From: Candidatus Multivoradales bacterium
GTDB taxonomy: Bacteria; Acidobacteriota; Thermoanaerobaculia; Multivoradales; JAHEKO01
Reading direction: 5' to 3'
DNA length: 64,000 bases
NCBI GenBank assembly: GCA_965248055.1
Contig: CBDFIJ010000004.1
Span: 1,824,001 to 1,888,000 of the forward strand
In this document: positions 1-64,000 of the stretch, piece after piece
Position numbering within the stretch: position 1 is the first letter of the stretch
Layout of the letters: each line of letters opens with the position of its first letter
The notes under the pieces: generated by a model
Databases searched by the model: none
Told to the model about the DNA's origin: nothing
The model's input: only the letters and a program-made list of their open reading frames with translations
Position numbers and translations under genes: made by a program

Positions 1-2
1 AG

Positions 3-1379
3 GCCAAGTTCGCGATCAAGCGTCTCGAAGAAGACGACACCGAAGAAAGCTCTGAGGAGAAAGACGGCGATCAGGAAAGTGAGGACGATCCGAGTGTCGA
101 ACCCGAGGAGTACCAGATCGCCCTCGAACTCCCCCGGGCCAAACCACGGGGTACTGTTGCCTTCACCGGAGCTCGCATCATTACCATGAACGGAGATCAG
201 GTGATTGAGAACGGTACGATCATGGTGCAAGATAATCGAATCGCTGCCCTCGGGCCGGCTGCTGAAGTGGACGTCCCGGCGGACGCTCGGACCTTCGATG
301 TCACTGGCAAGACCATTATTCCTGGACTGATCGACGTCCACGCCCATATGGGCTACGCAGTGCTCGACATCAATCCACAGAAAGACTGGCAGTACTTCGC
401 CAATCTCGCCTACGGAGTCACCACCACCCACGACCCTTCCGCCAGCACTCATACCGTCTTCAGTCAGGCAGAGATGATCGAGGCAGGGGTGATGGTGGGG
501 CCGCGGATCTTTTCTACTGGGTTCATTCTCTATGGAGCCAACCTCTACGACAGAGCCATCATCAACAGCTACGCCGATGCTTTGTCGCACATCCGCAGAC
601 TCAAACAACTGGGAGCCTTCAGCGTCAAGAGCTACGAGCAACCGCGTCGTGAGCAACGCCAGTGGTTGATTCGGGCGGCAGCGGAAGAAAACATGCTGGT
701 GATGCCCGAGGGTGGTGGCGATTTTCCCAAAAACATGGGGATGATCATCGACGGCCACAGCGGCATTGAACACGCGCTTTCAGTCGGCCAGATTTACGAT
801 GACGTGGTGCGCCTGTTCGCAGAGTCGCGCGCTGGCTACACCGCTACCTTGCTGGTGTCTTACGGTGGGCAAGAGGGAGAAAAGTGGTTCTACCAGCACA
901 ACGATGTTTGGAAGAACGAGAAACTGCAGTCCTTCTTTCCGCCCCGGACCATCGACGCTCGATCTCGTCGTCGTGAAATGTCGGCTGACGACGACTACAA
1001 CCATATGTTGGTTGCCGAAGGCGTGAAGCAAATATCCGAAGCTGGCGGTTTGATCACCTTGGGAGCTCATGGCCAGCTGCAAGGACTCGGGGTCCACTGG
1101 GAACTTCAGGCAATGACCCATGGTGGCATGGAGCCTCACGATGCATTGCGCGCCGCGACTCTCAACGGTGCGGAGTACTTGGGCATGAAACAACACCTCG
1201 GTTCTCTGGAACCCGGAAAGCTCGCCGACCTGATCGTGCTGGACGCCAATCCGCTCGAAAAGGTCGAGAACGCCGAAAACGTCAGCATGACCGTGATCAA
1301 TGGCGTGGTTTATGACGCCGACAGCATGGATCAGGTGTGGCCAGAGGTGAAGCCCCGAGGCAAGTTCTATTTTCAATAG
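3..1379 (+). CDS. Amidohydrolase family protein, 5'-partial
   Basis: Frame is open from position 3 (AKFAIKRLEE...GTVAFTGARIITMNG). Motifs PGLIDVHAH, GAHGQLQGLG and GSLEPGKLADLIVLD. Confidence 0.9.
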   Translation, partial: AKFAIKRLEEDDTEESSEEKDGDQESEDDPSVEPEEYQIALELPRAKPRGTVAFTGARIITMNGDQVIENGTIMVQDNRIAALGPAAEVDVPADARTFDVTGKTIIPGLIDVHAHMGYAVLDINPQKDWQYFANLAYGVTTTHDPSASTHTVFSQAEMIEAGVMVGPRIFSTGFILYGANLYDRAIINSYADALSHIRRLKQLGAFSVKSYEQPRREQRQWLIRAAAEENMLVMPEGGGDFPKNMGMIIDGHSGIEHALSVGQIYDDVVRLFAESRAGYTATLLVSYGGQEGEKWFYQHNDVWKNEKLQSFFPPRTIDARSRRREMSADDDYNHMLVAEGVKQISEAGGLITLGAHGQLQGLGVHWELQAMTHGGMEPHDALRAATLNGAEYLGMKQHLGSLEPGKLADLIVLDANPLEKVENAENVSMTVINGVVYDADSMDQVWPEVKPRGKFYFQ

Positions 1380-1484
1380 GGAAGGGGCTTGCCCCTCTGG
1401 CTATTCCTCCAACCCCGAACCTGCGGGGCGCCCCTACGCGAGAGAGGTCACCGTCGGCTCCACGGCACGACATAGAATCAGCCT

Positions 1485-2021
1485 ATGAAGCATCGATTTG
1501 TCGCTTTCCTGCGTGGCATGAACCTGGGCCGCCGGCGCATTCGCAACGACGAGCTTTGTCGGTTGTTCACCGATATCGGCTTTGACGGTCCGAGTGCCTT
1601 TCTCGCCAGCGGCAACGTCATATTCGACTCTCCGGGAGGTCCTCCCGATGCGACCGAGATTGCTGCCGAGTTGGAACGGCAACTCAATTATCCGGTCGAT
1701 ACCTTCATCCGCTCGGCTGCGGAAGTGCAGGAGATCGCTAAGTACCAGCCCTTTCCGCCACCACAGACGAAAGGATTTACCGGCAAGTGCCAGGTGGCGA
1801 TGCTGGTCGGAGCTCCGGCACCGGATGTCGCCAAGGCTGTCTTAGAGCTACAGACCAGTGACGACCTGTTGGCTGTGCATAACAAAGAGCTCTACTGGAT
1901 GCCACGCGGCGGCCTGCTCGAGTCGGTTATGGACATGAAGTCCATTGGACGACTCTTGGGAACCATGACCAACCGCACCCAGCGAACTTTGGAGCGCATC
2001 GCTGCGCGATTCTTAGTGTAG
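1485..2021 (+). CDS. DUF1697 domain protein
   Basis: N-terminal FVAFLRGMNLG and FLASGNVIF, C-terminal TNRT. Confidence 0.85.
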   Translation: MKHRFVAFLRGMNLGRRRIRNDELCRLFTDIGFDGPSAFLASGNVIFDSPGGPPDATEIAAELERQLNYPVDTFIRSAAEVQEIAKYQPFPPPQTKGFTGKCQVAMLVGAPAPDVAKAVLELQTSDDLLAVHNKELYWMPRGGLLESVMDMKSIGRLLGTMTNRTQRTLERIAARFLV

Positions 2022-2140
2022 AGCCCTGACGGCGAGGCTCCCCGACATCACCGCCAACCTAATCTGCAGGGGAGGAGTTTCTTTCTGTGTCACGCCGGTC
2101 GGAACGCGCCTGCGCTACAGCAGCTCAGCCCCATAGCCTG

Positions 2141-2998
2141 TCATTGCCGCGCGGCGACGAAATCGACACCGTTGCGGAAGATGGCAATGCCTTGCCCCTC
2201 GCCATAACCAATTTCCTTGGGGCGGTGCGACCACAGTGGGTGTTGAAACGCATACAGAAAGGCGTCGGGATGGGGCATGATGCCAAATAACCTTCCCGAC
2301 GGATCACACACTCCAGCGATACCGCCGGGTGACCCATTCGGGTTAGCCGGCCATTCTTCGGTGGGCTGGCCGCTAGGATCCACATAACGCGCGGCGACCT
2401 GCCCCGCAGCTTCAATCCTGTCCAGTAGCTCTGGACTCTCAAGCAAGAACTTGCCCTCACCATGTCGGCTGGGAAGCTCCATGCTGTCGAGTCCACGGGT
2501 CCAAACACACGGCGAGTTCTGGTTGATGCTCAGCCGCACCCAAGCGTTGCGGTAGCCCAGATGGTCGTTGGGAGCGAGTGTCGCTCGCGGGGTCCGGTAG
2601 TCGCCGTCTAGACCAGGGAGCATCCCCAGGCGGGTCATCATCTGGAAACCGTTGCAGATGCCGATCGCCAGCCCTCCTCCCTCGATCAACGCCACCAGGC
2701 GATCGTACATACGATGGCGAATGCGGTTGGCAAAGACAAAGCCCGCACCCAAGTGATCGCCAAAAGCGAAACCACCGGGAAAAGAGACAATGTGGAAATC
2801 CGAAAGATGACGTGAACCGTCTAGAAGATCCGTCAGGTGAACTCTCTCAACGCTGGCTCCGGCCATTCTGAACGCGTGCTCAGTCTCGACTTCGCAGTTG
2901 AGTCCAAACCCGGACAACACTACCACCTGGACCGCGGCACGACGCACTACCAGTGCCTCGTCCGGTAACGCCCTCAACGCAACCACTCCGTCAGACAT
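2141..2998 (-). CDS. purQ: FGAM synthase glutaminase subunit PurQ
   Basis: GLNCE, PGGFAFGD, GICNGFQ, HGEGKF, NPNGS and MPHP motifs; overlaps the purL stop. Confidence 0.95.
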   Translation of the reverse strand: MSDGVVALRALPDEALVVRRAAVQVVVLSGFGLNCEVETEHAFRMAGASVERVHLTDLLDGSRHLSDFHIVSFPGGFAFGDHLGAGFVFANRIRHRMYDRLVALIEGGGLAIGICNGFQMMTRLGMLPGLDGDYRTPRATLAPNDHLGYRNAWVRLSINQNSPCVWTRGLDSMELPSRHGEGKFLLESPELLDRIEAAGQVAARYVDPSGQPTEEWPANPNGSPGGIAGVCDPSGRLFGIMPHPDAFLYAFQHPLWSHRPKEIGYGEGQGIAIFRNGVDFVAARQ

Positions 2999-5900
2999 CG
3001 CTCCTCCTGGAGTGGAAGCTATGTCGCAGTTGATCGATGTCGAGGCCCACGTTCGCCCCTCTATCGCTTTGTATAGCCAGTGCCAGCTCTTCGGCTACCA
3101 CCCCGACTCGGGCACAAGGAAGATCTGCCAGCACCGCCTCAAATTCCTGTCGGTTTCGATCGGCAACCGTCACCACAAACCGACCGTTCGATTCTGAAAA
3201 CAAAGCCACGTCCGCATCCATCTTCGTGGCGCCTGGAAGCGCGCCGAGGTCTATCGAAACTCCCAGGCCTCCGGCCATCACGCACTTGGCGAGCGCCACG
3301 CCCAGTCCCCCCTTGGTGGGTGTCGCTGCGGAGCGGATCAAGCCTTGTTCCAACGCTCGGCTCAATGCCTGATACACCGGAAGGAATGCTGCGGTATCTA
3401 CCGTGGGCACCTTGGTGCCAACGTAAGCGGCAGGCACCGACAGGTTGTCGGTTTTCACCGCTTGATCCAGCACCCCTAAGTAACGAAAGTACTCACTACC
3501 GCCAGTGTGCTCCCCAGTCATCCCGAGCACATAGATCGCATCCCCAGCCTGTTTGAAATCCAAGGTGACAGCCATTTCCACGTCATCGATCTGGCCGATC
3601 GCCGACAGCAGCAAGGTCGGTGGCACCGAGATCTTGACCCCACCCATCACCGCGTCGTTCTTCATCGAATCCTTACCCGAGATCAGCGGTATGCCATAGG
3701 CAACGCAGGTGTCATAGAGGCCCCGGCAAGCGCGCACCAATTGTGCCAGTTTGTAATCACCGTCCGGGGCGCTGGCAGACAGCACCGGGTCTGGCCAGCA
3801 GAAATTATCCAGCGCGGCAATCCGATCCAAGCGCCCACCGGCGCATAACTGCTTGCGTAGCGCCTCATCCACCACCGTGGCGGCCATCTCCTGAGCGTCA
3901 AGATCGGAGAGATAAGGATTGACCCCCTCGGAGAGTACAAACCCACGTTTCGATTCGCCGCCGTCCAACTCGTGCCGCGCCAGGAACACGGTTGCCTCAG
4001 CCGGAATATCCTGCTCCACCCCGACCCACGGCTTGACCACCGACAGTGCCTTGACCTCGTGGTCGTAGTGGCGGGCGAAGTCTTCGTTGGAAGCGAGGTT
4101 CAAACCGGAAAGAAGTCCGAGCAAACTGGTTGCTAAGTCGGCGGGTCGGTTAGCAGGCTCATCGAAAACAGGGGGTTGCCAACGCGCAGGCAACACCATC
4201 TCCGGATCGCCCTCATGCAGGAAGTGCATATCCAGCAGGGCCACCGTTTGTTCGCCGTAAAACACGCGCAAGGTCGGATCAGCCGTGAACTCACCCAGGT
4301 CTGTAGCCTCCACCTCACGCCGCGCCGCCAGCGCCAGCAGCGTCTCTAGCTTCTCCGGAGGTACCGCCAGGGTCATCCGCTCCTGGGCTTCCGAGAGAAA
4401 AATCTCCCAGGGAGCCAACCCAGCGTACTTGAGCGGTGCCTTAGCCAAGTCCAAGATCGCTCCACCCGGGGTCTCTGCCATCTCGCCCACCGACGATGAC
4501 AAACCCCCGGCTCCGTTATCGGTGATCGCCGAGTAGAGCCCCAGGTCCCGGGCTTCGAGCAAGAAATCAAACATCATGCGCTGGGTGATCGGATCACCGA
4601 TTTGCACCGCTTGATTGGGCGATTCTTCATCCAGAGCGGCGGAAGAAAAAGTTGCACCATGAACCCCATCGGCGCCGATGCGACCACCAACCATGACGAT
4701 CCGGTCACCTGGGTTGGCCGCTTTCTCCTCGCCTGGCGTGCCGTCAATGGTCACCGGGAGTGAGCCCACGGTGCCGCAGAACACCAACGGCTTGCCCAAG
4801 TAACGGTGATCGAACACCTCCCAGCCGCGGCCATAGGGGACGCCGCTTTGGTTACCGCCGTCGATCACCCCGTGGTGTACCCCCTCGCGGATCCGTCGTG
4901 GGTGCAGCAATCCGGGAGGTAGCTCCTGATCCCATTCGGGAGGACCAAAACAATAACCCCAGACGTTGACCAGCAAGTCCGCTCCTCGGCCAGTGCCAAA
5001 AGGATCACGATTGACGCCGACAATGCCGGTGATCGCCCCACCGTAAGGATCCAGCGCAGACGGAGAGTTGTGTGTCTCGACCTTGTAGACCAGATGGACC
5101 TGATCGTCGAAGGTCACCACCCCAGCGTTGTCGTGAAACACCGACACCAACCAAGATTCCCCATCCCGGTCGATCTGCTGCTGGCGTACCGCGTCGGTGG
5201 TGCCTCGGATGTAGGTGCCAAACAGAGAATCAACCGTCTCGCTCGCTCCGTGCTCATCCTGATACTCAATCGTGGCGTTGAAGATCTTGTGCTTACAGTG
5301 CTCGCTCCAAGTCTGAGCCAAGCACTCCAGCTCGACATCCGTCGGTGACCCTTCAAGCCCCGCGGCTCGGCGATCAGAGTCGTCATCTAGACTGCGGAAG
5401 TGATCGCGGATGGTCTCCATTTCCACCAAGGACAGGGCCAAGAGCCCTTTGCGACTGATCTGCTCCAACTCTCGATCACTACCGGAAAGGTCGATGGCCT
5501 TGACCGCTGGCGGAGGTCCACCCGCCACCTTGGGGACCGTCAAGTCGGGGTCGGAGTTAATCCACTGGTTCCAGCTCGCAACCGTGATGGTTTGAATCAC
5601 CGGATTGGCCAGCAGCTCCACCGCCACCCGTTCGGCTTGCTCGGCGTCGAAGTCGCGAAACAGAACCAACGTCGAGGTGTAGACCGCAGCGCCCTCGCCC
5701 AGTTTCCGGCCAACAATGTCCTCGACCGCCACCAACGCACTCTTGCCCACCGGATCGGCAACTCCCGGCTTAAACGCCACTCGCACCGCGACATCAAACG
5801 GTTCCAAATCCACTCGGCCCAAAGCCGCTACCTGGCGCACCGGGTCGGCGAACTCTTTAGCTACTTGAGCCGCTTCAGACGCCGAAACCGCACCCTCCAG

Positions 5901-6044
5901 GTGAACCACATCCACCGTCTCCACCTGACCCACATCTAAGTGCAAAAACTCTAGTACTTGCCTAGCGACATGCTCCCCCCGCGGGTCGCGATGACCTGGT
6001 TTGAGAGCGATTTCGATGCGGTGGATGGGAGTAGCTCGGGGCAT
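2991..6044 (-). CDS. purL: FGAM synthase synthetase subunit PurL (long form with PurS-like N-terminus)
   Basis: QTWSEHCKHKIF, KVETHNSPS, DNGAGGL, SEAQERM, ISGKDSM and LFSES motifs. Confidence 0.97.
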   Translation of the reverse strand: MPRATPIHRIEIALKPGHRDPRGEHVARQVLEFLHLDVGQVETVDVVHLEGAVSASEAAQVAKEFADPVRQVAALGRVDLEPFDVAVRVAFKPGVADPVGKSALVAVEDIVGRKLGEGAAVYTSTLVLFRDFDAEQAERVAVELLANPVIQTITVASWNQWINSDPDLTVPKVAGGPPPAVKAIDLSGSDRELEQISRKGLLALSLVEMETIRDHFRSLDDDSDRRAAGLEGSPTDVELECLAQTWSEHCKHKIFNATIEYQDEHGASETVDSLFGTYIRGTTDAVRQQQIDRDGESWLVSVFHDNAGVVTFDDQVHLVYKVETHNSPSALDPYGGAITGIVGVNRDPFGTGRGADLLVNVWGYCFGPPEWDQELPPGLLHPRRIREGVHHGVIDGGNQSGVPYGRGWEVFDHRYLGKPLVFCGTVGSLPVTIDGTPGEEKAANPGDRIVMVGGRIGADGVHGATFSSAALDEESPNQAVQIGDPITQRMMFDFLLEARDLGLYSAITDNGAGGLSSSVGEMAETPGGAILDLAKAPLKYAGLAPWEIFLSEAQERMTLAVPPEKLETLLALAARREVEATDLGEFTADPTLRVFYGEQTVALLDMHFLHEGDPEMVLPARWQPPVFDEPANRPADLATSLLGLLSGLNLASNEDFARHYDHEVKALSVVKPWVGVEQDIPAEATVFLARHELDGGESKRGFVLSEGVNPYLSDLDAQEMAATVVDEALRKQLCAGGRLDRIAALDNFCWPDPVLSASAPDGDYKLAQLVRACRGLYDTCVAYGIPLISGKDSMKNDAVMGGVKISVPPTLLLSAIGQIDDVEMAVTLDFKQAGDAIYVLGMTGEHTGGSEYFRYLGVLDQAVKTDNLSVPAAYVGTKVPTVDTAAFLPVYQALSRALEQGLIRSAATPTKGGLGVALAKCVMAGGLGVSIDLGALPGATKMDADVALFSESNGRFVVTVADRNRQEFEAVLADLPCARVGVVAEELALAIQSDRGANVGLDIDQLRHSFHSRRSDV

Positions 6045-6252
6045 GATGAAGTACCGGTACGATTGTATCCGCGGTGGCGATTGGTTTTAACCACCCTCTC
6101 TGAGCCTTTTTCTCCTCCCTGGGCTTCGCTTGGGGTTCTGGCCGCTCGTCCAACGGCGGCGTGGTGCAACTTTTGCAGCCGAATTGGTTGCGAGCTACAA
6201 GATAGCCAACCACGTGCCGGATTGGCGCTTGTTATTGTTGGGCTTCCTGACG

Positions 6253-7437
6253 ATGAACGTGACACAACACCTTCGTGTATTGGCTTTGTCTGCTATTGGG
6301 CTGTGCAACTCGCTCTTTGCGCAACAGCTGACGGTGACGCATGGCAACTTCTCCACCACCTTCTTGATGACCGGCGAGCTGGTGGCCGAAGAGGCGGTTC
6401 GACTGACCATTCCCTTCGCCAACATCTGGCCAGTTACCATTCGCTGGATTGCAGAAGACGGCGTCAAAGTTGACCCAGGAGAGGTCGTTGCCGAGTTCGA
6501 CAACTCAAGTCTCACAAGTGAGTTAATTGAAAAAGAACGTACCGTAGAACAACAAGAGCTTGAGCTTCAAGCGCTCAAGGCTCGTACCCGAAGCGAGGAA
6601 CTCCGCGCATCTCTTGACCTTGAGAGAAAACAGTCGGCATGGGAGAAGGCCAAACTTGATGCGACCGTTCCAGCCAGTCTTTTGGCCTCCCAGGACTATG
6701 AGCGACGACAACTCGATATGCGACGCGCACAGCTGGCCTTCAACCAGGCCCAACAGACCCTGGGTCAACAACAGAAAAAGACGCTAGCTGAGATCCAAAA
6801 ACAATCAATCACCTTGGAGAAAGCCCGGCGCAGTGTTGCTCAAGCAAAAAATGGAATCGACCGGCTGGCACTAACGGCTCCCAAATCAGGAGTCCTGCTG
6901 ATTCATGAACATCCGCAAGAGGGAAGGACGTTTCAAGCGGGTGACTCTTCTTGGCCTGGTGTTTTGGTTGCCAGTTTGCCTGACCTTTCGACGTTGATGG
7001 TCAACGCATGGCTCTTCGACGTTGATGCCGGAAGAGTCGAAAGCGGCATGAGGGTAACCGCATCCATCGACGCTTTCCCTGAGCTTGAACTTGAAGGAGA
7101 AATCGTAGAGGTTCAGAGTTTTGCCGAGGCGCCCAAGCCTGGATCGAGCCAACGTCGGTTTCAAGTGCGCGCTCGGCTAAAGGATCTCGATCCTAGCCGT
7201 ATGCGCCCTGGGATGTCGGTCAAACTCATGGTGCATACGCTACAAGAAAAAGTCTTAGTGATTCCTAGGTCGACCCTCTTCTTTGATGCTTCTCAGCCCG
7301 GAAAGGTGGTTATGGCACACCTCGTCAACGGAAAGGACACTCCAGTAGAGCTTGGCTCTTGCAATCGAAGTCATTGCGTCCTCCTTGCGGGGCTGGATAT
7401 CGGCGCGAAGCTGATGAACACAGACCTAGGCCAGTGA
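6253..7437 (+). CDS. HlyD/MacA-family periplasmic adaptor 1
   Basis: Signal peptide from ATG 6253, lipoyl-like halves (EDGVKVDPGEVVAEFD, LTAPKSG), coiled coil, MRPGMS. Confidence 0.85.
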   Translation: MNVTQHLRVLALSAIGLCNSLFAQQLTVTHGNFSTTFLMTGELVAEEAVRLTIPFANIWPVTIRWIAEDGVKVDPGEVVAEFDNSSLTSELIEKERTVEQQELELQALKARTRSEELRASLDLERKQSAWEKAKLDATVPASLLASQDYERRQLDMRRAQLAFNQAQQTLGQQQKKTLAEIQKQSITLEKARRSVAQAKNGIDRLALTAPKSGVLLIHEHPQEGRTFQAGDSSWPGVLVASLPDLSTLMVNAWLFDVDAGRVESGMRVTASIDAFPELELEGEIVEVQSFAEAPKPGSSQRRFQVRARLKDLDPSRMRPGMSVKLMVHTLQEKVLVIPRSTLFFDASQPGKVVMAHLVNGKDTPVELGSCNRSHCVLLAGLDIGAKLMNTDLGQ

Positions 7438-8675
7438 AGACGCACCAAGTGGGATCCGAACCGTTGCTTAAACGCACTATTCTGGTCACTTTGGCAGTAG
7501 CAATAGCTGCGCTGGTGGCTCTTGCTCTTTCGACCGCAAGCGGCCCTGGAAGTGGTTCGTCTCTGAAAGTCGAGAGGCGTGACCTAACGTTTGGTGTTGA
7601 GACCGAAGGTGAACTGCGCGCCACCAAAACCGTCTTGCTCGGGCCACCTCAAATCCAAAGCACGTGGAACTTCAAGATTTCGATGCTGGCAACCGATGGT
7701 CAGTCGGTTGAAGAAGGAACTCCGGTCCTTGCGTTCGACGCAACTGAGCTAGAGAGGAAGCTTCAAGAACGGCAGGCACGTGCTGAATCCACCCAGAAAG
7801 AACTGAGCAAAGTAACTACCGACCTAGAAATCGCCGGTCACACTCTGGAGCTAGAGCTGGCAGAGGCTGAAGGTCGGCTACGGCAGGCCCAGCTCAGAGC
7901 CGGAGTCACCGCTGAAACGACCGCTTCGCGTGAACTCGAGAAAGCACGCATCGACCTCCAATTGGCCGGTAAGGAGATTGAGGCGATCAACGCCCTTCTT
8001 GTCGAGCACAAAGAGAGAGAGCGGTCAGAAACCGCTGCGTTCCGTAAAAAGGTCGCGACTGCCCGGCAAACCGTTGAGCAGTTGCGCCAGGATGTCGCCG
8101 CCATGACTATTGTCGCCCCTAGATCAGGAACGGTCGTCCTCAGAGAGGACTGGCGCGGCAACAAGATGGACGTAGGCGACGATGTTTGGCGGGCTCAAAA
8201 GATCCTTGAGATTCCGGACCTCACCAAGATGGAAGGCGCAGCGCTGGTCAACGAGCAGGCAGCTGGACTTCTGCGAGAAGACCTCGTCGCGACCCTAGCC
8301 TTGGAATCTCAACCTGACCACGAGTACCAAGCCAGGATCTTGTCAATTCGCCGCTCGATTGGCCGCAAATCGCCGCAAAGCCCCGAAAAAGTCGTCCGGG
8401 TGGTCCTGGCGTTGGACGAAACCGATACCGAGAGAATGCGCCCCGGCATGCGTTTTCGAGGCACCATTGTCACCGATACTGCGGTCAATGTCCTCGCGCT
8501 TCCCCTGAACGCAATCAACTCCAATCCCGATGGGCGTCCCTATGTCGACACAATAGGTACTTTCGGCAAACGAAAAGTGTTTCCAGTGTTGGGGCGCAGA
8601 AATACAGACTATGTTGAGGTTCTTTCCGGGATAAGCGAGGGTACGCGAGTTGTTTCATCGGGGGCCGACAAGTGA
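7434..8675 (+). CDS. HlyD/MacA-family periplasmic adaptor 2
   Basis: GTGA coupling to the upstream gene, N-terminal TM, DGQSVEEG, IVAPRSG, MRPGMR. Confidence 0.85.
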   Translation: MKTHQVGSEPLLKRTILVTLAVAIAALVALALSTASGPGSGSSLKVERRDLTFGVETEGELRATKTVLLGPPQIQSTWNFKISMLATDGQSVEEGTPVLAFDATELERKLQERQARAESTQKELSKVTTDLEIAGHTLELELAEAEGRLRQAQLRAGVTAETTASRELEKARIDLQLAGKEIEAINALLVEHKERERSETAAFRKKVATARQTVEQLRQDVAAMTIVAPRSGTVVLREDWRGNKMDVGDDVWRAQKILEIPDLTKMEGAALVNEQAAGLLREDLVATLALESQPDHEYQARILSIRRSIGRKSPQSPEKVVRVVLALDETDTERMRPGMRFRGTIVTDTAVNVLALPLNAINSNPDGRPYVDTIGTFGKRKVFPVLGRRNTDYVEVLSGISEGTRVVSSGADK

Positions 8676-9964
8676 AGACACTCCGAACCTGCCAGATCGG
8701 TTTGCTGGCCGTAGCTTTGGTCGCGTTTCTAGCGTGCGAGTCGCGGTTGCAAATTCCGGTAATGGAAGTGCGTAGCGCGTCTTTTCAGCTCAGCGTCGAT
8801 GCCGAAGGCATATTGGAAGCCAAAGAGGTCACCAAGATCTCCGTTCCTCTTTCCCTTCGGCGACCGGTACGTGTGGCGTGGCTGGCACCCGATGGAGCCC
8901 TTCTCGGTGAAGGCGACCTGATCGCTCAGCTCGATGGTAGCGATCTGGGGCTCGATCTCGCCAATGCTCTTGCTGAGCTACATTCCTCCAATCAAGATGC
9001 CGACGGGAAACAAGCCGAGAGCGACATCCAGATCAGTGAGCAAGAACGTGTCTACAGAACAGCCGAGCTTGAGCTCGATTTCGCACAACGTTTCCGGATT
9101 ACCGATGGGTTTGTCTTCTCGCGCCACGAAATCTTGGAAGACCTAATCGATGAAGAGCTCGCCATCGTTAGACGAGATAACGCCGAGACGATGACCGAGA
9201 TCTATCAAGGGCTGAGCAAGACCGAGATGGAGATCATCGCGCTCAACCAGGGCATCTGGACAACACGCGCCGAGGAGGCGCAAACCGGACTCGAAAGCCT
9301 TGAAGTTAAGTCGCCCGGAACTGGGGTTCTAAGAATCGCAAAAAACTGGCGCGGTGAACTTGTCTCGGTTGGAGATCAATTGTGGGCGGGGCGACCGATC
9401 GCAGAGCTTCCGAACCTTGATTCATTGCAAGCTGAGGTCTTCGTACTGGAGTCGGATGCTGGGAGCATTAAGGAGGGGCAATTGGCGACTGTCTCCGTCG
9501 ACTCTGCTCCAGGCACCGTCTACACAGCTCAAGTGATTCGCCTCGACGCAGCTGCAAAGCCACGCATCCCAGGCTCTCCAGTCCAGTACTTTGGTGTAAC
9601 CCTGGAGTTCGATGGGGCAGTGGAAGGAAACTTGAAACCGGGACAGCGGGTCGCTTCTACGATCATCATCGAACAGTTTGACAAAACTATCGTTATTCCT
9701 CGCCAAGCTGTGTTTCGCAAGGGTCAATACTCGTGGGTTTACCGAAAGAGCGGAAACACATTTGAAGCCTTACCGGTTTCACTCGGACTGGGTTCGGCAG
9801 CCTTGTCGACTATTCAGTCCGGCCTCGAAGACGGCGACATAATCGCCTTGAGGGAACCACCTGGCATGCCGGTGCTAGAGGATCTACCCAGTACTGAGCA
9901 GCACAAACCCGAGGCGGCGAAGGACAGCCCCGAGCAGGACTCCGAACAAACTCCCAGTCAATGA
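8672..9964 (+). CDS. HlyD/MacA-family periplasmic adaptor 3 (possible lipoprotein)
   Basis: FLAC lipobox-like motif, PDGALLGEGD, VKSPGTG, LKPGQ. Confidence 0.85.
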   Translation: MKTLRTCQIGLLAVALVAFLACESRLQIPVMEVRSASFQLSVDAEGILEAKEVTKISVPLSLRRPVRVAWLAPDGALLGEGDLIAQLDGSDLGLDLANALAELHSSNQDADGKQAESDIQISEQERVYRTAELELDFAQRFRITDGFVFSRHEILEDLIDEELAIVRRDNAETMTEIYQGLSKTEMEIIALNQGIWTTRAEEAQTGLESLEVKSPGTGVLRIAKNWRGELVSVGDQLWAGRPIAELPNLDSLQAEVFVLESDAGSIKEGQLATVSVDSAPGTVYTAQVIRLDAAAKPRIPGSPVQYFGVTLEFDGAVEGNLKPGQRVASTIIIEQFDKTIVIPRQAVFRKGQYSWVYRKSGNTFEALPVSLGLGSAALSTIQSGLEDGDIIALREPPGMPVLEDLPSTEQHKPEAAKDSPEQDSEQTPSQ

Positions 9965-11199
9965 ACCTAGAAGACTCCCTTTACGCAGCACTCGCCAGCC
10001 TGTCCCGGCACAAGCTCCGCGCAGCACTAACCATGCTCGGCATCGTCTTTGGCGTGGGGGCAGTGATCGCAATGCTTTCCATTGGCGCTGGAGCTGAGAA
10101 ACAAGCATTGGAGTCGATCGCCCGGCTCGGCCTCAACAACATCTTGGTGCGCTCCGAGGAACCTAGCGAGGAGGAGGTCAGTGAGGTGCGGGCGAAATCT
10201 TCGGGCGTGTCGTTTCGCGACGCAAAATCGATTGGTGATGCGGTTCCCGGAGTCGCTGGGACCTCGCCCAAGGTCCAGGTCACAACCCACACCATCTTGA
10301 GCGGAACAAATCGCGTTGAAGCGAATGTATTTGGTGTTCTTGACTCCCATGCTCGACTGGTCAACCTTGCTTTGGCATCCGGAAGATTTCTAGACCCCTT
10401 AGACGTGCGTCGTCACGAGCAGGTTGCTGTGATCGGCGATCAAGTACGCACTGAGTTGTTTGGCTTTAAACCAGCGGTGGGCCATCATCTCAAAATCAAC
10501 GAAATATGGTTCGAGGTGATCGGCATCTTGGCCACCGGAAACAGCACCGGAGGCGAGACCTTTCAAGGAGTACAGGTCGGCTCCTCGGATAGCGCCATTT
10601 ATATTCCTGCCACGACCGCATTGCGGAAGTTTGATCGGCGACCGACAGACTCGCAGTTGACCGAAATTATCGTCGAGTTGGAGTCGTCCGAAACCGCGAC
10701 CACAACGGCCAACCTGATCGAAGGTCTACTCAATCAACTGCACGCCGGGCAGAGCGACTACCAGCTGGTAGTGCCGGAAGCCCTGCTCGAGGAGAGCCGT
10801 CGTACCCAACGTATCTTCAATATCGTCATGGGCTGTATCGCTGGCATCTCTCTCTTAGTAGGCGGCATCGGCATCATGAATATCATGCTCGCTAGCGTTC
10901 TCGAAAGGACCAAAGAAATTGGCATTCGACGGGCGGTCGGCGCTAAGAAACACGACATCATGGTTCAGTTTCTGGTTGAGTCGTTCGCGCTCGCGGCGCT
11001 TGGTGGTATCGCTGGAGTGTTGATGGGGATTTCCATCGCCAAAATAGTGGCAATTTCTGCGGGGTGGCCGACGATCGTGCAAGTCTGGGCCGTTGTACTG
11101 GCCACCGGGGTAGCTTTGACCGTCGGTTTGGCATCAGGCGTCTACCCTGCCGTGCGCGCGGCGAACCTTGACCCGATTGATGCCTTGCGTTGGGACTGA
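9961..11199 (+). CDS. MacB/FtsX-family ABC permease
   Basis: LRAALTMLGIVFGVGAVIAM, VGGIGIMNIMLASVLERTKEIGIRRAVGA, YPAVRAANLDPIDALR. Confidence 0.93.
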   Translation: MNLEDSLYAALASLSRHKLRAALTMLGIVFGVGAVIAMLSIGAGAEKQALESIARLGLNNILVRSEEPSEEEVSEVRAKSSGVSFRDAKSIGDAVPGVAGTSPKVQVTTHTILSGTNRVEANVFGVLDSHARLVNLALASGRFLDPLDVRRHEQVAVIGDQVRTELFGFKPAVGHHLKINEIWFEVIGILATGNSTGGETFQGVQVGSSDSAIYIPATTALRKFDRRPTDSQLTEIIVELESSETATTTANLIEGLLNQLHAGQSDYQLVVPEALLEESRRTQRIFNIVMGCIAGISLLVGGIGIMNIMLASVLERTKEIGIRRAVGAKKHDIMVQFLVESFALAALGGIAGVLMGISIAKIVAISAGWPTIVQVWAVVLATGVALTVGLASGVYPAVRAANLDPIDALRWD

Positions 11200-11446
11200 C
11201 TCCATCTCCCTTTTCTGACCATTTGATCGTCAAGTAAAGCGTCCTCTTGTCTGGTAGCTACCGCATCCTCGACTTCGAAGACGGCGCCCCCTACCTCGGG
11301 GATGCGCAGGAAGCGTTAACTGCACATCACTGGAGATTGGCTGGACGTTCTAGACCTCCCGAGAAGTCAACACCTAGACGGGCCTGCCAGGGTGGCAGGA
11401 CCGTTCTGCTACTCAGGGATTATTCTCATCGCGAACCCTTGTAAAG

Positions 11447-11465
11447 ATGTCAAAATGCTTGACAT
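11447..11465. promoter_or_regulatory. Palindrome ATGTCAA-N5-TTGACAT containing a TTGACA hexamer
   Basis: Perfect 7-bp inverted repeat in an intergenic region; operator role is inferred. Confidence 0.35.
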
Positions 11466-11643
11466 TCTTTGGGGGAAGGGGAACCCACCAGCTTAGGAAT
11501 CAGCCGAGGCGTTTTCTGGCTCAATAGTGACTACTCAATTTTCATAATTACTCAACTGATGTGCGGATAAGCACAAAAGGGCAGGCACCTTTTCGGGTTC
11601 TGTACGGCTGCCGTATGATTCAGGTGCTTCCTGAGGATTTGGG

Positions 11644-12438
11644 ATGAACGTCGTACATTGCACCCGACTAGGCATCATGGGGCTGCTCGTTGTGGCTGAA
11701 CTAGCAGATTCAGGTGGAAGTTCGCGAGCATCGGATCTGGCCCGGCAGCTCGAATCTGCTTACCAATCGCAGTCGAAAGAAGCACTGCGGGCATTCTTCG
11801 AGCAATGGCGCCAAGATGTACCCATTGACGAAGCAGGTGATGGCAGCCGAGCTTTCCAGCATGCTCTCGATATAGTCAAAGATCTCTACCAGCCTCTGAA
11901 TCTCAAGCGCATAGGCGACCCTGAATGGGGCTACGACCAGTACGCCAATGCGGAATACGCCCTCGTGCCAGCCGAAATTCGCTATGAAGTTGTCCGCAAC
12001 AAGTCTTTCCCAGCTCCCGAGATCGACACAATGAAGCAACTCCGTAGACGAACCAAACTGGTCCGTTTTTGTCCATCTCTAGCAAATGTGGTAATCCGCC
12101 CGGTCTGCTTGACGGATAGGTACAAGAAGGCCCTCTACTCGTTCCTAGGGGATGAGCACTACAAAACCGGGGAACTCTCGATCATGACTCCCGCCACCGC
12201 CAAAGGGGAGTCAACCAAGAAACTGGACTTTCTCAACTCTGTGGTTCAGATCTACCACGGGCATTGGGGAAGTTGGCGCCTGGCGACGGATCCGACGATT
12301 GACAGAATTCAGTTCAACAGCGACTTCACCAAAGCCGTCGCCTACTTCACATTGATCTATGAAGGAGGAGAGGCGCACTACAAACGAACTCAGGATGGCT
12401 GGGTGCTGGAGTCCTCGGCTCTCACTTGGATTACGTAA
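11644..12438 (+). CDS. Hypothetical protein, possibly exported
   Basis: 264-aa ORF with hydrophobic N-terminus; no family recognised. Confidence 0.7.
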   Translation: MNVVHCTRLGIMGLLVVAELADSGGSSRASDLARQLESAYQSQSKEALRAFFEQWRQDVPIDEAGDGSRAFQHALDIVKDLYQPLNLKRIGDPEWGYDQYANAEYALVPAEIRYEVVRNKSFPAPEIDTMKQLRRRTKLVRFCPSLANVVIRPVCLTDRYKKALYSFLGDEHYKTGELSIMTPATAKGESTKKLDFLNSVVQIYHGHWGSWRLATDPTIDRIQFNSDFTKAVAYFTLIYEGGEAHYKRTQDGWVLESSALTWIT

Positions 12439-12836
12439 TGAGTGTTGGTATCTAAACCGTCGCCACTGCAGGGTTTGCGTTTCTGGCCTTGTCGTGCGCG
12501 ACCTCTGGGTCGGGGGCAGCAAGTGACCTTCCGCACGCATTCGACGTAGGCTGGAAAGGAGAGACAACCTGCGAAGCCCTCCATGAGGACGACAACGTTC
12601 GCGTGGGAGTCTGCGAGTTCCCACCTGGAATCGGGCACGAACGTCACTTCCACAACCCCCACTTCGGCTACACGCTAGTTGGGGGAACCATGCAGATTGA
12701 AGATGAGGAAGGAGTTGAAGTCCTTGAGATTCCGACTGGGGTGACCTCGTCGAGTGAGGCGGTCACGGTACATGAAGCGTTGAATGTCGGTGAGACGACG
12801 ACCAAGTTTCTAGTTGTTGAGCCTCTCGGAAACTAG
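12438..12836 (+). pseudogene. Cupin-domain lipoprotein with in-frame TAA at codon 6
   Basis: ATG overlaps the upstream stop (TAATG) and reads MSVGI*TVATAGFAFLALSC, then the cupin motif FPPGIGHERHFHNPH...VHEALNVGE. Confidence 0.7.
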
Positions 12837-12855
12837 CGTAAGCTCGGTTGATTAA

Positions 12856-12885
12856 TTGCATAGATACCGGGTATTCATGTATCCT
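12856..12885 (+). promoter_or_regulatory. Putative higBA promoter/operator
   Basis: TTGCAT-N18-TATCCT with palindrome ATACC-G-GGTAT in the spacer, just upstream of higB. Confidence 0.45.
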
Positions 12886-12896
12886 CGATCCAGCCG

Positions 12897-13187
12897 ATGA
12901 TTGTTTCTTTCGGGGATTCTGCAACCGAGGCTTTGTTTCATGGTGGTCCTCATCGAGCGACGCGGAGATTGCCTACCAGTATTCAACGTGCAGCATTTCG
13001 CAAACTGGATATGTTGAATGTAGCTGTGAATTTGAACGATCTTCGCGTTCTTCCAGGAAACCGACTGGAAGCTCTGAAAGGTGACCTAAAAGGGCTTCAC
13101 AGTGTCCGCATTAATAATCAGTGGCGCCTCACTTTCCGCTGGGAAGCAGGAGAAGCGCACGAAGTAATGATCATCGACTACCACTGA
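12897..13187 (+). CDS. higB: HigB toxin (RelE/ParE superfamily)
   Basis: MIVSFGD, DLRVLPGNRLEALKGD, SVRINNQWR, IIDYH. Confidence 0.95.
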   Translation: MIVSFGDSATEALFHGGPHRATRRLPTSIQRAAFRKLDMLNVAVNLNDLRVLPGNRLEALKGDLKGLHSVRINNQWRLTFRWEAGEAHEVMIIDYH

Positions 13188-13201
13188 GGAGAGCTAGCTC
13201 A

Positions 13202-13489
13202 ATGTTGCCCAAGAATCGAGTTCCTATCCACCCAGGGGAAATTTTGGAGGAAGAGTTCCTCAGGCCCATGGGACTGACTCAGGTGGCGCTAGCGCGCCAT
13301 CTCGATATTTCCACGCAGCGAGTCAACGAGTTGGTGCGCGGAAAAAGAGGCATATCCCCGGAAACCGCCTGGCTTCTGTCTGGGGCCCTCGGAACAACGC
13401 CAGAGTTCTGGATCAACCTACAGGCGAATCACGACCTTGCTAGCGCTAAACCAGATCGGCAGGTACCAAGACTTGCTACTGCCTCTTGA
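13202..13489 (+). CDS. higA: HigA antitoxin (XRE HTH)
   Basis: PIHPGEILEEEFL, NELVRGKRGISPE, PEFWINLQ; RBS GAGGAG. Confidence 0.95.
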   Translation: MLPKNRVPIHPGEILEEEFLRPMGLTQVALARHLDISTQRVNELVRGKRGISPETAWLLSGALGTTPEFWINLQANHDLASAKPDRQVPRLATAS

Positions 13490-13583
13490 TTCTGCATGTG
13501 GCGACATCGCTTACCTGTCGTTGGGGGCTGCTGACCGGCTTTTCCACCGTGGCAACCACCAGCCCCCTCGAGAGCATCCGCAC

Positions 13584-13830
13584 CCCCACGCCTTCGACGC
13601 CGGTTGGAAAGGAGACGCAACCTGCGAAGTCCTCCATGAGGACGATACAGTTCTCGTCGGTGTCTGCGAGTGCCCACCCGGGATAGTTGGGGGAACCATG
13701 CAGATTGAGGATGAGGACGGAGTTGAAGTCCGCGAGATTCCGACTGGGGCAACCTGGTCGAGTGATGCGGTCACCGTGCATGAGGCGTTGAACGTTGGTG
13801 AGACGACGACTAGGTTCTAATTGTGGAACC
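13584..13830 (+). pseudogene. Degenerate second cupin copy
   Basis: Diverged paralogue of 12531-12823. It lacks a start, has a 15-codon deletion of GHERHFHNPHFGYTL and a frameshift stop at 13818-13820. Confidence 0.85.
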
Positions 13831-13860
13831 AAGTGGAAAACACAGCGGTAGTATCCATCC

Positions 13861-14658
13861 ATGACCGGTTTTCTTGATCTTCTTGCTACGTACCCCGCCT
13901 GGGCACGAATTGCGTTTGTGGTTCTTGTGTTCGCGATAGTGCTGGTCCTTGTTTTCGCAAGAAGGGACCCACCATCGACGCTTCCAGGCCCTGTAGATCC
14001 CAAGGTGGGTAAGAGCGCAAGAGACGGGAAGGAAATCGAGAATCCACCTGGAGCTAAGGATAGTGATGCTGCTCAAGAAGCGTCCAAGAATCTACAAACG
14101 ATACCCGGTACGGCAGCAGAAGTAGTCGACTCCCCTGGCACAACAGTCTTCCAAGCTGGCGGAGACATTACTGTTTCAAAGGAGCCAACAAAGGAAATCG
14201 ATCGAATCAAGACGATACTCGTTGAGGCCCGGCTCACATGTACCCTAGAAGAGGGGGCTGAGCTACCACCAAGTGAAGTGCCATTTTTGCCTGTAGGTGA
14301 CGCTCATTCGTATCTCGAAGGTGCTGCGGGGAAAGCTAAATTGAGCTTTGTATCCCCAGTTCGTTTCAGGATGATTGATGGTGGCAAGGTGGTCGTGATT
14401 AATCGTTTCTCTCTTGACCCAGGTTCGATTGATGGCAGACCCGTTGAAGCAATATTTAACTACGAGTCTCTTTTAGTTCCTATCGTGACTGTTGTCTACG
14501 GGAAGTCTCTTTCGAGGATCACCTTGCTCGAAGTAACAGTTGAAATGAATGGTGAGTCGATTGGCTACGGGAGTTGGAAATACGATGTTCCATTCCAAAA
14601 AAGTCCGAGTTTCTCAGTACCAATTGACAGTCTGTCCCTTCGGCTGGACGGCCTTTAA
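13861..14658 (+). CDS. Hypothetical membrane-anchored protein
   Basis: 265-aa ORF, one N-terminal TM, beta-rich C-terminus, AT-richer codons. Confidence 0.7.
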   Translation: MTGFLDLLATYPAWARIAFVVLVFAIVLVLVFARRDPPSTLPGPVDPKVGKSARDGKEIENPPGAKDSDAAQEASKNLQTIPGTAAEVVDSPGTTVFQAGGDITVSKEPTKEIDRIKTILVEARLTCTLEEGAELPPSEVPFLPVGDAHSYLEGAAGKAKLSFVSPVRFRMIDGGKVVVINRFSLDPGSIDGRPVEAIFNYESLLVPIVTVVYGKSLSRITLLEVTVEMNGESIGYGSWKYDVPFQKSPSFSVPIDSLSLRLDGL

Positions 14659-14705
14659 CCTAGTTCTCGCGCCTGCGGAATGAACCGTGACAGCTAAAAC
14701 CGAGA

Positions 14706-14733
14706 GGGGACACAATCAAACCATTGTGTCCCC
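14706..14733. repeat. REP-like hairpin, copy 1
   Basis: GGGGACACAAT-caaacc-ATTGTGTCCCC between convergent genes. Confidence 0.85.
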
Positions 14734-14760
14734 GGCTAAGCTGACTGTCGCGGCAGCCAG

Positions 14761-15032
14761 CTAGATCTTATTGCCGAACCAGATATCCGGCATCCCCACC
14801 ACGCCCGCCGCACCCATCGCTTCGCGCAGGCTGTCGCTGGAGGCAAAGGCCTTGGCGGCGTCCATGCTGTCGAAGTGGTGATAGGCGGTGACGTTGTTGG
14901 AGTTGTCGTCCGCTTGGTAGGCCCCGTGTCCGGTGACGCCCATCGCGGTGCGTTCGCCGTCAAAAGCATCGTAAGCCGTTTTCCAAGTGTCGAAATCAGC
15001 GACCTGATGCCGAACAAATAATGTTCGGCCAT
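14761..15032 (-). CDS. Small ferredoxin-fold ABM/cyclase-like protein, frameshifted near the start
   Basis: RBS AGGAG plus ATG at 15032. One extra A gives MAETLFVRHQVADFDTWKTAYDAF...AKAFASSDSLREAMGAAGV. Confidence 0.75.
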
Positions 15033-15142
15033 GCTGTTTCTCCTATAACGCTGCTGGCATTAGGGTAACGCATCGGCGAGCGGGTAGGCCAAACCGTATG
15101 GATCGATCGCAGCTAGCCGCCGGAACCAATGGAGAGATCACA

Positions 15143-15496
15143 ATGAGCCAAGCAGAGCACGATCGCAGGGTTGATTACGTCGAGTTTCCCAGCACCGATC
15201 TGGAACAGACCAAGAGGTTCTACTCCGAAGTCTTCGGTTGGCAGTTCACCGATTGGGGCCCAGAATACGTCAGCTTCAACGACGGGCGGTCCAACGGTGG
15301 ATTCACCACTCTTTCGGAAATGAAGCCCGGTGGGGCTTTGGTGGTCCTCTACGCCCTCGACCTGGTCGAGATCCAGGAAGCGATCAAGAAGGCTGGGGGC
15401 AAAATCGTGAAGGAACTATTCCCCTTCCCTGGCGGGAGGCGATTCCATTTCTCTGACCCTAGCGGCAACGAGTTGGCGGTCTGGTCGGATCAGTGA
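15143..15496 (+). CDS. VOC/glyoxalase family protein
   Basis: VDYVEF, FYSEVFGW, FPGGRRFHFSDPSGNELAVWS. Confidence 0.92.
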   Translation: MSQAEHDRRVDYVEFPSTDLEQTKRFYSEVFGWQFTDWGPEYVSFNDGRSNGGFTTLSEMKPGGALVVLYALDLVEIQEAIKKAGGKIVKELFPFPGGRRFHFSDPSGNELAVWSDQ

Positions 15497-15954
15497 ATAC
15501 CGTTCGGCGGCTGCACCTGATTGTCGGAGCGCTGGCACTACTGACCTTTCTGGCCACCGGCCAGGTGATGGACAAGCAATACAATCATTTGGAAGGCATG
15601 GCAGATGCTCCACGCATGCTGCACCGCTCAGCACACATCTACATTCTGTTGTCCGGTGGAACCAGTTTGATGCTCGGCCTCTATCTGAAGCCAAGAGCAA
15701 AGTCAGTAGGGCGTGTGCTGCAAACAATCGGATCAATGCTTCTACTGACAACACCGGTTCTGTTTACCCTGGCTTTCTTCTACGAACCCTGGTTGAGTGA
15801 CCTAGTACGACCCTACGCTCGTCCAGCTATGTACTCGTTTCTGGCTGGTGTTCTAATGCATGCGGTTGCCCATTTGGCCCCATCGGAGCAATTGGCCGCG
15901 AAGCTCAGCAACTCGTCCAGATCGAATCTCTCTGCTCCAACCTTGAAGGACTGA
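15493..15954 (+). CDS. Hypothetical 4-TM membrane protein
   Basis: Four hydrophobic segments, RSAHIYILL motif. Confidence 0.75.
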   Translation: MNTVRRLHLIVGALALLTFLATGQVMDKQYNHLEGMADAPRMLHRSAHIYILLSGGTSLMLGLYLKPRAKSVGRVLQTIGSMLLLTTPVLFTLAFFYEPWLSDLVRPYARPAMYSFLAGVLMHAVAHLAPSEQLAAKLSNSSRSNLSAPTLKD

Positions 15955-15958
15955 GGTT

Positions 15959-17299
15959 ATGACTGGAAAGTGCCATATATTGATTGTTTCTCTCGCCCTG
16001 TTCGCTTGGTCGCTGCCAGGTACCTGTCAAGAGATGGACCTCTCGCAAGGCCATTGGGTAGACCTGACCCATTCGTTCAACGCACAATCGGTCTATTGGC
16101 CAACTGCCAGTGAGTTTGAAAAGACCACGGTCTATGAAGGGCACACCGAGGGAGGCTGGTATTACACCGCCTACGACTTCTCTGCTGCCGAACACGGTGG
16201 CACCCACATCGATTCGCCGATTCACTTTGCCGAGGGCAAGCACACCACTGACCAGATTCCTCTCGAGCAACTTATCGGCCGAGCGGTGGTTATCGATGTC
16301 AGCGCCCAGGTTGCAGAGAACCGCGACTATCAGATCAGTCCAAAGGACATCGTGAACTGGGAAGAACAGCACGGCTTCATTCCCAGTAAATCGATTGTGT
16401 TGTTCAATACTGGCTCCGCGCAGTTTTACTCCGATCGTGTCGCCTACATGGGCACCGATGGAAGAGGCGCCGAGGCAGTGGCCAAGCTGCACTTTTCCGG
16501 TATTCACCCCGACACAGCGATTTTCTTGACCAGCAAGCGCTCGATCAAGGCGGTCGGCCTGGATACCCCGAGTATCGACTTTGGTCAGTCGAAAGACTTT
16601 GGCAGTCACGTCATCCTCTATCGACAGAACATCCCCGGCTTTGAGAACATTGCCAACTTGGACCAATTACCACCCACCGGTGCGACCGTCTTTGCTCTGC
16701 CAATGAAAATCGAAGGCGGCAGCGGCGGACCGCTGCGCATCGTGGCGTGGGTGCCACAATCGGAGCCGGATTTCGCCTATCTGCAGTTTGACGACGCTGG
16801 CCTGACCTCCGTTCACGGGCTACCTGTCATCGTGAAGTCGCCGGATGGCTTTCGCGCGGTCGGCCCGGTTAACCGAGTCGCAGAGTTCAACGATCGGCCT
16901 TTCAACATTTCGCTCGCCGCGTACCTTGGGGATGAAAGCTTTGTGATGGTGCATGCGGAGCGGCTGGCCGACGAGTCGGGGGTATTGGACTACAGTGATC
17001 TGGAGCCTGCGGAACTCTCGGGGCGCGCCTTCACCAGCCGTGAGATGTGCGCAGAGTTAAGCACCGAGGAGGTCGCCGAAGAACACGACATCGCCTTTCT
17101 GAACAGCAACGGATTCGACCCCACGCCAGCGGTCTACCTGCGCCAGTTCTTTACCACCTCTGAGGACGGCAACGCCGAAGTGGTTGTCAGCTTCGGGCTG
17201 CGTCTATATAACTGTAACGCCGACAGCCTGACCCCTGCCTTTATGGAAACCTTTGGTAGCAAGTTGCAAAGCGCAACCCAACTGGTCGGCAGCGAATAG
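15959..17299 (+). CDS. Exported cyclase/kynurenine-formamidase-family hydrolase with extra C-terminal domain
   Basis: Signal peptide, AEHGGTHIDSPIHF, GLDTPSID, PMKIEGGSGGPLR, then about 180 unassigned residues. Confidence 0.85.
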   Translation: MTGKCHILIVSLALFAWSLPGTCQEMDLSQGHWVDLTHSFNAQSVYWPTASEFEKTTVYEGHTEGGWYYTAYDFSAAEHGGTHIDSPIHFAEGKHTTDQIPLEQLIGRAVVIDVSAQVAENRDYQISPKDIVNWEEQHGFIPSKSIVLFNTGSAQFYSDRVAYMGTDGRGAEAVAKLHFSGIHPDTAIFLTSKRSIKAVGLDTPSIDFGQSKDFGSHVILYRQNIPGFENIANLDQLPPTGATVFALPMKIEGGSGGPLRIVAWVPQSEPDFAYLQFDDAGLTSVHGLPVIVKSPDGFRAVGPVNRVAEFNDRPFNISLAAYLGDESFVMVHAERLADESGVLDYSDLEPAELSGRAFTSREMCAELSTEEVAEEHDIAFLNSNGFDPTPAVYLRQFFTTSEDGNAEVVVSFGLRLYNCNADSLTPAFMETFGSKLQSATQLVGSE

Positions 17300-17411
17300 G
17301 GATCGATCCAAGAATAGACTGCGAATTGTGAACTCTCTCGGACCAGCTGCTCGTATTGTCTGAGCAGTGGGCAGTCAAAGACCGCCACTGGAGCTACCTA
17401 AGGAGCCAACG

Positions 17412-18569
17412 ATGAAGATAATCACCAAGAGATCTCTGAGCATGGTGATGCTTGCAATCATGATCGCGTGCGGTTCGTCTACCGCAGAAGAAACCGAAGT
17501 CAGCATCCAGGAGGACGTCATGGAGTCAGAGTCTCAAAGCTACGCAATCTTTGCCGGTGGCTGCTTCTGGTGCATGGAAGGCCCGTTTGAGCAGCTCGAC
17601 GGGGTCTACCAGGCTGTTGCTGGTTACACCGCCGGGCGAGTCGACAACCCCACCTACCAACAAGTTTCGGCGGGTACCACCGGGCACACCGAAGCAGTCC
17701 GCATCGCCTACGACCCAGAGAAAGTCAGCTATGAAAACTTGTTGGAGACTTTCTGGCGCAACATCGACCCCACCGACGGTGGGGGTCAGTTTGCCGATCG
17801 TGGTTCGCAGTACCGCACTGGCATCTACTACCAGACCGAGGAAGAACGAGCCCTAGCTGAGGCCTCAAAGGCTGCGCTCGAGGCGAGAGGCAAGTTCTCG
17901 GATCCAATCGTCACCGAAATCGAACCGGCGAGCACGTTTTATGTTGCCGAGGAAGTCCACCAGGACTACTACAAGACCAACGCCGATCACTACAACCGCT
18001 ACAAGGTGGGGTCTGGGCGCGATGGCTACCTCAAAGAGACCTGGAAGGATGAACCCCAGCCCCAGCCAGAGCCAGAGCCAGAGCCAGAGCCAGAGAAGAT
18101 AGCGCCCAAACAATCTGCCTACAGCCGGCCCAACAACGAGGAAATTCGCGCCATGTTGACCCCGCTGCAATACCAGGTGACCCAGCAAGAGGGCACCGAG
18201 CGGGCCTTTGACAACGAATATTGGGACAACAAACGGGACGGAATCTACGTCGACGTGGTCAGCGGCGAGCCTCTGTTTAGCTCCCAGCACAAGTACAAGA
18301 GCGGGACTGGATGGCCGAGCTTTTGGCAGCCTCTGGTACCTGAGAACATCGCTCAACACCAAGACAACAAGTTCTTCATGAAGCGTACCGAAGTGCAGAG
18401 CAAACACGGCCAGAGCCACCTGGGGCACGTGTTTCCGGACGGTCCGAAACCCACCGGGATGCGCTATTGCCTAAATAGTGCCTCTCTTCGCTTCGTGCCC
18501 AAAGAAGAGTTGGACGCCGAGGGTTACGGCGAGTTTGCCAGCTTGTTTGAGTCCGCTTCCGCGGAATAG
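17412..18569 (+). CDS. msrAB: Bifunctional methionine sulfoxide reductase MsrA/MsrB, lipoprotein
   Basis: MIAC lipobox, [35 protein letters not shown]. Confidence 0.96.
18054..18095 (+). repeat. Hexamer repeat encoding the PQ/PE linker of MsrAB
   Basis: (CCCCAG)2(CCAGAG)5. Confidence 0.85.
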
Positions 18570-18689
18570 GCGGACATCTCGCTCTTTGTTCGCCCTTTCA
18601 AATTGGCCGCCCGTTCGGCTATGTGGCATTGCCAGTTCATGGCGCTAATACTCGTGGTGACCGGTCTCAAATCCGGTGTGCCGGGAGTT

Positions 18690-18948
18690 CAACCGTAGCC
18701 ATCTACTCGAAGAGTGTCTCTGCAATTCGGGCCACTATGGCCGACACCATCGACCTAGGCAAACGAGGCCTAGCCATCGCTGAGTCAGGCTACGGCAACC
18801 AACCCCAGTTTCTATCCTCTGGACTCAACGAACTCAAGCCCGAGATGGTTGAAGAAGCGACCAAGAAGGCCCGGCTGATCGCGGAAAGAAATTCGCCCAA
18901 GACTCCGACAGCCGGCTAGGCAAAATCAAGTCTGCGCGCCAAGGATAG
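18690..18948 (+). pseudogene. SIMPL (DUF541) family remnant
   Basis: GLNELKPEMVEEATKKAR, then shifted-frame KFAQDSDSRLGKIKSARQG*; both ends missing. Confidence 0.75.
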
Positions 18949-18964
18949 TTTGCGTAAGTAGGGT

Positions 18965-20608
18965 CTAAGACTCGATCTTTATCGCCTCGGCAACCGATTG
19001 AATCCACACACCCTCATTAGCCTCGTAGGTGCCCTCTTTCTGGTTGAGCCGCGCCATCTCCGTGCCGCCAGCATGGTGGAGACCGATGAGCTTCCACTGC
19101 GAGTTGAAGACCGGGCTTCCCGAGCTTCCGCCCTCGGTCGGCGCGCGGTAGTGCAGAAGTGGCGCTTGGTGGTCGAGAAGCACATTGTCTTGAATTGAGA
19201 AAGAAAGGGAGCCCCCCTTAGGATGGCCGATGACGTAGACACGTTGTTCACCATCCGCGAGTGGTAGCCGCGGTGCCAGCGGATAAGGCTCAAGTCCCGC
19301 AGGGTTTTCTTCAAGCCGCAATAGGCTCGCATCCAGTTCCCAGGGAGGCGAGCTCCAAACAATCTGAGCCACCGAGTACTCATCGTCGTCCCTGGTCTCT
19401 TCTTTGAGCAACTGAAAAGTGACGATGGCGTCGTCGGGACGAAGAGCGCCCCGCACCGCCGGATCTTCACTGACAACATGGGCGTTGGTGAGCAGCATCA
19501 GTTCATCGCCAAACGGCTCATGCAAGTCACCTCCTCGAATGATGAAGCCGGTACCGAAGCCCTGACCCGGTTGATATTCAATGCGCGCGACCGCGCGAGC
19601 TCGATCGATGCCCTTCAGCATGAACTTGTAGTTGACGTAGCGGACCTTGCCAAAGGTTTTTTCGAAATTTTCCGCGTGTGAACCCTTGAGTGCGTTGGAG
19701 TTCAGATGCTGTGGTTGAATGTCCAGGGAGCCACCTTGACGGTTCAGCAGCTCTGCCTTGAGTAATGGCAACAAGCTTGATCCTGGGTCGCTGTCAAGGT
19801 CTAAACGCCAGACCTCCTCGAGTTGCCGCAATGTGCTCGCCAGATGAAACGCCTCAAGATGCGGCTCACTGACGTAACGACTGAGCCAGCCACTGGCTTC
19901 AGTTGTCTTACTTAGGGCGATGCAGGCCTCCATCGCGGTTCCAGAGTCCCAGGTGGTCGCCTGGCCGTTGCTCCATTTCGCGGTCAACAAGTCAAGAATT
20001 TCCTGGGCGATTGTCATCGATCGCGCGGCTGTGTCAATAGTGGCCTGCACCGGTACTCCATCGACCGCTGCCCTTCGCAGCGTGGCAACGGCATTGATCC
20101 CATGCCAACTGTGCTCTGTAGGATCGCTGACGTACGCGGAGTGATACCAGTTAATCGATTGGTTTAAAGCTCGCCGAGCCTCGGCACTTTCAGGGTTGTC
20201 GAAATCGACGTAAATCTGCTTGTAGGCTCGTCCCAGAAGTCCGCGTGCTTCGGAGTGTTCAACTGCGTGTTCCTGTCGATCAGCTGTCTGCTGGACAAGG
20301 TTGTCCAGAAAAGAAATGGCTGCGCACAGGGCTCCTTGATCCAGTAGTGCTTGCGCGTAGTGCTGGCGAATCCGTGGCGCCTGTACTCCGGTCTGTAAAA
20401 AGACGTCTGCTACGCGCTGAAGAAGATTGAAATAGCGTTGGCGTTGGAGGTGTCCGAGAACCTTGCCAGCAGCACCGGACTCGTAGAGTTCGGTGTTTGT
20501 TCTCAGACGTTCGATCAGACGCTCACACAAACGCTCGGTTCTAGCTCGGTCGAACGCGTTGACCGCCGTGTTGAGTTCCCCTTCGAAGTGATCCGGATCC
20601 CAAGTCAC
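18965..20608 (-). CDS. TPR-S/DUF4071-like helical domain fused to a trypsin-like (V8-type) serine protease
   Basis: EARGLLGRAYKQ and WHGINA in the N-terminal domain; triad TNAHVV, LDASLL, TEGGSSGSPV plus GLHHAG; no signal peptide. Confidence 0.85.
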   Translation of the reverse strand: MTWDPDHFEGELNTAVNAFDRARTERLCERLIERLRTNTELYESGAAGKVLGHLQRQRYFNLLQRVADVFLQTGVQAPRIRQHYAQALLDQGALCAAISFLDNLVQQTADRQEHAVEHSEARGLLGRAYKQIYVDFDNPESAEARRALNQSINWYHSAYVSDPTEHSWHGINAVATLRRAAVDGVPVQATIDTAARSMTIAQEILDLLTAKWSNGQATTWDSGTAMEACIALSKTTEASGWLSRYVSEPHLEAFHLASTLRQLEEVWRLDLDSDPGSSLLPLLKAELLNRQGGSLDIQPQHLNSNALKGSHAENFEKTFGKVRYVNYKFMLKGIDRARAVARIEYQPGQGFGTGFIIRGGDLHEPFGDELMLLTNAHVVSEDPAVRGALRPDDAIVTFQLLKEETRDDDEYSVAQIVWSSPPWELDASLLRLEENPAGLEPYPLAPRLPLADGEQRVYVIGHPKGGSLSFSIQDNVLLDHQAPLLHYRAPTEGGSSGSPVFNSQWKLIGLHHAGGTEMARLNQKEGTYEANEGVWIQSVAEAIKIES

Positions 20609-20621
20609 AGATCGCTTCCCA

Positions 20622-21563
20622 TCATAGGTTCAGTTGGCGCACCAGCGTAGAGCGCAATCGATTACCGCCCAGGTACTTCGAGATGTTATGCCGCCAGCGG
20701 CCATAGTTTTGTTCATTAATGTCTAGAACAATCGCCTCAGATTCTCGGCGGTAGTCGTTGGCAACCTTTGGGTCGAGCCCGGCGACTGGATCCAGTTTGT
20801 CGTAAATATTGGCCCATCTCTCGTTAACAACGGTCTCTGGGAACCCATTGTCCCGACTCCACTCTGGTTGCAACTTGTCCTGGATTTCGTCCAAGCCGAG
20901 CGGGCTTCCAATGGTCATCAAAGCGTCGATCTGCGGACATTCGGTGACGCGTTTGAGGCAGTCATACGCGATCACCGTCCCCATGCTGTGACTCACCACT
21001 ATGTGAGGGCCAGCCTTTCGCGAGCCTTCCCGGATCGCTTGGACGAATCGATTGCGTACTTCATCTTGAACTCGATAGGTTTCGCCTTCTCGTGGTGTGC
21101 TCTCGCTGTTGAATAGATAGTGGTGGACGTCACGAAGGAAGGCCTTCATGAACCGACGTTTCAACCACCAAGGCAAAGGGATCCGTTCGAAGTCGACCGA
21201 CTCCATTTGATCCACGGAGGGCTGAAAATTATCATCGCCTTCTGGAGCCGCGGCCAGAAGCCCAAGTTTCTTCGTCAGGCTATCAATCCAGATCTTCTCC
21301 TCTTCTTCCTTGAGGCCGTCCCGCCAAGCCATTTCAGCGTCTTCATCTGTCTTCACAATGACACTGTCGTTACTTTCGTGCTCGGCCATTTCTTTTTGAG
21401 GGTTCTTGTACATCACATCGGCCCAATAGACCATGCTGGAAGTAACCCCTTCAGCGCCTAGATCGAGCCCTTCATCGCGGGCTAGTGACTCGCGCCAGAT
21501 CCGGAGCAAAACATCCCGAGATGGTTTGTTTGCGATTCCATGAACGAAAGTTACGTGTGGCAT
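20622..21563 (-). CDS. Alpha/beta-hydrolase fold protein
   Basis: FVHGIA, nucleophile elbow SHSMG, TIGSPLG, LDPV, C-terminal His (WRHNI); likely start MPHVTF. Confidence 0.85.
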   Translation of the reverse strand: MPHVTFVHGIANKPSRDVLLRIWRESLARDEGLDLGAEGVTSSMVYWADVMYKNPQKEMAEHESNDSVIVKTDEDAEMAWRDGLKEEEEKIWIDSLTKKLGLLAAAPEGDDNFQPSVDQMESVDFERIPLPWWLKRRFMKAFLRDVHHYLFNSESTPREGETYRVQDEVRNRFVQAIREGSRKAGPHIVVSHSMGTVIAYDCLKRVTECPQIDALMTIGSPLGLDEIQDKLQPEWSRDNGFPETVVNERWANIYDKLDPVAGLDPKVANDYRRESEAIVLDINEQNYGRWRHNISKYLGGNRLRSTLVRQLNL

Positions 21564-22058
21564 AGTAGCTTTCCACTCACTCTTCAAAAATCGACTGACC
21601 CTGCTTGGCAACTACCCTACCATTGAGCCGCTCCGGCTCATCAACGAAACCATCTTCCGGCATCAAAGTCGCTCGCACTTTGTCTCCCCAGGACTCGCGA
21701 ACTTCGGACTGCCCAAGTAATTCGATAATCTCGAATCATGAACACACCTACCTGGCACGGATGAACGACAAGGGAAAACGCTGAGTCTTACGAGCGTTTA
21801 CTGGAGATAGAAATCTTTCCGGGAAGCGCGGCCAAACAATTGGCTGGATACCGTCATGTTGAACTATTCTGCGGTTGGGTTGACTGGCGCCAAGGTGAGT
21901 TGTGACCGTCATGTGGTTTGACGACCTGGTTTCTGTACGCCAGTTCGCAGGAGATGCCTATTTGGGCAGATGAAGCGAGGAGAATTCTTGCTCGATTAGA
22001 TGAATAGTCTATGCATTTTGAAGTACGCCAGAGTGTGTCGGCATCCAAGGAGGTGTAG

Positions 22059-22985
22059 GTGAAGATCGTAGTGTTTGGTGCTGGCGGGGTCGGCGGTTAC
22101 TTCGGGAGTCGTTGGAGCGAGGCTGGACTCGATGTCACCTTGGTCGCCCGAGGAGATCATCTAGAAGCCGCTCAACGATCTGGGATGAAAATCGTGAGCC
22201 CGTTGGGAGACTCCCTCGTCCCGGTGCCGGTCACAGACGATCCTTCCGCGATCGGTGAAGTTGATGTGGTCATTGTCGCAACCAAAACTTGGCAACTCTC
22301 TCAGGCAGTGCGAGTAATCAAACCTTTAGTGGGCGAAGAAACCATGGTCGTCGGGCTGCAGAATGGCGTCGAGACCGCTGGCCAGATCACAGAGGCTTTG
22401 GGCGCTGACCGTGCTCTGGGTGGGAGTTGCCGGATCATTAGTTACATAGAACAACCCGGAGTCATCCGCCACGTGGGGGCGGACCCCACCATCATCCTGG
22501 GTGAACTTGGCGGTGGAAATTCGGACCGTGCGCGACGCGTGGTGGACACCTTGAACCCAGCGCCCGGTCTCGAGGTTCACCTCAGCGACCAGATCGAGTC
22601 GGTGATTTGGCACAAATTCCACTTCTTTGCCCCGGTTGCCGGTGTCAGCTCGGTGACCCATGCCGCGATCGGGACAATGCGGTCCACGCCTCAAGTACGC
22701 TCGATGCTGCGAGCCGCGATGGATGAAGTGGTCGCAGTGGCGCAAGCCAATGGCATCACAATGGATGACAACACCACCGACCGTTCGCTGGCCTTTGTCG
22801 ACAAGCTCCCAGAGAACGGCACCAGTTCGATGCAGCGCGATTTTGCCGCTGGGCGGCGCACCGAACTGGAATCTCTGAATGGTGCCGTGGTGCGCATGGG
22901 ACAACAACTGAACGTCGCGGTACCGGTGAACGCACTTCTGTACGCTGCCTTGCTCCCTCGAGAACTCCATGCCCGTACCAGATGA
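22059..22985 (+). CDS. panE: Ketopantoate reductase
   Basis: GAGGVGG, LQNGV, SSMQRD, TELESLNG. Confidence 0.92.
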   Translation: MKIVVFGAGGVGGYFGSRWSEAGLDVTLVARGDHLEAAQRSGMKIVSPLGDSLVPVPVTDDPSAIGEVDVVIVATKTWQLSQAVRVIKPLVGEETMVVGLQNGVETAGQITEALGADRALGGSCRIISYIEQPGVIRHVGADPTIILGELGGGNSDRARRVVDTLNPAPGLEVHLSDQIESVIWHKFHFFAPVAGVSSVTHAAIGTMRSTPQVRSMLRAAMDEVVAVAQANGITMDDNTTDRSLAFVDKLPENGTSSMQRDFAAGRRTELESLNGAVVRMGQQLNVAVPVNALLYAALLPRELHARTR

Positions 22986-24028
22986 GCATGAGGTTGATCA
23001 GAGGGCGTTTCCAAGGCCTGGGACATCTTCGTCATTTAGGGGTATCTTGGGTCATGACCCAAGATATCGCTGAGAAACGTATCCGAGCATTGAGATTCTG
23101 GCAGGAGCATGGGATCGATGCAGCGATCGATGCATTTTCGGTGAGCCGGAGGACTCTGTACCGCTGGAAGTCTCGTCTTGGTAGGTGCAAAGGAAAGCTA
23201 ACCTCTCTAAACCCTCAATCAACAGCTCCGAAGAAAAGAAGACGGCGCAAGTGGCCAGCTGAGGTGGTCTCTGAGATCGGTCGATTGCGGGTCAAAGAGC
23301 CCAATCTTGGCAAGGACAAGATCTATCCGCTGTTGAAACCCTGGTGTGAAGTAAGGGGAATTCCCTGCCCCTCGGTGAGCACCATCGGCCGCATCATTGG
23401 CGATGCTCCCGACAAGATGCGCTTGGTGCCTCAAAGGATTGATCGCCTGGGTCGAGTGAAAGCAAAACGAAAGCGTAAGCCTCGCAAACCTAAAGGAACC
23501 AAGGCATGCTCGCCTGGCCAGTGGGTGGCAGTAGATACCATCGAGCGATTCTGTGATGGCCAACGCCGGTACTTGATCACTCTGACCGATGCCGCCAGCA
23601 GCATGAGTCTGGCAATAGCCACCAACTCCCACACCTCGAGCACGGCAGCGCGCTTTCTGGACCTGAGCCTTGATGTCTTGCCATTTGCTGTTACTACCGT
23701 GCTCTCAGACAACGGTAGTGAGTTTCAAGGAGCCTTCGACAAGAAAGCTGCTGAGGCTGGAATCAAACGCTGGTACACCTACCCCAGGTGCCCGAAGATG
23801 AACGCCCAAGCCGAGAGATTCAATCGAACCATCCAGGAGAAATTCGTTGACTACAACGAAGACTTGCTCTTCACTGACCTCCAAGCTTTCAACCAAAAAC
23901 TCTTCGACTGGATGCTCTGGTTTAACGCCGAAAGGCCCCACTGGAGCCACGGACAAAGACCACCGCTACAATACGTAGCGGAACATACCGATCAGTGCCA
24001 AATGTCATGGACGCATACAAACTCTTGA
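22982..24028 (+). mobile_element. IS481-family element, DDE (rve) transposase
   Basis: HTH VSRRTLYRWK, AVDT, SDNGSEF, MNAQAERFNRT, FNAERPH; probable right end ...GCATACA at 24019; left end not identified. Confidence 0.88.
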
Positions 24029-24053
24029 CGGCCGAGAAGGCAGTCGCTACCCT
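24025..24053 (+). promoter_or_regulatory. Putative sigma70 promoter of the radical SAM gene
   Basis: TTGACG-N17-TACCCT. Confidence 0.55.
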
Positions 24054-24181
24054 TTTGGAGTTGAAAACTCATTTGGTGGCGAACGTAGTTGGTTCGGTTT
24101 GGGCTAAACAAGCTGAAGACAAACGACCGGCCGTTCGTCATCTGTAGGCAGTGCAACTTGGCTGTCAAAAAGGAGATGATG

Positions 24182-25774
24182 ATGAGCTTGGATCACAACC
24201 CCGCAACCTTGGCCGCTCCTGAGCCTTTCTTTGTCGGGGAAGAGCAAACAGATAGGAACCTAGTCTTCCTTCTCGACCCTCTCGTGGGGCAGGGAATGCG
24301 CAGTGATGTCGAGATCTCGATCCCGGGGCGCACCACCTACACCGGCAGTCCGGTGGGATTCAAAGACCCCATTGCGATTCAATACATCGCCGCCCACTTG
24401 GAATCGAAGGGGTTTGAAACGTTGGTGATGATGAAGGCGCTAATGGAAGACCGGGAAATTCTTGGCAGACTTAGCGACGTCGAAGATCGACTACTTGCGA
24501 TCTGCATCGCTCTGCACTCGACTTACATGGTCCCGGGAGCCTTGGAGTTTGCGCGTAATCTCAAAACTTCCTTCCCAGATATTCCACTGATTGTCGGTGG
24601 CTATCACCCCACCGGAGATCCCGAAATCGCCCTCGACCCATCCATCGACTTTGCCATCCTGGGAGAAGGAGAAGCCGCTTGCGAAGAGTTACTTCGCGGG
24701 CTGCAAAACGGTGCAACCAGTGATGACTTCGCCAACATGCCCGGCCTCGCCTTTCGTGGTTCTAACGGCGAAATGATGGTGACCCCCCGGGGGCCACGGG
24801 TAGAGTTTTCAGAGCTGCCGTGGCCCAAACGTGAGCAGGAGATCTTGGATCTGTGTCACCCTGGGCCGCTCTCCTATCCGCCGGTAGGTAACGTCGCCCA
24901 AATCGCCTACTCGCGTGGCTGCCCCTACGGTTGCAACTTCTGTGCTTCGGTGGGAATGTGGAAACGGATCGTCAACTACCGTGAGCCTGCCGACGTGGCG
25001 GCAGAAATGAAACACCTGATCACGCACCACGGGGTCAACAATTTTTTCTTTTGTGACCTTTCTTTCAACGGCGTCAAAAAGAAGCTCTTGGAACTTTGTG
25101 ATCACACCGAGCAGCTTGCCGTCGAAGTCGATGTCGAATTTGGCTGTCACGTGATGTGTACCAGCACCATCATCGACGAGGAGGTTCTGGCGCGGATGAA
25201 AGCAGGTCGATTCTGGAAAATCGATTACGGACTCGAAGACGTGCTGGAGGGAACCATCAGCCGGATCAAGACCTTCCAAAAGATCAGTCGCATCCGCACC
25301 ACTTTGGACCAAACTAATCGCTACGGCATCTTGATGCGCGGTTTGATGATGATCGGCTATCCCTGGGAGACCGAAGAGACCATGAATATGCGTGAGGAGC
25401 TTATTGATCAGTTCTTGGTCGACCAACTGCGGCTGTGTTTCTACACCCCATACAAAGGCACACCGCTTTACGACGAGGTCAAAGATCGCATTATCGTCGA
25501 GGCCGATGGCATGACCACTGACCGGCCGGCGATTCGCTGCGGCGGTATTTCCTCTGAAAAGTTAATGGCCAGCGTGCCGCGCCTGTTGCGGCGGCTGTAC
25601 AACTCGGATAATTACGCAGCACACATCGCCCAGAAGTGTGGTGATTTCCCTGAACTGGCGCCCTCGTACGACCACTTCTTTCAGTATCTTCACAAGAAGG
25701 AACTAACGACGGCTGCTACCTCTGAACGCTTGAGGCTGACTACCGAGCGAAGCCTTCTGGCGATCGGAGCGTAA
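24182..25774 (+). CDS. Cobalamin-binding radical SAM enzyme (class B methyltransferase-like)
   Basis: IVGGYHPT, GEGE, SRGCPYGCNFC, MIGYPWET; RBS AAGGAG before an ATG run at 24176-24184. Confidence 0.88.
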   Translation: MSLDHNPATLAAPEPFFVGEEQTDRNLVFLLDPLVGQGMRSDVEISIPGRTTYTGSPVGFKDPIAIQYIAAHLESKGFETLVMMKALMEDREILGRLSDVEDRLLAICIALHSTYMVPGALEFARNLKTSFPDIPLIVGGYHPTGDPEIALDPSIDFAILGEGEAACEELLRGLQNGATSDDFANMPGLAFRGSNGEMMVTPRGPRVEFSELPWPKREQEILDLCHPGPLSYPPVGNVAQIAYSRGCPYGCNFCASVGMWKRIVNYREPADVAAEMKHLITHHGVNNFFFCDLSFNGVKKKLLELCDHTEQLAVEVDVEFGCHVMCTSTIIDEEVLARMKAGRFWKIDYGLEDVLEGTISRIKTFQKISRIRTTLDQTNRYGILMRGLMMIGYPWETEETMNMREELIDQFLVDQLRLCFYTPYKGTPLYDEVKDRIIVEADGMTTDRPAIRCGGISSEKLMASVPRLLRRLYNSDNYAAHIAQKCGDFPELAPSYDHFFQYLHKKELTTAATSERLRLTTERSLLAIGA

Positions 25775-25868
25775 AGCTAGAAAATTCACCGGATACCGGT
25801 CAAGCAAGCAGCGTGCTCGGAGAAACGATAGATTTGCCGGACGGACGGGACTCTACGTCAAGGTAACG

Positions 25869-26819
25869 ATGGCCGATCTACACCAACTGCTACTCAAAAC
25901 TAGCCGGACCTTTGGGCTGTCGATTCCTTTGCTTCCGAATCCAACTCGAAGCGAGATGACCCTCGCTTATCTGCTCTTCCGCATCGCAGACACCTTCGAG
26001 GACGCCGTCGGTTGGTCTACTTCGCGCCAGGTCGAGGCTCTCAAAGACTTTGCCGAACTACTCATCTCACGCGATCGGGTCGAGGCTCAACACTTGGCTT
26101 CACAGTGGTTGGATCAACCGCCGACGATGCACCAGGGCTACCTAGAACTCTTGGAAGCGACGCCCGCGGTGATTGAGGCGCTAGACGAACTCGACCCCGC
26201 AGCAGCTGAAATTCTGGTCCGCCACACCCGCCGTACCGCCTCTGGGATGACCGAGTTCGTCAACTCAAGCTCTTCAACCGGTGAGCTTAGGCTGGAGAAT
26301 ATGGCAGCACTGCGTCGCTACTGCTATGTGGTCGCCGGGATCGTCGGCGAGATGCTCAGCGACCTATTCGTTCTCCGTTGTGCTGCGCTCGCTGACTATC
26401 ATGCCGAGTTGATGCGGGGGTCAGAGCTTTTTGGCGAAGGACTCCAGTTGGTCAATATCCTGAAGGATTCAAACACCGACGCCAGCGAAGGCCGAGTCTT
26501 TATTCCCCCCGCGGTCAACCGTGGAGCAATTCTTGAAGTTGCCCATCGTGGCCTGGAGGGCGGAGCTCGCTACATCCTGTTGTTGGATCGCTGTCTGGCG
26601 CCGCGCGGGTTCGCCACGTTCCTCACGCTGCCGCTTTTGCTCGCTTGGGGAACGCTGGATGGATATGTCCGCGAAGGTGCCGGTTTCAAACTGTCGCGAC
26701 CTCGGGTTGCCTCACTCTCAGCCGCCGTGGAGCAATTGATGAGCGGCCCCCCCGGTAGTCTGTCCTACAGTCAATTTCGTGCGGCCTATGCTGACAGCAG
26801 CCAACCAGAGACGACCTAA
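25869..26819 (+). CDS. Squalene/phytoene synthase (SQS-like)
   Basis: TSRTF flap, RIADTFED, YCYVVAGIVG, GLQLVNILKD. Confidence 0.9.
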   Translation: MADLHQLLLKTSRTFGLSIPLLPNPTRSEMTLAYLLFRIADTFEDAVGWSTSRQVEALKDFAELLISRDRVEAQHLASQWLDQPPTMHQGYLELLEATPAVIEALDELDPAAAEILVRHTRRTASGMTEFVNSSSSTGELRLENMAALRRYCYVVAGIVGEMLSDLFVLRCAALADYHAELMRGSELFGEGLQLVNILKDSNTDASEGRVFIPPAVNRGAILEVAHRGLEGGARYILLLDRCLAPRGFATFLTLPLLLAWGTLDGYVREGAGFKLSRPRVASLSAAVEQLMSGPPGSLSYSQFRAAYADSSQPETT

Positions 26820-26878
26820 ATAGACCCGGCAGCGGGAACTTCCAGCAGATAACGTGCGTAGGAATGGGGTGGGTGAAG

Positions 26879-27220
26879 ATGAGTGAGACCATCAGTTGGG
26901 CTGAATTTGAGGCCGTCGAGATCCGCGTCGGCACCATCGTCAAAGCCGAACCGTTTCCCGAGGCGCGCAAGCCAGCCTACAAACTTGAGGTCGATCTCGG
27001 CCCTGAACTGGGGATAAAGAAATCCAGCGCCCAAATCACCGACCTCTACTCGATTGAAGAGCTGGTCGGTCGTCAGGTGGTAACGGTGACCAACTTCCCG
27101 GCCAAGCAAATCGGCCCGGTTCGATCCGAGATCTTGGTCACCGGGTTTTGCCGACCAGACGGCGCGGTGGTCTTGGTTGTCCCCGACAAACAGGTGCCCA
27201 ATGGAACTCGCTTGGCGTAA
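26879..27220 (+). CDS. csaA: CsaA tRNA-binding/chaperone protein
   Basis: FPEARKPAYKL, KKSSAQIT, NFPAKQIG. Confidence 0.93.
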   Translation: MSETISWAEFEAVEIRVGTIVKAEPFPEARKPAYKLEVDLGPELGIKKSSAQITDLYSIEELVGRQVVTVTNFPAKQIGPVRSEILVTGFCRPDGAVVLVVPDKQVPNGTRLA

Positions 27221-28049
27221 GTACAGACCCAACGACAAGATAGCTGCCTTCTTCTTGATGGTGGCGTTGGCTCATACACCTTTTCTCTTGGCGAAGCCAT
27301 CGTCTGCGGTGAGACCCCCGACCCTACTCCTGTCCCTGTCCCTGTCCCAGCCCCAGCCCCAGCCCCAGCCCCAGCCCCAGCCCGAACTCAATATCCTGTT
27401 CATCGGCAACAGTCTGACCTACGCTAACGATCTGCCAGATACTCTCGAGAAACTGCTCGACAGTGTTGGGGTTAGGGTGGGCTCGATTGAGGCGGTCGCC
27501 TACCCCAACTTTGGGCTGCAGGATCACTGGCGTGACCGTCGCACCCGCCGACAACTGCGCTCCAAACCTTGGAGTGTGGTGGTCCTGCAACAAGGACCCT
27601 CTGCCACCGAGGGGCGCCCTTCGTTGCTCGAGTACTCGGCTATCTTCGCCGCGGAGATGCGCAAGAGCGGGGCACAACCGGGGCTTTACATGGTCTGGCC
27701 TTCGAGACAACGAGCTTTCGATTTCGATCGCGTCTCCGAGTCCTACCGGATGGCGGCCGAGCAAGTGGATGGATGGCTGTTTCCAGTCGGAGAAGCTTGG
27801 CGCGCAGCGTGGTCCCGCACTTCCGACCTGCCGCTCTACGGCCGCGACGGCTTTCATCCGAGCAGGCTCGGCAGCCTGTTGGCGGCGTTGGTGCTGAGCA
27901 AGCAGCTAGCCAACGTCGACCTTCAAGATTTCGCGGTAACTCAATCCTTAATCGAGCTTGGAGTACCTGCGCTGGTGGTTCCCCTGCTCACCCAGGCGGC
28001 AGAAGAGGCGATCCAAACCCATGGTCGTCAACCAGTAGGCACTCTGTAA
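27201..28049 (+). CDS. SGNH/GDSL hydrolase (start uncertain)
   Basis: LFIGNSLT, VVLQQGPS, DGFHPS. Confidence 0.85.
   Translation: MELAWRKYRPNDKIAAFFLMVALAHTPFLLAKPSSAVRPPTLLLSLSLSQPQPQPQPQPQPELNILFIGNSLTYANDLPDTLEKLLDSVGVRVGSIEAVAYPNFGLQDHWRDRRTRRQLRSKPWSVVVLQQGPSATEGRPSLLEYSAIFAAEMRKSGAQPGLYMVWPSRQRAFDFDRVSESYRMAAEQVDGWLFPVGEAWRAAWSRTSDLPLYGRDGFHPSRLGSLLAALVLSKQLANVDLQDFAVTQSLIELGVPALVVPLLTQAAEEAIQTHGRQPVGTL
27330..27383 (+). repeat. Hexamer repeat (CTGTCC)3(CAGCCC)6
   Basis: Encodes LSLSLSQPQPQPQPQPQP. Confidence 0.9.
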
Positions 28050-28072
28050 GAAAGCCTCGTGGCAGACGATCG

Positions 28073-28846
28073 CTAGCTTTTGCTGCTGCGGGCAAAAACC
28101 AGATGGTCGTCAGTGGATAGGCCAGCGTTGAAGCGATAACCATCCTCAGCGAAAGCCTTGAGACCTTGGGGATCCTCAATGCGATTCTGGATCTGAAATC
28201 GAGCCATCATGCCGCGCGCTTTCTTGGCGTAGAAAGCGATGGTCTTCGGCTTGCCGTCGCGGACTTCTTGGAACGAAGCCGCCACTAGGCGAGGCTGCAG
28301 AGAACTCACCGGCACCGCTTTGAAATATTCAGTCGAAGCCAAATTCAGAACCGCGGATACCGGCTTCTTTGCATGCTCGGCATTGAGGCGATCGACCAAG
28401 CGTTGACCCCAAAATCGATACAGGTTGTCCCCTCGGTCGGTGCCCAGCTTAGTACCCATCTCCAAGCGGTAGGGTTGCATCAAGTCGAGCGGGCGCAGCA
28501 TGCCGTAGAACCCGGACAAGATGCGCAGGTGGTCCTGCGCGTAGACCAGGTCTTGTTGGGTCAAGCTAGCTGCGTCAAAACCTTTGTAAACATCTCCTTG
28601 AAACATCTGGATGCAGGCTTTGGCGTTACCAGCGGTCGAAGGAAACTTCATCTGCTGAAAACGGTTGTAATTGAGCTCGGCGAGCGATTCACTGATTCCC
28701 ATCAGCTCGCGTAGGTCGTTAGCACTCAACTTGCGGCACCGGTCTAACAGCAGTTCGGTGTCGTCCTGAAACCAAGGCTGGGTCGTGGGCAGGCCGCTGC
28801 TGGGGGTTTCATCCAGAGTCTTTGCGGGTGAGATCAAGGTCAACAA
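28073..28846 (-). CDS. yaaA: Peroxide stress protein YaaA
   Basis: ISPAKTLD, FQGDVY, PLDLMQPYRLEMG, AKKARGMM. Confidence 0.95.
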   Translation of the reverse strand: MLTLISPAKTLDETPSSGLPTTQPWFQDDTELLLDRCRKLSANDLRELMGISESLAELNYNRFQQMKFPSTAGNAKACIQMFQGDVYKGFDAASLTQQDLVYAQDHLRILSGFYGMLRPLDLMQPYRLEMGTKLGTDRGDNLYRFWGQRLVDRLNAEHAKKPVSAVLNLASTEYFKAVPVSSLQPRLVAASFQEVRDGKPKTIAFYAKKARGMMARFQIQNRIEDPQGLKAFAEDGYRFNAGLSTDDHLVFARSSKS

Positions 28847-28875
28847 AAGTCAGTTCTCCATCAAGGTTCAGCCGG

Positions 28876-29811
28876 TCAGCTACCTAGCGCAGTCGATTGT
28901 AGATCCTTAGCCATCCAACTGTCGCACGCCGAGTGCCCGGTGCATCCCATCGGGCCTTCCAAGGGTTCGAACCCATGCTTTGCGTACAACTTGCGCGCGT
29001 GATGCATCGAATCCAGGGTTTCGAGATAGCAGCGCTGATAGCCAATACTACGGGCGGCGTCCAACGATGCGTTCAGCACCCGAGTACCCATCCCGGTGCC
29101 GCGTAGTTCCGACAAAAAGTACATCTTTTTCAGTTCGCAAGTGTCGTCGTCCCCGCCTACCAAGGGTGCGATTCCACCGCATCCCAAAAGGCGCTCCTTT
29201 TTCGCCACAACAAAAAATGCCGCGCGGTCTCCTGCATAGGCCTGGTACATGTCGTCCACTTCCGGGTCTTCAATCGAATACCCCGGCCCCACCGCGCCAA
29301 ACTCCGTCATCACCTTGCGAATGACTCCCGCCACCACCGGGTTGTCCTTTGGCTCGATCGCTCGCAATGTAAAGCCACGGCTCAACCGCGCATAACGCAG
29401 TGCGCGCGCGTAGCGCGCCAGTCCGCGCACCACGATGACGCGCTCGGGTTCAGCAACGAACTGCAGCGCTTCATTGACCTGTTGATCGGCAACCAGGCTG
29501 ATGGTCTCCAGTTCTTTGATGCCATCCTGAGTGACCTGCAGTGGCTTTCGGCGGCGATCGCCGGAACGAGTTTGGCAAGTCACTAGGTGCTTCTTTTCCA
29601 GCGCCGAACAAACCCGGCTCACCGTCGATTTATCCAACACCAAACGCTCCGCAATCTCCACAATCGTTCCTTCACCTAGATTATTGAGCACAAATAGAAA
29701 GTGGGCTTCCGACAAGGACAACGGACCGCCACAGGCGATGCCCTCCAGCAAGTTGAGTTCACGAACTAATTGCCTGGACGCCTGTCGCACCGCTTGGGTC
29801 TCTGTCGTCAC
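28876..29811 (-). CDS. MarR-HTH / GNAT acetyltransferase fusion
   Basis: LDKSTVSR, DRRRK, CELKKMYF, CYLET; likely GTG start at 29811. Confidence 0.9.
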   Translation of the reverse strand: MTTETQAVRQASRQLVRELNLLEGIACGGPLSLSEAHFLFVLNNLGEGTIVEIAERLVLDKSTVSRVCSALEKKHLVTCQTRSGDRRRKPLQVTQDGIKELETISLVADQQVNEALQFVAEPERVIVVRGLARYARALRYARLSRGFTLRAIEPKDNPVVAGVIRKVMTEFGAVGPGYSIEDPEVDDMYQAYAGDRAAFFVVAKKERLLGCGGIAPLVGGDDDTCELKKMYFLSELRGTGMGTRVLNASLDAARSIGYQRCYLETLDSMHHARKLYAKHGFEPLEGPMGCTGHSACDSWMAKDLQSTALGS

Positions 29812-29831
29812 GAGGGCAGTATATTTGCATT

Positions 29832-29850
29832 TGGTTGTCTCCTGCAACCA
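29832..29850. promoter_or_regulatory. Putative autoregulatory operator TGGTTG-N7-CAACCA
   Basis: Inverted repeat just upstream of the MarR-GNAT gene. Confidence 0.55.
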
Positions 29851-29953
29851 CTTGGTTGTAACCTGTTTAAGTTAGTTCAGATTTACGCCCTGACTCTAGT
29901 AGTGACATGCTTATTGAGGTACCGATGCGGTGTTCAAATCAAGAGGCGATGCG

Positions 29954-31561
29954 ATGAAACGTGGCACTGATGTCCTAAACAACCCCTGGCAAAACAAAGG
30001 AACTGCCTTCACCCAAGAAGAGCGAGAGCGACTTCGGCTTCACGGACTGTTGCCGACGTCGGTCAGCACTCCAGCGCAACAAGTTGCGCGCACTCTTGAA
30101 AACTTACGGCGTAAAGAATCGGACCTGGAACGTTACGTCCTGCTGTCTTCTCTCCAGGGCCGCAATGAGCGCCTCTACTACCAAACCGTGATCTCCCACA
30201 TCGAGGAGATGATGCCGATCATCTACACCCCAACAGTCGGTCAGGCGTGCAAGGAATTCGCCCATATCTATCGCCAACCCAAGGGTTTTTATGTCACCCC
30301 TCAGGATCGCGGTGGAGTCCGAAAATTGCTCGACAACTGGCCAGAGACGGACATTCGGGTGATCGTGGTGACCGATGGCGAACGCATCTTGGGGCTCGGT
30401 GATCTCGGGGCCAATGGTATGGGAATTCCGATCGGCAAGCTGGCTCTCTACACCGCCTGTGGCGGCATTCATCCGCACCAATGTCTGCCGGTAATGTTGG
30501 ATATCGGTACCAATAATCAAGAACTGCTCGAGGATCCTCTCTATCTCGGTGTACGCCAACCACGACTGACCGGTGCCGCCTATGACGATCTGGTTGAAGA
30601 GTTCGTCTTGGCAGTGCAAGACGCCTACCCCAAAGCTTTGATTCAGTTCGAAGATTTTCTGACTCCCAATGCCTACGGGTTGCTGCAACGCTATCGAGAT
30701 CGGGCGTTGTGTTTCAACGACGATATTCAAGGAACCGCCGCGGTGGCTCTGGCCGGTGTCTTGGCCTCAACTCAAGGCACCCGGATTCCGTGGACTGAGA
30801 CCCGGGTGATGTTTGTGGGTGCCGGATCCGCCGCCACCGGCATTGGCGACCTGATGGTCCATTCTTGGACCGAAGACGGCCTGACCTCAGCGGAGGCCTA
30901 TGAGCGATTGAGTTTCGTTGATTCGCAAGGCTTGGTTACCTCGGGTCGCGACCATATCGCCGAGCACAAAAGACCCTATGCGCGAGACCAAGCTCCAGCC
31001 AGCTTGATCGAGGCGGTTGATCAACTCAAACCCCACGTCTTGATCGGCGCCACCGGTACCCCGGGCACCTTCACCGAGCAGGTCGTGAGTCGCATGGCCG
31101 AGCTCAACCCAACGCCGGTGATCATGGCTCTCTCCAACCCCACTTCCCGCGCCGAATGCACTCCTGAAGAAGCCTATCGATGGAGCCATGGTCAGGCGTT
31201 GTTCGCCTCGGGAAGTCCGTTTGATCCGGTGATCGTCGACGGCCAAGAAAGACGCCCCGCCCAAGGGAACAACGCCTATATCTTTCCCGGGGTCGGGTTG
31301 GGGGTGATTGCCGCACAGGCAACCCACGTCACCGACGCCATGTTCATGGCCGCCGCACGCAGCCTTGCGGAACATGTGACTCCCGCTTTGATCCAAACCG
31401 GATCGCTCTACCCACCCCTGACCGAGATTCGAGCTGTGTCTCGAGCCATTGCCATAGTCGTTGCAGAAATCGCCTTTGCCGAAGGTAGCGCACAACGGTC
31501 AAGGCCGGACCACCTGGAAGCTGAGGTCGAGGCATTGATGTGGTCACCGTCCTACGACTAA
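29954..31561 (+). CDS. maeA: Malic enzyme
   Basis: VTDGERILGLGDLG, IQFEDF, FNDDIQGTA, ALSNPT, QGNNAYIFPG. Confidence 0.95.
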   Translation: MKRGTDVLNNPWQNKGTAFTQEERERLRLHGLLPTSVSTPAQQVARTLENLRRKESDLERYVLLSSLQGRNERLYYQTVISHIEEMMPIIYTPTVGQACKEFAHIYRQPKGFYVTPQDRGGVRKLLDNWPETDIRVIVVTDGERILGLGDLGANGMGIPIGKLALYTACGGIHPHQCLPVMLDIGTNNQELLEDPLYLGVRQPRLTGAAYDDLVEEFVLAVQDAYPKALIQFEDFLTPNAYGLLQRYRDRALCFNDDIQGTAAVALAGVLASTQGTRIPWTETRVMFVGAGSAATGIGDLMVHSWTEDGLTSAEAYERLSFVDSQGLVTSGRDHIAEHKRPYARDQAPASLIEAVDQLKPHVLIGATGTPGTFTEQVVSRMAELNPTPVIMALSNPTSRAECTPEEAYRWSHGQALFASGSPFDPVIVDGQERRPAQGNNAYIFPGVGLGVIAAQATHVTDAMFMAAARSLAEHVTPALIQTGSLYPPLTEIRAVSRAIAIVVAEIAFAEGSAQRSRPDHLEAEVEALMWSPSYD

Positions 31562-31571
31562 AGTCGCAACC

Positions 31572-32117
31572 ATGAATCAGAACCCAGCCGCTACAGACCT
31601 TCGATACCCCATTGGTCAGTTCAAACCAGTAGACGACCCCCTAGCGGCACAAGTTTCCCAGTGGCTCGACCGGATCGAGGTGCTTCCAAGGGAGCTGCGC
31701 TCGGTGGTGGCAACGCTCTCTGAGGAGCAACTGGATACTCGGTACCGTCCCGAGGGATGGACGCTACGCCAGGTGGTACACCACTTGGTAGATTCCCACT
31801 TGAACGCCTATGTACGCTGCAAGTGGGCCTTGACCGAAGATTCGCCTGAGATCAAAACCTACCAAGAGGCTCTGTGGGCGGAGTTAGTGGACTATCGGGA
31901 CACACCGATCGAGGCCAGTCTTCAATTTCTGCAAGCGCTCCACGCGCGCTGGATCATTTTGTTGCGTGGCCTGTCCGAGGACCAACTGAGACGGAAGTTT
32001 CAACATCCCGAATGGGGTGCAGTGGATATTCGAACCACTTGCGGCATCTACGCCTGGCATGGCCGTCATCATTTGGCCCACATAACCCAAACCATCGAGC
32101 GCCAAGGGTGGATCTGA
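31572..32117 (+). CDS. YfiT/BstA DinB-family thiol transferase
   Basis: YPIG, GWTLRQVVHHLVDSH, YAWHGRHHLAHI. Confidence 0.92.
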   Translation: MNQNPAATDLRYPIGQFKPVDDPLAAQVSQWLDRIEVLPRELRSVVATLSEEQLDTRYRPEGWTLRQVVHHLVDSHLNAYVRCKWALTEDSPEIKTYQEALWAELVDYRDTPIEASLQFLQALHARWIILLRGLSEDQLRRKFQHPEWGAVDIRTTCGIYAWHGRHHLAHITQTIERQGWI

Positions 32118-32196
32118 TCCGAGCTATCGACACATGGTACACAATGGCATCGCTCAGAATCGCAACGTACTGAAGACGGCAACCTAAAGAAAGACA

Positions 32197-32607
32197 ATGC
32201 ACAGAGTCACTATCCCAGTTTTGGTGGTGATCCACTTGGTTGCCATCGCCTGGCACGGCGAGGCGCACATAGCTCTGGCCATCGACCTACCTGCAGCCAA
32301 AGATCTGTTCGTCTACACAGTGATTCTCGGGCTTCCGATCTTGGCTGCCATCTTGGTTCAAACCAAGCGCTTTCGGGTCTTTGGAGTGGCGGTCTTCTCA
32401 GGAGCAATGTTCGCGTCTTTCTTGTTTGCTGGCTACCACCACTACGTCCTGATCTCACCCGATCACATTGCCCATCTGCCAACCGGGTCTGCAAATGTGA
32501 CCCAGTCCTTTCTCGATAGCGCCGCTGTGATCGGCTTTCTCGATGCTTCGTTCTCGGTCTATGGCGCTTTTGCCGTGGGTCGTCTTACTGCAATCGATCG
32601 AGGCTAG
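32197..32607 (+). CDS. Hypothetical membrane protein
   Basis: Four hydrophobic helices, WHGEAH and YHHYVLISPDHI motifs. Confidence 0.75.
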   Translation: MHRVTIPVLVVIHLVAIAWHGEAHIALAIDLPAAKDLFVYTVILGLPILAAILVQTKRFRVFGVAVFSGAMFASFLFAGYHHYVLISPDHIAHLPTGSANVTQSFLDSAAVIGFLDASFSVYGAFAVGRLTAIDRG

Positions 32608-32640
32608 GTCGCTTCAGAAGCCGCTCCCCCCCTCTGGCCC

Positions 32641-33504
32641 ATGCGCTGCGCCTTCCTCACCACCGACAAGGACGGCCTAACCGACGATGATCAACTCGCT
32701 GCGACCTTGATCAGCGACCTGGGCGGTCGAGTGACCCCAGTGGCTTGGCAGGCGGCCGACACAAACTGGTCCGCTTACGACCGAGTAGTGGTCCGCTCCA
32801 CCTGGGACTACCACCTTGATAGCGAGGAATTTATGAACCGGCTGGCTGAGATCGAGGAAAGCGGAGTGGATCTGCGTAACCCCTTGGAGTTGATCCGCTG
32901 GAACGTACCAAAGACATACCTTCAAGACTTGCAGACGAGTGGAATCTCGATTGTTCCCACGGTTTGGCGAGAGGGATTGAAGCCAGGGGATCTGAATGCC
33001 TTGATCAAAGAAGTTGGTACAGAGCAGGTGATTCTCAAGCCGGTGGTTAGCGCCAGCGCCGAAGGACTGGTGGTGGTCGAGTCGAAGATGGTGGACGAGG
33101 TCAGGCCGGGAGTCGAGAGGTCTTTCTCTGAACGACCCTTGATGGCACAACCGTTTGTTGACGCCGTGACGACCGAGGGAGAGTTTTCTCTGGTCTATTT
33201 TGACGGCCATTTTAGTCACGGAGTGGTCAAGAAACCTCAAGCCGGTGACTTTCGGGTACAACAAGATTTCGGCGGCCGCAGCCGCGCCGTTGATCCTGAA
33301 CCAGCCTTGTTAGAAACCGCCAATCAAATACTGGCTACGCTACCCACAATACCCACCTACTCCCGCGTCGATCTCGCTCGCTCCAACCACGGTGATAATT
33401 TCTGGCTTATGGAACTGGAACTGATTGAGCCCGAGTTGTTCCTGGGGTCCGATCCGCAAGCAGCCAGGCGATTCGCCCAAGCGGTCATCACGGAACGACG
33501 TTGA
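32641..33504 (+). CDS. RimK-like ATP-grasp protein
   Basis: RSTWDY, LKPVVSA, GDFRVQ, LMELELIEPELF. Confidence 0.9.
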   Translation: MRCAFLTTDKDGLTDDDQLAATLISDLGGRVTPVAWQAADTNWSAYDRVVVRSTWDYHLDSEEFMNRLAEIEESGVDLRNPLELIRWNVPKTYLQDLQTSGISIVPTVWREGLKPGDLNALIKEVGTEQVILKPVVSASAEGLVVVESKMVDEVRPGVERSFSERPLMAQPFVDAVTTEGEFSLVYFDGHFSHGVVKKPQAGDFRVQQDFGGRSRAVDPEPALLETANQILATLPTIPTYSRVDLARSNHGDNFWLMELELIEPELFLGSDPQAARRFAQAVITERR

Positions 33505-33917
33505 TGCCCAGCGCGGGTTATTCAGCAACGCCTCTGGCGAAAAAACTGGGGATCAAGCAAGGGTCTCGCGTTCGCACCTCAAACGCGCCCAATCACTACC
33601 TGGCTCTTCTCGACCCGATTCCATCGTCGGTGGTGATCTCCAACCGGCTACGCACCGAAATTGACCTTTGGCATCTCTTTACTGTTTCGAGAAAGCAACT
33701 CCAAAATCAGTTGCCGAACCTGCGCAACCAGATTCGACAGAACGGCATGATCTGGGTTTCTTGGCCCAAAAAGGCATCCAAGGTTGCTACCGACGTCACC
33801 GAAGACACGATCCGCAAGATCGCCCTGCCATTGGGGCTAGTGGACGTCAAAGTCTGTGCTGTCAATGAAGTTTGGTCCGGGCTCAAGTTGGTCATCCGCA
33901 AAGAACTGCGAACCTAA
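33504..33917 (+). CDS. DUF3052 protein
   Basis: GYSATPLAKKLGIK, WVSWPKKAS, VDVKVCAV. Confidence 0.9.
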   Translation: MPSAGYSATPLAKKLGIKQGSRVRTSNAPNHYLALLDPIPSSVVISNRLRTEIDLWHLFTVSRKQLQNQLPNLRNQIRQNGMIWVSWPKKASKVATDVTEDTIRKIALPLGLVDVKVCAVNEVWSGLKLVIRKELRT

Positions 33918-33956
33918 GACTTGATTATCCCTGCCGGAAACAAATCTCAGGGCGTA

Positions 33957-36383
33957 TCAAGGACAGGGGGTTAGATGAACGGAAAAGTTCGCGCCGTTGG
34001 CAACCGTGAATCCGTTCTCCATCATCACCACATTGCCAGCCCCGAATTCGACCGTTTCGGCAACACCAACGGTGTACCCGGAGCCAGCGGTAATCGAGTT
34101 GGTGGCACGAAAAAAGGTACCCGACCCATTGTCTACCAACGCGAGGTTGATGTCTGTGACACAACCGCAAGTAAACAGATTCACGTCATCAACAAACCAA
34201 CCATAGTCATCGAAGATGCTGTCGGTCCCGACGTTAAACCGATAGTGGAAATTGGTTCCTGCGAGTGAACTCAAATCAATCTGGGTGGCGGTAAACCCCC
34301 AGCTCTCACCGACAAACGCCGATTGTCCGCCCAATGGATTGCCAAAGCTGTTGCTCACCGTTCCGCCATAGGCTTGGCCTGCCAAGATCAAGCCACCTGC
34401 GTCAGTCCATGTTGATCCACCGTTGGTGCTGTACTCAACGACTCCGCCGTCCCAGTAAGTGGTCGGGAAGGTATTCTCAAAGCCAAAGGAATGATTGAAC
34501 TGCAAGCGAGCATTGGCCGGCAGCGGGTTGGCTCCGGCAAAAGACTGAATCAAGCTGCCGGTGGTCGGTCGGTTGTAGCCCCAAGCGCTGGTGGTGCCGC
34601 TGGTGGCAAATGGGCCCAACAAGCTGTTGGTGCCATTGGCGCACCATGCTGTCGGCAGAGCTCCACCGGGGCACGCTGCCAGCCCTCCACCACCCGAGAA
34701 ATCCTGCGTCGACAACGTAGTCAAGGTCACTCCTGGGTCGCAAAATGCCGGCACCTCCGCTTGGGTCGGTGGAGTACACGACCAGGGGTCGTTCATCTCA
34801 ACTGCAAGTAGAGACTTACCCACTTCGGCACAGTCTGAACCGGTAATTCCGGCGGTACCGACCAGATCCAAGCAAGATTGAAACAACGCATTGTAGTTAT
34901 CTAAAAAATCGGAAGCAGAAGTTAAGTACTGGGAGAGAGCACGGTACTGAACCTTCCCTGCCTTAGTGAGTCCGATACCGGCCACGGTAAAGCCGTTGTA
35001 GGTGCCTCCATCCACCATCAAAGCGTAAGCGTGGTTGGGAATGCCGCTGTTGGTATGCACTCCTCCTTGGTCCTCAAACTGACCTCCTCCTCCGTTACAA
35101 ACGAGTTCATCGCTCATTTTGCCCGGATCTTCGTAAGTTGAAGGATCCATCATGTCGCGGATAGCTCCGATATCCTCACCCAGAAGCCAGCGGTTTTCGG
35201 CTCCGCCAGCACCTCCAGTATTGGTCAAATCTACCGTCTCGCCAAAAATGTCAGAGTACGATTCATTCAAAGCGCCACTCTGCATGTAATAGAACAGATT
35301 CGCGGTCCGCTCGGTGACCGCGTGGGTGAGTTCGTGGGCAACCACATCATCGGCAACCGGGAATCCGTCGCCGTAAACCATTTGGCTACCGTTCCAAAAC
35401 GCATTAGCAAAAGGGCAACTCCCGGCGTCCGGGCAAAAATGAACCGACGAAACCAATGTGGCGCCCGCGTCATCATAACTATCTCGTCCGTGCTCGGTGA
35501 AAAAATAGTCGTAGGTGTCGCCCGAATACGTATAGGCCAAGTCAGTATCGCTATCGCCAGTGGCGGCGCCCCCTTCACTGCGCACAAGAGCTCCGGGCAG
35601 TGTGTCGTAGACCCCATCGCCAGGATCGTCGGCATCGTAGATCTTGCGATCTTTGGCATCGGTCAGTTGGCTGAATTGCAACAGCTTCTTCCCGGCTAAG
35701 GCGTCGATCCAGATGAACTCTCTTAAATTCACTTTTCGCGCTTCGATGAACCAAGCGAGTCGGGTCGCTGATGTCCGTTGGCTGAGGTGGCCTTTGTTGA
35801 GCAGTTCTAATCTAGGCTCACTCAACGTCGCGCCGATAACGCCCATTTCTTCCGTAAGCAATTCGCTGGCAATTTCGGCCACACGCTGAGGCGAAATCCT
35901 TGGAGTTACCTCTACATCGCCAAAATCCACCACCGCTTTGGCGTTCGCCGCCACAACCCCAGAACCCCTCAGATGCACGATCACCTCGCCACCCGTGATC
36001 GGCACACCCTGATGCGTTTGCCGAAAACGCACGTGTTCCATACCCACTTGGTCGAAGCCTGACACCCCTTCGACGACAAGATCTTCTGCTGCTACGCCAA
36101 AGGCTGAGCCGAACCGCGAAACGAATTCTAGGGCGCGCTCGTTCGCCGGTGCAGCAATATCAGCCCGAACCGCGATCGACTGACCTGGTTGGGTGGAGAC
36201 GAAGGTGATAAAGCCGGTCCTATCCGAAACGGTGGTCCTTACGCCGCCCCGTGCATCGATCTCCATTTGATCGATCAGATCGGCGACCCGAGCCGATCTT
36301 CCCTGCGCGGCAAGTGAGGTTCCAATCGCGGAAAACAGGCAGCATACGATCGCCACCGACAATGCTCGATTCACTTTGTACAT
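33957..36383 (-). CDS. Secreted M4 (thermolysin-like) metallopeptidase with C-terminal accessory domains
   Basis: Signal peptide from MYKVN, FTP propeptide, NAFWNG, AHELTH, GALNESYSD, GVHTNSG. Confidence 0.93.
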   Translation of the reverse strand: MYKVNRALSVAIVCCLFSAIGTSLAAQGRSARVADLIDQMEIDARGGVRTTVSDRTGFITFVSTQPGQSIAVRADIAAPANERALEFVSRFGSAFGVAAEDLVVEGVSGFDQVGMEHVRFRQTHQGVPITGGEVIVHLRGSGVVAANAKAVVDFGDVEVTPRISPQRVAEIASELLTEEMGVIGATLSEPRLELLNKGHLSQRTSATRLAWFIEARKVNLREFIWIDALAGKKLLQFSQLTDAKDRKIYDADDPGDGVYDTLPGALVRSEGGAATGDSDTDLAYTYSGDTYDYFFTEHGRDSYDDAGATLVSSVHFCPDAGSCPFANAFWNGSQMVYGDGFPVADDVVAHELTHAVTERTANLFYYMQSGALNESYSDIFGETVDLTNTGGAGGAENRWLLGEDIGAIRDMMDPSTYEDPGKMSDELVCNGGGGQFEDQGGVHTNSGIPNHAYALMVDGGTYNGFTVAGIGLTKAGKVQYRALSQYLTSASDFLDNYNALFQSCLDLVGTAGITGSDCAEVGKSLLAVEMNDPWSCTPPTQAEVPAFCDPGVTLTTLSTQDFSGGGGLAACPGGALPTAWCANGTNSLLGPFATSGTTSAWGYNRPTTGSLIQSFAGANPLPANARLQFNHSFGFENTFPTTYWDGGVVEYSTNGGSTWTDAGGLILAGQAYGGTVSNSFGNPLGGQSAFVGESWGFTATQIDLSSLAGTNFHYRFNVGTDSIFDDYGWFVDDVNLFTCGCVTDINLALVDNGSGTFFRATNSITAGSGYTVGVAETVEFGAGNVVMMENGFTVANGANFSVHLTPCP

Positions 36384-36504
36384 ATTTCTTAGCCCCTCAA
36401 GAAAAGTCAACATCGGCCAACCTAGCAAACTTGAACCGAAGCGTGCTTCTCCCAGAAAACGTTGCTGCACGCCCAAATCGTAGCATCCAAATCCCGTCTA
36501 GCTA

Positions 36505-37733
36505 CTAATTTGTCGGGGTGGCGGGTTGACTTGCGTCCATCGCCGAAGGGTCAGACAGAGCGAGAAGAAGTTGAATCAGGTCTGCTTTCTCTTCCCCGCT
36601 GAGATCGAAACCACCGATCAAGGGACTCTTATGGGGATTGTGCTCGCCTGCACCACGACCCCCGGCAGCGTAGAACTCAAGGACCTCTTCCAAGCTCTCA
36701 ACACTGCCATCGTGCATATAGGGAGCGGTGTACTCAACGTTGCGCAGGGTCGGTGCCCGAAACCGACCCATGTCGTTACTCCGACCGGTCTGTTCAAGTA
36801 ATCCTCGACCACCGATCGGATACGCACCTTGTCCATCTAGGTCGTAGAGACCAGTGTTGTGGAAGACCTCCGGATGTTCCGGTCTTTGTTTTCGTCTCGC
36901 TGCGCCGTCCTCATACTGCCGCTGAAAAGCGGAGCTCTATGGCACTCTGAGCAGCGCGTACGATCCGAGAAGAATAACTCCATACCGCGCTGCGCCGAGC
37001 GGCTTAGCGCTTCCTTTTGGTCCCAGAAGACGTACCGGTCGTAGGCTGAGTTCCCCGAGAGGATGGTCCTTACGAACGACGCCAGCGCTTTGCGAATATG
37101 GAGCCAGCGAATGGGTCGTCGAGAGTTGGGGAATGCAGCCCGAAACCCAGCTTGGTATTCCGCGTCGCTTTTCAGTTTCTTCAGCACCTGGTCCCGGTTC
37201 CCAGCAAGGCCCAGTTCCACCGGATCTCGATTGAACATCGGCACCAGGACTTGGTCCTCCAGTCGTGTGGTTTTTGAGTCAGCCCAATTGAAACTCTGGT
37301 TGTAAGCCACGTTGACTAGACTCATCGCACTGCGCGGATGTTGTTCACCGGTCGATCCAACCGATCTGGCGAGACCGTCGGTGAATGCCAACTCTGGTCG
37401 ATGGCAACTGGCGCAGGAATAGGTTTGATTGCCAGAAAGGCGGGTGTCGTAGAACAGGCGACGACCAAGCTCGACTTTCGCTTGTGACATTGGGTTGTCC
37501 CGAGGCACAAACGGTACCGGGAAACCCGCCGGGAGATCCCAGGTGTAATTGCCCGAGTCTTTCTCTACGTCAACTCGCCTAGATGTCAAACACGCGGTGG
37601 ACAGGACGCTCAGCAATGCAACGCTAATGATCCTCGTCCCTCGCAGGAATTTGAGCAGTGTTACCAGTTGTCGGAAGAGTCGACCAATAGCGACGCTGTC
37701 TGGTTGGCGACTTGAGCCCGTTTTTTCACCCAT
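36505..37733 (-). CDS. MbnH/MauG-family di-heme enzyme, one frameshift near 36890
   Basis: LGRRLFYD, CASCH, CSECH; the second frame continues FHNTGLYD...DMGRFRAPTLRNV..TAPYMHDGS. Confidence 0.88.
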
Positions 37734-38317
37734 GCACCAAACTCTACGACTTCGGCTCCTGGTTTATCCTGTTGACTGAGCCAGGTCTGCGCCGCCTTGA
37801 TCAATTGATCGGCTTTTTCGCGGTCGGAACGAAACAGCTCCATGTACGCAGCTTTAACTTCATCAAGCCGACCCAAGCCCAGGTAGGCTTCAGCGCGGTA
37901 CTCGATCGCTTCGGTGTAGAGCGGATTTAGGGTGAGAGCTTGATTGTAGGCGTTGATGGATTGGTCGAATTGCCCCGTCTTGCGCAACACGTATCCCAAA
38001 CTGCTGTGCGCTTGGTACATGCGCGGGTCGGCTTTGAGCGCGACACGCAAGGTATTTTCCATTTTCTTGTACTTGGACGCCGCTTTTTTGAGCAGTTTCT
38101 CGGCTGCTTCCGGATCTTCCCCTGCGCGTGCTTCCAGTTTCCAAGCTTGATCCCGAAAGTGTAAAGCGCGGTTGTAGCTGTCTTCTGCGGTGGCAGTCGG
38201 ATTCTCTGTTGCAGGGGCAGTGGAAGATGGGGTTTTGGATCCACCGGCAGCTTGAAGGGTGGCTGCCGCGAGCGCAATGGCCAGAATCCAACCTAGGGTG
38301 AAATTTATCTGTTTCAT
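37661..38317 (-). CDS. Exported TPR protein
   Basis: Signal peptide MKQINF...AA; TPR motifs AHSSLGYVLRKTG and EAIEYRAEAYLGLG. Confidence 0.85.
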   Translation of the reverse strand: MKQINFTLGWILAIALAAATLQAAGGSKTPSSTAPATENPTATAEDSYNRALHFRDQAWKLEARAGEDPEAAEKLLKKAASKYKKMENTLRVALKADPRMYQAHSSLGYVLRKTGQFDQSINAYNQALTLNPLYTEAIEYRAEAYLGLGRLDEVKAAYMELFRSDREKADQLIKAAQTWLSQQDKPGAEVVEFGAWVKKRAQVANQTASLLVDSSDNW

Positions 38318-38517
38318 GTTCTTGTCTCCTGGTACCGATGGTCGTAGCCTCGCTTGGCGAGCGCCAACGATACCGCTAGTACGCTCTTCAGCCCACCTTT
38401 GGTTCTGCAATCTTGGTGTTCACCGCTCGTCTCCTGGCTCTATTGCTGGTAGGGTTTCACTTCCTGCTCAGGACGCCTGAGCAACCTCAAGACAATTATT
38501 CCCCGGAGACGCTCGCA

Positions 38518-40326
38518 ATGGATACTTCTGTCCGCACAGACTTACGCAACTTGGCAATTATCGCCCACGTCGACCACGGCAAAACTACGCTGGTCGACTC
38601 CATGCTTTGGCAAAGCGGCACCTTCGGCGACCATGAACATGTGCAAGAACGGGTGATGGACTCGATCGACCTGGAGCGTGAGAAGGGCATCACGATCATG
38701 GCCAAGAATACGGCCATCACCTACGACGGCACCCGCATCAACATCGTCGACACGCCGGGTCATGCTGACTTCGGTGGCGAAGTCGAACGGACCCTCAAGC
38801 TGGTCGATGGCGTCTTGCTGTTGGTGGACGCCAGCGAAGGGCCGCTGCCGCAGACGCGTTTTGTCTTGCGCAAAGCCCTAGAGGCGGGGCTGCCGCCAAT
38901 CGTGGTTATCAACAAGATCGACCGCGACGACGCTCGCATCGCCGAAGTGGTAGATGAAGTCTACGACCTGTTTATCGACCTGGATGCCACCGAAGAACAA
39001 CTCGACTTTCCAGTGCTCTACTCAATCGCTCGGGATGGTGTCTGCCGCACCGAAGCAGATGGCGAGAACCAAACACTGAAGCCGTTATTCGATCAGATTC
39101 TTGCCAGCGTACCCCCACCGCAGTACCACCCGGGGCACCCGTTGCAGATGTTGATCACCACCTTAGGTTACGATGATTTCGTCGGTCGCTTGGGGATCGG
39201 GAGAGTCTTTGAAGGGGAAATCGCCCAAGGGCAGCGCATCGCACGCTGCCGGTTCGACGGTTCGATTGAAGACCTCAAGGTGTCCCATCTCTACGGTTAC
39301 GACGGACTAAAACGGGTGGCGATCGACAAAGCAGGCCCGGGAGACATCGTTGGGGTCGCTGGGTTTGATGAGGTGGTGATCGGTGAGACCTTGAGTGACC
39401 TTGAGGATCCTCGCCCGCTGCCACCGATCCAGATCGACGAACCCACCTTGTCGATGGTGTTCTCGGTCAATGACTCTCCGGTTGCCGGAAAAGAAGGCAA
39501 GCACGTCACCAGCAACAAGCTGCGAGAACGGTTGCGGCGCGAGACCTGGACCAACGTTTCAATCCGCGTCGAGGAAGCCGAGGGCGGCTCCGGTTTTGTG
39601 GTCGCAGGCCGTGGTGAACTGCAGTTGGCGATTCTGATCGAGATGATGCGCCGCGAAGACTACGAGTTCTCCGTCGGCAAGCCGGAAGTGATCACCCGCA
39701 GGGACGAGAACGGCGCTCTGTTGGAGCCAATGGAGCGGCTGATCGTTGACTGCCCGGAAGAATTCGTCGGCGCGGTGACTCAGAATCTTGGGCCACGCCG
39801 CGGTCGCATGATGTTGATGACCAACCACGGCAGCGGTCGGGTCAAGATCGAGTTCATTGTTCCCTCACGCGGCCTGATCGGTTTCCGTACTGAGTTTCTG
39901 ACCGAGACCAAAGGTACTGGGATCATGAATCAGCTGTTTGAAGAATTCGGCCCCTGGCAAGGAGACATTCCCCAGCGCACCACCGGAGCATTGATCTCGG
40001 ATCGGACCGGACGAGTAACCGCGTTTGCCGTTGACCATCTGCAACCGCGTGGGATCTTTTTCGTCGCCCCCAACGATCAGGTCTATGAAGGGATGGTGGT
40101 TGGAGAGCACTCTCGCCCAGATGACTTAGACGTCAACATCACCAAGGAAAAGAAACTCACCAATATGCGCGCTGCTTCGGCCGATGACTTCGTGCGCCTG
40201 GTCCCGCCGACCATCTTGAGCCTGGAGCAGGCAATCGAGTTCATCGCCGAGGATGAACAGATCGAAGTCACGCCTAAAGCCTTCCGTTTGCGTAAACGAA
40301 TTCTCAAGGCCAATCAACGCAAGTAG
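38518..40326 (+). CDS. typA: Translational GTPase TypA/BipA
   Basis: [43 protein letters not shown]. Confidence 0.98.
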
Positions 40327-40342
40327 CGATAGCATCGCGGCT

Positions 40343-40714
40343 ATGAGAAACCAATCTCGTCGCCTCGTTCTTGCGGTCACCGCCGTCGCGTTCTTCTTCC
40401 TGGCTTGCAACAAGACCCTGGAAGCTCCACCCGTGGAAGTTGAGTATCGCGACTCTCTACTCGGCATCGGCAAGATCGTGCGCGTCACAAACCAACACAG
40501 TGAAGCCCTCACCAACCTGGTTATCCGCATCGAGAATCCTAACCACGACATCAAGCACCACACCCTCGCAAGTCTCCCGGTCGGAGAAACCTATGAACTG
40601 GGCTGGAAGAAGTTGGATGGCTTTCAGGTCGAGGTCGGCGCTGAGGTGACGATTCGCAGTGAGGGGTTCATCATTCCTCACAAGGTACAACTGCAAGCAA
40701 CTTCTGAGGAGTAG
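40343..40714 (+). CDS. Hypothetical lipoprotein
   Basis: FFLAC lipobox. Confidence 0.7.
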   Translation: MRNQSRRLVLAVTAVAFFFLACNKTLEAPPVEVEYRDSLLGIGKIVRVTNQHSEALTNLVIRIENPNHDIKHHTLASLPVGETYELGWKKLDGFQVEVGAEVTIRSEGFIIPHKVQLQATSEE

Positions 40715-40716
40715 GG

Positions 40717-41544
40717 ATGGGCAACATGACTCCACCTACTTTTGACTTCGGCAGCGGCTCCGTCTCTCAGGACTACGACGATGTCTTGGTTCCGCTGCTG
40801 TTTACCCCTTGGGCAGAACGCTTGATCAATAGTGCCGGCAACCTCAACGGTTATTCCGTACTAGATCTGGCAACCGGCACCGGTATCGTGGCGCAAACAC
40901 TACCTGGCGCAGTCGGCAGCACGGGAACCGTGGTCGCAGCCGACATCAATCCTGAAATGTTGGCATTGGCCAAGAGACGTTGCCAGCAAACCAACCCTCA
41001 TGTGGAGTTCGTAGAGTCACCGGCGCACCCGCTGGTTGCTCCCTCAAGCTCGTTTGATGTTGTCTTCTGTCAGCAAGGGTTCCAGTTCTTTCCGGACCGA
41101 GCTCTTGCTGCCAAGGAGATTCACCGCGTTCTACGAAACGGCGGGCAGGTGTTGGCCTCAACTTGGTGCCCGGTGACGGATTGCCAAGTCTTTGGTGCAA
41201 TTACCACTGCTCTGCACCAATGTGGCGAACCTGAAATCGCCGAAATGATGCGCATACCCTTTGATTTCATGCCCGCTGATGAACTGGAGCGTCATTTCGT
41301 CGGCGCTGAGTTTGACGATGTCGCAATCGAGCGCCAGGAAATGGACATGGTGTTCCCTGACGGCCCTGAGCAAGCTTTTGCGCTTTCCTACGCAACGCCA
41401 ATTGGTCCCAAGTTACGATCACTGTCGCAGGACAAACAACAGCAGTTTCGCATCACTGTGCTGGACTTGATAGCACAAATGTCGCCACATGGTGGGACCC
41501 GGTCAGGAATGGTTTCCCACGTATTGACTGCGAGGAAAACGTAG
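40717..41544 (+). CDS. Class I SAM-dependent methyltransferase
   Basis: VLDLATGTG, DINPEML, FDVVFCQQGFQFF. Confidence 0.9.
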   Translation: MGNMTPPTFDFGSGSVSQDYDDVLVPLLFTPWAERLINSAGNLNGYSVLDLATGTGIVAQTLPGAVGSTGTVVAADINPEMLALAKRRCQQTNPHVEFVESPAHPLVAPSSSFDVVFCQQGFQFFPDRALAAKEIHRVLRNGGQVLASTWCPVTDCQVFGAITTALHQCGEPEIAEMMRIPFDFMPADELERHFVGAEFDDVAIERQEMDMVFPDGPEQAFALSYATPIGPKLRSLSQDKQQQFRITVLDLIAQMSPHGGTRSGMVSHVLTARKT

Positions 41545-41788
41545 TCAAAGACATCACTTCGCAGCAAGTTTGAGCACCTTGTAGACTAAAAACTAGCGGA
41601 TCATGTTTCGGGAGCCATTGGCTCGATCAATAGCGACTTGGTCAAGAACACCAACCTTAGAATTTGAAGAAATCTTAACCACTGCGCTCTTGCGCACAAG
41701 CCTCTGTCATTGAGACCAATGGTGGAGTTCTAATCTCGGAGCGGCGTCCAGGCGTAGGTTCTTGACATGGAGCTGCGCGTACTATTAT

Positions 41789-41804
41789 TGTTGCCTAGGC
41801 AGCA
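41789..41804. promoter_or_regulatory. MarR operator, copy 1 (TGTTGCCTAGGCAGCA)
   Basis: Near-perfect palindrome downstream of TTGACA (41762) and just before the marR start. Confidence 0.7.
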
Positions 41805-41806
41805 TT

Positions 41807-42250
41807 GTGCGTAAATTCCCTTTGACTCCGCTTCGAGAGGCATATGCTTTTCGGCTAGGGCATATTAGCCGGTTACTCAGGCGTCGTTTGATTTCCGTTA
41901 TCACTCCCGTTGACTCAAATCTTTCGCCCGAGCAATTTGTGTTGATCATGCGCGTCGCCGAAGAGAATGGCGTGCCGCAATCCGAATTCGTCGACCCAGT
42001 CTTGGACGACCGCGCCAATATTACGAGGCAGGTCAAAGGGCTTGTGACGAGAGGGTTGGTGCGCGTCGATCATGATCTGGAAGATCAGCGTCGGAAGCGC
42101 GTGTATTTAACACCAGCAGGCCGCGTGCTTTTTGAAAGACTCGTGCCCCACGTCATTGAAACCCGTCACGCTTTGTTTGGCCAAATCCCCAAAAAGGATC
42201 TAGCCGTATTCTCACGAGTGCTGACCCATCTGGAACATTCACTCAGCTAG
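41807..42250 (+). CDS. MarR family regulator
   Basis: DRANITR, DQRRKRVYLTPAG; likely GTG start at 41807. Confidence 0.9.
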   Translation: MRKFPLTPLREAYAFRLGHISRLLRRRLISVITPVDSNLSPEQFVLIMRVAEENGVPQSEFVDPVLDDRANITRQVKGLVTRGLVRVDHDLEDQRRKRVYLTPAGRVLFERLVPHVIETRHALFGQIPKKDLAVFSRVLTHLEHSLS

Positions 42251-42286
42251 CTAGGGACACCAAGTGGCCTTTTTTAATTTTCGTAA

Positions 42287-42302
42287 TGTTGCCTAGGCAA
42301 CA
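42287..42302. promoter_or_regulatory. MarR operator, copy 2 (TGTTGCCTAGGCAACA)
   Basis: Perfect 16-bp palindrome next to RBS AAGGAG. Confidence 0.75.
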
Positions 42303-42317
42303 AAAGGAGTAACCAAC

Positions 42318-42794
42318 ATGAAATCTCTACTAACCGCTACCATCATTGCTATTGGTTTGTTCGCCGAACAAGGAGCGACAGCCGAACCCACGGCGACGGC
42401 ACCAGAATGTGGTGAATCTGCCTCCCAGGACAGCAACGCAAAAGCCTCAATTAAAGAGGTGCTAGAAATCTACGCCGATGGCGAACATGAGCAACTATCC
42501 GAAGTTTTGGAAACGATACTTAGTCAATCATTCAGCATTTCTGTAATCATGAATGGGGAGTTAGTGAACATTCCTCGCCAAGCTTTTCTCGATGGGATCG
42601 AGACGGGCAAATTTGGCGGTGAAAATCGACTGCTCATAATCGGCGATATTGAACTCCATGGCAATACAGCTACAGCAACGATGCAGCTTAGAGGTGAACT
42701 TGCCAACTTTCACCATTTTCTGACGCTGGTCCTGATCGACGAGGAATGGACTATGGTTCACTCCCTGGCAACGCTAACAATGCACGAAAAGTAG
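42318..42794 (+). CDS. Exported NTF2-like (lumazine-binding-like) protein
   Basis: Signal peptide, GKFGG, IELHGNTA, LVLIDEEW. Confidence 0.7.
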   Translation: MKSLLTATIIAIGLFAEQGATAEPTATAPECGESASQDSNAKASIKEVLEIYADGEHEQLSEVLETILSQSFSISVIMNGELVNIPRQAFLDGIETGKFGGENRLLIIGDIELHGNTATATMQLRGELANFHHFLTLVLIDEEWTMVHSLATLTMHEK

Positions 42795-42883
42795 TTGATC
42801 AATCGTTCGACCTGACGAGCGCAACAGCACATAGGTTGACAGATTTCAGAACTTAAACTGAATCTGGCAGTAGAGTCTCTCTT

Positions 42884-44007
42884 GTGAGCGATTCGACTTT
42901 TCAGGCGGACTTATTTATCCACCTCACTCCGGAGCGAGTCCTGGACGCGGTGGAAACCGGTGGACTAACTCCGACCGGACTCTGTTATCCGCTCAATTCC
43001 TTTGAGAATCGGGTCTACGAAGTCGAACTGGAGGACAAAAGCCGGGTGGTGGCCAAGTTCTACCGACCCGGGCGCTGGTCAAGAGAGCAGATCCTGGAAG
43101 AGCATCAACTGGTTCAAGCATTGGATCACGCTGAAATTCCGGTCTGCACGGTGCAGCCGTTTCCCGACGGAGAAACGCTCAAGACCATCGATAGAGTGTA
43201 CTACGCCCTGTCACCTCGACGCGGAGGGCGGGCCCCGGATGAGCTAACCACAATGGATGCTCAGCGGTTGGGAATGTGGTTGGGGAGAATGCACAGCGTT
43301 GCATCAGCTCTACCGATTCAGCATCGCCCGAGCCTCAATGCAGACCGATATGTGCGCCAGGCTTTGGTATGGATCGACGCCTGGAAAGAAGACGGCGGTG
43401 ACTTTCCCTATCCCCTCACCAACGCTATACCGACGCCACGCAAAGGTTGGCAGAGATCGCCGATCAGCGGCTTGATGGCATCACCACGCAATTGATTCAT
43501 GCGGATCTGCACCTGGGCAACGTTCTATTTCGTGATCAAGAACTGCGCGTCCTCGACTTTGATGACATGGCGATCGGACCTCCAGTGCAGGATATTTGGC
43601 TGGTGTTGCCAGGGCGCGATGAGGAAGCTCTGCAACTGCGGTCCGCCTTGCTTGAAGGCTATGAACAGTTTCGTGACTTCAACCGCTCGACCCTCGATCT
43701 GATCGAACTGCTACGCGCTATGCGCATGGTGCGCTATGCCGGCTGGCTCGCCCACCGCTGGCACGATCCGGCCTTCAAATCAAGCTGGCCACACTTTGGC
43801 AGCGAGGAATACTGGCGGCAGGAAACCGAGGATCTGGAGGAACAACTTGCTTTAGTGGTCGCCAAACGGGCGAGCGAGTGGAGTGGTAACCCAGCAGGCT
43901 CCACTAGCCAGGTCCCGGTTTCCGAAGCCGACGAAATGACCAACAAGGACTTCTTTTGGGACTGGGAAGACCCAACCGAATCAGCTACAAAGCACGAAGA
44001 AGAATGA
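42884..44007 (+). CDS. srkA: Stress response kinase SrkA/RdoA, one frameshift near 43415
   Basis: LNSFENRVY, KFYRPGRW; second frame HADLHLGN, DFDD, WHDPAF. Confidence 0.88.
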
Positions 44008-44390
44008 ATACCGTGATTGCTCAGGCGGCGATGGTTGGCGCCGGCGGTTTCTTGGGTGCCCTGCTGCGCTTTGGAATTGGTGGTTGGGCACACCGACGAC
44101 TTCCACTGACGACCTTTCCGATCGGCACTTTGGTGGTCAATCTTATTGGCTGTTTAACGATCGGGCTGTTGGCGGGGGCGGCGGAATCGAGACAACTCCT
44201 CACTCCTGAAACTCGGCTCTTTCTGTTGATCGGCCTACTGGGCGGCTTCACCACCTTCTCCACTTTTAGCTTTGAGACTTTCGCTATGTTGCGAGACGGC
44301 GAGGCTATGCGCGCGGGGGCGAACGTCGCCATTCACATCGTCGCTGGGTTGGGGTTGGTGTGGCTGGGGTACGCTCTGACGACGGACTAA
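44004..44390 (+). CDS. crcB: Fluoride channel CrcB/FluC
   Basis: GGFLGALLR, GTLVVN, GGFTTFSTF. Confidence 0.95.
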   Translation: MNTVIAQAAMVGAGGFLGALLRFGIGGWAHRRLPLTTFPIGTLVVNLIGCLTIGLLAGAAESRQLLTPETRLFLLIGLLGGFTTFSTFSFETFAMLRDGEAMRAGANVAIHIVAGLGLVWLGYALTTD

Positions 44391-44392
44391 CT

Positions 44393-44752
44393 ATGACTCT
44401 TCCTAGCCAGGGCAAGCTCCTTCGAATCTTCATCGGCGAAAGCGATCGCCATCAAGGAATCCCGCTGCACCAATGGTTGGTGCGCGAGGCGAGGCGGCAA
44501 GGGCTGGCCGGGGCTACGGTACTGCGCGGCCTGGAAGGCTACGGAGCCCACAGCCGGCTGCACACCGCCAAGGTACTGCGCCTGTCGACAGATCTTCCCC
44601 TGGTGATCGAGATCGTCGATCGCGAAGACAAGATCGAGGAATTCTTGGAGACCGTTGACCAGGTGGTCGAAGAGGGCCTAGCGACGGTGGAAAAGGTCGA
44701 GGTGCGGTTCTACCGAGCGAGGGGACACAATACAAGGGAGGGGACACAATAA
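44393..44752 (+). CDS. DUF190 PII-like protein
   Basis: LRIFIGESD, GATVLRG, LSTDLPLVIEIVD; usual crcB partner. Confidence 0.92.
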   Translation: MTLPSQGKLLRIFIGESDRHQGIPLHQWLVREARRQGLAGATVLRGLEGYGAHSRLHTAKVLRLSTDLPLVIEIVDREDKIEEFLETVDQVVEEGLATVEKVEVRFYRARGHNTREGTQ

Positions 44753-44764
44753 AATTGTGTCCCC
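44721..44764. repeat. REP-like hairpin, copy 2 (duplicated left arm)
   Basis: GGGGACACAAT at 44721 and 44740; ATTGTGTCCCC at 44754. Confidence 0.85.
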
Positions 44765-44772
44765 CGCATGCT

Positions 44773-46368
44773 CTAGCTATCGAAAGCTTGCTTTAGAAAA
44801 TTCCGCCGACAGATCGCCGAAGCCGTCAGATATCCAGACGCCAGAGCACTGGTGACCCCACAAGTGGTGATGTCTTGTCCGGTGAGATAGAGCCCGCGAA
44901 TCGGCGTCTGTGGGCGCAGCCAACGTTGCTCAAAACGTTTGGGGCTGTGGTCCAGGCCGTAGACCTCACCCTCTTGGTAGGCGCCGAAGTGTTGGGTCGA
45001 GAGCGGGCTGGAGACTTCCATGTAGTCGATCTTGCCGCGTAGGTGAGGCAGTTGCCGGTAGAGCGCTTCGACCATACGCTCTGCGATTGCCTCTTTAATC
45101 CCTTCGTACTCTTCGCCGCGTTTGCGCCAAGGCTGGTCCTTCCACGGTTCAAACCAGGCGTACGGGGCCAAGGTCACCAGCTCGATGGTCTGCCGATCAG
45201 GATAGCGCTCAGCAAAGGTCGGATCTTTGGCCGATGGGAAGGAAGCAAACGCCAATGGCGGGGCCTTCTTGGGGTCGGCAAGATAGGCGGCAACATTGCC
45301 GTCGTGATCAGCGCTGGGATACATCCACAGGTTGGTCTTGGGCAGACCAAATTCTTCCACGCTCCCCTTCAAGCCGGCGTAGGCACATAGGTGACCGATT
45401 GAGCGCTTGAGGCCCCGCGCCTTGTCTGCCATCTCCCGAGCACCGAGCACCGCTTCTGGAACCAGCTTCAACCAAGTGTTGTGGATCCCGGCGCTGCTGA
45501 TCACCAGATCGGATCGAAAGACCCGGCCGTCGGCCATGCGCACACCAACTGCGCGATTGCCCTCAGTTTCAATGCCATCTACATCCGCTTGATTGCAGAT
45601 CACACCCCCAGCGTCTTCAATGATCGGAATGATCGAAGCAGCGATCGACGAACTTCCACCCACCGGGTAGAAGCCGCCGCGCAGGTAATGGCGAGCGACC
45701 ACTGAATGCATCGCAAAGCTACTTTGGCCCGGTGGCAATCCGTAGTCGCCCCACTGACCGGTCACCACCCCCATCAAGGTCGGGTCGTCGAGTAAGGGCT
45801 CCAAGACTTGCCGCGTGGTTTGCCGGGCGTAGTGCATGAACGGGCGCCGCGCCCAAGATCCGCCAATCGCGGCGAGCGGTTTCGGCAGGGCCTTCTCACC
45901 CCAATAACGAAACGAGGTGCGACCCACCGTGTCGATTAGCTCCATGTAACGATCGATCTGCTTTTGCCGATGGGGAAACCACTGTTTCAGGTTGGCAGTG
46001 AAGTGGTCGCGCCCGGTGACGAAATCAAACGACTGGTCGCCCAGGATAATCCGGTCATAGACCTCTCCCATCGACGCCCACTCCAGACTGCCGTCACCGA
46101 CATGATCAAACAGCCGCTTGACCGGGCTGCGATCAGACCCCAACTCACCTAGATAATGCACTCCAACATCCCACTCGTAACCATGACGACGGTAGACGTG
46201 GGTGAAGCCGCCGACCATGTAGTGCTGCTCCAACACCAAGACTCGCTTGCCGCGGTGCTTCGCCAGCAGTGCAGCGGTTGCCAAACCACTGATGCCGGAG
46301 CCAATGACGATGGCGTCAAAGAGGTCTGAGGAGTCGAAATCGCGATAGGGAGTGCCGAGTCGTTGCAT
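44773..46368 (-). CDS. Phytoene dehydrogenase / retinol saturase-like FAD oxidoreductase
   Basis: IGSGISGL, WDVGVHY, GQWGDYG, YPVGGS, LYLTGQD; likely start MQRLG. Confidence 0.9.
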   Translation of the reverse strand: MQRLGTPYRDFDSSDLFDAIVIGSGISGLATAALLAKHRGKRVLVLEQHYMVGGFTHVYRRHGYEWDVGVHYLGELGSDRSPVKRLFDHVGDGSLEWASMGEVYDRIILGDQSFDFVTGRDHFTANLKQWFPHRQKQIDRYMELIDTVGRTSFRYWGEKALPKPLAAIGGSWARRPFMHYARQTTRQVLEPLLDDPTLMGVVTGQWGDYGLPPGQSSFAMHSVVARHYLRGGFYPVGGSSSIAASIIPIIEDAGGVICNQADVDGIETEGNRAVGVRMADGRVFRSDLVISSAGIHNTWLKLVPEAVLGAREMADKARGLKRSIGHLCAYAGLKGSVEEFGLPKTNLWMYPSADHDGNVAAYLADPKKAPPLAFASFPSAKDPTFAERYPDRQTIELVTLAPYAWFEPWKDQPWRKRGEEYEGIKEAIAERMVEALYRQLPHLRGKIDYMEVSSPLSTQHFGAYQEGEVYGLDHSPKRFEQRWLRPQTPIRGLYLTGQDITTCGVTSALASGYLTASAICRRNFLKQAFDS

Positions 46369-46396
46369 AAGTCTCAAGTCAGTGTATCTTGGTGTT

Positions 46397-46424
46397 GGGG
46401 ACACAATACTTCTATTGTGTCCCC
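46397..46424. repeat. REP-like hairpin, copy 3
   Basis: GGGGACACAAT-acttct-ATTGTGTCCCC. Confidence 0.85.
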
Positions 46425-46435
46425 CTTGATCGTCG

Positions 46436-46696
46436 ATGAGTAACCTACAATCCATCCCCGGAGTCGGACCTTCCATCGAGCGGGACTTGTTAACGCTAGG
46501 GTATCGGGAAATCTCCGACCTCAGAGACCAAGACCCGGAACAGATGTACCAACAAAGCAATGAACTGGTCGGATTGCGCCAAGACCGGTGTTTGCTCTAC
46601 GTGTTTCGCTGCGCCGTCTATTTTGCTGAAACGGTGGATCTCGAGCCTGAATTATTGAAGTGGTGGTCGTGGAAGGATCGAGAGCTTCCGAGATGA
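46436..46696 (+). CDS. Helix-hairpin-helix Cdd1-like protein
   Basis: IPGVGPSI, DRCLLYVFRCAVY, KWWSWKD. Confidence 0.85.
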   Translation: MSNLQSIPGVGPSIERDLLTLGYREISDLRDQDPEQMYQQSNELVGLRQDRCLLYVFRCAVYFAETVDLEPELLKWWSWKDRELPR

Positions 46697-47046
46697 TCTG
46701 TCCTGAGTGCCGCGGTGAGTTCGTGCCAGGGGTTGTGGACTGCCCAGACTGCCATCTGGCGCTAGTAGAAGAGCTGCAGAACGATTCGCTGGTGGTACGT
46801 TCTGAACCTTGGGTCACGGTGGCCAAGATCAGTAGCCCGGTCGAGTTGACGGTTCTCAAGTCGATGCTGGAGAGCCATGGGGTTCCGGTATTCGTTCCTG
46901 GCGAGCATTCCTTCCAGCAGGTCCCGGCGCTGCATATATTGAGACATACGACGCTTATTGCTGGTCAATGCAAGCTGCAGGTCCCAGAGAACTGGCTCGA
47001 GAGGGCGCGCGAGCTGATCGCCGCCGAGCCACAAGACCGGCCGTGA
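46693..47046 (+). CDS. Zinc-ribbon / DUF2007 protein
   Basis: CPEC...CPDC, KSMLESHGV. Confidence 0.8.
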   Translation: MICPECRGEFVPGVVDCPDCHLALVEELQNDSLVVRSEPWVTVAKISSPVELTVLKSMLESHGVPVFVPGEHSFQQVPALHILRHTTLIAGQCKLQVPENWLERARELIAAEPQDRP

Positions 47047-48032
47047 ACTGGCTGCGACGTCGCGCCGCGGCAACCCGCGCTGTATGGAACTCCAACCTCT
47101 ACCATGGCTGGAGCCGGTCCAAGAGTTTCTTCGAGGGTTGGTACTTCAAGGTCGTTGATCCAGCGCAAACTACTGCCCTGGCCTTCATCCCTGGGATCTC
47201 AATGGACGCCAAAGGCGACAAGTTTGCCTTTGTCCAAGTGCTCGACGGAATTGCCGCCAAGAGCTACGAGTACCGTTTCCCAGCCGATTCCTTTGTCGCC
47301 GATCCAAAGCGATTCTCGGTTCAGGTGGCCGACAGCCGTTTTTCCCTTGAAAAACTTGATATTGATCTGCCTGATTTCCGGGGGCAACTGGAACTCTCCA
47401 ACCCTTATCCCTGGCCATCCTCCTGGAAATCGCCGGGAGTCATGGGTTGGTACAGCTTCGTCCCCTTCATGGAGTGTTACCACGGAGTTGTCAGCATGGA
47501 TCACGACCTGGCCGGAATTCTGGAAGTTAGTGGCCGAACGGTCGACTTCGACGGCGGTCGCGGCTACGCCGAGAAAGACTGGGGCACTTCTTTTCCCCGT
47601 TGCTGGATTTGGGGTCAGTCGAACCACTTTGCCGATTCGCCCGGCACTAGTGTCATGTTCTCGATCGCCCACATCCCCTGGCGCGGTAGCTACTTCATTG
47701 GCTTCTTAGCTGGATTGCTGCACCAGGGCACGCTGTATCCCTTCACCACCCACAACCAGTCGAAAGCCGAGGTAAAGAGGATTGAACATGGGGTCGATAT
47801 GACCTTTCATCGCCGCGACTATGAGCTTCGAGTTACGGCTCGCCAGGCCGAAGGTGCCGAGCTCTTGTCCCCTGTCCAGGGTGCCATGGTTGGCAAAGTC
47901 AACGAGAGTTTGCGAGCCAGGGTAGAAGTGCAACTGATCGATCAGGGGGAGGCACTCTTCACCGGCACCGGAACCAGAGCTGGGCTGGAAATTGCCGGGG
48001 ATACCCAGATCTTGGTCGACCAGTTCGGATAG
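47043..48032 (+). CDS. Tocopherol cyclase-like protein
   Basis: FFEGWYFK, MECYHGVVSM, GYAEKDWGTSFP, W.QSNHF. Confidence 0.88.
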   Translation: MNWLRRRAAATRAVWNSNLYHGWSRSKSFFEGWYFKVVDPAQTTALAFIPGISMDAKGDKFAFVQVLDGIAAKSYEYRFPADSFVADPKRFSVQVADSRFSLEKLDIDLPDFRGQLELSNPYPWPSSWKSPGVMGWYSFVPFMECYHGVVSMDHDLAGILEVSGRTVDFDGGRGYAEKDWGTSFPRCWIWGQSNHFADSPGTSVMFSIAHIPWRGSYFIGFLAGLLHQGTLYPFTTHNQSKAEVKRIEHGVDMTFHRRDYELRVTARQAEGAELLSPVQGAMVGKVNESLRARVEVQLIDQGEALFTGTGTRAGLEIAGDTQILVDQFG

Positions 48033-48292
48033 AGGTGACCGAAGCAAGATAGATCCCCGTCCCCCAACCAACCCTCGTTGGGAATACCCTGAAAGGATGC
48101 TTATGAACAACTATTTGTGCCACTTTTTGTATTGATTTATGCAGGGTTTAGTCAATTACAATGATCAAATGGCATCTGATTCAGGGTCAGGCAAAGGAGT
48201 TGAGTATTACGGTAGGCGCACCGTGCGGGTTGAAGCTCCTTTTCTAGTTGTGTGTGAACGCTCTTCGTTTACACTGTTCACGGAGGGCAGCA

Positions 48293-49213
48293 ATGAGCGA
48301 ACTTACCGACCTCGAGAAAAAACTACACAAGGCAGAGAAACTGAGGGTTAGGCGGCGAAAAGCCTATATCGCAGCAGATTACACAAAGCGGTGGGGCCTG
48401 CGCCTCATAGTGGTTGCTTTAGGGATCATTCTTATCCTTGTAATCTTTTGGATCCTGTTTCGGTGCTTCGATGGTTCACTACAAGGACTTGGGGAAACTA
48501 GTTCACCACCAAGCTCCGGGGAAGCTGGTTCACCGCCAAGCTCCGGGGAAGACTCCCGTAGCCAACTGGGAACAATCCTTTTTGCGGTCGCTACCCTCAC
48601 ACTAACTCTCATCGCGTTTCTGTTAGCTATCCTCTCGTTCTTTGGCTGGTTTTCCATTAAAGATAAGGTTGTTGCGGAGGTGCACAAAGCCATAGCTGAA
48701 GAGAAAGATCGACAGCAACACAGGAATCGATTGACGGATGCAGTCGTTTTCTCTTCATTGGCGGAAGCAAGCCACCTAGACCACAGGAAACACTACTGGA
48801 CAGAGAACGCTATCCGTCGCCTGGAGATGTGTGTTCCGTACTTCGACCAAGCCTCAAAAGATCCTGAAGAACGAAAGCATGCACTAGCCGTGGTGAACAA
48901 CCTAGCCTTCATCTATGCCCTACGAGGGCATATAGCAGACGGGCCAAAAGCAATCGAGCTTACCTATAAAGCAGCTGAAATGGCGCACAAGTTGGGCTTG
49001 GTAGACGTACCCGTGCACCTCACTCAAGCGCTTGTGCTGGCAAAATTTGGCAACCAAGCAAACGTTTCAACGGACGAACTAAAAAGCTCCCTCTTAGTAA
49101 TCGGGTCGCTAAACAGCGAAGACCGAATTAATAAAGCAACACAGCGAGAGTACTTTTTCACTAAGACCCTTCTTGAACAAACAATTGCAGAAAGGAGCTC
49201 AAGCGATTCCTGA
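48293..49213 (+). CDS. Orphan 2-TM protein with TPR-like C-terminal domain
   Basis: RBS GGAGG, two long hydrophobic helices, NNLAFIYA...KAIELTYKA helical repeat. Confidence 0.75.
   Translation: MSELTDLEKKLHKAEKLRVRRRKAYIAADYTKRWGLRLIVVALGIILILVIFWILFRCFDGSLQGLGETSSPPSSGEAGSPPSSGEDSRSQLGTILFAVATLTLTLIAFLLAILSFFGWFSIKDKVVAEVHKAIAEEKDRQQHRNRLTDAVVFSSLAEASHLDHRKHYWTENAIRRLEMCVPYFDQASKDPEERKHALAVVNNLAFIYALRGHIADGPKAIELTYKAAEMAHKLGLVDVPVHLTQALVLAKFGNQANVSTDELKSSLLVIGSLNSEDRINKATQREYFFTKTLLEQTIAERSSSDS
48491..48550 (+). repeat. 27-bp tandem repeat in the inter-TM loop
   Basis: GGGGAAACTAGTTCACCACCAAGCTCC / GGGGAAGCTGGTTCACCGCCAAGCTCC, encoding GETSSPPSS GEAGSPPSS. Confidence 0.85.
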
Positions 49214-49287
49214 CAATAAGTAAAAAGAGCCCCTCCGTGCCTTTCGGCCAGAGAAGCCCTTAATCGTTTCGTCATGGAAAACGAAAG

Positions 49288-49317
49288 CTAGTAGTTGATG
49301 GTTCCTTCGTACGTCAT
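49288..49317 (-). CDS. Putative 9-aa micropeptide MTYEGTINY
   Basis: Minus strand AAGGAG-N8-ATG ACG TAC GAA GGA ACC ATC AAC TAC TAG, followed by a TTTCGT..ACGAAA hairpin. Confidence 0.5.
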   Translation of the reverse strand: MTYEGTINY

Positions 49318-49650
49318 GATAGGTACTCCTTTATTGCTAATAAGCTATGACCTACTAATTAGGCCTAGAGAGGTTGACAGCTCATAGGTTGCTCTGTCAA
49401 GAACTTTGTTACGCACCAAGCTTAATCAAAGTTTCCGTGCACCGATAACCTCTTTAAAGTAAACGTCTTACAACCCACAGAAATTCCCGTTTCTTCTAGT
49501 CACGTCACGGGTGGGACAACCAAAGCCTTAGCCCTGGATTTCAAGCGCAGAGAACTGATACAAACGAAGTATGTACGTCTGGGAGGCGAATACTATGGAG
49601 GTGGAGTTGACCCCCGCTTTAGTGGATACCAAGAATAGGATCAAAGATCC

Positions 49651-50021
49651 AAGGAGGTCGACAACGACCGAAGGCGTGAGGTGAGTTCCAAGTGAGAGAC
49701 CTGATGCAACGCGTCACCGAGGAGAAACCGGAAATGTGGGGTGACTCGATTGTCGGCTTCGGCAGCTATCACTATAAATACGACAGCGGCCGCGAGGGTG
49801 ACTGGCTGGTGACCGGATTCTCGCCACGGAAACAAGCGCTGACCATCTATGTCATGGCCGGGTTTTCACGCTACGACGAGACCCTCGATCGGTTGGGTAG
49901 ACACCGCCACGGCAAATCCTGTCTTTACATCAATAAGCTCGCAGATATCGACATGGGAGTTCTCGAGGAGCTGATTCGCAAATCGGTTGCCTATGTGAAC
50001 CAGAAAGGACAGAGTTACTGA
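49651..50021 (+). pseudogene. DUF1801 protein, 5'-truncated/frameshifted
   Basis: MWGDSIVGFGSYHY, GFSPRK, GKSCLYI; upstream KEVDNDRRRE is out of frame and the expected N-terminus is absent. Confidence 0.7.
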
Positions 50022-50049
50022 GAGGACACAATACTTTGTTTGTGCCCCC
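50022..50049. repeat. REP-like hairpin, copy 4 (degenerate)
   Basis: GAGGACACAATACTTTGTTTGTGCCCCC, nearly the reverse complement of copy 5. Confidence 0.8.
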
Positions 50050-50077
50050 TCTTTCCAAAGAACAAAGGAACAACAAA

Positions 50078-50503
50078 GTGGACAAACAGCAACTGATTGA
50101 CAACCTCAACGAAGACCTAGCTGGAGAACTCAGCGCCATCATTCAATACACCACCTATGCCGCCAAAGTGACAGGTCCGTACCGGCCACAACTGGTGACT
50201 TTTTTTCTCGAAGAGGTCGCTGACGAGCAGCTCCACGCGCAGTTTCTGGCCAACAAGATTGTTGCTTTGGGCGGTGAACCAGTAACCAAACCCCGTCCGG
50301 TGCCCCAAGCGGCAAACAATCGGGAGATGTTGGAAGCGGTGTTGGCGGCCGAGCGTCAGGCGACCCAAGACTACACCTGCCGTGCTGAGCAAGCGGACCA
50401 GTACGGTGACAAGGGGCTGGCAGTGCAATTGGAGGACATGGTGCGCGATGAGAGCGGCCACTCAGAAGAAACCGAGCGCATCTTGCGCGACTGGCCGCTC
50501 TAG
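50078..50503 (+). CDS. Ferritin-like (bacterioferritin-like) protein
   Basis: ELSAIIQY, DEQLHA, DESGH diiron motifs. Confidence 0.9.
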   Translation: MDKQQLIDNLNEDLAGELSAIIQYTTYAAKVTGPYRPQLVTFFLEEVADEQLHAQFLANKIVALGGEPVTKPRPVPQAANNREMLEAVLAAERQATQDYTCRAEQADQYGDKGLAVQLEDMVRDESGHSEETERILRDWPL

Positions 50504-50976
50504 TGCCTGACTGCCTGCAGAACTCGATCCCATGGAGCTACTGCTTCGGTTGTGGGCCCGCCAACCACCACGGGCTACAGATCAAGAGCCATTCGCACGG
50601 AGATGAGTGCGTATCCATCTTTCAGGCCCAGGAACACCACGCGGCAGGACCCAAACACTTCGTCAACGGCGGCATCATCGCCACGGTGATCGACTGCCAC
50701 TGCGTTTGGACGGCCGTCACCGACTGTGCCCTCCGAGAAGGACGAAAGTTGGGCGAGGAGCCGATTGGTTGGCACGCAACCGCCTCGCTTCAGGTGGACT
50801 ACCTGCGGCCAACCCCGATCGAAGCACAGTGCAAACTGCGCTCTTGGGTTACCAACGTAGACGGCGACCGAACCACCGTTGAGTGCGTGCTCTCGGCTGC
50901 GGGTAAAGAGCGAGCAAAGGCGAAAGTGGTCGCGGTGCGGGTTCCAGACTCTTGGGTTGAAGCCGGGTCAGGATGA
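50503..50976 (+). CDS. PaaI/hotdog thioesterase
   Basis: CFGCGPAN, NGGIIATVIDCH, VDYLRPTP. Confidence 0.88.
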   Translation: MPDCLQNSIPWSYCFGCGPANHHGLQIKSHSHGDECVSIFQAQEHHAAGPKHFVNGGIIATVIDCHCVWTAVTDCALREGRKLGEEPIGWHATASLQVDYLRPTPIEAQCKLRSWVTNVDGDRTTVECVLSAAGKERAKAKVVAVRVPDSWVEAGSG

Positions 50977-51086
50977 AGGCGATCGCCACTAAATCCGGCC
51001 AAGACAAATTCCGTTCAAGGGGCTAAAATCGCATCGTTCGGTCGATGTATTGAATCTGACAATCTAAAGTCCAGAGAACCCCAATT

Positions 51087-52463
51087 ATGTGCGGAATCTT
51101 CGGTATGGAAGGGTCGCTCGACGCGGCCAATCTCACCTACCTGGGTCTCTATGCCTTGCAACACCGCGGGCAGGAAAGCGCTGGCATCGCCTCTGCCTCG
51201 TTCGACGGCGTGCATGTCGAGCGAGGTATGGGTCAAGTGGCGGACATCTTCGATCGAACCACCTTGCAGCGCCTACCTGGAATTCGAGCTGCCGGCCACA
51301 CTCGTTACTCCACTGCAGGGGTCAGCGCGCTAGAGAACGCTCAGCCGATCAAGGTGCGGACCTCGATGGGAGAATTGGCAATTGTGCATAACGGCAATCT
51401 GACCAATGCAGCGGAATTACGTACCAAGCTTGAGGTCGAGGGTGCAATTTTCCAAACCACCAGCGACACCGAGGTTATCCTCCACTTGATGGCCCGGGAC
51501 CCACAGCCGAGGGTGGTTGATTCGTTGCGGGCGGCTCTGCGTAAGGTTCGAGGAGCCTATTCACTTCTACTGCTGAGCGAGAAGGCACTGTTTGCCGCCC
51601 GTGATCCCAATGGCTTTCGGCCACTGGTCATGGGACGCGCTGCCGAAGGATTATGTTTTTCCTCTGAGACATGTGCCTTCGACTTGTTGGACGCAACCGT
51701 CGAACGACAGGTGAATCCTGGCGAGGTTGTGCGTATCGCGGGAGAGAAAGTCGATAGCTTTGCCATCGACCTACCCGCTCGCGCTACGACGCCGTGCCTC
51801 TTTGAGCAGGTCTACTTTTCTCGACCCGACAGTTTGGTTGAAGGCGGGTGTGTCGGCGATGTTCGCCTGGAAATGGGTGCACGGCTCGCCCGCGAGGCTC
51901 CGATCGAAGCGGACTTGGTGGTTGCCGTCCCTGACAGTGGACTGTTCGCAGCAATGGGGTACTCGCGCGAAAGTGGCTTGCCGTTTGAACTGGGTCTGAT
52001 CCGTAATCACTACGTAGGCCGCACTTTCATCGAGCCCAAACAATCGATCCGCCACTTTGGGGTCAAGGTCAAGTTGAACCCCGTACGTTCCTTGATCGAA
52101 GGCAAGCGGGTGGTGATGGTCGATGACTCGATTGTTCGAGGAACCACTTCCCCCAAGATCGTCAAGATGTTGCGTAACACTGGTGCAAAGGAAGTCCACG
52201 TGCGAATTTCTTGCCCACCGACCACCAATCCGTGCTTCTACGGCATCAACATGCCCACCCGCGAAGAACTGATCGCTTCCAGTCGTTCGGTGGAGGAGAT
52301 TCGCCATTTCATCGGCGCCGATAGCCTTGCCTACTTGTCGTTGGATGGACTCAAGCAAACCACCGGGAAGAACGGGTCTTGCGTCGCCTGTTGGAGCGGG
52401 GAGTATCCGGTGCAGGTGACCGGTGGTAAACAAAAAGAACCCCTCCACACAGGGGCTCCATGA
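51087..52463 (+). CDS. purF: Amidophosphoribosyltransferase
   Basis: MCGIFG, LQHRGQE, GHTRYST, VDDSIVRGTT. Confidence 0.98.
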   Translation: MCGIFGMEGSLDAANLTYLGLYALQHRGQESAGIASASFDGVHVERGMGQVADIFDRTTLQRLPGIRAAGHTRYSTAGVSALENAQPIKVRTSMGELAIVHNGNLTNAAELRTKLEVEGAIFQTTSDTEVILHLMARDPQPRVVDSLRAALRKVRGAYSLLLLSEKALFAARDPNGFRPLVMGRAAEGLCFSSETCAFDLLDATVERQVNPGEVVRIAGEKVDSFAIDLPARATTPCLFEQVYFSRPDSLVEGGCVGDVRLEMGARLAREAPIEADLVVAVPDSGLFAAMGYSRESGLPFELGLIRNHYVGRTFIEPKQSIRHFGVKVKLNPVRSLIEGKRVVMVDDSIVRGTTSPKIVKMLRNTGAKEVHVRISCPPTTNPCFYGINMPTREELIASSRSVEEIRHFIGADSLAYLSLDGLKQTTGKNGSCVACWSGEYPVQVTGGKQKEPLHTGAP

Positions 52464-53497
52464 CCTCAGACGCTTACGCTGATGCTGGGGTCGATATCGA
52501 CGCTCAGGACCAAGCTCTGGAGCGAATTAAGAAGCACGTCAAATCGACCAATACCCCCAACGTCCTGTCGGGGGTCGGGAGTTTCGGCGGATTGTTCGTC
52601 CCGGACCTCGAAGGCTACAGCCAGCCGGTCTTGGTTTCCTCGGTAGATGGGGTCGGGACAAAACTAGAAGTCGCCAAACGCGTTGGTGATTATTCTACGG
52701 TCGGCATTGACTTGGTTAACCATTGTGTTAATGATATTCTAGTGCAAGGCGCCAAGCCGCTATTTTTCCTGGATTACGTCGGGACTGGCAAGCTAGAACC
52801 GGAGGCGATGGAGCAGTTGGTCGCTGGCGTCGCCACTGCCTGCCGGGACAACGGCATAGCTTTGCTGGGAGGTGAAACCGCGGAAATGCCCGGCTATTAC
52901 CAACCCGGCGACTACGAACTGGTTGGCTTTGTTGTTGGCATTGTTGATCGTTCACGGCTGCTAGATGGTTCACGGGTCGCCGAAGGAGACCTGTTGATTG
53001 GGCTACCCTCTACCGGTCTACACACCAACGGCTATTCCTTGGCTCGGAAAGTATTTTTTGATGTCCTTAATTTGCACACCTCGGACCTCTTTCCACAAGC
53101 CACAGACGAACGCACCGTTGGCGAGGTTCTTTTGGCTCCCCACCGGAGCTATTTGCCTACGCTGTCTCCATTTTTGGCCGATTCCGCGCTCCACGGCCTC
53201 GCGCATATCACCGGGGGAGGACTGATCGACAATCTTCCACGGATTTTCCCGGCGGGCCTAGGGGCGGAAATCGACCTGGCAAGCTGGACCCCAACCCCGA
53301 TCTTTCAGATTCTCTCTAAGGCCGGTGAAGTCTCCCAGGATGAGATGTTTCGGGTCTTCAACATGGGTGTGGGGATGGTGGCGGTGGTTGACCCAGATTC
53401 CGTTGGTTCGGTGCTCGGCAAGCTGCGCCAGCAGGAGGAGCAAGCGTGGGTACTGGGCCGAATCATCTCCGGTGACGGGGTCACTCTGAGCCGGTGA
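52460..53497 (+). CDS. purM: AIR synthase
   Basis: YADAGVDI, DGVGTK, GGETAEMP, HITGGG, FNMGVG. Confidence 0.98.
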   Translation: MTSDAYADAGVDIDAQDQALERIKKHVKSTNTPNVLSGVGSFGGLFVPDLEGYSQPVLVSSVDGVGTKLEVAKRVGDYSTVGIDLVNHCVNDILVQGAKPLFFLDYVGTGKLEPEAMEQLVAGVATACRDNGIALLGGETAEMPGYYQPGDYELVGFVVGIVDRSRLLDGSRVAEGDLLIGLPSTGLHTNGYSLARKVFFDVLNLHTSDLFPQATDERTVGEVLLAPHRSYLPTLSPFLADSALHGLAHITGGGLIDNLPRIFPAGLGAEIDLASWTPTPIFQILSKAGEVSQDEMFRVFNMGVGMVAVVDPDSVGSVLGKLRQQEEQAWVLGRIISGDGVTLSR

Positions 53498-53555
53498 GCA
53501 CCTCGACTCGACTCTTATCTGTGAGATCAAGCGGCCTGACTAGCTCAAGGTTGCC

Positions 53556-54164
53556 ATGACTCGCATTGCTATTTTGCTCTCCGGCCGAGGTTCCAACTTC
53601 GTCGCCTTGGCAGAGGCGATCGACCGGGGAGAACTCACCGCCGAGATAGCCCTGGTGGTGTCGAACACCTGCAATGCGCTGGGAATACTGGAAGCCAAAC
53701 GAAGAGGTCTCAAGACAGTCGAAATCCCACATCGGTCGGAGCCGTCCAGGGCCAGTCATGAAACCAAGGTCTTGCGGGTACTGGAGGCCGCTGAGGTCGA
53801 GTGGGTTTGTTTGGCCGGCTATATGCGCAAGTTGTCCAAGGAATTCGTCGCCCGATACCCGCTACGGATTCTCAATATTCACCCTAGCCTTCTTCCTGCG
53901 TTTCCGGGGCTCCAGGTCCATGAACAGACCCTGGAGCACGGCGTCAAGATTTCCGGATGCACGGTACATTTTGTCAACGACGGGCTCGACAGCGGGCCGA
54001 TCGTGATGCAACGTTCGGTGGAAGTCTTGGACACGGATACGCCAGAAACGCTGGCTGCGCGCATTTTGGAGCAAGAGCATCTGGCTTACCCGCGCGCCCT
54101 GGCAAAGCTGTTGACAGAGCCCTGGTCGGCTAACGGTCGCCGGGTGGAATTCGCCAGCGCCTAG
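53556..54164 (+). CDS. purN: GAR transformylase
   Basis: SGRGSN, LAGYM, NIHPSLLP, DSGPI. Confidence 0.97.
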   Translation: MTRIAILLSGRGSNFVALAEAIDRGELTAEIALVVSNTCNALGILEAKRRGLKTVEIPHRSEPSRASHETKVLRVLEAAEVEWVCLAGYMRKLSKEFVARYPLRILNIHPSLLPAFPGLQVHEQTLEHGVKISGCTVHFVNDGLDSGPIVMQRSVEVLDTDTPETLAARILEQEHLAYPRALAKLLTEPWSANGRRVEFASA

Positions 54165-54202
54165 GCCAACCGGACGCTGGCGACGATCAACGGCGAGCCG
54201 GG

Positions 54203-54232
54203 AAAAAAGGCCCGACGGAAACCGTGGGACCC
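54203..54232 (-). terminator. Putative intrinsic terminator
   Basis: AAAAAAGGCCCGACGG-AAA-CCGTGGGACCC: hairpin with a U-tract on the minus strand. Confidence 0.45.
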
Positions 54233-54259
54233 TTCTGGGAATTCATTGGGTAGCCAACA

Positions 54260-54415
54260 ACCTACATCAACGCCGAGCTTCTCCATTATCTCAACCGTCA
54301 GGCCACCCTGAGGTAAACCGCTCTCTGCTTGGTAGGAGTTGACCGCAGATATGGTCTCCCGACCCAGCTCGCCATCGGTGTTGGCCCGAGTCGGAGGGCC
54401 ACTCCTTCGGACCAC
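54260..54415 (-). pseudogene. Peptidoglycan-binding domain fragment
   Basis: DGELGRETISAVNSYQAESGLPQGGLTVEIMEKLGV; no intact N-terminus. Confidence 0.65.
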
Positions 54416-54539
54416 TGTTGTCGGTGCCGTCTCTATTCACAACCAGCAATTGCTCAGTGGTTGCTGACGCTCCCTGAATAACGATTGGGGCGCCACGTTT
54501 TGAATCGAAAAGTGTCCCCTTTTCACTGCTATCGCACCG

Positions 54540-55520
54540 GTGTTCCGTTACCATTGCTCGGTGTTCGCCGAACAAAATATTTCCAACCGCAATCACCCTT
54601 CAGTCTGCGCCATCGTTCTCAACTACAACGGCAAGGACGTAACGCGAAAAACCCTGGCGAGTTTGGTCCAAGTCGACTACCCGGCAATGAAGATCGTGGT
54701 GGTCGACAACGGGTCTGACGATGGTTCGCGGCAGGCCGTGGAGCAGGCGTATCCCGAGATCCAGCAGTTGCGCAAGCAAATCAACGAAGGGGTGGCGGCG
54801 GGGATGAACGTCGGCATCGAACACGCCCTAAAACACGGTTTTGACTATCTACTGATTCTCAATAATGACATCGAGGTAACCCCGGACATGGTCACTCGGC
54901 TGGTCGAAGAGTTGGAACATCGACCGCAGTTTGGCTGCGCCGGCCCCAAGTGCTACTACTACTGGGATCGAGACAGGATCTGGTCCGCTGGAGGGTTCCT
55001 CCGGTTCCGCGAAGCGATCACCCAAGAACGGGGCATGGGGGAAATCGATCAAGGTCAGTTTGATCGAACCGAAGAAGTCGATTACATCAACGGCTGCGCG
55101 ATCTTGATTTCTCGCCAAGTGATGGTTGAGGTCGGGCCAATGGATCCCTCCTATGTGGTCGGAGTGGAAGATGCGGATTGGTGTGCGCGGATGAAAAAAG
55201 CGGGATACCGATGTTTGTATGTCGCCAATGCTCAACTGTGGCACATGGTGTCGCACACGACCGGTGGCTACAAGTCAGGTAAAACCTTTCAAACCGGGCG
55301 CTCAACTGCAATTTTTGTCCGGCGCCACGGTTCTACGATCCAGAAACTGCAGTTCTGGTTGTTTGCCATCGCCGCCATTCCGATCGCGTTCGTGCGCGAA
55401 CTACCACAGCGAAATCATCGAGCCGCACTGGCCAAGGCACGGGGCTATTGGTCCGGGTGGCGGACCCCTTTGTTGCCAACCCCAACCATCCGCCAGTTCT
55501 CGTCAAAGAACGACAATTGA
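54540..55520 (+). CDS. GT2 glycosyltransferase (start uncertain)
   Basis: IVLNYNG, VDNGSDD, LNND, EDADW. Confidence 0.92.
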   Translation: MFRYHCSVFAEQNISNRNHPSVCAIVLNYNGKDVTRKTLASLVQVDYPAMKIVVVDNGSDDGSRQAVEQAYPEIQQLRKQINEGVAAGMNVGIEHALKHGFDYLLILNNDIEVTPDMVTRLVEELEHRPQFGCAGPKCYYYWDRDRIWSAGGFLRFREAITQERGMGEIDQGQFDRTEEVDYINGCAILISRQVMVEVGPMDPSYVVGVEDADWCARMKKAGYRCLYVANAQLWHMVSHTTGGYKSGKTFQTGRSTAIFVRRHGSTIQKLQFWLFAIAAIPIAFVRELPQRNHRAALAKARGYWSGWRTPLLPTPTIRQFSSKNDN

Positions 55521-55573
55521 CCTAGAGGGTACCTCAACAATCAAAAAAACATCGCCCTAGGTGGGCAGGTAGC

Positions 55574-55602
55574 TTGACAGCCCTTCACCTCGGGAACAAA
55601 CT
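55574..55602 (+). promoter_or_regulatory. Putative sigma70 promoter
   Basis: TTGACA-N17-CAAACT upstream of RBS AAGGAGG. Confidence 0.5.
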
Positions 55603-55636
55603 GACCTTGTAGAAAGTCTCCTAATTAAGGAGGGGA

Positions 55637-56821
55637 GTGCGTATGAATTCTTGGACCAACCGTATTATCTCAACCTGTCTCGTGACTTTCTTGGTTGTCG
55701 CCTGTGGTGGTGACGACGGCGTCAAGTTTGGTGCTGTTATCCCTGAAACCGGCGAGGCTGCAGTCTACGGTCACTCGATTCGCAAGGGTGCCGAACTGGC
55801 GATGGAACACATCCAGTCAGAAAGTAAGCGGGCAATTACCTTAACCGTAGTCGACTCTGGTTCCGATCCCGAGCAGGCCGCCGAGGCTGCCAAGCAACTT
55901 TTTAAAGATGGCGCATTGGCTTTGTTGGGCGGGATTACCAGCGCCGAAGCACTGAAAATGATCGAAGTTATCGATCGCCGGGACCGCGTCTTGTTGTCCC
56001 CAAGTGCCTCCTCGCCCGACCTTACTGGCGCCTCGATCAATTTCTTTCGGGTCTTCTTTTCGGACTTTACCGAAGGCGTCAAGATGGGCAACTTTGCGGC
56101 CATCAAAGCCAACATCGACTCGGTGGTGATCATTGCCAAGCAACAGTCCTACGCCAAAGGCGTACAGGACGTTTTTCGCCAAGAATTCGAACGCCAAGAG
56201 GGTGAAGTTCTGGAGACTATCGAGGTTCCGGAAGGAACCGCAGATTTCTCTGGAGTTGTTGAGCGCGTTAATACCCTCAACCCGACCGCTGTTTTCGTTG
56301 CTGGCTACGCCCAGGATATCGCCAGCGTCATCGTTGCTCTCCACGAGTCGGGCTACCAAGGCCGCGTTTTGACCACCCACGCATTCGCTTCTGGCGAGAT
56401 CCTTGCTCAAGCGGGAGAAGCCGCCGAAGGAACTCTCTTGACGCTTCCGTTGTTTGACGCCAATAGCGAAGAAGAGCCGGTCAAGTCGTTTGCTGAGAAA
56501 TTTCACGCCAAGTACGACCAAGCCCCCGATGTCTGGGCGGCCCATGGCTACGACGCGATGATGATCTTGTATCAAGCCCTGCCGGAGAAAATGCGCACCA
56601 CATCAGACTTCTGGAGCGGAATGCGACAGATTGACGACTACCCTGGCGTCACCGGGGCGATCCGCTTTGACGAAAAGGGCGATGTCGGTCGTTTTCCGCG
56701 CGTCTTCGAGGTCTCCAACGGCGAGCTGGTAGACCACGAAGCTGAGGTCGATCGGCAACTTGAAGATCTGAAGGCACAGTTGCGGAAAATTCAAGACCGA
56801 AAACTTCGCGCGATCAATTAG
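55637..56821 (+). CDS. LivJ-like ABC substrate-binding lipoprotein
   Basis: VVAC lipobox, SPSASSP, GYDA, GVTGAIRFD. Confidence 0.88.
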   Translation: MRMNSWTNRIISTCLVTFLVVACGGDDGVKFGAVIPETGEAAVYGHSIRKGAELAMEHIQSESKRAITLTVVDSGSDPEQAAEAAKQLFKDGALALLGGITSAEALKMIEVIDRRDRVLLSPSASSPDLTGASINFFRVFFSDFTEGVKMGNFAAIKANIDSVVIIAKQQSYAKGVQDVFRQEFERQEGEVLETIEVPEGTADFSGVVERVNTLNPTAVFVAGYAQDIASVIVALHESGYQGRVLTTHAFASGEILAQAGEAAEGTLLTLPLFDANSEEEPVKSFAEKFHAKYDQAPDVWAAHGYDAMMILYQALPEKMRTTSDFWSGMRQIDDYPGVTGAIRFDEKGDVGRFPRVFEVSNGELVDHEAEVDRQLEDLKAQLRKIQDRKLRAIN

Positions 56822-56867
56822 TCGCTCTAGATCAACGATCATCACTGCGGAGATACGCGTCTAGCTA

Positions 56868-57671
56868 ATGTTCGCCATCGCCGCTACTTTGATTCGTCAC
56901 CGCAGTTTGCTGTCGACGCTGGTCGCCCGTGAGCTTAAGGCCCGCTATCGCGGCTCAGTGCTCGGGTTTTTCTGGTCCCTAGTCAACCCTTTATTGCTGC
57001 TTGGAGTCTACAGCCTAGTATTTGGCTACATTCTTCCGAATCGCGCTCTAGAGGTTCAGCCCTACAGTGTGTTCTTGGTTTGCGGTCTGTTTGCATGGAT
57101 TTGGACCAACACCTCGGTGATTGACGGCACTATGTCCTTGATCTCCAACGCTGGCTTGATTCGCAAGGCGGCATTCCCGGTCGCGGTGTTGCCAGCCGTC
57201 CCAGTTCTCGCCAACTTGGTGCACTTCTTGTTCTCGTTGCCGATCGCAGCCGGAGCCCTAGTTGTCGCCAGGGGAATGGGTAACCCGGTGAGCGGATGGA
57301 CGGTTCTTTTGGTTCCACTGGTGATCGTGGTTCAGTTCTTTCTGATCTTGGGGTTCGCCCTCGGGTTTGCCGCGCTCCATGTGCACTTCAAAGACATTCG
57401 GGATCTGCTGGTCAATCTTTTTCAGTTGCTGTTCTTTCTCACCCCGATCCTCTATCCGCTGTCGATGATCGATTATCCGATGGTGCGCAAGCTGATCACT
57501 TGGGTCAACCCCTTCACCCCGTTTGCCATCGCCTACCAAGACTTAATGTTCTTTGGGCGCATACCCACGGCTGCCACTTGGATTCCGGGCGTGCTGTGGG
57601 CGGTGGTCGCGTTCGCGATTGGCAGTTGGATCTTTTCTCGCCTCTCTCCGGGGATGGCTGAGTCGGTATGA
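56868..57671 (+). CDS. wzm: ABC-2 polysaccharide exporter permease (Wzm-like)
   Basis: ELKARYRGSVLGFFWSLVNP, FFLTPILYP. Confidence 0.9.
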   Translation: MFAIAATLIRHRSLLSTLVARELKARYRGSVLGFFWSLVNPLLLLGVYSLVFGYILPNRALEVQPYSVFLVCGLFAWIWTNTSVIDGTMSLISNAGLIRKAAFPVAVLPAVPVLANLVHFLFSLPIAAGALVVARGMGNPVSGWTVLLVPLVIVVQFFLILGFALGFAALHVHFKDIRDLLVNLFQLLFFLTPILYPLSMIDYPMVRKLITWVNPFTPFAIAYQDLMFFGRIPTAATWIPGVLWAVVAFAIGSWIFSRLSPGMAESV

Positions 57672-58987
57672 CCGACGCGATCCAGGTTCACGGACTGTCG
57701 AAACGTTACCGCAGGGTCTCTGCAGGATTTCGCTTTCGCACCCTCAAGAGCGCTCTCTTGGACCTCAATTTGACCACTGGACTCGGCGACCAGGACATCA
57801 TTGCAGCACTGGAAGACGTTACCTTCACCATCGAAGCCGGTGAATCGTTCGGCATTATCGGCGGCAACGGTTCGGGTAAATCGACTCTTCTCAAGTGCCT
57901 CGCAAAGATCCTACAGCCCACTGAAGGAACCGTGTCGATTGATGGTCGGGTGGCGGCGTTGATTGAGTTGGGAGCCGGTTTTCACCCTGAGATCTCTGGG
58001 CGCGAAAATATCTACATCAACGGCGCGATCTTGGGCATGGACCGTAAGGAAGTTACTCGACGGCTTGACGACATCATCGCTTTCTCAGGGCTAGAGGAAT
58101 TCATCGACGAGCCGGTCAAGAACTACTCGTCGGGGATGTATGTCCGGCTCGGGTTTGCCATCGCGATTCACACCGACCCCGACATTTTGTTGGTGGACGA
58201 GGTCCTGGCGGTGGGAGATGAGGCCTTCGGCCACAAATGCCTGGACAAGATCCAGGAGATGTTGGCCGCCAAAAAAACGGTAATCATGGTCAGCCATTCA
58301 CTTGACCTAATCGAAGAGCTGGCCGATCGGGTGATGTGGTTGGATCGCGGGACCGCTCGACTGGTTGGTTCCCCTCGGCATGTGATCGATGCCTACCGCC
58401 AGGAAGTCGCTCGGCAAGAAGAGGAAATCCACCGAGCCGCGAGTGAGCAACGCCAAGAGGAGCTCGAGCACCAGCCAGTTGAAGAGCTTCCAACCGAAAA
58501 AGCGGTTGATTTTTCTGCGGTCGCAGAGGAGCTCGACGAGCCGGACCGTTGGGGCTCGCGGATCGCTGAGATCCACAAAGTCCGGTTGCTAGATGACAAC
58601 AACGTCGAGCGCTTTGGGTTTCGCCGTGGTGATCCGCTGACGGTCGAGATCCACGTCGAGGCCAAGGCGCCACTGGACGACTTTGTTTTCGGCATCGCAG
58701 TTCGACACCCGCGTTTTGTCTGTTGGGGCACCAACACCCATATCCAGGGCATGCGTAGTCAGATGTTTGAAGGTCAGGCCATCGTTCGGGTGGTTTGCCC
58801 GTCGTTTGAATTGGCTGCCGGCACCTACACCCTTGATGTCGCAGTCCATAGTGAGCACGGGGTTCCCTATGACTACCAGCGCCGGGTGCTCGAGTTTCAG
58901 ATTAGTGACAATCTAGGTGGAGAGGGGATCTACGCCCCGCATCATGATTGGCAGTTCGATGGCTCAATCGACTGGAAGCCCACTTAA
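57668..58987 (+). CDS. wzt: Polysaccharide exporter ATPase with Wzt_C domain
   Basis: GGNGSGKST, YSSGM, DEVLAVGD, C-terminal RWGS domain. Confidence 0.92.
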   Translation: MTDAIQVHGLSKRYRRVSAGFRFRTLKSALLDLNLTTGLGDQDIIAALEDVTFTIEAGESFGIIGGNGSGKSTLLKCLAKILQPTEGTVSIDGRVAALIELGAGFHPEISGRENIYINGAILGMDRKEVTRRLDDIIAFSGLEEFIDEPVKNYSSGMYVRLGFAIAIHTDPDILLVDEVLAVGDEAFGHKCLDKIQEMLAAKKTVIMVSHSLDLIEELADRVMWLDRGTARLVGSPRHVIDAYRQEVARQEEEIHRAASEQRQEELEHQPVEELPTEKAVDFSAVAEELDEPDRWGSRIAEIHKVRLLDDNNVERFGFRRGDPLTVEIHVEAKAPLDDFVFGIAVRHPRFVCWGTNTHIQGMRSQMFEGQAIVRVVCPSFELAAGTYTLDVAVHSEHGVPYDYQRRVLEFQISDNLGGEGIYAPHHDWQFDGSIDWKPT

Positions 58988-59019
58988 GAGGGGACACAAA
59001 CAAAGTATTGTGTCCCCTC
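58988..59019. repeat. REP-like hairpin, copy 5
   Basis: GAGGGGACACAA-acaaagta-TTGTGTCCCCTC directly after the wzt stop. Confidence 0.85.
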
Positions 59020-59044
59020 CGGATGCAAAGACAAGGAGAACCGC

Positions 59045-59329
59045 GTGGCAGAAGACAAGAAAAATAGTTTGAACATCAAGATTTCCGACGAGGATCTAAA
59101 AGGTCGGTACTCCAACCTGCTACGCATCACTCATACCCGAGAGGAGTTTGTCCTCGACTTCATCAACGTCGTGCCTCCTCAAGCGGTGGTGTCGGCTCGG
59201 ATCGCCACCAGTCCGGGGCATCTCAAGCGGATTATCCATGCTCTGCGGGACAACCTCGATCGCTACGAGGAGCAGTTCGGCACGATTGAACAAGCGGATG
59301 AGCCCTCCGGCAATCCTGAAATCAACTAA
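59045..59329 (+). CDS. DUF3467 protein
   Basis: GRYSN, EEFVLDF, SPGHLKR, YEEQFG. Confidence 0.9.
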   Translation: MAEDKKNSLNIKISDEDLKGRYSNLLRITHTREEFVLDFINVVPPQAVVSARIATSPGHLKRIIHALRDNLDRYEEQFGTIEQADEPSGNPEIN

Positions 59330-59356
59330 CCCGCCCGGATACAAACAGAGCGTTCT

Positions 59357-60403
59357 GTGTCAACGATTCTCATCTACGGTGCCTACGGTTACACCGGCGA
59401 ACTGATCTCTCGCAGGGCTGTCCAACAGGGCCTGGAACCCATCCTCGCCGGTCGTCGGTCGGGACCGCTACGGGCACTCGCCGATGAGTTGGCACTCGAA
59501 TACCGCGTTTTTGGGTTGGATCAAGAGGACGTCTTAGACCAAATGTTGGATCAGGTCGACGTCGTGATCCACAGTGCAGGTCCGTTTCTCTACACCTCCG
59601 AACCGATGGCTTCTGCGTGTCTGCGGACCGCGACACACTATCTCGACATCACTGGAGAAATCGACGTTTTCGAATCGCTCGCCGCGAGAGACTCAGAGGC
59701 TCAAGAGGCCGGAGTGGTGTTGCTGCCCGGGGTTGGCTTTGACGTGGTGCCAACCGATTGCTTGGCGCTCTATCTAAAAGAAAAATTGCCCACTGCAGTA
59801 TCTCTGGAAATGGCCTTCGCCTCCTCAGGAGGAGTGTCCAGGGGAACCGCCAAGACCTCCATTGAACGACTGGGGTCTGGGGGAGCCGTTCGGCGTCGTG
59901 GGCAGATCGTCAACGTTCCTGCTGCCTGGAAGTCCGCCTCGATTCCCTTTTCGATCGGCGCCAAACAAGCGGTCACAATTCCGTGGGGAGACGTGTCGAC
60001 CGCGTACTACACCACCGGAATCGGCAACGTTACGGTCTACGCCGCGGTACCACCACAAATGCGTACCACTATGGTTTGGTCGCGGCGACTGCCATGGTTA
60101 TTTCGCTCCCGGTGGCTGCGCGAACGACTCAAGAAGCAGATTGATCGACGACCACCGGGGCCGGACAAGGAAACTCGAGACCGAGGCCATATGTGGCTCT
60201 GGGGAGGGGTTTCCGATGGAGAGAACAGCATCGAGGCCCAAATGACAACTCCGGAGGGCTACCGATTGACCTCCGAGACCGCGGTAGAGGCCGCCAGACG
60301 GGTTGCCCGGGGATCGGTTGATCCGGGTTTTCGCACTCCGGCCGCCGCTTTTGGTGCCGACTTTATCCTTGGTTTCGACGGCGTTGAGCGTACCGATCGT
60401 TAG
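59357..60403 (+). CDS. Saccharopine dehydrogenase-like oxidoreductase
   Basis: YGAYGYTG, AGPF, YLDITGE, GFDVVPTD. Confidence 0.9.
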   Translation: MSTILIYGAYGYTGELISRRAVQQGLEPILAGRRSGPLRALADELALEYRVFGLDQEDVLDQMLDQVDVVIHSAGPFLYTSEPMASACLRTATHYLDITGEIDVFESLAARDSEAQEAGVVLLPGVGFDVVPTDCLALYLKEKLPTAVSLEMAFASSGGVSRGTAKTSIERLGSGGAVRRRGQIVNVPAAWKSASIPFSIGAKQAVTIPWGDVSTAYYTTGIGNVTVYAAVPPQMRTTMVWSRRLPWLFRSRWLRERLKKQIDRRPPGPDKETRDRGHMWLWGGVSDGENSIEAQMTTPEGYRLTSETAVEAARRVARGSVDPGFRTPAAAFGADFILGFDGVERTDR

Positions 60404-60429
60404 ATCTCTTTGGTGAACAAAGACTGATC

Positions 60430-61830
60430 TTGATGTTCTCTGGGTTTCGATCTGTTGGCTCCGCGATCAACGATCGCGTGCGTCGCTGGTTGCCAGATCC
60501 GTTTGTCTTTGCCTTGGCATTGACGGTCTTGGTGGCGGCCATGGCAATCGCACTGACTCCCACCAAGCCGGTGGAGGTAATGCAGGCCTGGTATCAAGGA
60601 TTCTGGATCTTGCTGGAGTTCGGCATGCAGATGGTGCTGATCTTGGCCACCGGGTATGCCATCGCCCTCTCGCCGGCGGCCAGTGGTCTGGTGGATCGAG
60701 TCGCCAAGCGGGCCAACACACCGACCAGAGTCTACTTCGTCGTCGTTCTAGTCGGCGGACTGCTGTCGCTGATCAGCTGGGGTTGGGTAGTGCTGACCGC
60801 AGTGCTCGGTCGCGAGCTGGCGCAGAGGGTGCGGGGGCTAGATTACGCATTTCTCACTGCCTGCGTTTATGTCTCGGGCCAGCCATGGGTCGGCGGATTT
60901 TCCAGTTCCATTCCTTTGTTGTTGGGCACTGAGAACAACTTCATGGTCGAGCAGGGGGTGCTGTCCTCAACCTTGCCCATCGCCACCACCCTGGGAAGCT
61001 CCGTCAACATTCTCTTCTTAGTTATGTTTTTCACCGTCACTCCGCTGTTGATGACCCTGCTGCAACCCGACTCCTCTCGCGTCCAGGAAATGGAGGCTCT
61101 GACCACGGACGGCAAAGCCGAGCACACGACGGTTGCCGAAGAGGCTGGCGAAGATCGAGAAGACACCCTCTCGGATCGTCTGAATCACAGCCAATGGCTG
61201 TCGCTGGTGGTAGTGCTCGCGGGCTTGGGATATGTCACCTGGCATTTTGCAACCAAAGGTTTCGACCTCAACCTCAATATCATGGTGTTTCTTTTCATCA
61301 TGGTCGGTTTACTGGTCCATCGGACGCCGATGCGCTACGTGGTGGCGATGAAACGCGCCTGCTCGAATATCTCCGGAATTGTCCTCCAGTATCCGTTTTA
61401 CGCAGGAATCATGGGGATCATGATGTTCACTGGGCTGGGCACCGCGATCGCTGGATGGATGGCCGGAGTTGCCAATTTGAACACCTTGCCTTTCTTAGCT
61501 CAACTGAGCGGAGCCGCGGTCAACTTCGCAATTCCGTCAGCGGGCGGTGAGTGGGCGGTGATTGGCCCGTCGCTGGTTGAGGCCAGCCACAACCTCACGG
61601 TCGGGCTGCCCGACACGGTCGCCCAGGGTCATATTGCTCGTATCGCGATGGCCTTCGCTTACGGTGAGACCTCCAGCAATTTGATCCAGCCCTTCTTTTT
61701 CCTGGTGGTGCTTCCGATCATGGGAGCAGGAGTGAAACTGCAAGCCCGCGACGTGATCGGATATCTGGTTATCCCGTTCTTGGTTCTCTTCGCCCTAACC
61801 TCGGTGGTGGTCACCTGGGCGCCGCTATAA
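60430..61830 (+). CDS. atoE: Short-chain fatty acid transporter (AtoE family)
   Basis: LPDPFVFA, QYPFYAGIMG, PSAGGEW, NLIQPF. Confidence 0.9.
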   Translation: MMFSGFRSVGSAINDRVRRWLPDPFVFALALTVLVAAMAIALTPTKPVEVMQAWYQGFWILLEFGMQMVLILATGYAIALSPAASGLVDRVAKRANTPTRVYFVVVLVGGLLSLISWGWVVLTAVLGRELAQRVRGLDYAFLTACVYVSGQPWVGGFSSSIPLLLGTENNFMVEQGVLSSTLPIATTLGSSVNILFLVMFFTVTPLLMTLLQPDSSRVQEMEALTTDGKAEHTTVAEEAGEDREDTLSDRLNHSQWLSLVVVLAGLGYVTWHFATKGFDLNLNIMVFLFIMVGLLVHRTPMRYVVAMKRACSNISGIVLQYPFYAGIMGIMMFTGLGTAIAGWMAGVANLNTLPFLAQLSGAAVNFAIPSAGGEWAVIGPSLVEASHNLTVGLPDTVAQGHIARIAMAFAYGETSSNLIQPFFFLVVLPIMGAGVKLQARDVIGYLVIPFLVLFALTSVVVTWAPL

Positions 61831-61941
61831 CGATTTCCAGCAATCGCTGCACATTGCGGTCAACAGCACGGCAACTTGATCCCCGTTGCCGGGATAAGCA
61901 AGCACGGGCACGATAAAGTAACCGCTTGAAAGGACTTCCAT

Positions 61942-63594
61942 ATGCAAATCAAAACCACATTCTGTCTCCTTCCATTACTCATCTCTGCCTGTGATTCCGC
62001 TCCTCAGGAGGAAGCTGTGATGAACGATCCAGTTGACACTCTGGTGGCGCAATACGCGCCCACGGACTTGGTGGCTGACGCTGCCGCCTTACCTGAGGGC
62101 GAACGCGCGGTGCTGGTCGAGATTCTCAAGGCTTCAGCATTGATAGATGAAATTTTCCTGCGCCAAGCGGCCGGAGACCAACCAGCTCTGCAAGCAGAAG
62201 CTGCGGATGCTGGGGATGCGACCGCCAACTACTACCGAATTAACTTTGGACCCTGGGACCGCCTGGCCGAGTACCAGCCGTTTTTGGGCGATCTACCCCA
62301 CCCTGATGGTGCCGGCTACTACCCAACCGACATGACCAAGGAAGAGTTTGAAGGTTGGATTAAAGCCCACCCCGAGGACACGGATGCCTTTCGCTCTCTG
62401 ACCACGGTGATTCGTCGCCAGGACGATGCCTTGGTGGCCATCCCCTACTCCGAGCACTACGCCCAATGGCTTGAGCCAGCAGCGGCGCATCTCAAGAATG
62501 CCGCAATGCTGACTGAGAATAGATCGTTGGCCCGCTTCCTCAATAGCCGGGCTGACGCCTTCTTGAATGACGACTACTACCAAAGTGACATCGATTGGAT
62601 GGATCTCGACGCCCCAGTCGAGGTCACCATCGGTCCCTATGAGGTTTACGAAGATAGTTTATTTGGTTACAAGGCAGCCTTTGTTTCGTTTGTCACGCTC
62701 GACATTCCACAAGAGTCAGCGGCCTTGGCTCGCTACAAAGACCGGCTCCCTTGGCTGGAGCGCAACTTGCCGATCGAGGATCAGTACAAGAACTTCGATC
62801 GCGGCACCGAAAGCCCGATCCGGGTAGTGGATGAAGTTTTTGTCGGTGGCGATTCCAAAGCTGGTATCCAAACCTTGGCTTTCAATCTGCCCAACGACGA
62901 ACGGGTGCGCGAAGCGAAGGGCTCCAAGAAGGTCATGCTGCGCAACGTACTGCAAGCCAAATTCAAGCGCACCCTGACCCCGATCGCTAAGAAGTTGTTA
63001 GCCCCGAAAGACCTGGCTGGAGTGCAATTCAGCGCTTTCTTCAACCAAACCCTGCACCATGAATTGAGCCACGGTCTGGGCCCAGGTGTGATCGAAGTTG
63101 ACGGCAAAGAGATTGAAGTGCGCATGGCGCTACAGGATCTCTACTCAACGATGGAAGAAGCCAAGGCCGACGTCATGGGGGTTTACAACATCCTGGCTTT
63201 GATTGAAGAAGGTGAGATCGACGCCTCCGAGCGGCCGTTTGTCGAACCCACCTATGTCGCTGGATTGTTCCGCTCGGCGCGCTTCGGCCTGCACGAAGCT
63301 CACGGCCGGGGCACCGTTGCCCAGTTCAACTACCTACTGGAAAAGGGTGCTTTGGTGATCGATGACGAAGGTCGTTTTGCCACCGTCGCCGACCTCTTCC
63401 CGAGAGCCATCAGCGACCTGCTGCACGAGATGTTGATGCTCCAGGCGATGGGCGACTATGACACCACAGCAACATTTCTCGACCAGTACGGGGTTGCGAC
63501 GCCAGAGCTAGAGGCGGCGATCGCCAAGCTCGGCGACTTGCCAACCGACATCGTGCCGAACTACCCGACGGCAAGCGAACTGCTTTCCAGTTGA
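61942..63594 (+). CDS. M49/DPP-III-like zinc peptidase, lipoprotein
   Basis: ISAC lipobox, GPYEVYED, AFNLPNDE, HHELSHGLG, EEAKAD. Confidence 0.88.
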   Translation: MQIKTTFCLLPLLISACDSAPQEEAVMNDPVDTLVAQYAPTDLVADAAALPEGERAVLVEILKASALIDEIFLRQAAGDQPALQAEAADAGDATANYYRINFGPWDRLAEYQPFLGDLPHPDGAGYYPTDMTKEEFEGWIKAHPEDTDAFRSLTTVIRRQDDALVAIPYSEHYAQWLEPAAAHLKNAAMLTENRSLARFLNSRADAFLNDDYYQSDIDWMDLDAPVEVTIGPYEVYEDSLFGYKAAFVSFVTLDIPQESAALARYKDRLPWLERNLPIEDQYKNFDRGTESPIRVVDEVFVGGDSKAGIQTLAFNLPNDERVREAKGSKKVMLRNVLQAKFKRTLTPIAKKLLAPKDLAGVQFSAFFNQTLHHELSHGLGPGVIEVDGKEIEVRMALQDLYSTMEEAKADVMGVYNILALIEEGEIDASERPFVEPTYVAGLFRSARFGLHEAHGRGTVAQFNYLLEKGALVIDDEGRFATVADLFPRAISDLLHEMLMLQAMGDYDTTATFLDQYGVATPELEAAIAKLGDLPTDIVPNYPTASELLSS

Positions 63595-63757
63595 CCCGCC
63601 GAACTGGCCGCCTAAGCTCAGGCGGTTCGCCGTTTCTAAATGGCCCAATTTAGGGCTTGATCCTGGCTTTCGGCCGACCCTGAGCGTCGCCTTGCTATGC
63701 TCTGGTTGCTGCACGCCCTGATCGTGTAGGCGAATCCATTCTACAAAGGAGGACGAA

Positions 63758-64000
63758 ATGGACATCATGACCCTATTGATTCAATTGCTCAGTGGTGCGG
63801 TCGGCGGCAACGTTGCTGGTGGCTTGCTCAAGAAGATGAGCTTAGGCACTCTCGGTAACTCGATCGTCGGCATTCTAGGCGGCGGATTGGGTGGCCAGAT
63901 TCTTGGGATGTTGGGCGCCGGCGGAGCCGCGTCCGGCGGCATGGATATCGGTTCGATTATTTCCAGTATCGCCGGTGGCGGTGTTGGCGGTGGCGTTTTG
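63758..64000 (+). CDS. Small glycine-rich membrane protein, 3'-partial
   Basis: RBS AAGGAGG; MDIMTLLIQLLSGAVGGNVAGGLLKKMSLGTLGNSIVGILGGGLGG. Confidence 0.8.
   Translation, partial: MDIMTLLIQLLSGAVGGNVAGGLLKKMSLGTLGNSIVGILGGGLGGQILGMLGAGGAASGGMDIGSIISSIAGGGVGGGVL

Follow-up and report, generated by a model that had tools for sequence, protein, structure and literature searches.

We analysed a 64,000-nucleotide stretch of DNA from a Candidatus Multivoradales bacterium (hereafter the window), in which two minus-strand genes lie 13 bp apart (Table 1). On the coding strand, the gene for an alpha/beta-hydrolase comes first, followed by a gene that fuses a TPR-S domain to a Trypsin_2 protease domain. 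The open frame of the hydrolase gene (20622-21611) extends up to a TTG at 21611; we prefer the ATG at 21563 as the start because homologues begin likewise. The spacer between the genes places a purine-rich GGGAAG ahead of the GTG start of the protease gene, an arrangement that would fit a single transcript with coupled translation. A scan for promoters and terminators gave no sites in excess of those in shuffled sequences.

This layout is as an earlier note on the same DNA had described it. We confirmed both reading frames and the spacer, and found that the pair runs opposite to its neighbours: the flanking genes (17367-18569 and 22059-22985) are both on the plus strand. The SHSMG, GLLGRAYKQ and WHGINA motifs are all present in the translations, and direct reading of the N-termini (MPHVTFVHG and MTWDPDHF) revealed no hydrophobic stretch, in agreement with the claim that neither protein has a signal peptide. 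The note had also placed the pair against a broken SIMPL gene. We rejected this assignment: the 98-aa open frame next door (18623-18919) matches no Pfam family, and the SIMPL model, run at E<=1 against all six frames of the whole genome, returned no match at the locus.

The neighbours in the window are of the housekeeping type (msrAB-like and ketopantoate-reductase-like), and an IS-type transposase gene lies 1.4 kb from the pair. The GC content and composition of the window showed no anomaly and no island signal, and no known defence genes were found beside the pair in the window.

Table 1. Coordinates of the two genes, the spacer and the observed or predicted features of their products (positions in the window).
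Feature	Position	Strand	Description or basis
Alpha/beta-hydrolase gene	20622..21563	-	313 aa from ATG at 21563; predicted proenzyme and effector
Oxyanion H8-G9 codons	21537-21542	-	conservation
Variable acidic insert, residues 53-125	21189..21407	-	predicted inhibitory middle fragment
Predicted first cleavage site, E63-S64 codons	21372..21377	-	conservation, low pLDDT
Predicted second cleavage site, E126-R127 codons	21183..21188	-	directly before conserved I-P-L-P-W
Nucleophile S193 codon (SHSMG)	20985..20987	-	conservation, motif
Acid candidates D255 / D258 codons	20799-20801 / 20790-20792	-	conservation
Catalytic His H292 codon	20688-20690	-	conservation
Intergenic spacer	20609..20621	-	13 bp, TGGGAAGCGATCT on coding strand
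TPR-S + Trypsin_2 fusion gene	18965..20608	-	547 aa, GTG start
TPR-S / MAP3K_TRAF_bd-like domain, residues 1-290	19739..20608	-	predicted sensor/regulatory domain
Disordered linker, residues 293-324	19637..19732	-	pLDDT<50, variable in alignment
Protease domain, residues 327-547	18968..19630	-	Pfam, model, alignment
Triad codons H377, D426, S496	19478-19480, 19331-19333, 19121-19123	-	

A helical TPR-S domain is fused to a V8-like protease domain

The product of the second gene matched three Pfam models above their curated cut-offs: Trypsin_2 (4e-24), TPR-S (PF20308; 3.9e-17, 63.1 bits against a cut-off of 27.6, residues 63-177) and MAP3K_TRAF_bd (PF13281, the former DUF4071; 4.1e-9, 36.4 bits against 24.1, residues 62-234). 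The latter two bear out the DUF4071/TPR-S-like helical domain that had been read from the sequence, and the structure model of this region is all-helical, with 14 helices. Because the protease domain dominated the whole-protein Foldseek search, the TPR-S domain has no neighbour of its own there; the protease model has DegS/HtrA among its fold matches. The likely source of the TPR-S domain is Burroughs and Aravind (2020). The MAP3K_TRAF_bd family is common to this domain and the central regulatory region of ASK1/MAP3K5, although ASK1 is a eukaryotic kinase scaffold; parts of the ASK signalosome are of bacterial origin, according to PMC8195603.

Residues H377, D426 and S496 are invariant in 32 homologues, and the trypsin triad is thus intact, as claimed. 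The solved sequences nearest to the protease domain are SplB, the V8/Esp glutamyl endopeptidases and the exfoliative toxins (E 1.4e-7 to 3e-3), with about 20% identity to the nearest solved S1B relatives. The domain has in common with these staphylococcal S1B proteases the chymotrypsin fold, the His-Asp-Ser triad and a T...S...H motif around the catalytic Ser; however, the S1B proteases are secreted with pro-peptides, whereas the domain here is cytoplasmic and is preceded by a helical domain of 290 aa. T491 (-5 from the Ser) and H511 (+15), the candidate S1-pocket residues, are invariant in the alignment and match the Thr and His of SplB in position. The Thr/His pair of V8-type S1 pockets presumably confers specificity for Glu/Gln, and on this basis we predict a preference of the protease domain for Glu.

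The hydrolase carries a variable insert between two candidate cleavage sites

The hydrolase gave only sub-threshold Pfam matches (Abhydrolase_6, Hydrolase_4 and PGAP1), and NCBIfam had no meaningful match for either protein. Its AF2 model (pLDDT 84.7, pTM 0.87) and an alignment of 193 hydrolase sequences identify it as an alpha/beta-hydrolase fold with a conserved Ser-Asp-His triad; H8-G9, S193, D255/D258 and H292 are each at least 97% conserved. Lipases/esterases, PGAP1/LCAT-like enzymes, DDHD proteins and prolyl oligopeptidases make up its nearest solved folds and Atlas clusters, with Foldseek matches that are weak (best E 3e-4, TM 0.41).

An insert of about 73 residues separates the N-terminal beta-alpha-beta unit from the hydrolase core. 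It is poorly conserved across the 193 sequences and has helices at residues 79-83, 87-100 and 117-121 in the AF2 model, which contains only two segments with pLDDT<50 (60-66 and 124-126). Within the otherwise variable stretch, E63 (90%) and S64 (79%) are conserved, and both lie inside the first of these segments; E126 (99%) and R127 (80%) lie next to or within the second. We predict cuts near Glu63 and at Glu126/Arg127.

The same two positions can be followed in relatives with a different protease. Four hydrolases encoded directly downstream of Peptidase_C14 (caspase) proteins matched the window-family profile at E 1.8e-19 to 4.4e-22. They have two [RK]-G motifs, one at residues 71-74 and one at 112-115 (at 93 and 134 in the L096 open frame as called). 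E63-S64 aligns with the first [RK]-G of these caspase-linked relatives, in a variable region where the alignment is uncertain, and the P1 Arg/Lys of the second falls opposite R127. The assignment of the second site is uncertain because E126 is one residue away from the position homologous to the caspase-type scissile bond and R127 is only 80% conserved.

The two genes form a near-obligate pair with a patchy distribution

The gene-neighbourhood survey that the note had proposed found the protease gene immediately downstream of, and co-oriented with, the hydrolase gene in 64 of 66 related loci (those with at least 1750 bp of downstream DNA, spanning many phyla), which is beyond chance; the locus counts overstate independence because many loci are kin, such as an Acidimicrobiia set. 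All four orthologues found in an order-level survey were also paired. Each protein forms about 1,950 clusters at 90% identity, often on equally long contigs, and the hydrolase superfamily as a whole has 3,491 representatives at 50% identity (E<=0.001). In at least three cluster representatives, hydrolase, TPR-S and Trypsin_2 domains are joined in single proteins of 882-900 aa (P0043, P0254 and P0259), and a further protein, P0248, adds a Metallophos domain to the same three. The two genes form a near-obligate, conserved unit.

Hydrolase homologues without the protease also exist: one stands without it (L048), two are acyltransferase-adjacent (L092/L093) and one is a TIR-hydrolase fusion (P0246). 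Among the 17 order-survey homologues examined, 12 are physically tied to a protease; the homologues L088, L097 and L098 and the matches G093 and G033 were left without assignment. Beyond the Trypsin_2 and Peptidase_C14 partners, four relatives are hydrolase-subtilase fusions. The hydrolase superfamily repeatedly teams with unrelated proteases.

A survey of 150 other genomes of the order turned up orthologues in four; the genome of the same genus had none, and other genes occupy the slot there. We found the hydrolase on seven rhizobial/agrobacterial plasmid records (48-54% identity), the carriers being conjugative plasmids of Agrobacterium, Rhizobium and Sinorhizobium, and none of 13 pattern matches in viral contigs proved to be a relative. 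The pair is patchy in distribution and also plasmid-borne. On one such plasmid, pAtl-11c of Agrobacterium, hydrolase and serine protease genes stand where a related Agrobacterium plasmid, pTiAF1_95, has caspase and hydrolase genes. The slot lies between a gene with a ParB-N domain and one for a large DEAD/DEAH helicase, and DNA identity in its flanks is 86.5% and 80.4%. One and the same plasmid slot accommodates either a trypsin-type or a caspase-type cassette. A third gene conserved across all loci was considered and rejected: clustering of open frames gave lineage-specific neighbours only, and one neighbour cluster from this crude clustering was an artefact of antisense/low-complexity frames in high-GC DNA.

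TIR genes accumulate near related loci

TIR, nSTAND1 and WD40 genes are typical of immunity islands, and most of the 80 loci with surveyed flanks lie on chromosomal contigs among such genes. A TIR open frame was present within 4 kb in 42 loci and absent from that distance in 38; in 12 of the 80 it was adjacent (<=400 bp), and eight of these 12 were co-directional. With the same model, 64 TIR open frames were found in 869 kb of flank and three in the 3.41-Mb genome that carries the window, a density about 70-fold higher in the flanks. PADLOC matches of the ThsB type occurred in three loci (L003, L020 and L072). The window itself had no TIR match, and the three TIR genes of its genome are 339-1507 kb away.

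We also compared the pair with PADLOC-DB v2.0.0. The hydrolase had no matches at E<=0.1 and the protease had weak, domain-level matches only (RT-Protease_XI, 3.7e-7; LmuA, 0.0028), and the pair corresponds to no single system in that database.

Relation to described systems

The closest described counterpart is LcHydrolase of Lysobacter capsici. According to the 2025 preprint of Evans et al. (PMC12642450), LcHydrolase is a zymogen that becomes toxic after double cleavage by LcCaspase, at R73|G and R117|G; its N- and C-terminal fragments are toxic together, and its closest HHpred homologues are lipases and oligopeptidases. The window protein and hydrolases of this type belong to a homologous superfamily of proteins of about 300 aa with a Ser-Asp-His triad and an adjacent protease, LcHydrolase itself being likened by its reported motifs only. 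The three-part layout is also common to both: the insert at residues 53-125 corresponds in position to the R73-R117 fragment, and the [RK]-G positions of the caspase-linked relatives match the two LcHydrolase sites. In contrast to the caspase-like cysteine protease that partners LcHydrolase, the partner here is a chymotrypsin-fold serine protease. The gene order is reversed, with the hydrolase first, and the sensor here is TPR-S. In place of the R|G motifs the window protein has E63-S64 and E126-R127-I128, with no R-G; the span between sites is about 63 residues rather than about 41, and identity is about 26%. Pairing of alpha/beta-hydrolases with caspases has also been described in VMAP ternary systems (Kaur et al. 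2020, PMC7159879).

The modular logic predicted here is the same as in pairs of a trypsin-like protease and an MBL-fold nuclease proenzyme (Avs, Hachiman and others), in which a sensor-fused chymotrypsin-fold protease makes two site-specific cuts in a neighbouring proenzyme and so activates it (Tuck et al. 2025, PMC12799240; Evans et al.). The effector of those pairs, however, is a DNase of the metallo-beta-lactamase fold that has no relation to the hydrolase here, and their sensors are STAND NTPases and others, not TPR-S.

Two precedents bear on the TPR domain. A preprint (10.64898/2025.12.03.692087) that counts 29 putative Thoeris types describes type VIII Thoeris ThsI as a CMP hydrolase with a TPR that is proposed to perceive TIR-made cADPR, and equates this TPR with the domain for which Aravind and colleagues had predicted a part in TIR signalling; BcTir/BcTpr (preprint 10.1101/2023.05.26.542521) is a related TIR-TPR case. 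By description, these resemble many of our loci at the level of a TPR in the company of a TIR gene. ThsI, however, carries its output on the same chain, as a nucleotide-hydrolase domain, whereas here the output is a protease with a separate predicted zymogen, in a window without a nearby TIR gene. Type IV Thoeris (TIR plus caspase-like ThsE) is a precedent for a protease effector gated by a TIR signal, but ThsE is caspase-like, reportedly indiscriminate, and has neither a dedicated zymogen substrate nor a TPR-S domain.

In the texts searched, we found no description of a TPR-S/DUF4071-trypsin protein paired with a hydrolase of this family. The note had not recognised the exact two-gene architecture as a named system; the arrangement is less unprecedented than the note thought because the general principle has already been published. 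It looks like a widespread, apparently undescribed variant of a bacterial self-destruct defence module that was described recently.

A protease-gated death-effector module is the favoured reading

We consider it fairly probable (about 0.6) that the locus is a two-gene, cytoplasmic, protease-gated, lipase-like death-effector module of the bacterial conflict or anti-phage type. In the scheme that we infer, which extends to cleavage, cut sites, toxicity, substrate, the TPR-S trigger and a defence role, the first gene would yield an inactive, lipase-like alpha/beta-hydrolase proenzyme, and at rest the TPR-S domain would hold the protease off. A trigger, either a TIR-made nucleotide signal or a direct phage cue, would free the protease, which would then cleave the hydrolase in the exposed linkers on either side of the insert, after Glu63 in one and at Glu126/Arg127 in the other. 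From the N-terminal and C-terminal pieces an active esterase/(phospho)lipase could assemble, and the cell would be killed or arrested. The mechanism first suggested for the pair, with a sensor TPR domain and a protease that activates a toxic hydrolase, is supported by these sequence comparisons.

Complex prediction for the hydrolase and the protease gave a score of 0.48 (runs 0.34, 0.51 and 0.48), against 0.00 for the best of three controls. Of 80 solved complexes, 58 attained the mark applied to this score, as did 2 of 110 mismatched pairs; passing scores of <=0.60 came from only 7 of the 80 solved complexes, but from both passing mismatches. At least 66% of contacts recur between runs, and the pLDDT of the partner is at least 82. 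The prediction lends weak support to an interface between the two proteins.

If this reading is correct, proteolytic licensing of death effectors gains a third arrangement, common in environmental bacteria, in which TPR-S is combined with a V8-like serine protease and the proenzyme of a hydrolase. The predicted Glu sites, as opposed to Arg/Lys in the caspase-linked relatives, and the natural swap between trypsin-type and caspase-type cassettes offer testable handles, and a second, divergent hydrolase branch could help to find the substrate of the hydrolase family, the tested relative included.

Other explanations fit part of the data. The protease itself could be the killer, cleaving many proteins, with the hydrolase serving as an independent effector, a regulator or a decoy. 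Indiscriminate cleavage of cellular proteins by the type IV Thoeris caspase-like protease, reported in the preprint cited above (10.64898/2025.12.03.692087), is a model for such activity, the interface is backed only weakly by complex prediction, and the protease-less hydrolases (L048, L092/L093 and P0246) show that the hydrolase can occur alone or with other partners. We nevertheless judge this explanation improbable: 64 of 66 paired loci, together with the fusions, exceed what the co-regulation of two effectors would need, the caspase-partnered homologues retain the two cleavage motifs of a validated zymogen, and the conserved Glu residues fall within the only disordered loops that border the variable insert. 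With the same biochemistry, the module might instead act in competition between mobile elements or in plasmid maintenance, through exclusion, addiction or interference with incoming DNA. Carriage on conjugative Agrobacterium, Rhizobium and Sinorhizobium plasmids, the swappable slot between the ParB-N-domain and DEAD/DEAH helicase genes and the IS-type transposase 1.4 kb off in the window would all suit such a role; we hold it less probable still, given that most of the 80 loci are chromosomal, among TIR, nSTAND1 or WD40 genes, and that validated relatives are discussed as anti-phage modules in PMC12642450.

Least probable, in our view, is an ordinary physiological pair, for instance a regulated protease and a lipase or esterase that serve lipid or protein turnover or stress adaptation, without a role in conflict. 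The window might seem to invite this view, with its housekeeping-type neighbours, no known defence gene beside the pair and no PADLOC system match, and both TPR and trypsin-fold domains occur widely in proteostasis, with DegS/HtrA among the fold matches. Against it stand the patchy occurrence (4 genomes among 150 of the order, with absence from the same genus), the carriage on plasmids and the swap with a caspase-hydrolase module, the roughly 70-fold excess of TIR genes in the flanks over the own genome, and the homology to a cell-killing zymogen.

The protease-gated death-effector module could also be one part of a larger scheme. An undescribed, three-tier pathway of the Thoeris type is possible, if on balance doubtful, in which a TIR protein would sense infection and make a nucleotide derived from ADP-ribose, TPR-S would bind this nucleotide and release a Glu-specific protease, and the protease would excise the inhibitory insert of the lipase proenzyme. 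Under this scheme, a linked TIR gene would have been lost or never present here, and the module would be wired in trans to one of the three TIR genes elsewhere in the genome or would sense its trigger directly. The strong association with TIR genes among the relatives could connect nucleotide signalling to a protease cascade.

A hydrolase-protease gene pair in a variable genomic slot

The pair is present once in its genome. Both genes lie on the minus strand, the hydrolase first and a 13-bp spacer between them, and the flanking genes on either side are on the plus strand. In alignments with homologues, the start residues (Met/Val) of both proteins fall at the same positions, and the motifs SHSMG, GLLGRAYKQ and WHGINA, together with both catalytic triads (protease H377/D426/S496; hydrolase S193, D255/D258, H292), are present and conserved. 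Pfam identified Trypsin_2 (4e-24), TPR-S (3.9e-17) and MAP3K_TRAF_bd (4.1e-9) in the 547-aa protein, and for the 313-aa protein returned alpha/beta-hydrolase matches that were all below threshold. The two-gene observation of the earlier note is sound, apart from the 'broken SIMPL gene' said to adjoin the pair: the neighbouring 98-aa ORF was not recognisable as SIMPL by Pfam or by a SIMPL-model search of the genome.

The msrAB-like and ketopantoate-reductase neighbours are also present in the same-genus genome, but the roughly 7 kb that separates them there holds unrelated genes (a CNNM/CBS protein, a 1255-aa PKD/CarboxypepD_reg protein, a 265-aa ORF and a SnoaL-like gene), indicating that this slot is variable. 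The GC content of the window is unremarkable. Nearby, a transposase ORF shares 4 bp with the end of the ketopantoate-reductase-like gene, and the same-genus genome has a 78%-identical DNA copy of this ORF in an unrelated location. The radical SAM gene just past the transposase was absent from the corresponding same-genus stretch in a DNA search.

Coordinates and architectures of the features discussed (L-handles, fetched genomic loci; P-handles, protein representatives; G026, the same-genus genome)
Feature	Location or identifier	Strand	Basis or remark
Hydrolase ORF, 313 aa	20622-21563; open frame extends to TTG at 21611	-	ORF reading
Protease ORF, 547 aa, GTG start	18965-20608	-	ORF reading
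Slot, msrAB-like to ketopantoate-reductase gene	18562-22070; L103 (G026:C2:649300-660000)		variable within genus
IS-type transposase, rve/rve_3 integrase core + HTH domains	22982-24028	+	Pfam
B12-binding radical SAM protein gene	24089-25774	+	
Hydrolase-subtilase fusions	L086:118-2580; L089:100-2625; L090:1354-3675; L087	-; -; +; 	hydrolase N-terminal, Peptidase_S8 subtilase C-terminal
Further superfamily branch, 292-331 aa	L092 3932-4807; L093 3827-4819	-; -	
Hydrolase without protease	L048 5659-10283		
Cassette loci (hydrolase + TPR-S-type serine protease, or caspase + hydrolase), two related conjugative Agrobacterium plasmids	L104 (NZ_CP138323.1) 6846-9603; L105 (NZ_CP124966.1) 2101-5093		
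Hydrolase + TPR-S + Trypsin_2, single chain, 882-900 aa	P0043, P0254, P0259		Pfam
Hydrolase + TPR-S + Trypsin_2 + Metallophos	P0248		Pfam
Hydrolase + Trypsin_2, with or without Endonuclease_NS	P0313, P0281, P0270		Pfam
Hydrolase + subtilase	P0368, P0374, P0380		Pfam
Hydrolase + Metallophos	P0243		Pfam
TIR_2 + hydrolase	P0246		Pfam
988-aa protein convergent to pair	L013 10604-13567	-	
Small RyR-domain proteins near pair (L014, L016), with Lipase_3 protein in L016	L014 11665-12021; L016 5919-6515, 6542-7990		

The hydrolase and protease are conserved as a pair and as fusions

At E<=0.001, the relatives of each protein fall into about 1,950 clusters of 90% identity, and many listed hydrolase-protease pairs come from contigs of equal length. 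We fetched 80 genomic loci via the hydrolase, from Gammaproteobacteria, Acidobacteriota, Acidimicrobiia, Planctomycetota, Gemmatimonadota and others. Downstream sequence of at least 1750 bp was available for 66 of these, and in 64 of the 66 a TPR-S-trypsin gene came next on the same strand; the other 14 loci end too early to be counted. The exceptions were L048 and L080 (29% identical). Among close hydrolase homologues, only that of L048 (about 47% identical) lacks a protease; it is preceded by a TIR ORF and followed by a metallo-beta-lactamase-fold gene in convergent orientation.

Of 1.84 billion representatives searched with a hydrolase profile, 3,491 matched at E<=0.001; 1,267 of these also passed E<=1e-10, and 137 passed E<=1e-30. 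When 14 of 150 listed proteins, mostly over-long ones, were scanned with Pfam, 12 gave the fusions listed in the table and two had no match. Metagenomic gene calls can merge genes erroneously, but the recurrence of one architecture in several independent representatives argues against this explanation. In P0313 and P0281, the hydrolase, Trypsin_2 and Endonuclease_NS domains occur in two different orders.

Related hydrolases are coupled to other proteases

Among 150 other genomes of the order, four contained orthologue-grade matches, all with the protease downstream; the same-genus genome had none in this search. The weaker matches included four hydrolase-subtilase fusions (773-899 aa; hydrolase domain about 30% identical to that of the window), four hydrolases of 293-308 aa whose genes overlap the end of a Peptidase_C14 (caspase-domain) gene, and two beside acyltransferase genes, counts that leave out 3 + 2 further weaker matches. 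The subtilase fusions offer a possible reason for the public naming of a Shewanella sediminis orthologue as 'serine protease, subtilase family'. The two acyltransferase-linked hydrolases (L092 and L093), a further branch of the superfamily, adjoin an Acyltransferase-domain gene and a coiled-coil protein, not a protease.

The caspase-linked hydrolases match the window family profile at E 1.8e-19 to 4.4e-22 and carry [RK]-G at residues 71-74 and 112-115 (L096 corrected for an over-long start call). The preprint by Evans et al. (PMC12642450) describes cleavage of the Lysobacter capsici LcHydrolase by its caspase-like partner at R73-G and R117-G, and Kaur et al. 2020 (PMC7159879) report that the caspase domains of VMAP systems always occur with a neighbouring alpha/beta-hydrolase. 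From the profile matches, the R-G motifs that the caspase-linked proteins share with LcHydrolase and the VMAP pairing, we place the window hydrolase in a protease-coupled superfamily, as a branch whose protease partner has changed.

Plasmids provide a further comparison. The conjugative Agrobacterium plasmid pAtl-11c encodes a hydrolase and a 'serine protease' 54% and 35% identical to those of the window, with a ParB-N-domain gene on one side and a large DEAD/DEAH helicase gene on the other. In pTiAF1_95, the same slot holds a 'caspase family protein' and a hydrolase; the flanks of the two plasmids are 86.5% and 80.4% identical in DNA, and the cassettes share no DNA similarity. This interchange argues that the trypsin-type and caspase-type cassettes do equivalent jobs.

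Together, the conserved pairing, the fusions, the homology to a tested zymogen and the cassette equivalence make a protease-gated hydrolase the best-supported reading, as the earlier note had proposed in suggesting that, on a trigger sensed by the TPR domain, the protease cleaves the hydrolase and so activates it as a toxic effector. The general principle is already published, as a prediction in 2020 and in experiments in 2025. What we did not find in the literature searched or in PADLOC is the combination of a TPR-S sensor, a V8-like protease and Glu where caspase-linked relatives have Arg.

Predicted cleavage sites, activity and interaction

The AF2 model of the hydrolase (pLDDT 84.7, pTM 0.87) comprises a minimal alpha/beta core and a partly helical insert (residues 53-125), with pLDDT below 50 only at 60-66 and 124-126. 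The insert is variable in 193 aligned sequences, with E63 (90%) and E126 (99%) as conserved outliers, directly followed by S64 (79%) and R127 (80%). E63-S64 aligns, with some uncertainty there, with the first R-G of the caspase-linked relatives, and R127-I128 with the second, which would put E126 at P2. Given conserved Glu in low-pLDDT segments, this alignment and the V8-type relatives of the protease, we predict cleavage after E63 and after E126, with R127-I128 as the alternative second site; the window hydrolase thus has Glu at its predicted sites, whereas the relatives have Arg. Anecdotally, E-R is kept at site 2 in the TPR-S-trypsin fusions and not in the TIR-hydrolase fusion, which lacks a protease.

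In the protease model, a disordered linker (293-324) joins a helical domain (1-290) to the protease domain (327-547). The closest solved sequences to the latter are SplB, V8/Esp glutamyl endopeptidases and exfoliative toxins; the closest folds also include FAM111A and DegS. T491 and H511 are invariant in the family and align with Thr and His of SplB, positions that we take, as a lead, to shape the S1 pocket that favours Glu/Gln in V8-type enzymes.

Complex prediction lends weak support to a hydrolase-protease interaction: it scored 0.48 (runs 0.34, 0.51 and 0.48; best of three controls 0.00), where 58 of 80 solved complexes and 2 of 110 mismatches reached the mark and passing scores of 0.60 or less came from only 7 of those 80 complexes and both passing mismatches. 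The runs had at least 66% of contacts in common, with partner pLDDT of at least 82 and no interface in the output.

Foldseek gave only weak matches to the hydrolase (best E 3e-4, TM 0.41): A. fulgidus lipase, Bacillus LipA, the Nir2 DDHD domain, S-formylglutathione hydrolases, acyl-protein thioesterase and prolyl oligopeptidases. Its Atlas neighbours are PGAP1-, LCAT- and Lipase_3-like clusters. For LcHydrolase, the preprint gives lipases and oligopeptidases as closest HHpred matches and reports no nuclease activity (PMC12642450). We infer that the hydrolase most likely damages membranes as a (phospho)lipase or esterase.

TIR genes near the pair

The window contains no TIR gene. Among 15 paired loci scanned with Pfam, eight encode TIR_2 proteins (E<=1e-5) within 4 kb, L025 falling just under the family cut-off; nSTAND1 occurs in two and a second TPR-S protein in one. 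A profile built from these TIR_2 matches found TIR ORFs in 44 of the 80 loci, 42 of which have one within 4 kb, 12 an adjacent one and 8 a co-directional one, although many loci are mutually related, so that TIR and neighbour counts overstate independence. The same profile gave 64 ORFs in 869 kb of flank versus 3 in the 3.41-Mb genome of the window, where Pfam TIR_2 also gave 3. In five genomes picked, with bias, for their TIR-bearing loci, 10 of 23 TIR matches fell inside the 17-kb loci.

A preprint on Thoeris describes cADPR as the signal of the type VIII effector ThsI, whose TPR domain is proposed to perceive it, activation of a caspase-like protease by a TIR product in type IV, and 29 putative effector types (10.64898/2025.12.03.692087); PMC8195603 derives parts of the ASK signalosome from bacterial conflict systems. 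These precedents and the TIR neighbourhood make a cascade from TIR through TPR-S and protease to hydrolase a serious, if rather unlikely, possibility for the family. It cannot explain everything, since nearly half of the loci, the window included, have no nearby TIR gene.

Among 59 hand-picked neighbouring proteins, PADLOC found ThsB-model matches in L003, L020 and L072; others matched only TIR parts of other systems, and PDC-S01 appeared in one locus. The 988-aa protein of L013 ends in a complete MAP3K_TRAF_bd/TPR-S region, preceded by a 620-aa N-terminus without domain assignment. In L016, one of two loci with RyR-domain proteins, the gene directly upstream of the hydrolase codes for a Lipase_3 protein.

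Follow-up and report, generated by a model that had tools for sequence, protein, structure and literature searches.

Genes of fewer than about 15 codons escape annotation, and very few of them are known to act as peptides. The main precedent is the leaderless communication peptides (LCPs) of Firmicutes, with SIP-RopB as an example. In LCP/RopB systems, an ultrasmall ORF of 8–10 codons with its own ribosome-binding site (RBS) is translated directly into a mature peptide of 8–10 aa, without leader or processing, that serves as the ligand of a TPR receptor; the peptide gene adjoins that of the TPR-type receptor, which is about 300 aa long (PMC10518010). According to the same source, LCPs differ between systems, are highly hydrophobic with both aliphatic and aromatic residues, and are encoded, where characterized, by genes divergent from ropB (PMC10518010).

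The RRNPP pairs (Rap-Phr, NprR-NprX, PlcR-PapR, Rgg-SHP and AimR-AimP) likewise encode a small peptide beside its TPR receptor of 250–500 aa, which binds the peptide in the cytoplasm, and are often found on mobile elements or phages (PMC10075063). Their signature comprises a propeptide of 10–100 aa, a receptor of 250–500 aa recognized by a TPR HMM at E < 1e-5, and a distance of −60 to 400 bp between the two genes; the propeptide carries a Sec signal sequence (or a PptAB export signal of the SHP/PrgQ type) and cleavage sites (PMC10075063).

A locus that recalls both types of system lies in a window of 64,000 nucleotides from a Candidatus Multivoradales bacterium (Acidobacteriota), the whole stretch of DNA analyzed here. 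Within a low-GC island (48033..49600, about 1.56 kb, right edge approximate), a nine-codon micro-ORF encoding MTYEGTINY (49288..49317, minus strand) converges on the gene of a 306-aa membrane-anchored TPR-fold protein, P0001 (48293..49213, plus strand), with 74 nt between the two stop codons. Together they look like a real, mobile two-gene module, and to judge from the sequence data its function is probably conflict-related. Like an LCP gene, the micro-ORF is ultrasmall, has a Shine-Dalgarno (SD) sequence 8 nt upstream of its ATG, is predicted to be translated into a peptide that needs no processing, and adjoins a receptor gene of similar size; its peptide also varies from system to system. 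However, the receptor has two transmembrane (TM) helices and no N-terminal DNA-binding domain, and it resembles Rgg/RopB only at the level of the generic TPR fold, with no Pfam match to relate the sequences. The peptide is polar or acidic instead of hydrophobic, the genes converge instead of diverging, and the contexts are of the mobile or defense type, with no regulated target operon. An earlier sequence-only reading of the locus had invoked RRNPP and arbitrium receptors, a comparison that holds as an analogy and does not hold as membership. Receptor length (306 aa) and gene distance (74 nt) fall within the RRNPP ranges, and PlcR-PapR ranks high among the structures that match the receptor fold. 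In contrast, the nine-codon peptide (7–18 codons in its counterparts) is no secreted propeptide and has neither signal nor cleavage sites, the receptor is membrane-anchored and lacks an HTH or phosphatase output, and its matches to TPR HMMs are below threshold.

The island has a GC content of 0.44–0.52 against 0.55–0.62 in its flanks, in keeping with the AT-richer island described before, and a genome of the same genus (G001) has a 97-bp spacer in place of 48033 to ~49600. Its neighbors are a tocopherol-cyclase-like gene on one side and a DUF1801 gene on the other, and the island itself contains no transporter or regulated target operon. The 5′ end of the DUF1801 gene shows damage. Insertion scars in the form of direct or inverted repeats at the flanks were considered and discarded, as only short, weak matches were found.

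The 306-aa gene, which is read on the plus strand with all the features that follow, has an SD sequence (GGAGGG, 48282..48287) 5 nt before its ATG. TM helix 1 (about residues 36–58, 48398..48466, limits estimated from the hydrophobic stretch) falls in helix 2–66 of the AlphaFold2 model and is preceded by a basic helix predicted to be cytoplasmic. A disordered outer loop (48467..48550; pLDDT 50–57 for residues 61–90), the length of which varies across the family, leads to TM helix 2 (about residues 87–118, 48551..48646), part of model helix 87–159. This helix ends in the conserved FGW motif of the family, in which G118 and W119 are nearly invariant. The predicted cytoplasmic TPR-fold domain (residues 132–306, 48686..49210) carries an NNL motif, with N202 invariant and N203 and L204 near-invariant. 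Overall the model has a pLDDT of 87.4; its two long helices cover the hydrophobic stretches, and seven helices are spread across residues 163–305.

As modeled, residues 132–306 have a TPR fold. VIA-align pairs them with many TPR entries at Z 15.6 to 11.4, a range to be read knowing that helical repeats give high structural Z generically. The best matches are 8jal_A (Z 15.6) and 2hr2_A (Z 14.8, rmsd 2.7, 149 aligned). Peptide-binding TPR domains are represented by 8jal_A and also by 2qfc_A (PlcR-PapR; Z 14.3, rmsd 2.7 over 136 residues), 3zfw_B (KLC2 carrying a tryptophan-acidic peptide; 17% identity, Z 11.9) and 8rte_B (peptide-bound Rap of phi105; Z 11.8). Foldseek with the P0001 model gave no match at E ≤ 0.001. 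The best Pfam TPR match is TPR_NPHP3 (E 5.9e-4; 19.7 bits where the cutoff is 100), and the best Protein Atlas scores (0.86, to TPR-type clusters) are below the level that counts. The model helices and the structural matches agree with the sequence-only reading, which had seen two TM helices and a TPR-like C-terminus. It had also put that domain in the cytoplasm, provided that the N-terminus is inside, a placement suggested by the positive-inside rule given that the N-terminus is basic and the Ser/Pro/Gly loop acidic.

Two further systems offer points of comparison for such a receptor. In kinesin light chain, a TPR groove lined by Asn residues of LNNLA-type repeats binds short aromatic-acidic cargo motifs of the tryptophan-acidic or tyrosine-acidic kind. 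The NNL(A) motif of the present family is paired with peptides of the forms x-Y-E-G, x-F-D-G and x-F-D-P. Kinesin light chain is a soluble motor adaptor of eukaryotes, and the likeness may serve as a lead on the binding mode only, not as evidence of common ancestry. The two-TM effectors of CBASS and Pycsar combine an N-terminal TM hairpin with a cytoplasmic ligand-binding domain, and their ligand is a cyclic nucleotide from a partner enzyme. They share with P0001 the TM hairpin, the predicted cytoplasmic ligand-sensing domain and the defense-island setting; however, their sensor is not a TPR domain, and none of 20 members of the present family matches PADLOC-DB 2.0.0 at E ≤ 0.01.

P0001 had been called an orphan, which is correct as regards close relatives and wrong overall. 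A word-index protein search found the query alone, whereas an exhaustive search found 24 distant relatives, all with two TM helices and a predicted cytoplasmic TPR-fold domain, and a profile search returned four proteins, the query included. No Pfam family fits, and no HTH or Rgg domain was detected in P0001 or in any of the 20 members scanned. The cassette is spread as singletons in scattered lineages: 400 other genomes of the same phylum and 400 other genomes from the phylum of G432 gave no match, so in each of these two phyla the family is seen in one of 401 sampled genomes, which is the query genome itself. Pattern scanning of genome contigs produced 129 matches, one of them confirmed, while two scans of viral contigs each produced 28 and none confirmed. 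When P0001, P0023 and the homologues of L012 and L018 were compared by tblastn with plasmids or phages, no match was obtained. A search of 40 relatives gave a single weak match (E 8.7e-4, P0001 residues 5–100 inside an 849-aa frame), which was taken as spurious.

Several homologues lie in mobile or defense-type neighborhoods. Locus L015 has an Eco57I-type methylase (restriction), GmrSD and RiboL-PSP HEPN as neighbors, L018 a tyrosine integrase, L009 a NikA-like mobilization protein, and L008, L010 and L011 transposases. Only gene neighborhood, seen on a few short contigs, points to a role in defense. In the literature covered (titles and abstracts, outside subscription journals), no described system of a membrane TPR protein and a micro-ORF was found.

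On the minus strand, the micro-ORF runs from an ATG at 49317–49315 to a TAG at 49290–49288, and AAGGAG (49326..49331) precedes it with an 8-nt spacer. These elements, and their convergence on the gene at 48293, are as the sequence-only reading gave them. The organism uses this signal, since AAGGAG-N5-10-ATG opens ORFs of at least 100 aa at 166 of the 263 sites in its genome. ORFs of fewer than 15 codons follow at 23 of the 263 sites, and of the 40 AAGGAG-led ORFs below 30 codons eight are intergenic, about the expected number; judged in its own genome alone, the micro-ORF is thus no more than chance. The peptide has no signal sequence, as nine residues are too few and a basic-hydrophobic N-region is absent, and with T, E, G, T and N in its composition it is not highly hydrophobic.

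A hairpin immediately after the micro-ORF had also been noted, and two structures answer to it. Directly 3′ of the stop lies a weak 6-bp A/U-rich stem (49266..49287, minus strand), which is absent from the minimum-energy fold. It is followed by a strong, intrinsic-terminator-like hairpin with a U-tract (49218..49261, minus strand), consisting of 16 bp and a GAAA loop (49261–49225) and running into UUUUUACUU. On the minus strand this hairpin has an energy of −25 kcal/mol (z −5.7, with none of 200 shuffles equally stable), compared with only −11.5 kcal/mol on the plus strand, because several of its pairs are G-U. A simple terminator scan did not flag the hairpin, the stem of which has a bulge. 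After the membrane-protein gene, the plus strand therefore offers no good terminator (−11.5 kcal/mol, poor U-tract), and the micro-ORF unit as a whole folds well on the minus strand (z −4.3). Upstream, a perfect −35-like hexamer, TTGACA (49395..49400, minus strand), lies 83 nt from the ATG. It is only a candidate promoter because no convincing −10 follows, and a promoter scan found no minus-strand promoter here; the micro-ORFs in L012, L015 and L018 are likewise preceded by TTGACA. An Rfam search of 46500–51500 gave no match at E ≤ 1, and a tRNA search of the window found none. Among four RNA runs, all of a single study and sample and available as contigs, none was listed as containing 48040–49690. 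An attenuator, with a leader peptide controlling the terminator, was also considered and rejected, as no alternative pairing with the terminator arms was seen.

The reality of a nine-codon ORF can be addressed by position-anchored comparison beside very distant homologues, and the sequence-only reading had proposed examining their flanks. Nine loci were counted (the window, L009, L012, L013, L014, L016, L018, L008 and L010), corresponding to seven independent groups. L015 was counted together with L012 (96% identical), L011 and L019 were dropped as the same DNA as L008, and L017 was dropped as a 478-aa weak match of different architecture. With the homologue stop as reference point, ATG ORFs of 5–25 codons were scored between −40 and +130 nt on the strand opposite the homologue, and an SD required a match of at least 5 nt located 4–11 nt upstream of the ATG. 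A convergent ATG micro-ORF of 7–18 codons is present at or near the homologue stop in all nine loci and is SD-led in seven (five of seven groups, L018 and L014 being without SD), counts for which the interval and thresholds, like the peptide pattern below, were chosen after the data were seen. Among 4815 long-ORF ends of this genome, 39.7% have any such ORF and 2.2% (104) an SD-led one, and the local background within the loci is 0.03–0.11 per 170-nt strand window. A binomial estimate for the SD-led recurrence, subject to the same after-the-fact choices, is ~3e-5 even at p = 0.07.

Position is also shared. In seven of the eight loci other than the window, the micro-ORF ends within −29 to +21 nt of the homologue stop, and in three the stop codons overlap; that of the window, 74 nt away, does not abut. 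Folding of L012, L013 and L018 showed no stable hairpin between micro-ORF and homologue. L012 and L015 come from unrelated neighborhoods and have nothing in common but a 917-nt block of 96% identity and an unrelated 129-nt piece. The block contains 98 nt of upstream DNA, the homologue, the micro-ORF and its TTGACA candidate promoter, and ends 15 nt past the −35. Between L013 and L016 the SD and ATG keep their register even though the DNA further upstream cannot be aligned, and between L008 and L010 they do so despite a 7-nt indel. The latter two peptides keep RDDxDFGF, with nucleotide differences that are mostly synonymous as read from the sequences. The proteins of L013 and L016 are 61% identical, and their peptides are identical at only 4 of 11 aligned positions by our own count.

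Between groups the peptides differ widely, most counterparts being polar or acidic. Look-alikes are MTYEGTINY of the window, MAFDGTWEW of L018 (also 9 aa) and MKFDPT... of L012/L015. The pattern M-x-[FYW]-[DE]-[GP]-T occurs in 3 of the 37,023 ATG micro-ORFs of the genome and, within the loci, only in the convergent ORFs of these three. The window and L018 peptides score 15 against each other, a value attained by 13 and 20 of 2000 shuffles and also by 12 of the 26,518 micro-ORFs compared from the genome. An aromatic last residue, which had been expected beside homologues, is found in three of nine peptides (the window, L018 and L010) and not in the remaining loci. The distribution of the motif disagrees with the receptor tree. 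There, P0001 clusters with P0002 and P0003 (support 99/95), L018 and L012 belong to another clade with L013 and L014, whose peptides differ, and the motif requires three changes on the tree, no better than shuffled labels.

We tentatively favor a mobile cassette in which a membrane TPR protein is accompanied by a leaderless cytoplasmic peptide as its ligand or antidote. In the mechanism that we infer, the island would be a compact, horizontally mobile pair of genes. The first would encode an inner-membrane protein with its N-terminus inside, two TM helices, a stalk helix and a cytoplasmic TPR-fold domain, while the second would form a separate small transcription unit converging on the first, with a strong SD, nine codons and its own terminator, translated straight into unprocessed MTYEGTINY. 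The peptide would stay in the cytoplasm because it has no signal sequence, sit in the TPR groove and hold the membrane protein in one state. Most likely it would counteract a membrane-acting effector as a short-lived antidote or negative ligand, and the effector would be released once the peptide supply is lost. Supply could fail when translation or transcription is blocked in phage attack, or when the element is lost, following an abortive-infection or addiction logic. The sequence-only reading, which had proposed such a pairing of peptide and receptor, is as a whole partly supported.

An unlikely but credible alternative is that the conserved partner is an RNA. A small convergent transcript would overlap the membrane-protein mRNA at its 3′ end, or read into it in antisense, and exert control by duplex formation or transcriptional interference, with the SD-led ORF being auxiliary (for example, when ribosome loading stabilizes the RNA) or the RNA having a dual function. 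In convergent type I toxin-antitoxin loci (par/Fst-RNAII of pAD1, TxpA-RatA and BsrG-SR4), the 3′ ends overlap or abut, one product acts on the membrane, and the loci reside on mobile elements. The cassette resembles them in that two convergent units meet at their 3′ ends and one encodes a membrane protein. However, type I toxins are small hydrophobic peptides (below ~60 aa) with a non-coding antisense RNA as partner that base-pairs with the toxin mRNA, whereas P0001 is 306 aa long and has a TPR domain, the small ORF is not hydrophobic, and the partner contains a conserved SD-led ORF. In eight of nine loci no terminator-sized gap separates micro-ORF and homologue, nor does a stable hairpin in the three that were folded, so a micro-ORF transcript must continue into the gene as antisense RNA. 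The lack of a good plus-strand terminator in the window means that the membrane-protein mRNA would be complementary to the micro-ORF RNA, although there the terminator of the micro-ORF would halt the small transcript before the gene is reached. The stable folding of the minus-strand unit would suit an RNA partner, as would the poor conservation of the peptides from group to group and their disagreement with the receptor tree. Yet pure antisense RNAs need neither SD nor ATG, and these are correctly spaced in five of seven independent groups and kept in register in L013/L016 and across the indel of L008/L010. The mostly synonymous differences in RDDxDFGF and the absence of an Rfam match also argue against an RNA partner.

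The peptide could also be an intercellular signal that is exported and, after re-import, recognized by the TPR domain, so that the cassette would measure the density of carrier cells. LCPs have 8–10 aa, RBS-led ultrasmall ORFs, no signal sequence and adjoining TPR-type receptors, and they are also highly hydrophobic (PMC10518010), whereas MTYEGTINY and most of its counterparts are polar or acidic. Receptor size and the 74-nt gap agree with the RRNPP ranges given in the source (PMC10075063), but the receptor is anchored in the membrane without a DNA-binding domain, the island has neither transporter nor regulated target operon, and singletons in scattered lineages are a poor setting for kin signaling; such a signal is very unlikely. 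We give similarly little credence to a chance ORF in decaying acquired DNA, in which case the terminator would be either a leftover or that of the membrane-protein gene, and the short ORFs next to homologues would have arisen by coincidence in AT-rich gene ends. The genome contains 23 AAGGAG-led ORFs below 15 codons, some convergent short ATG ORF is found at 39.7% of gene ends, the thresholds were set after seeing the data on a small sample of seven independent groups, the motif is dispersed over the receptor tree, and the damage to the DUF1801 gene indicates that the region has seen decay. Chance would nevertheless have to account for SD-led convergent micro-ORFs in five of seven groups against a background of 2.2% to ~7%, for a common L012/L015 block that ends just outside the candidate promoter of the micro-ORF, for a likeness between the window and L018 peptides matched in only 13 and 20 of 2000 shuffles, and for a hairpin far more stable on the strand of the micro-ORF.

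If the cassette is indeed a membrane TPR protein with its peptide ligand or antidote, peptide-TPR recognition would extend to a new architecture outside the LCP family, in defense or mobile contexts and probably with a new role, the control of a membrane effector instead of transcription. A bolder claim, which we regard as speculative and improbable, is that of a new class of mobile conflict module in distant phyla, where a directly translated leaderless peptide of 7–18 residues and a membrane-anchored TPR effector are cognate partners, the peptide binding as ligand in the cytoplasm. The peptide would then be the smallest protein antitoxin known and act as a translation gauge, since a nonapeptide that is very short-lived could report on ongoing translation; shutdown of host expression by a phage, or loss of the element, would end its supply and free the membrane effector. 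At ~1.2 kb, the cassette is easy to test. As a minor observation, the outer loop of P0001 holds a 27-nt tandem duplication (48494–48542) that encodes SSPPSSGE twice.

On its minus strand the window carries the Shine-Dalgarno (SD) sequence AAGGAG (49331-49326), an 8-nt spacer, an ATG (49317-49315) and nine codons for the predicted peptide MTYEGTINY, ending in TAG at 49290-49288; with the hairpin that follows, this is the arrangement that the sequence-only reading had described. A weak 6-bp A/U stem (49287-49266) lies directly 3′ of this micro-ORF, and beyond it a GAAA-looped hairpin of 16 bp (49261-49225), seen in sequence and folding, leads into UUUUUACUU. Folded alone, the hairpin has a minus-strand energy of -25 kcal/mol (z -5.7; 0 of 200 shuffles equally stable), compared with only -11.5 kcal/mol on the plus strand, where it is weaker because several pairs are G-U. 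The surrounding 141-nt stretch folds with z -4.3 on the minus and z -0.7 on the plus strand. The hairpin terminator is therefore a property of the micro-ORF's strand. It is absent from the output of a simple terminator scan, and its stem carries a bulge. A perfect TTGACA (49400-49395, minus) stands 83 nt upstream of the micro-ORF, but neither a promoter scan nor reading of the sequence found a convincing -10 downstream of it. Searches for tRNAs and Rfam families around the micro-ORF gave no match.

Across the genome, 166 of 263 AAGGAG-N5-10-ATG sites start ORFs of at least 100 aa, which argues that the organism uses SD sites. Another 23 lead ORFs shorter than 15 codons. AAGGAG-led ORFs below 30 codons number 40, and the eight in DNA devoid of long-ORF coverage are, by a rough estimate, about the chance expectation. 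Judged alone within its own genome, the micro-ORF is thus not significant. In the chromosome of this genome (contig C4), identical AAGGAG-led short ORFs recur at 144285, 310413 and 706397, and at 1143813 and 2105924 (MSRQRLDLLC three times, a 26-codon ORF twice), which points to repeated elements. Contigs C1-C3 (14.8, 16.7 and 28.4 kb; 39-43% GC versus 57% in the chromosome) may be plasmids, phage or contamination, and ORFs of at least 120 aa cover only 13% of C1.

The convergent gene (48293-49213, plus; GGAGGG 5 nt upstream) encodes P0001, a membrane protein of 306 aa. No Pfam family exceeds its threshold, the best matches being SUR7 (26 bits, cutoff 29.6) and TPR_NPHP3 (19.7, cutoff 100). 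The protein had been called an orphan, which holds for close relatives, as P0001 itself was all that a word-index search across 5.8 billion proteins returned, but not for distant ones: when 1.84 billion representatives were scanned exhaustively with phmmer, 25 proteins including P0001 came out at E ≤ 0.001, three of them at E ≤ 1e-10. Identity is 24-34% across matched stretches, and the 17 full-length relatives examined (228-326 aa) have the same architecture. Ten relatives looked up are all metagenomic singleton clusters (eight unnamed, one hypothetical, one with a seemingly wrong name). A scan of 20 family members gave no PADLOC match for any of them and no recurring Pfam family. In family alignments the first transmembrane helix and outer loop vary, the second helix is conserved and ends in FGW, and in the helical domain N202 is invariant and N203, L204 and T244 nearly so. 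The predicted outer loop, the family's most variable part, contains in P0001 a 27-nt tandem duplication (48494-48542, 86% identical) that codes SSPPSSGE twice.

AlphaFold2 on a 25-row alignment (pLDDT 87.4, pTM 0.68) models helices 2-66 and 87-159 with a disordered loop between, then seven helices from residue 163 to 305. Foldseek gave no PDB match at E ≤ 0.001, its best rows above that value being 14-3-3 proteins and TPR domains. In a wide VIA-align search, residues 132-306 match TPR domains, including 8jal_A (Z 15.6), 2hr2_A (14.8), PlcR-PapR 2qfc_A (14.3), FKBP and Hop-type TPRs (12-13), KLC2 with a tryptophan-acidic peptide (11.9) and Rap of phi105 with peptide (11.8). The predicted model thus bears out the suggestion of a TPR-like C-terminal domain; helical repeats score high generically, so the match is read as a TPR fold and nothing more specific. 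Under the positive-inside rule, the basic N-terminal helix and acidic Ser/Pro/Gly loop would place both ends of P0001 in the cytoplasm.

DNA around homologues was taken from one genome_contigs scan (129 pattern matches, one confirmed, locus L008) and one metagenome_contigs scan (157 matches, ten confirmed, L009-L018), with confirmation by the family HMM. L017 (478 aa, different architecture) and L011 and L019 (same DNA as L008) were left out, and L015 was merged with L012, L013 with L016 and L008 with L010, giving nine loci including the window, in seven groups. The family was found in no sequenced plasmid or phage with the queries used, and not in viral contigs.

The sequence-only reading had proposed looking for similar micro-ORFs beside homologues, and they are present. 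Within a span of -40 to +130 nt relative to the homologue's stop, the opposite strand carries 1-3 convergent ATG ORFs of 5-25 codons in 9/9 loci. An SD-led one (5 nt or more agreeing with the SD consensus, placed 4-11 nt ahead of the ATG) occurs in 7/9 loci and 5/7 groups. The predicted peptides are MTYEGTINY in the window, MAFDGTWEW (L018), MKFDPTSVPSPR(A/V)PSPGI (L012/L015), MNIIAESGPGAAE (L013), MFVIIKTEPGR (L016), MRDDKDFGFGR (L008), MSTIRDDVDFGF (L010), MAPMQGQIDKI (L009) and MNLQATG (L014). Seven of the eight non-window micro-ORFs end -29 to +21 nt from the homologue stop, and the two stop codons overlap in L012/L015, L009 and L014. Applied to the 4815 long-ORF ends of the window's genome, this rule finds any such ORF at 1913 (39.7%) and an SD-led one at 104 (2.2%); within the loci themselves, SD-led micro-ORFs number 0.03-0.11 per 170-nt strand window. 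Even at p = 0.07, a binomial estimate for five of seven groups is about 3e-5, indicative only because the rule was fixed after the first matches were seen.

The window and L018 peptides are equally long and share the reading M-[TA]-[YF]-[ED]-G-T-[IW]-[NE]-[YW]; that of L012/L015 starts MKFDPT. The pattern M-x-[FYW]-[DE]-[GP]-T occurs in 3 of 37,023 genomic ATG ORFs of 5-40 codons and, on both strands of the window and all loci, only in these convergent ORFs. Dinucleotide shuffles of the eight other regions attained the window-L018 BLOSUM score of 15 in 13 of 2000 and 20 of 2000 cases, as did 12 of 26,518 genome micro-ORFs, roughly 0.005 with twelve candidate ORFs compared. Homology is disfavoured by the maximum-likelihood tree, which places P0001 with the related proteins P0002 and P0003 (99/95) and L012, L013, L014 and L018 in a separate clade; three changes on this tree are required to explain the motif, a fit no better than that of shuffled labels. 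The resemblance could thus reflect retention, convergence on a shared groove or luck.

The neighbours of L012 and L015 differ, and all that the two share is a 917-nt block (96% identity) plus an unrelated 129-nt piece. The block comprises the homologue with 98 nt of preceding DNA and the 18-codon ORF with its TTGACA-N17-CATATT promoter, stopping 15 nt past the -35; its limits thus suggest that the unit that moves is the gene pair. At and just past this boundary, upstream of the micro-ORF promoter, L015 has three tandem AAATAGAAC-like units (about 5470-5520, minus) and L012 one, which may be a binding or recombination site. The L013 and L016 proteins are 61% identical; in their downstream DNA, SD and ATG align in register and DNA further upstream is unalignable. 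The L016 homologue has an in-frame TAA (692-694) beyond which the frame runs on to 901, still 61% identical to the L013 protein, and would be either a pseudogene or a sequencing error. L008 and L010 keep the SD 6-7 nt from the ATG despite a 7-nt indel, and retain RDDxDFGF with mostly synonymous differences (read by eye; a very small sample). Their homologues (L008 1105-1425, L010 353-709) start at a Met just before the conserved NNLAFYY, so that they retain just the C-terminal TPR half; the transposase gene upstream differs between the two, and the convergent micro-ORF persists in both.

Given its recurrence, the cassette boundary and a terminator specific to its strand, the small unit is probably a true partner of the membrane protein, be it as peptide or as RNA. 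A translated peptide is favoured over a pure antisense RNA by the SD-ATG conservation, the predicted TPR fold and the known case of TPR receptors with leaderless 8-10-aa ligands (PMC10518010, excerpted text). A terminator would not fit into the available gap at most loci, so an RNA-level component is likely besides the peptide. The unprocessed peptide would stay in the cytoplasm, bind in the groove of the effector's TPR domain and serve this membrane-anchored protein as a labile antidote or ligand, the two forming a mobile conflict module; this whole mechanism is proposed tentatively, at slightly less than even chances.

Likeness to the RRNPP and LCP (leaderless communication peptide)/RopB systems is limited to an adjacent micropeptide and TPR receptor. 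The pair is placed outside RRNPP by comparison with that group's signature (PMC10075063, excerpted text): the micropeptide falls below the length range and lacks an export signal, TPR HMMs stay below threshold and there is no output domain. LCP/RopB membership was rejected as well, since the peptide lacks hydrophobic character and its putative receptor does not belong to the Rgg homologues. Among the titles and abstracts listed by literature searches outside subscription journals, none described a system built this way.

Genes of conflict or mobility neighbour several homologues. In L015 the genes immediately upstream encode an Eco57I-type methylase, a GmrSD nuclease and a RiboL-PSP HEPN protein; L018 has a tyrosine integrase 1 kb downstream and L009 a NikA-like mobilisation protein gene; L008/L011 and L010 have truncated homologues beside transposases, and a DNA methyltransferase-like ORF. 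In the window, GC is 0.44-0.52 from about 48050 to 49700 versus 0.55-0.62 in both flanks. About 1.56 kb (48033 to roughly 49600) separates a tocopherol-cyclase-like gene from a DUF1801 gene; in G001, a genome of the same genus, a 97-bp spacer separates the former from a 140-aa DUF1801 gene, with a thioesterase gene next in line. A repeat search found no flanking repeats of note at this island. With P0001 as query, the protein was missing from 40 relatives except for one weak, probably spurious match, and the family profile detected it in 0 of 400 other genomes of the phylum.

The adjoining DUF1801 gene (49639-50021) seems to have a damaged 5′ end. The G001 orthologue aligns to it in two frames, residues 14-29 in frame 1 (49639-49686) and residues 32-140 in frame 3 (49692-50018), and only a 109-aa ORF from GTG 49692 is left. 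The DUF1801 and thioesterase genes abut in G001; between them the window has a ferritin/Dps-like gene (50036-50503; Pfam Ferritin, E 3.5e-25) of GC 0.48-0.50, which may be a second small insertion.
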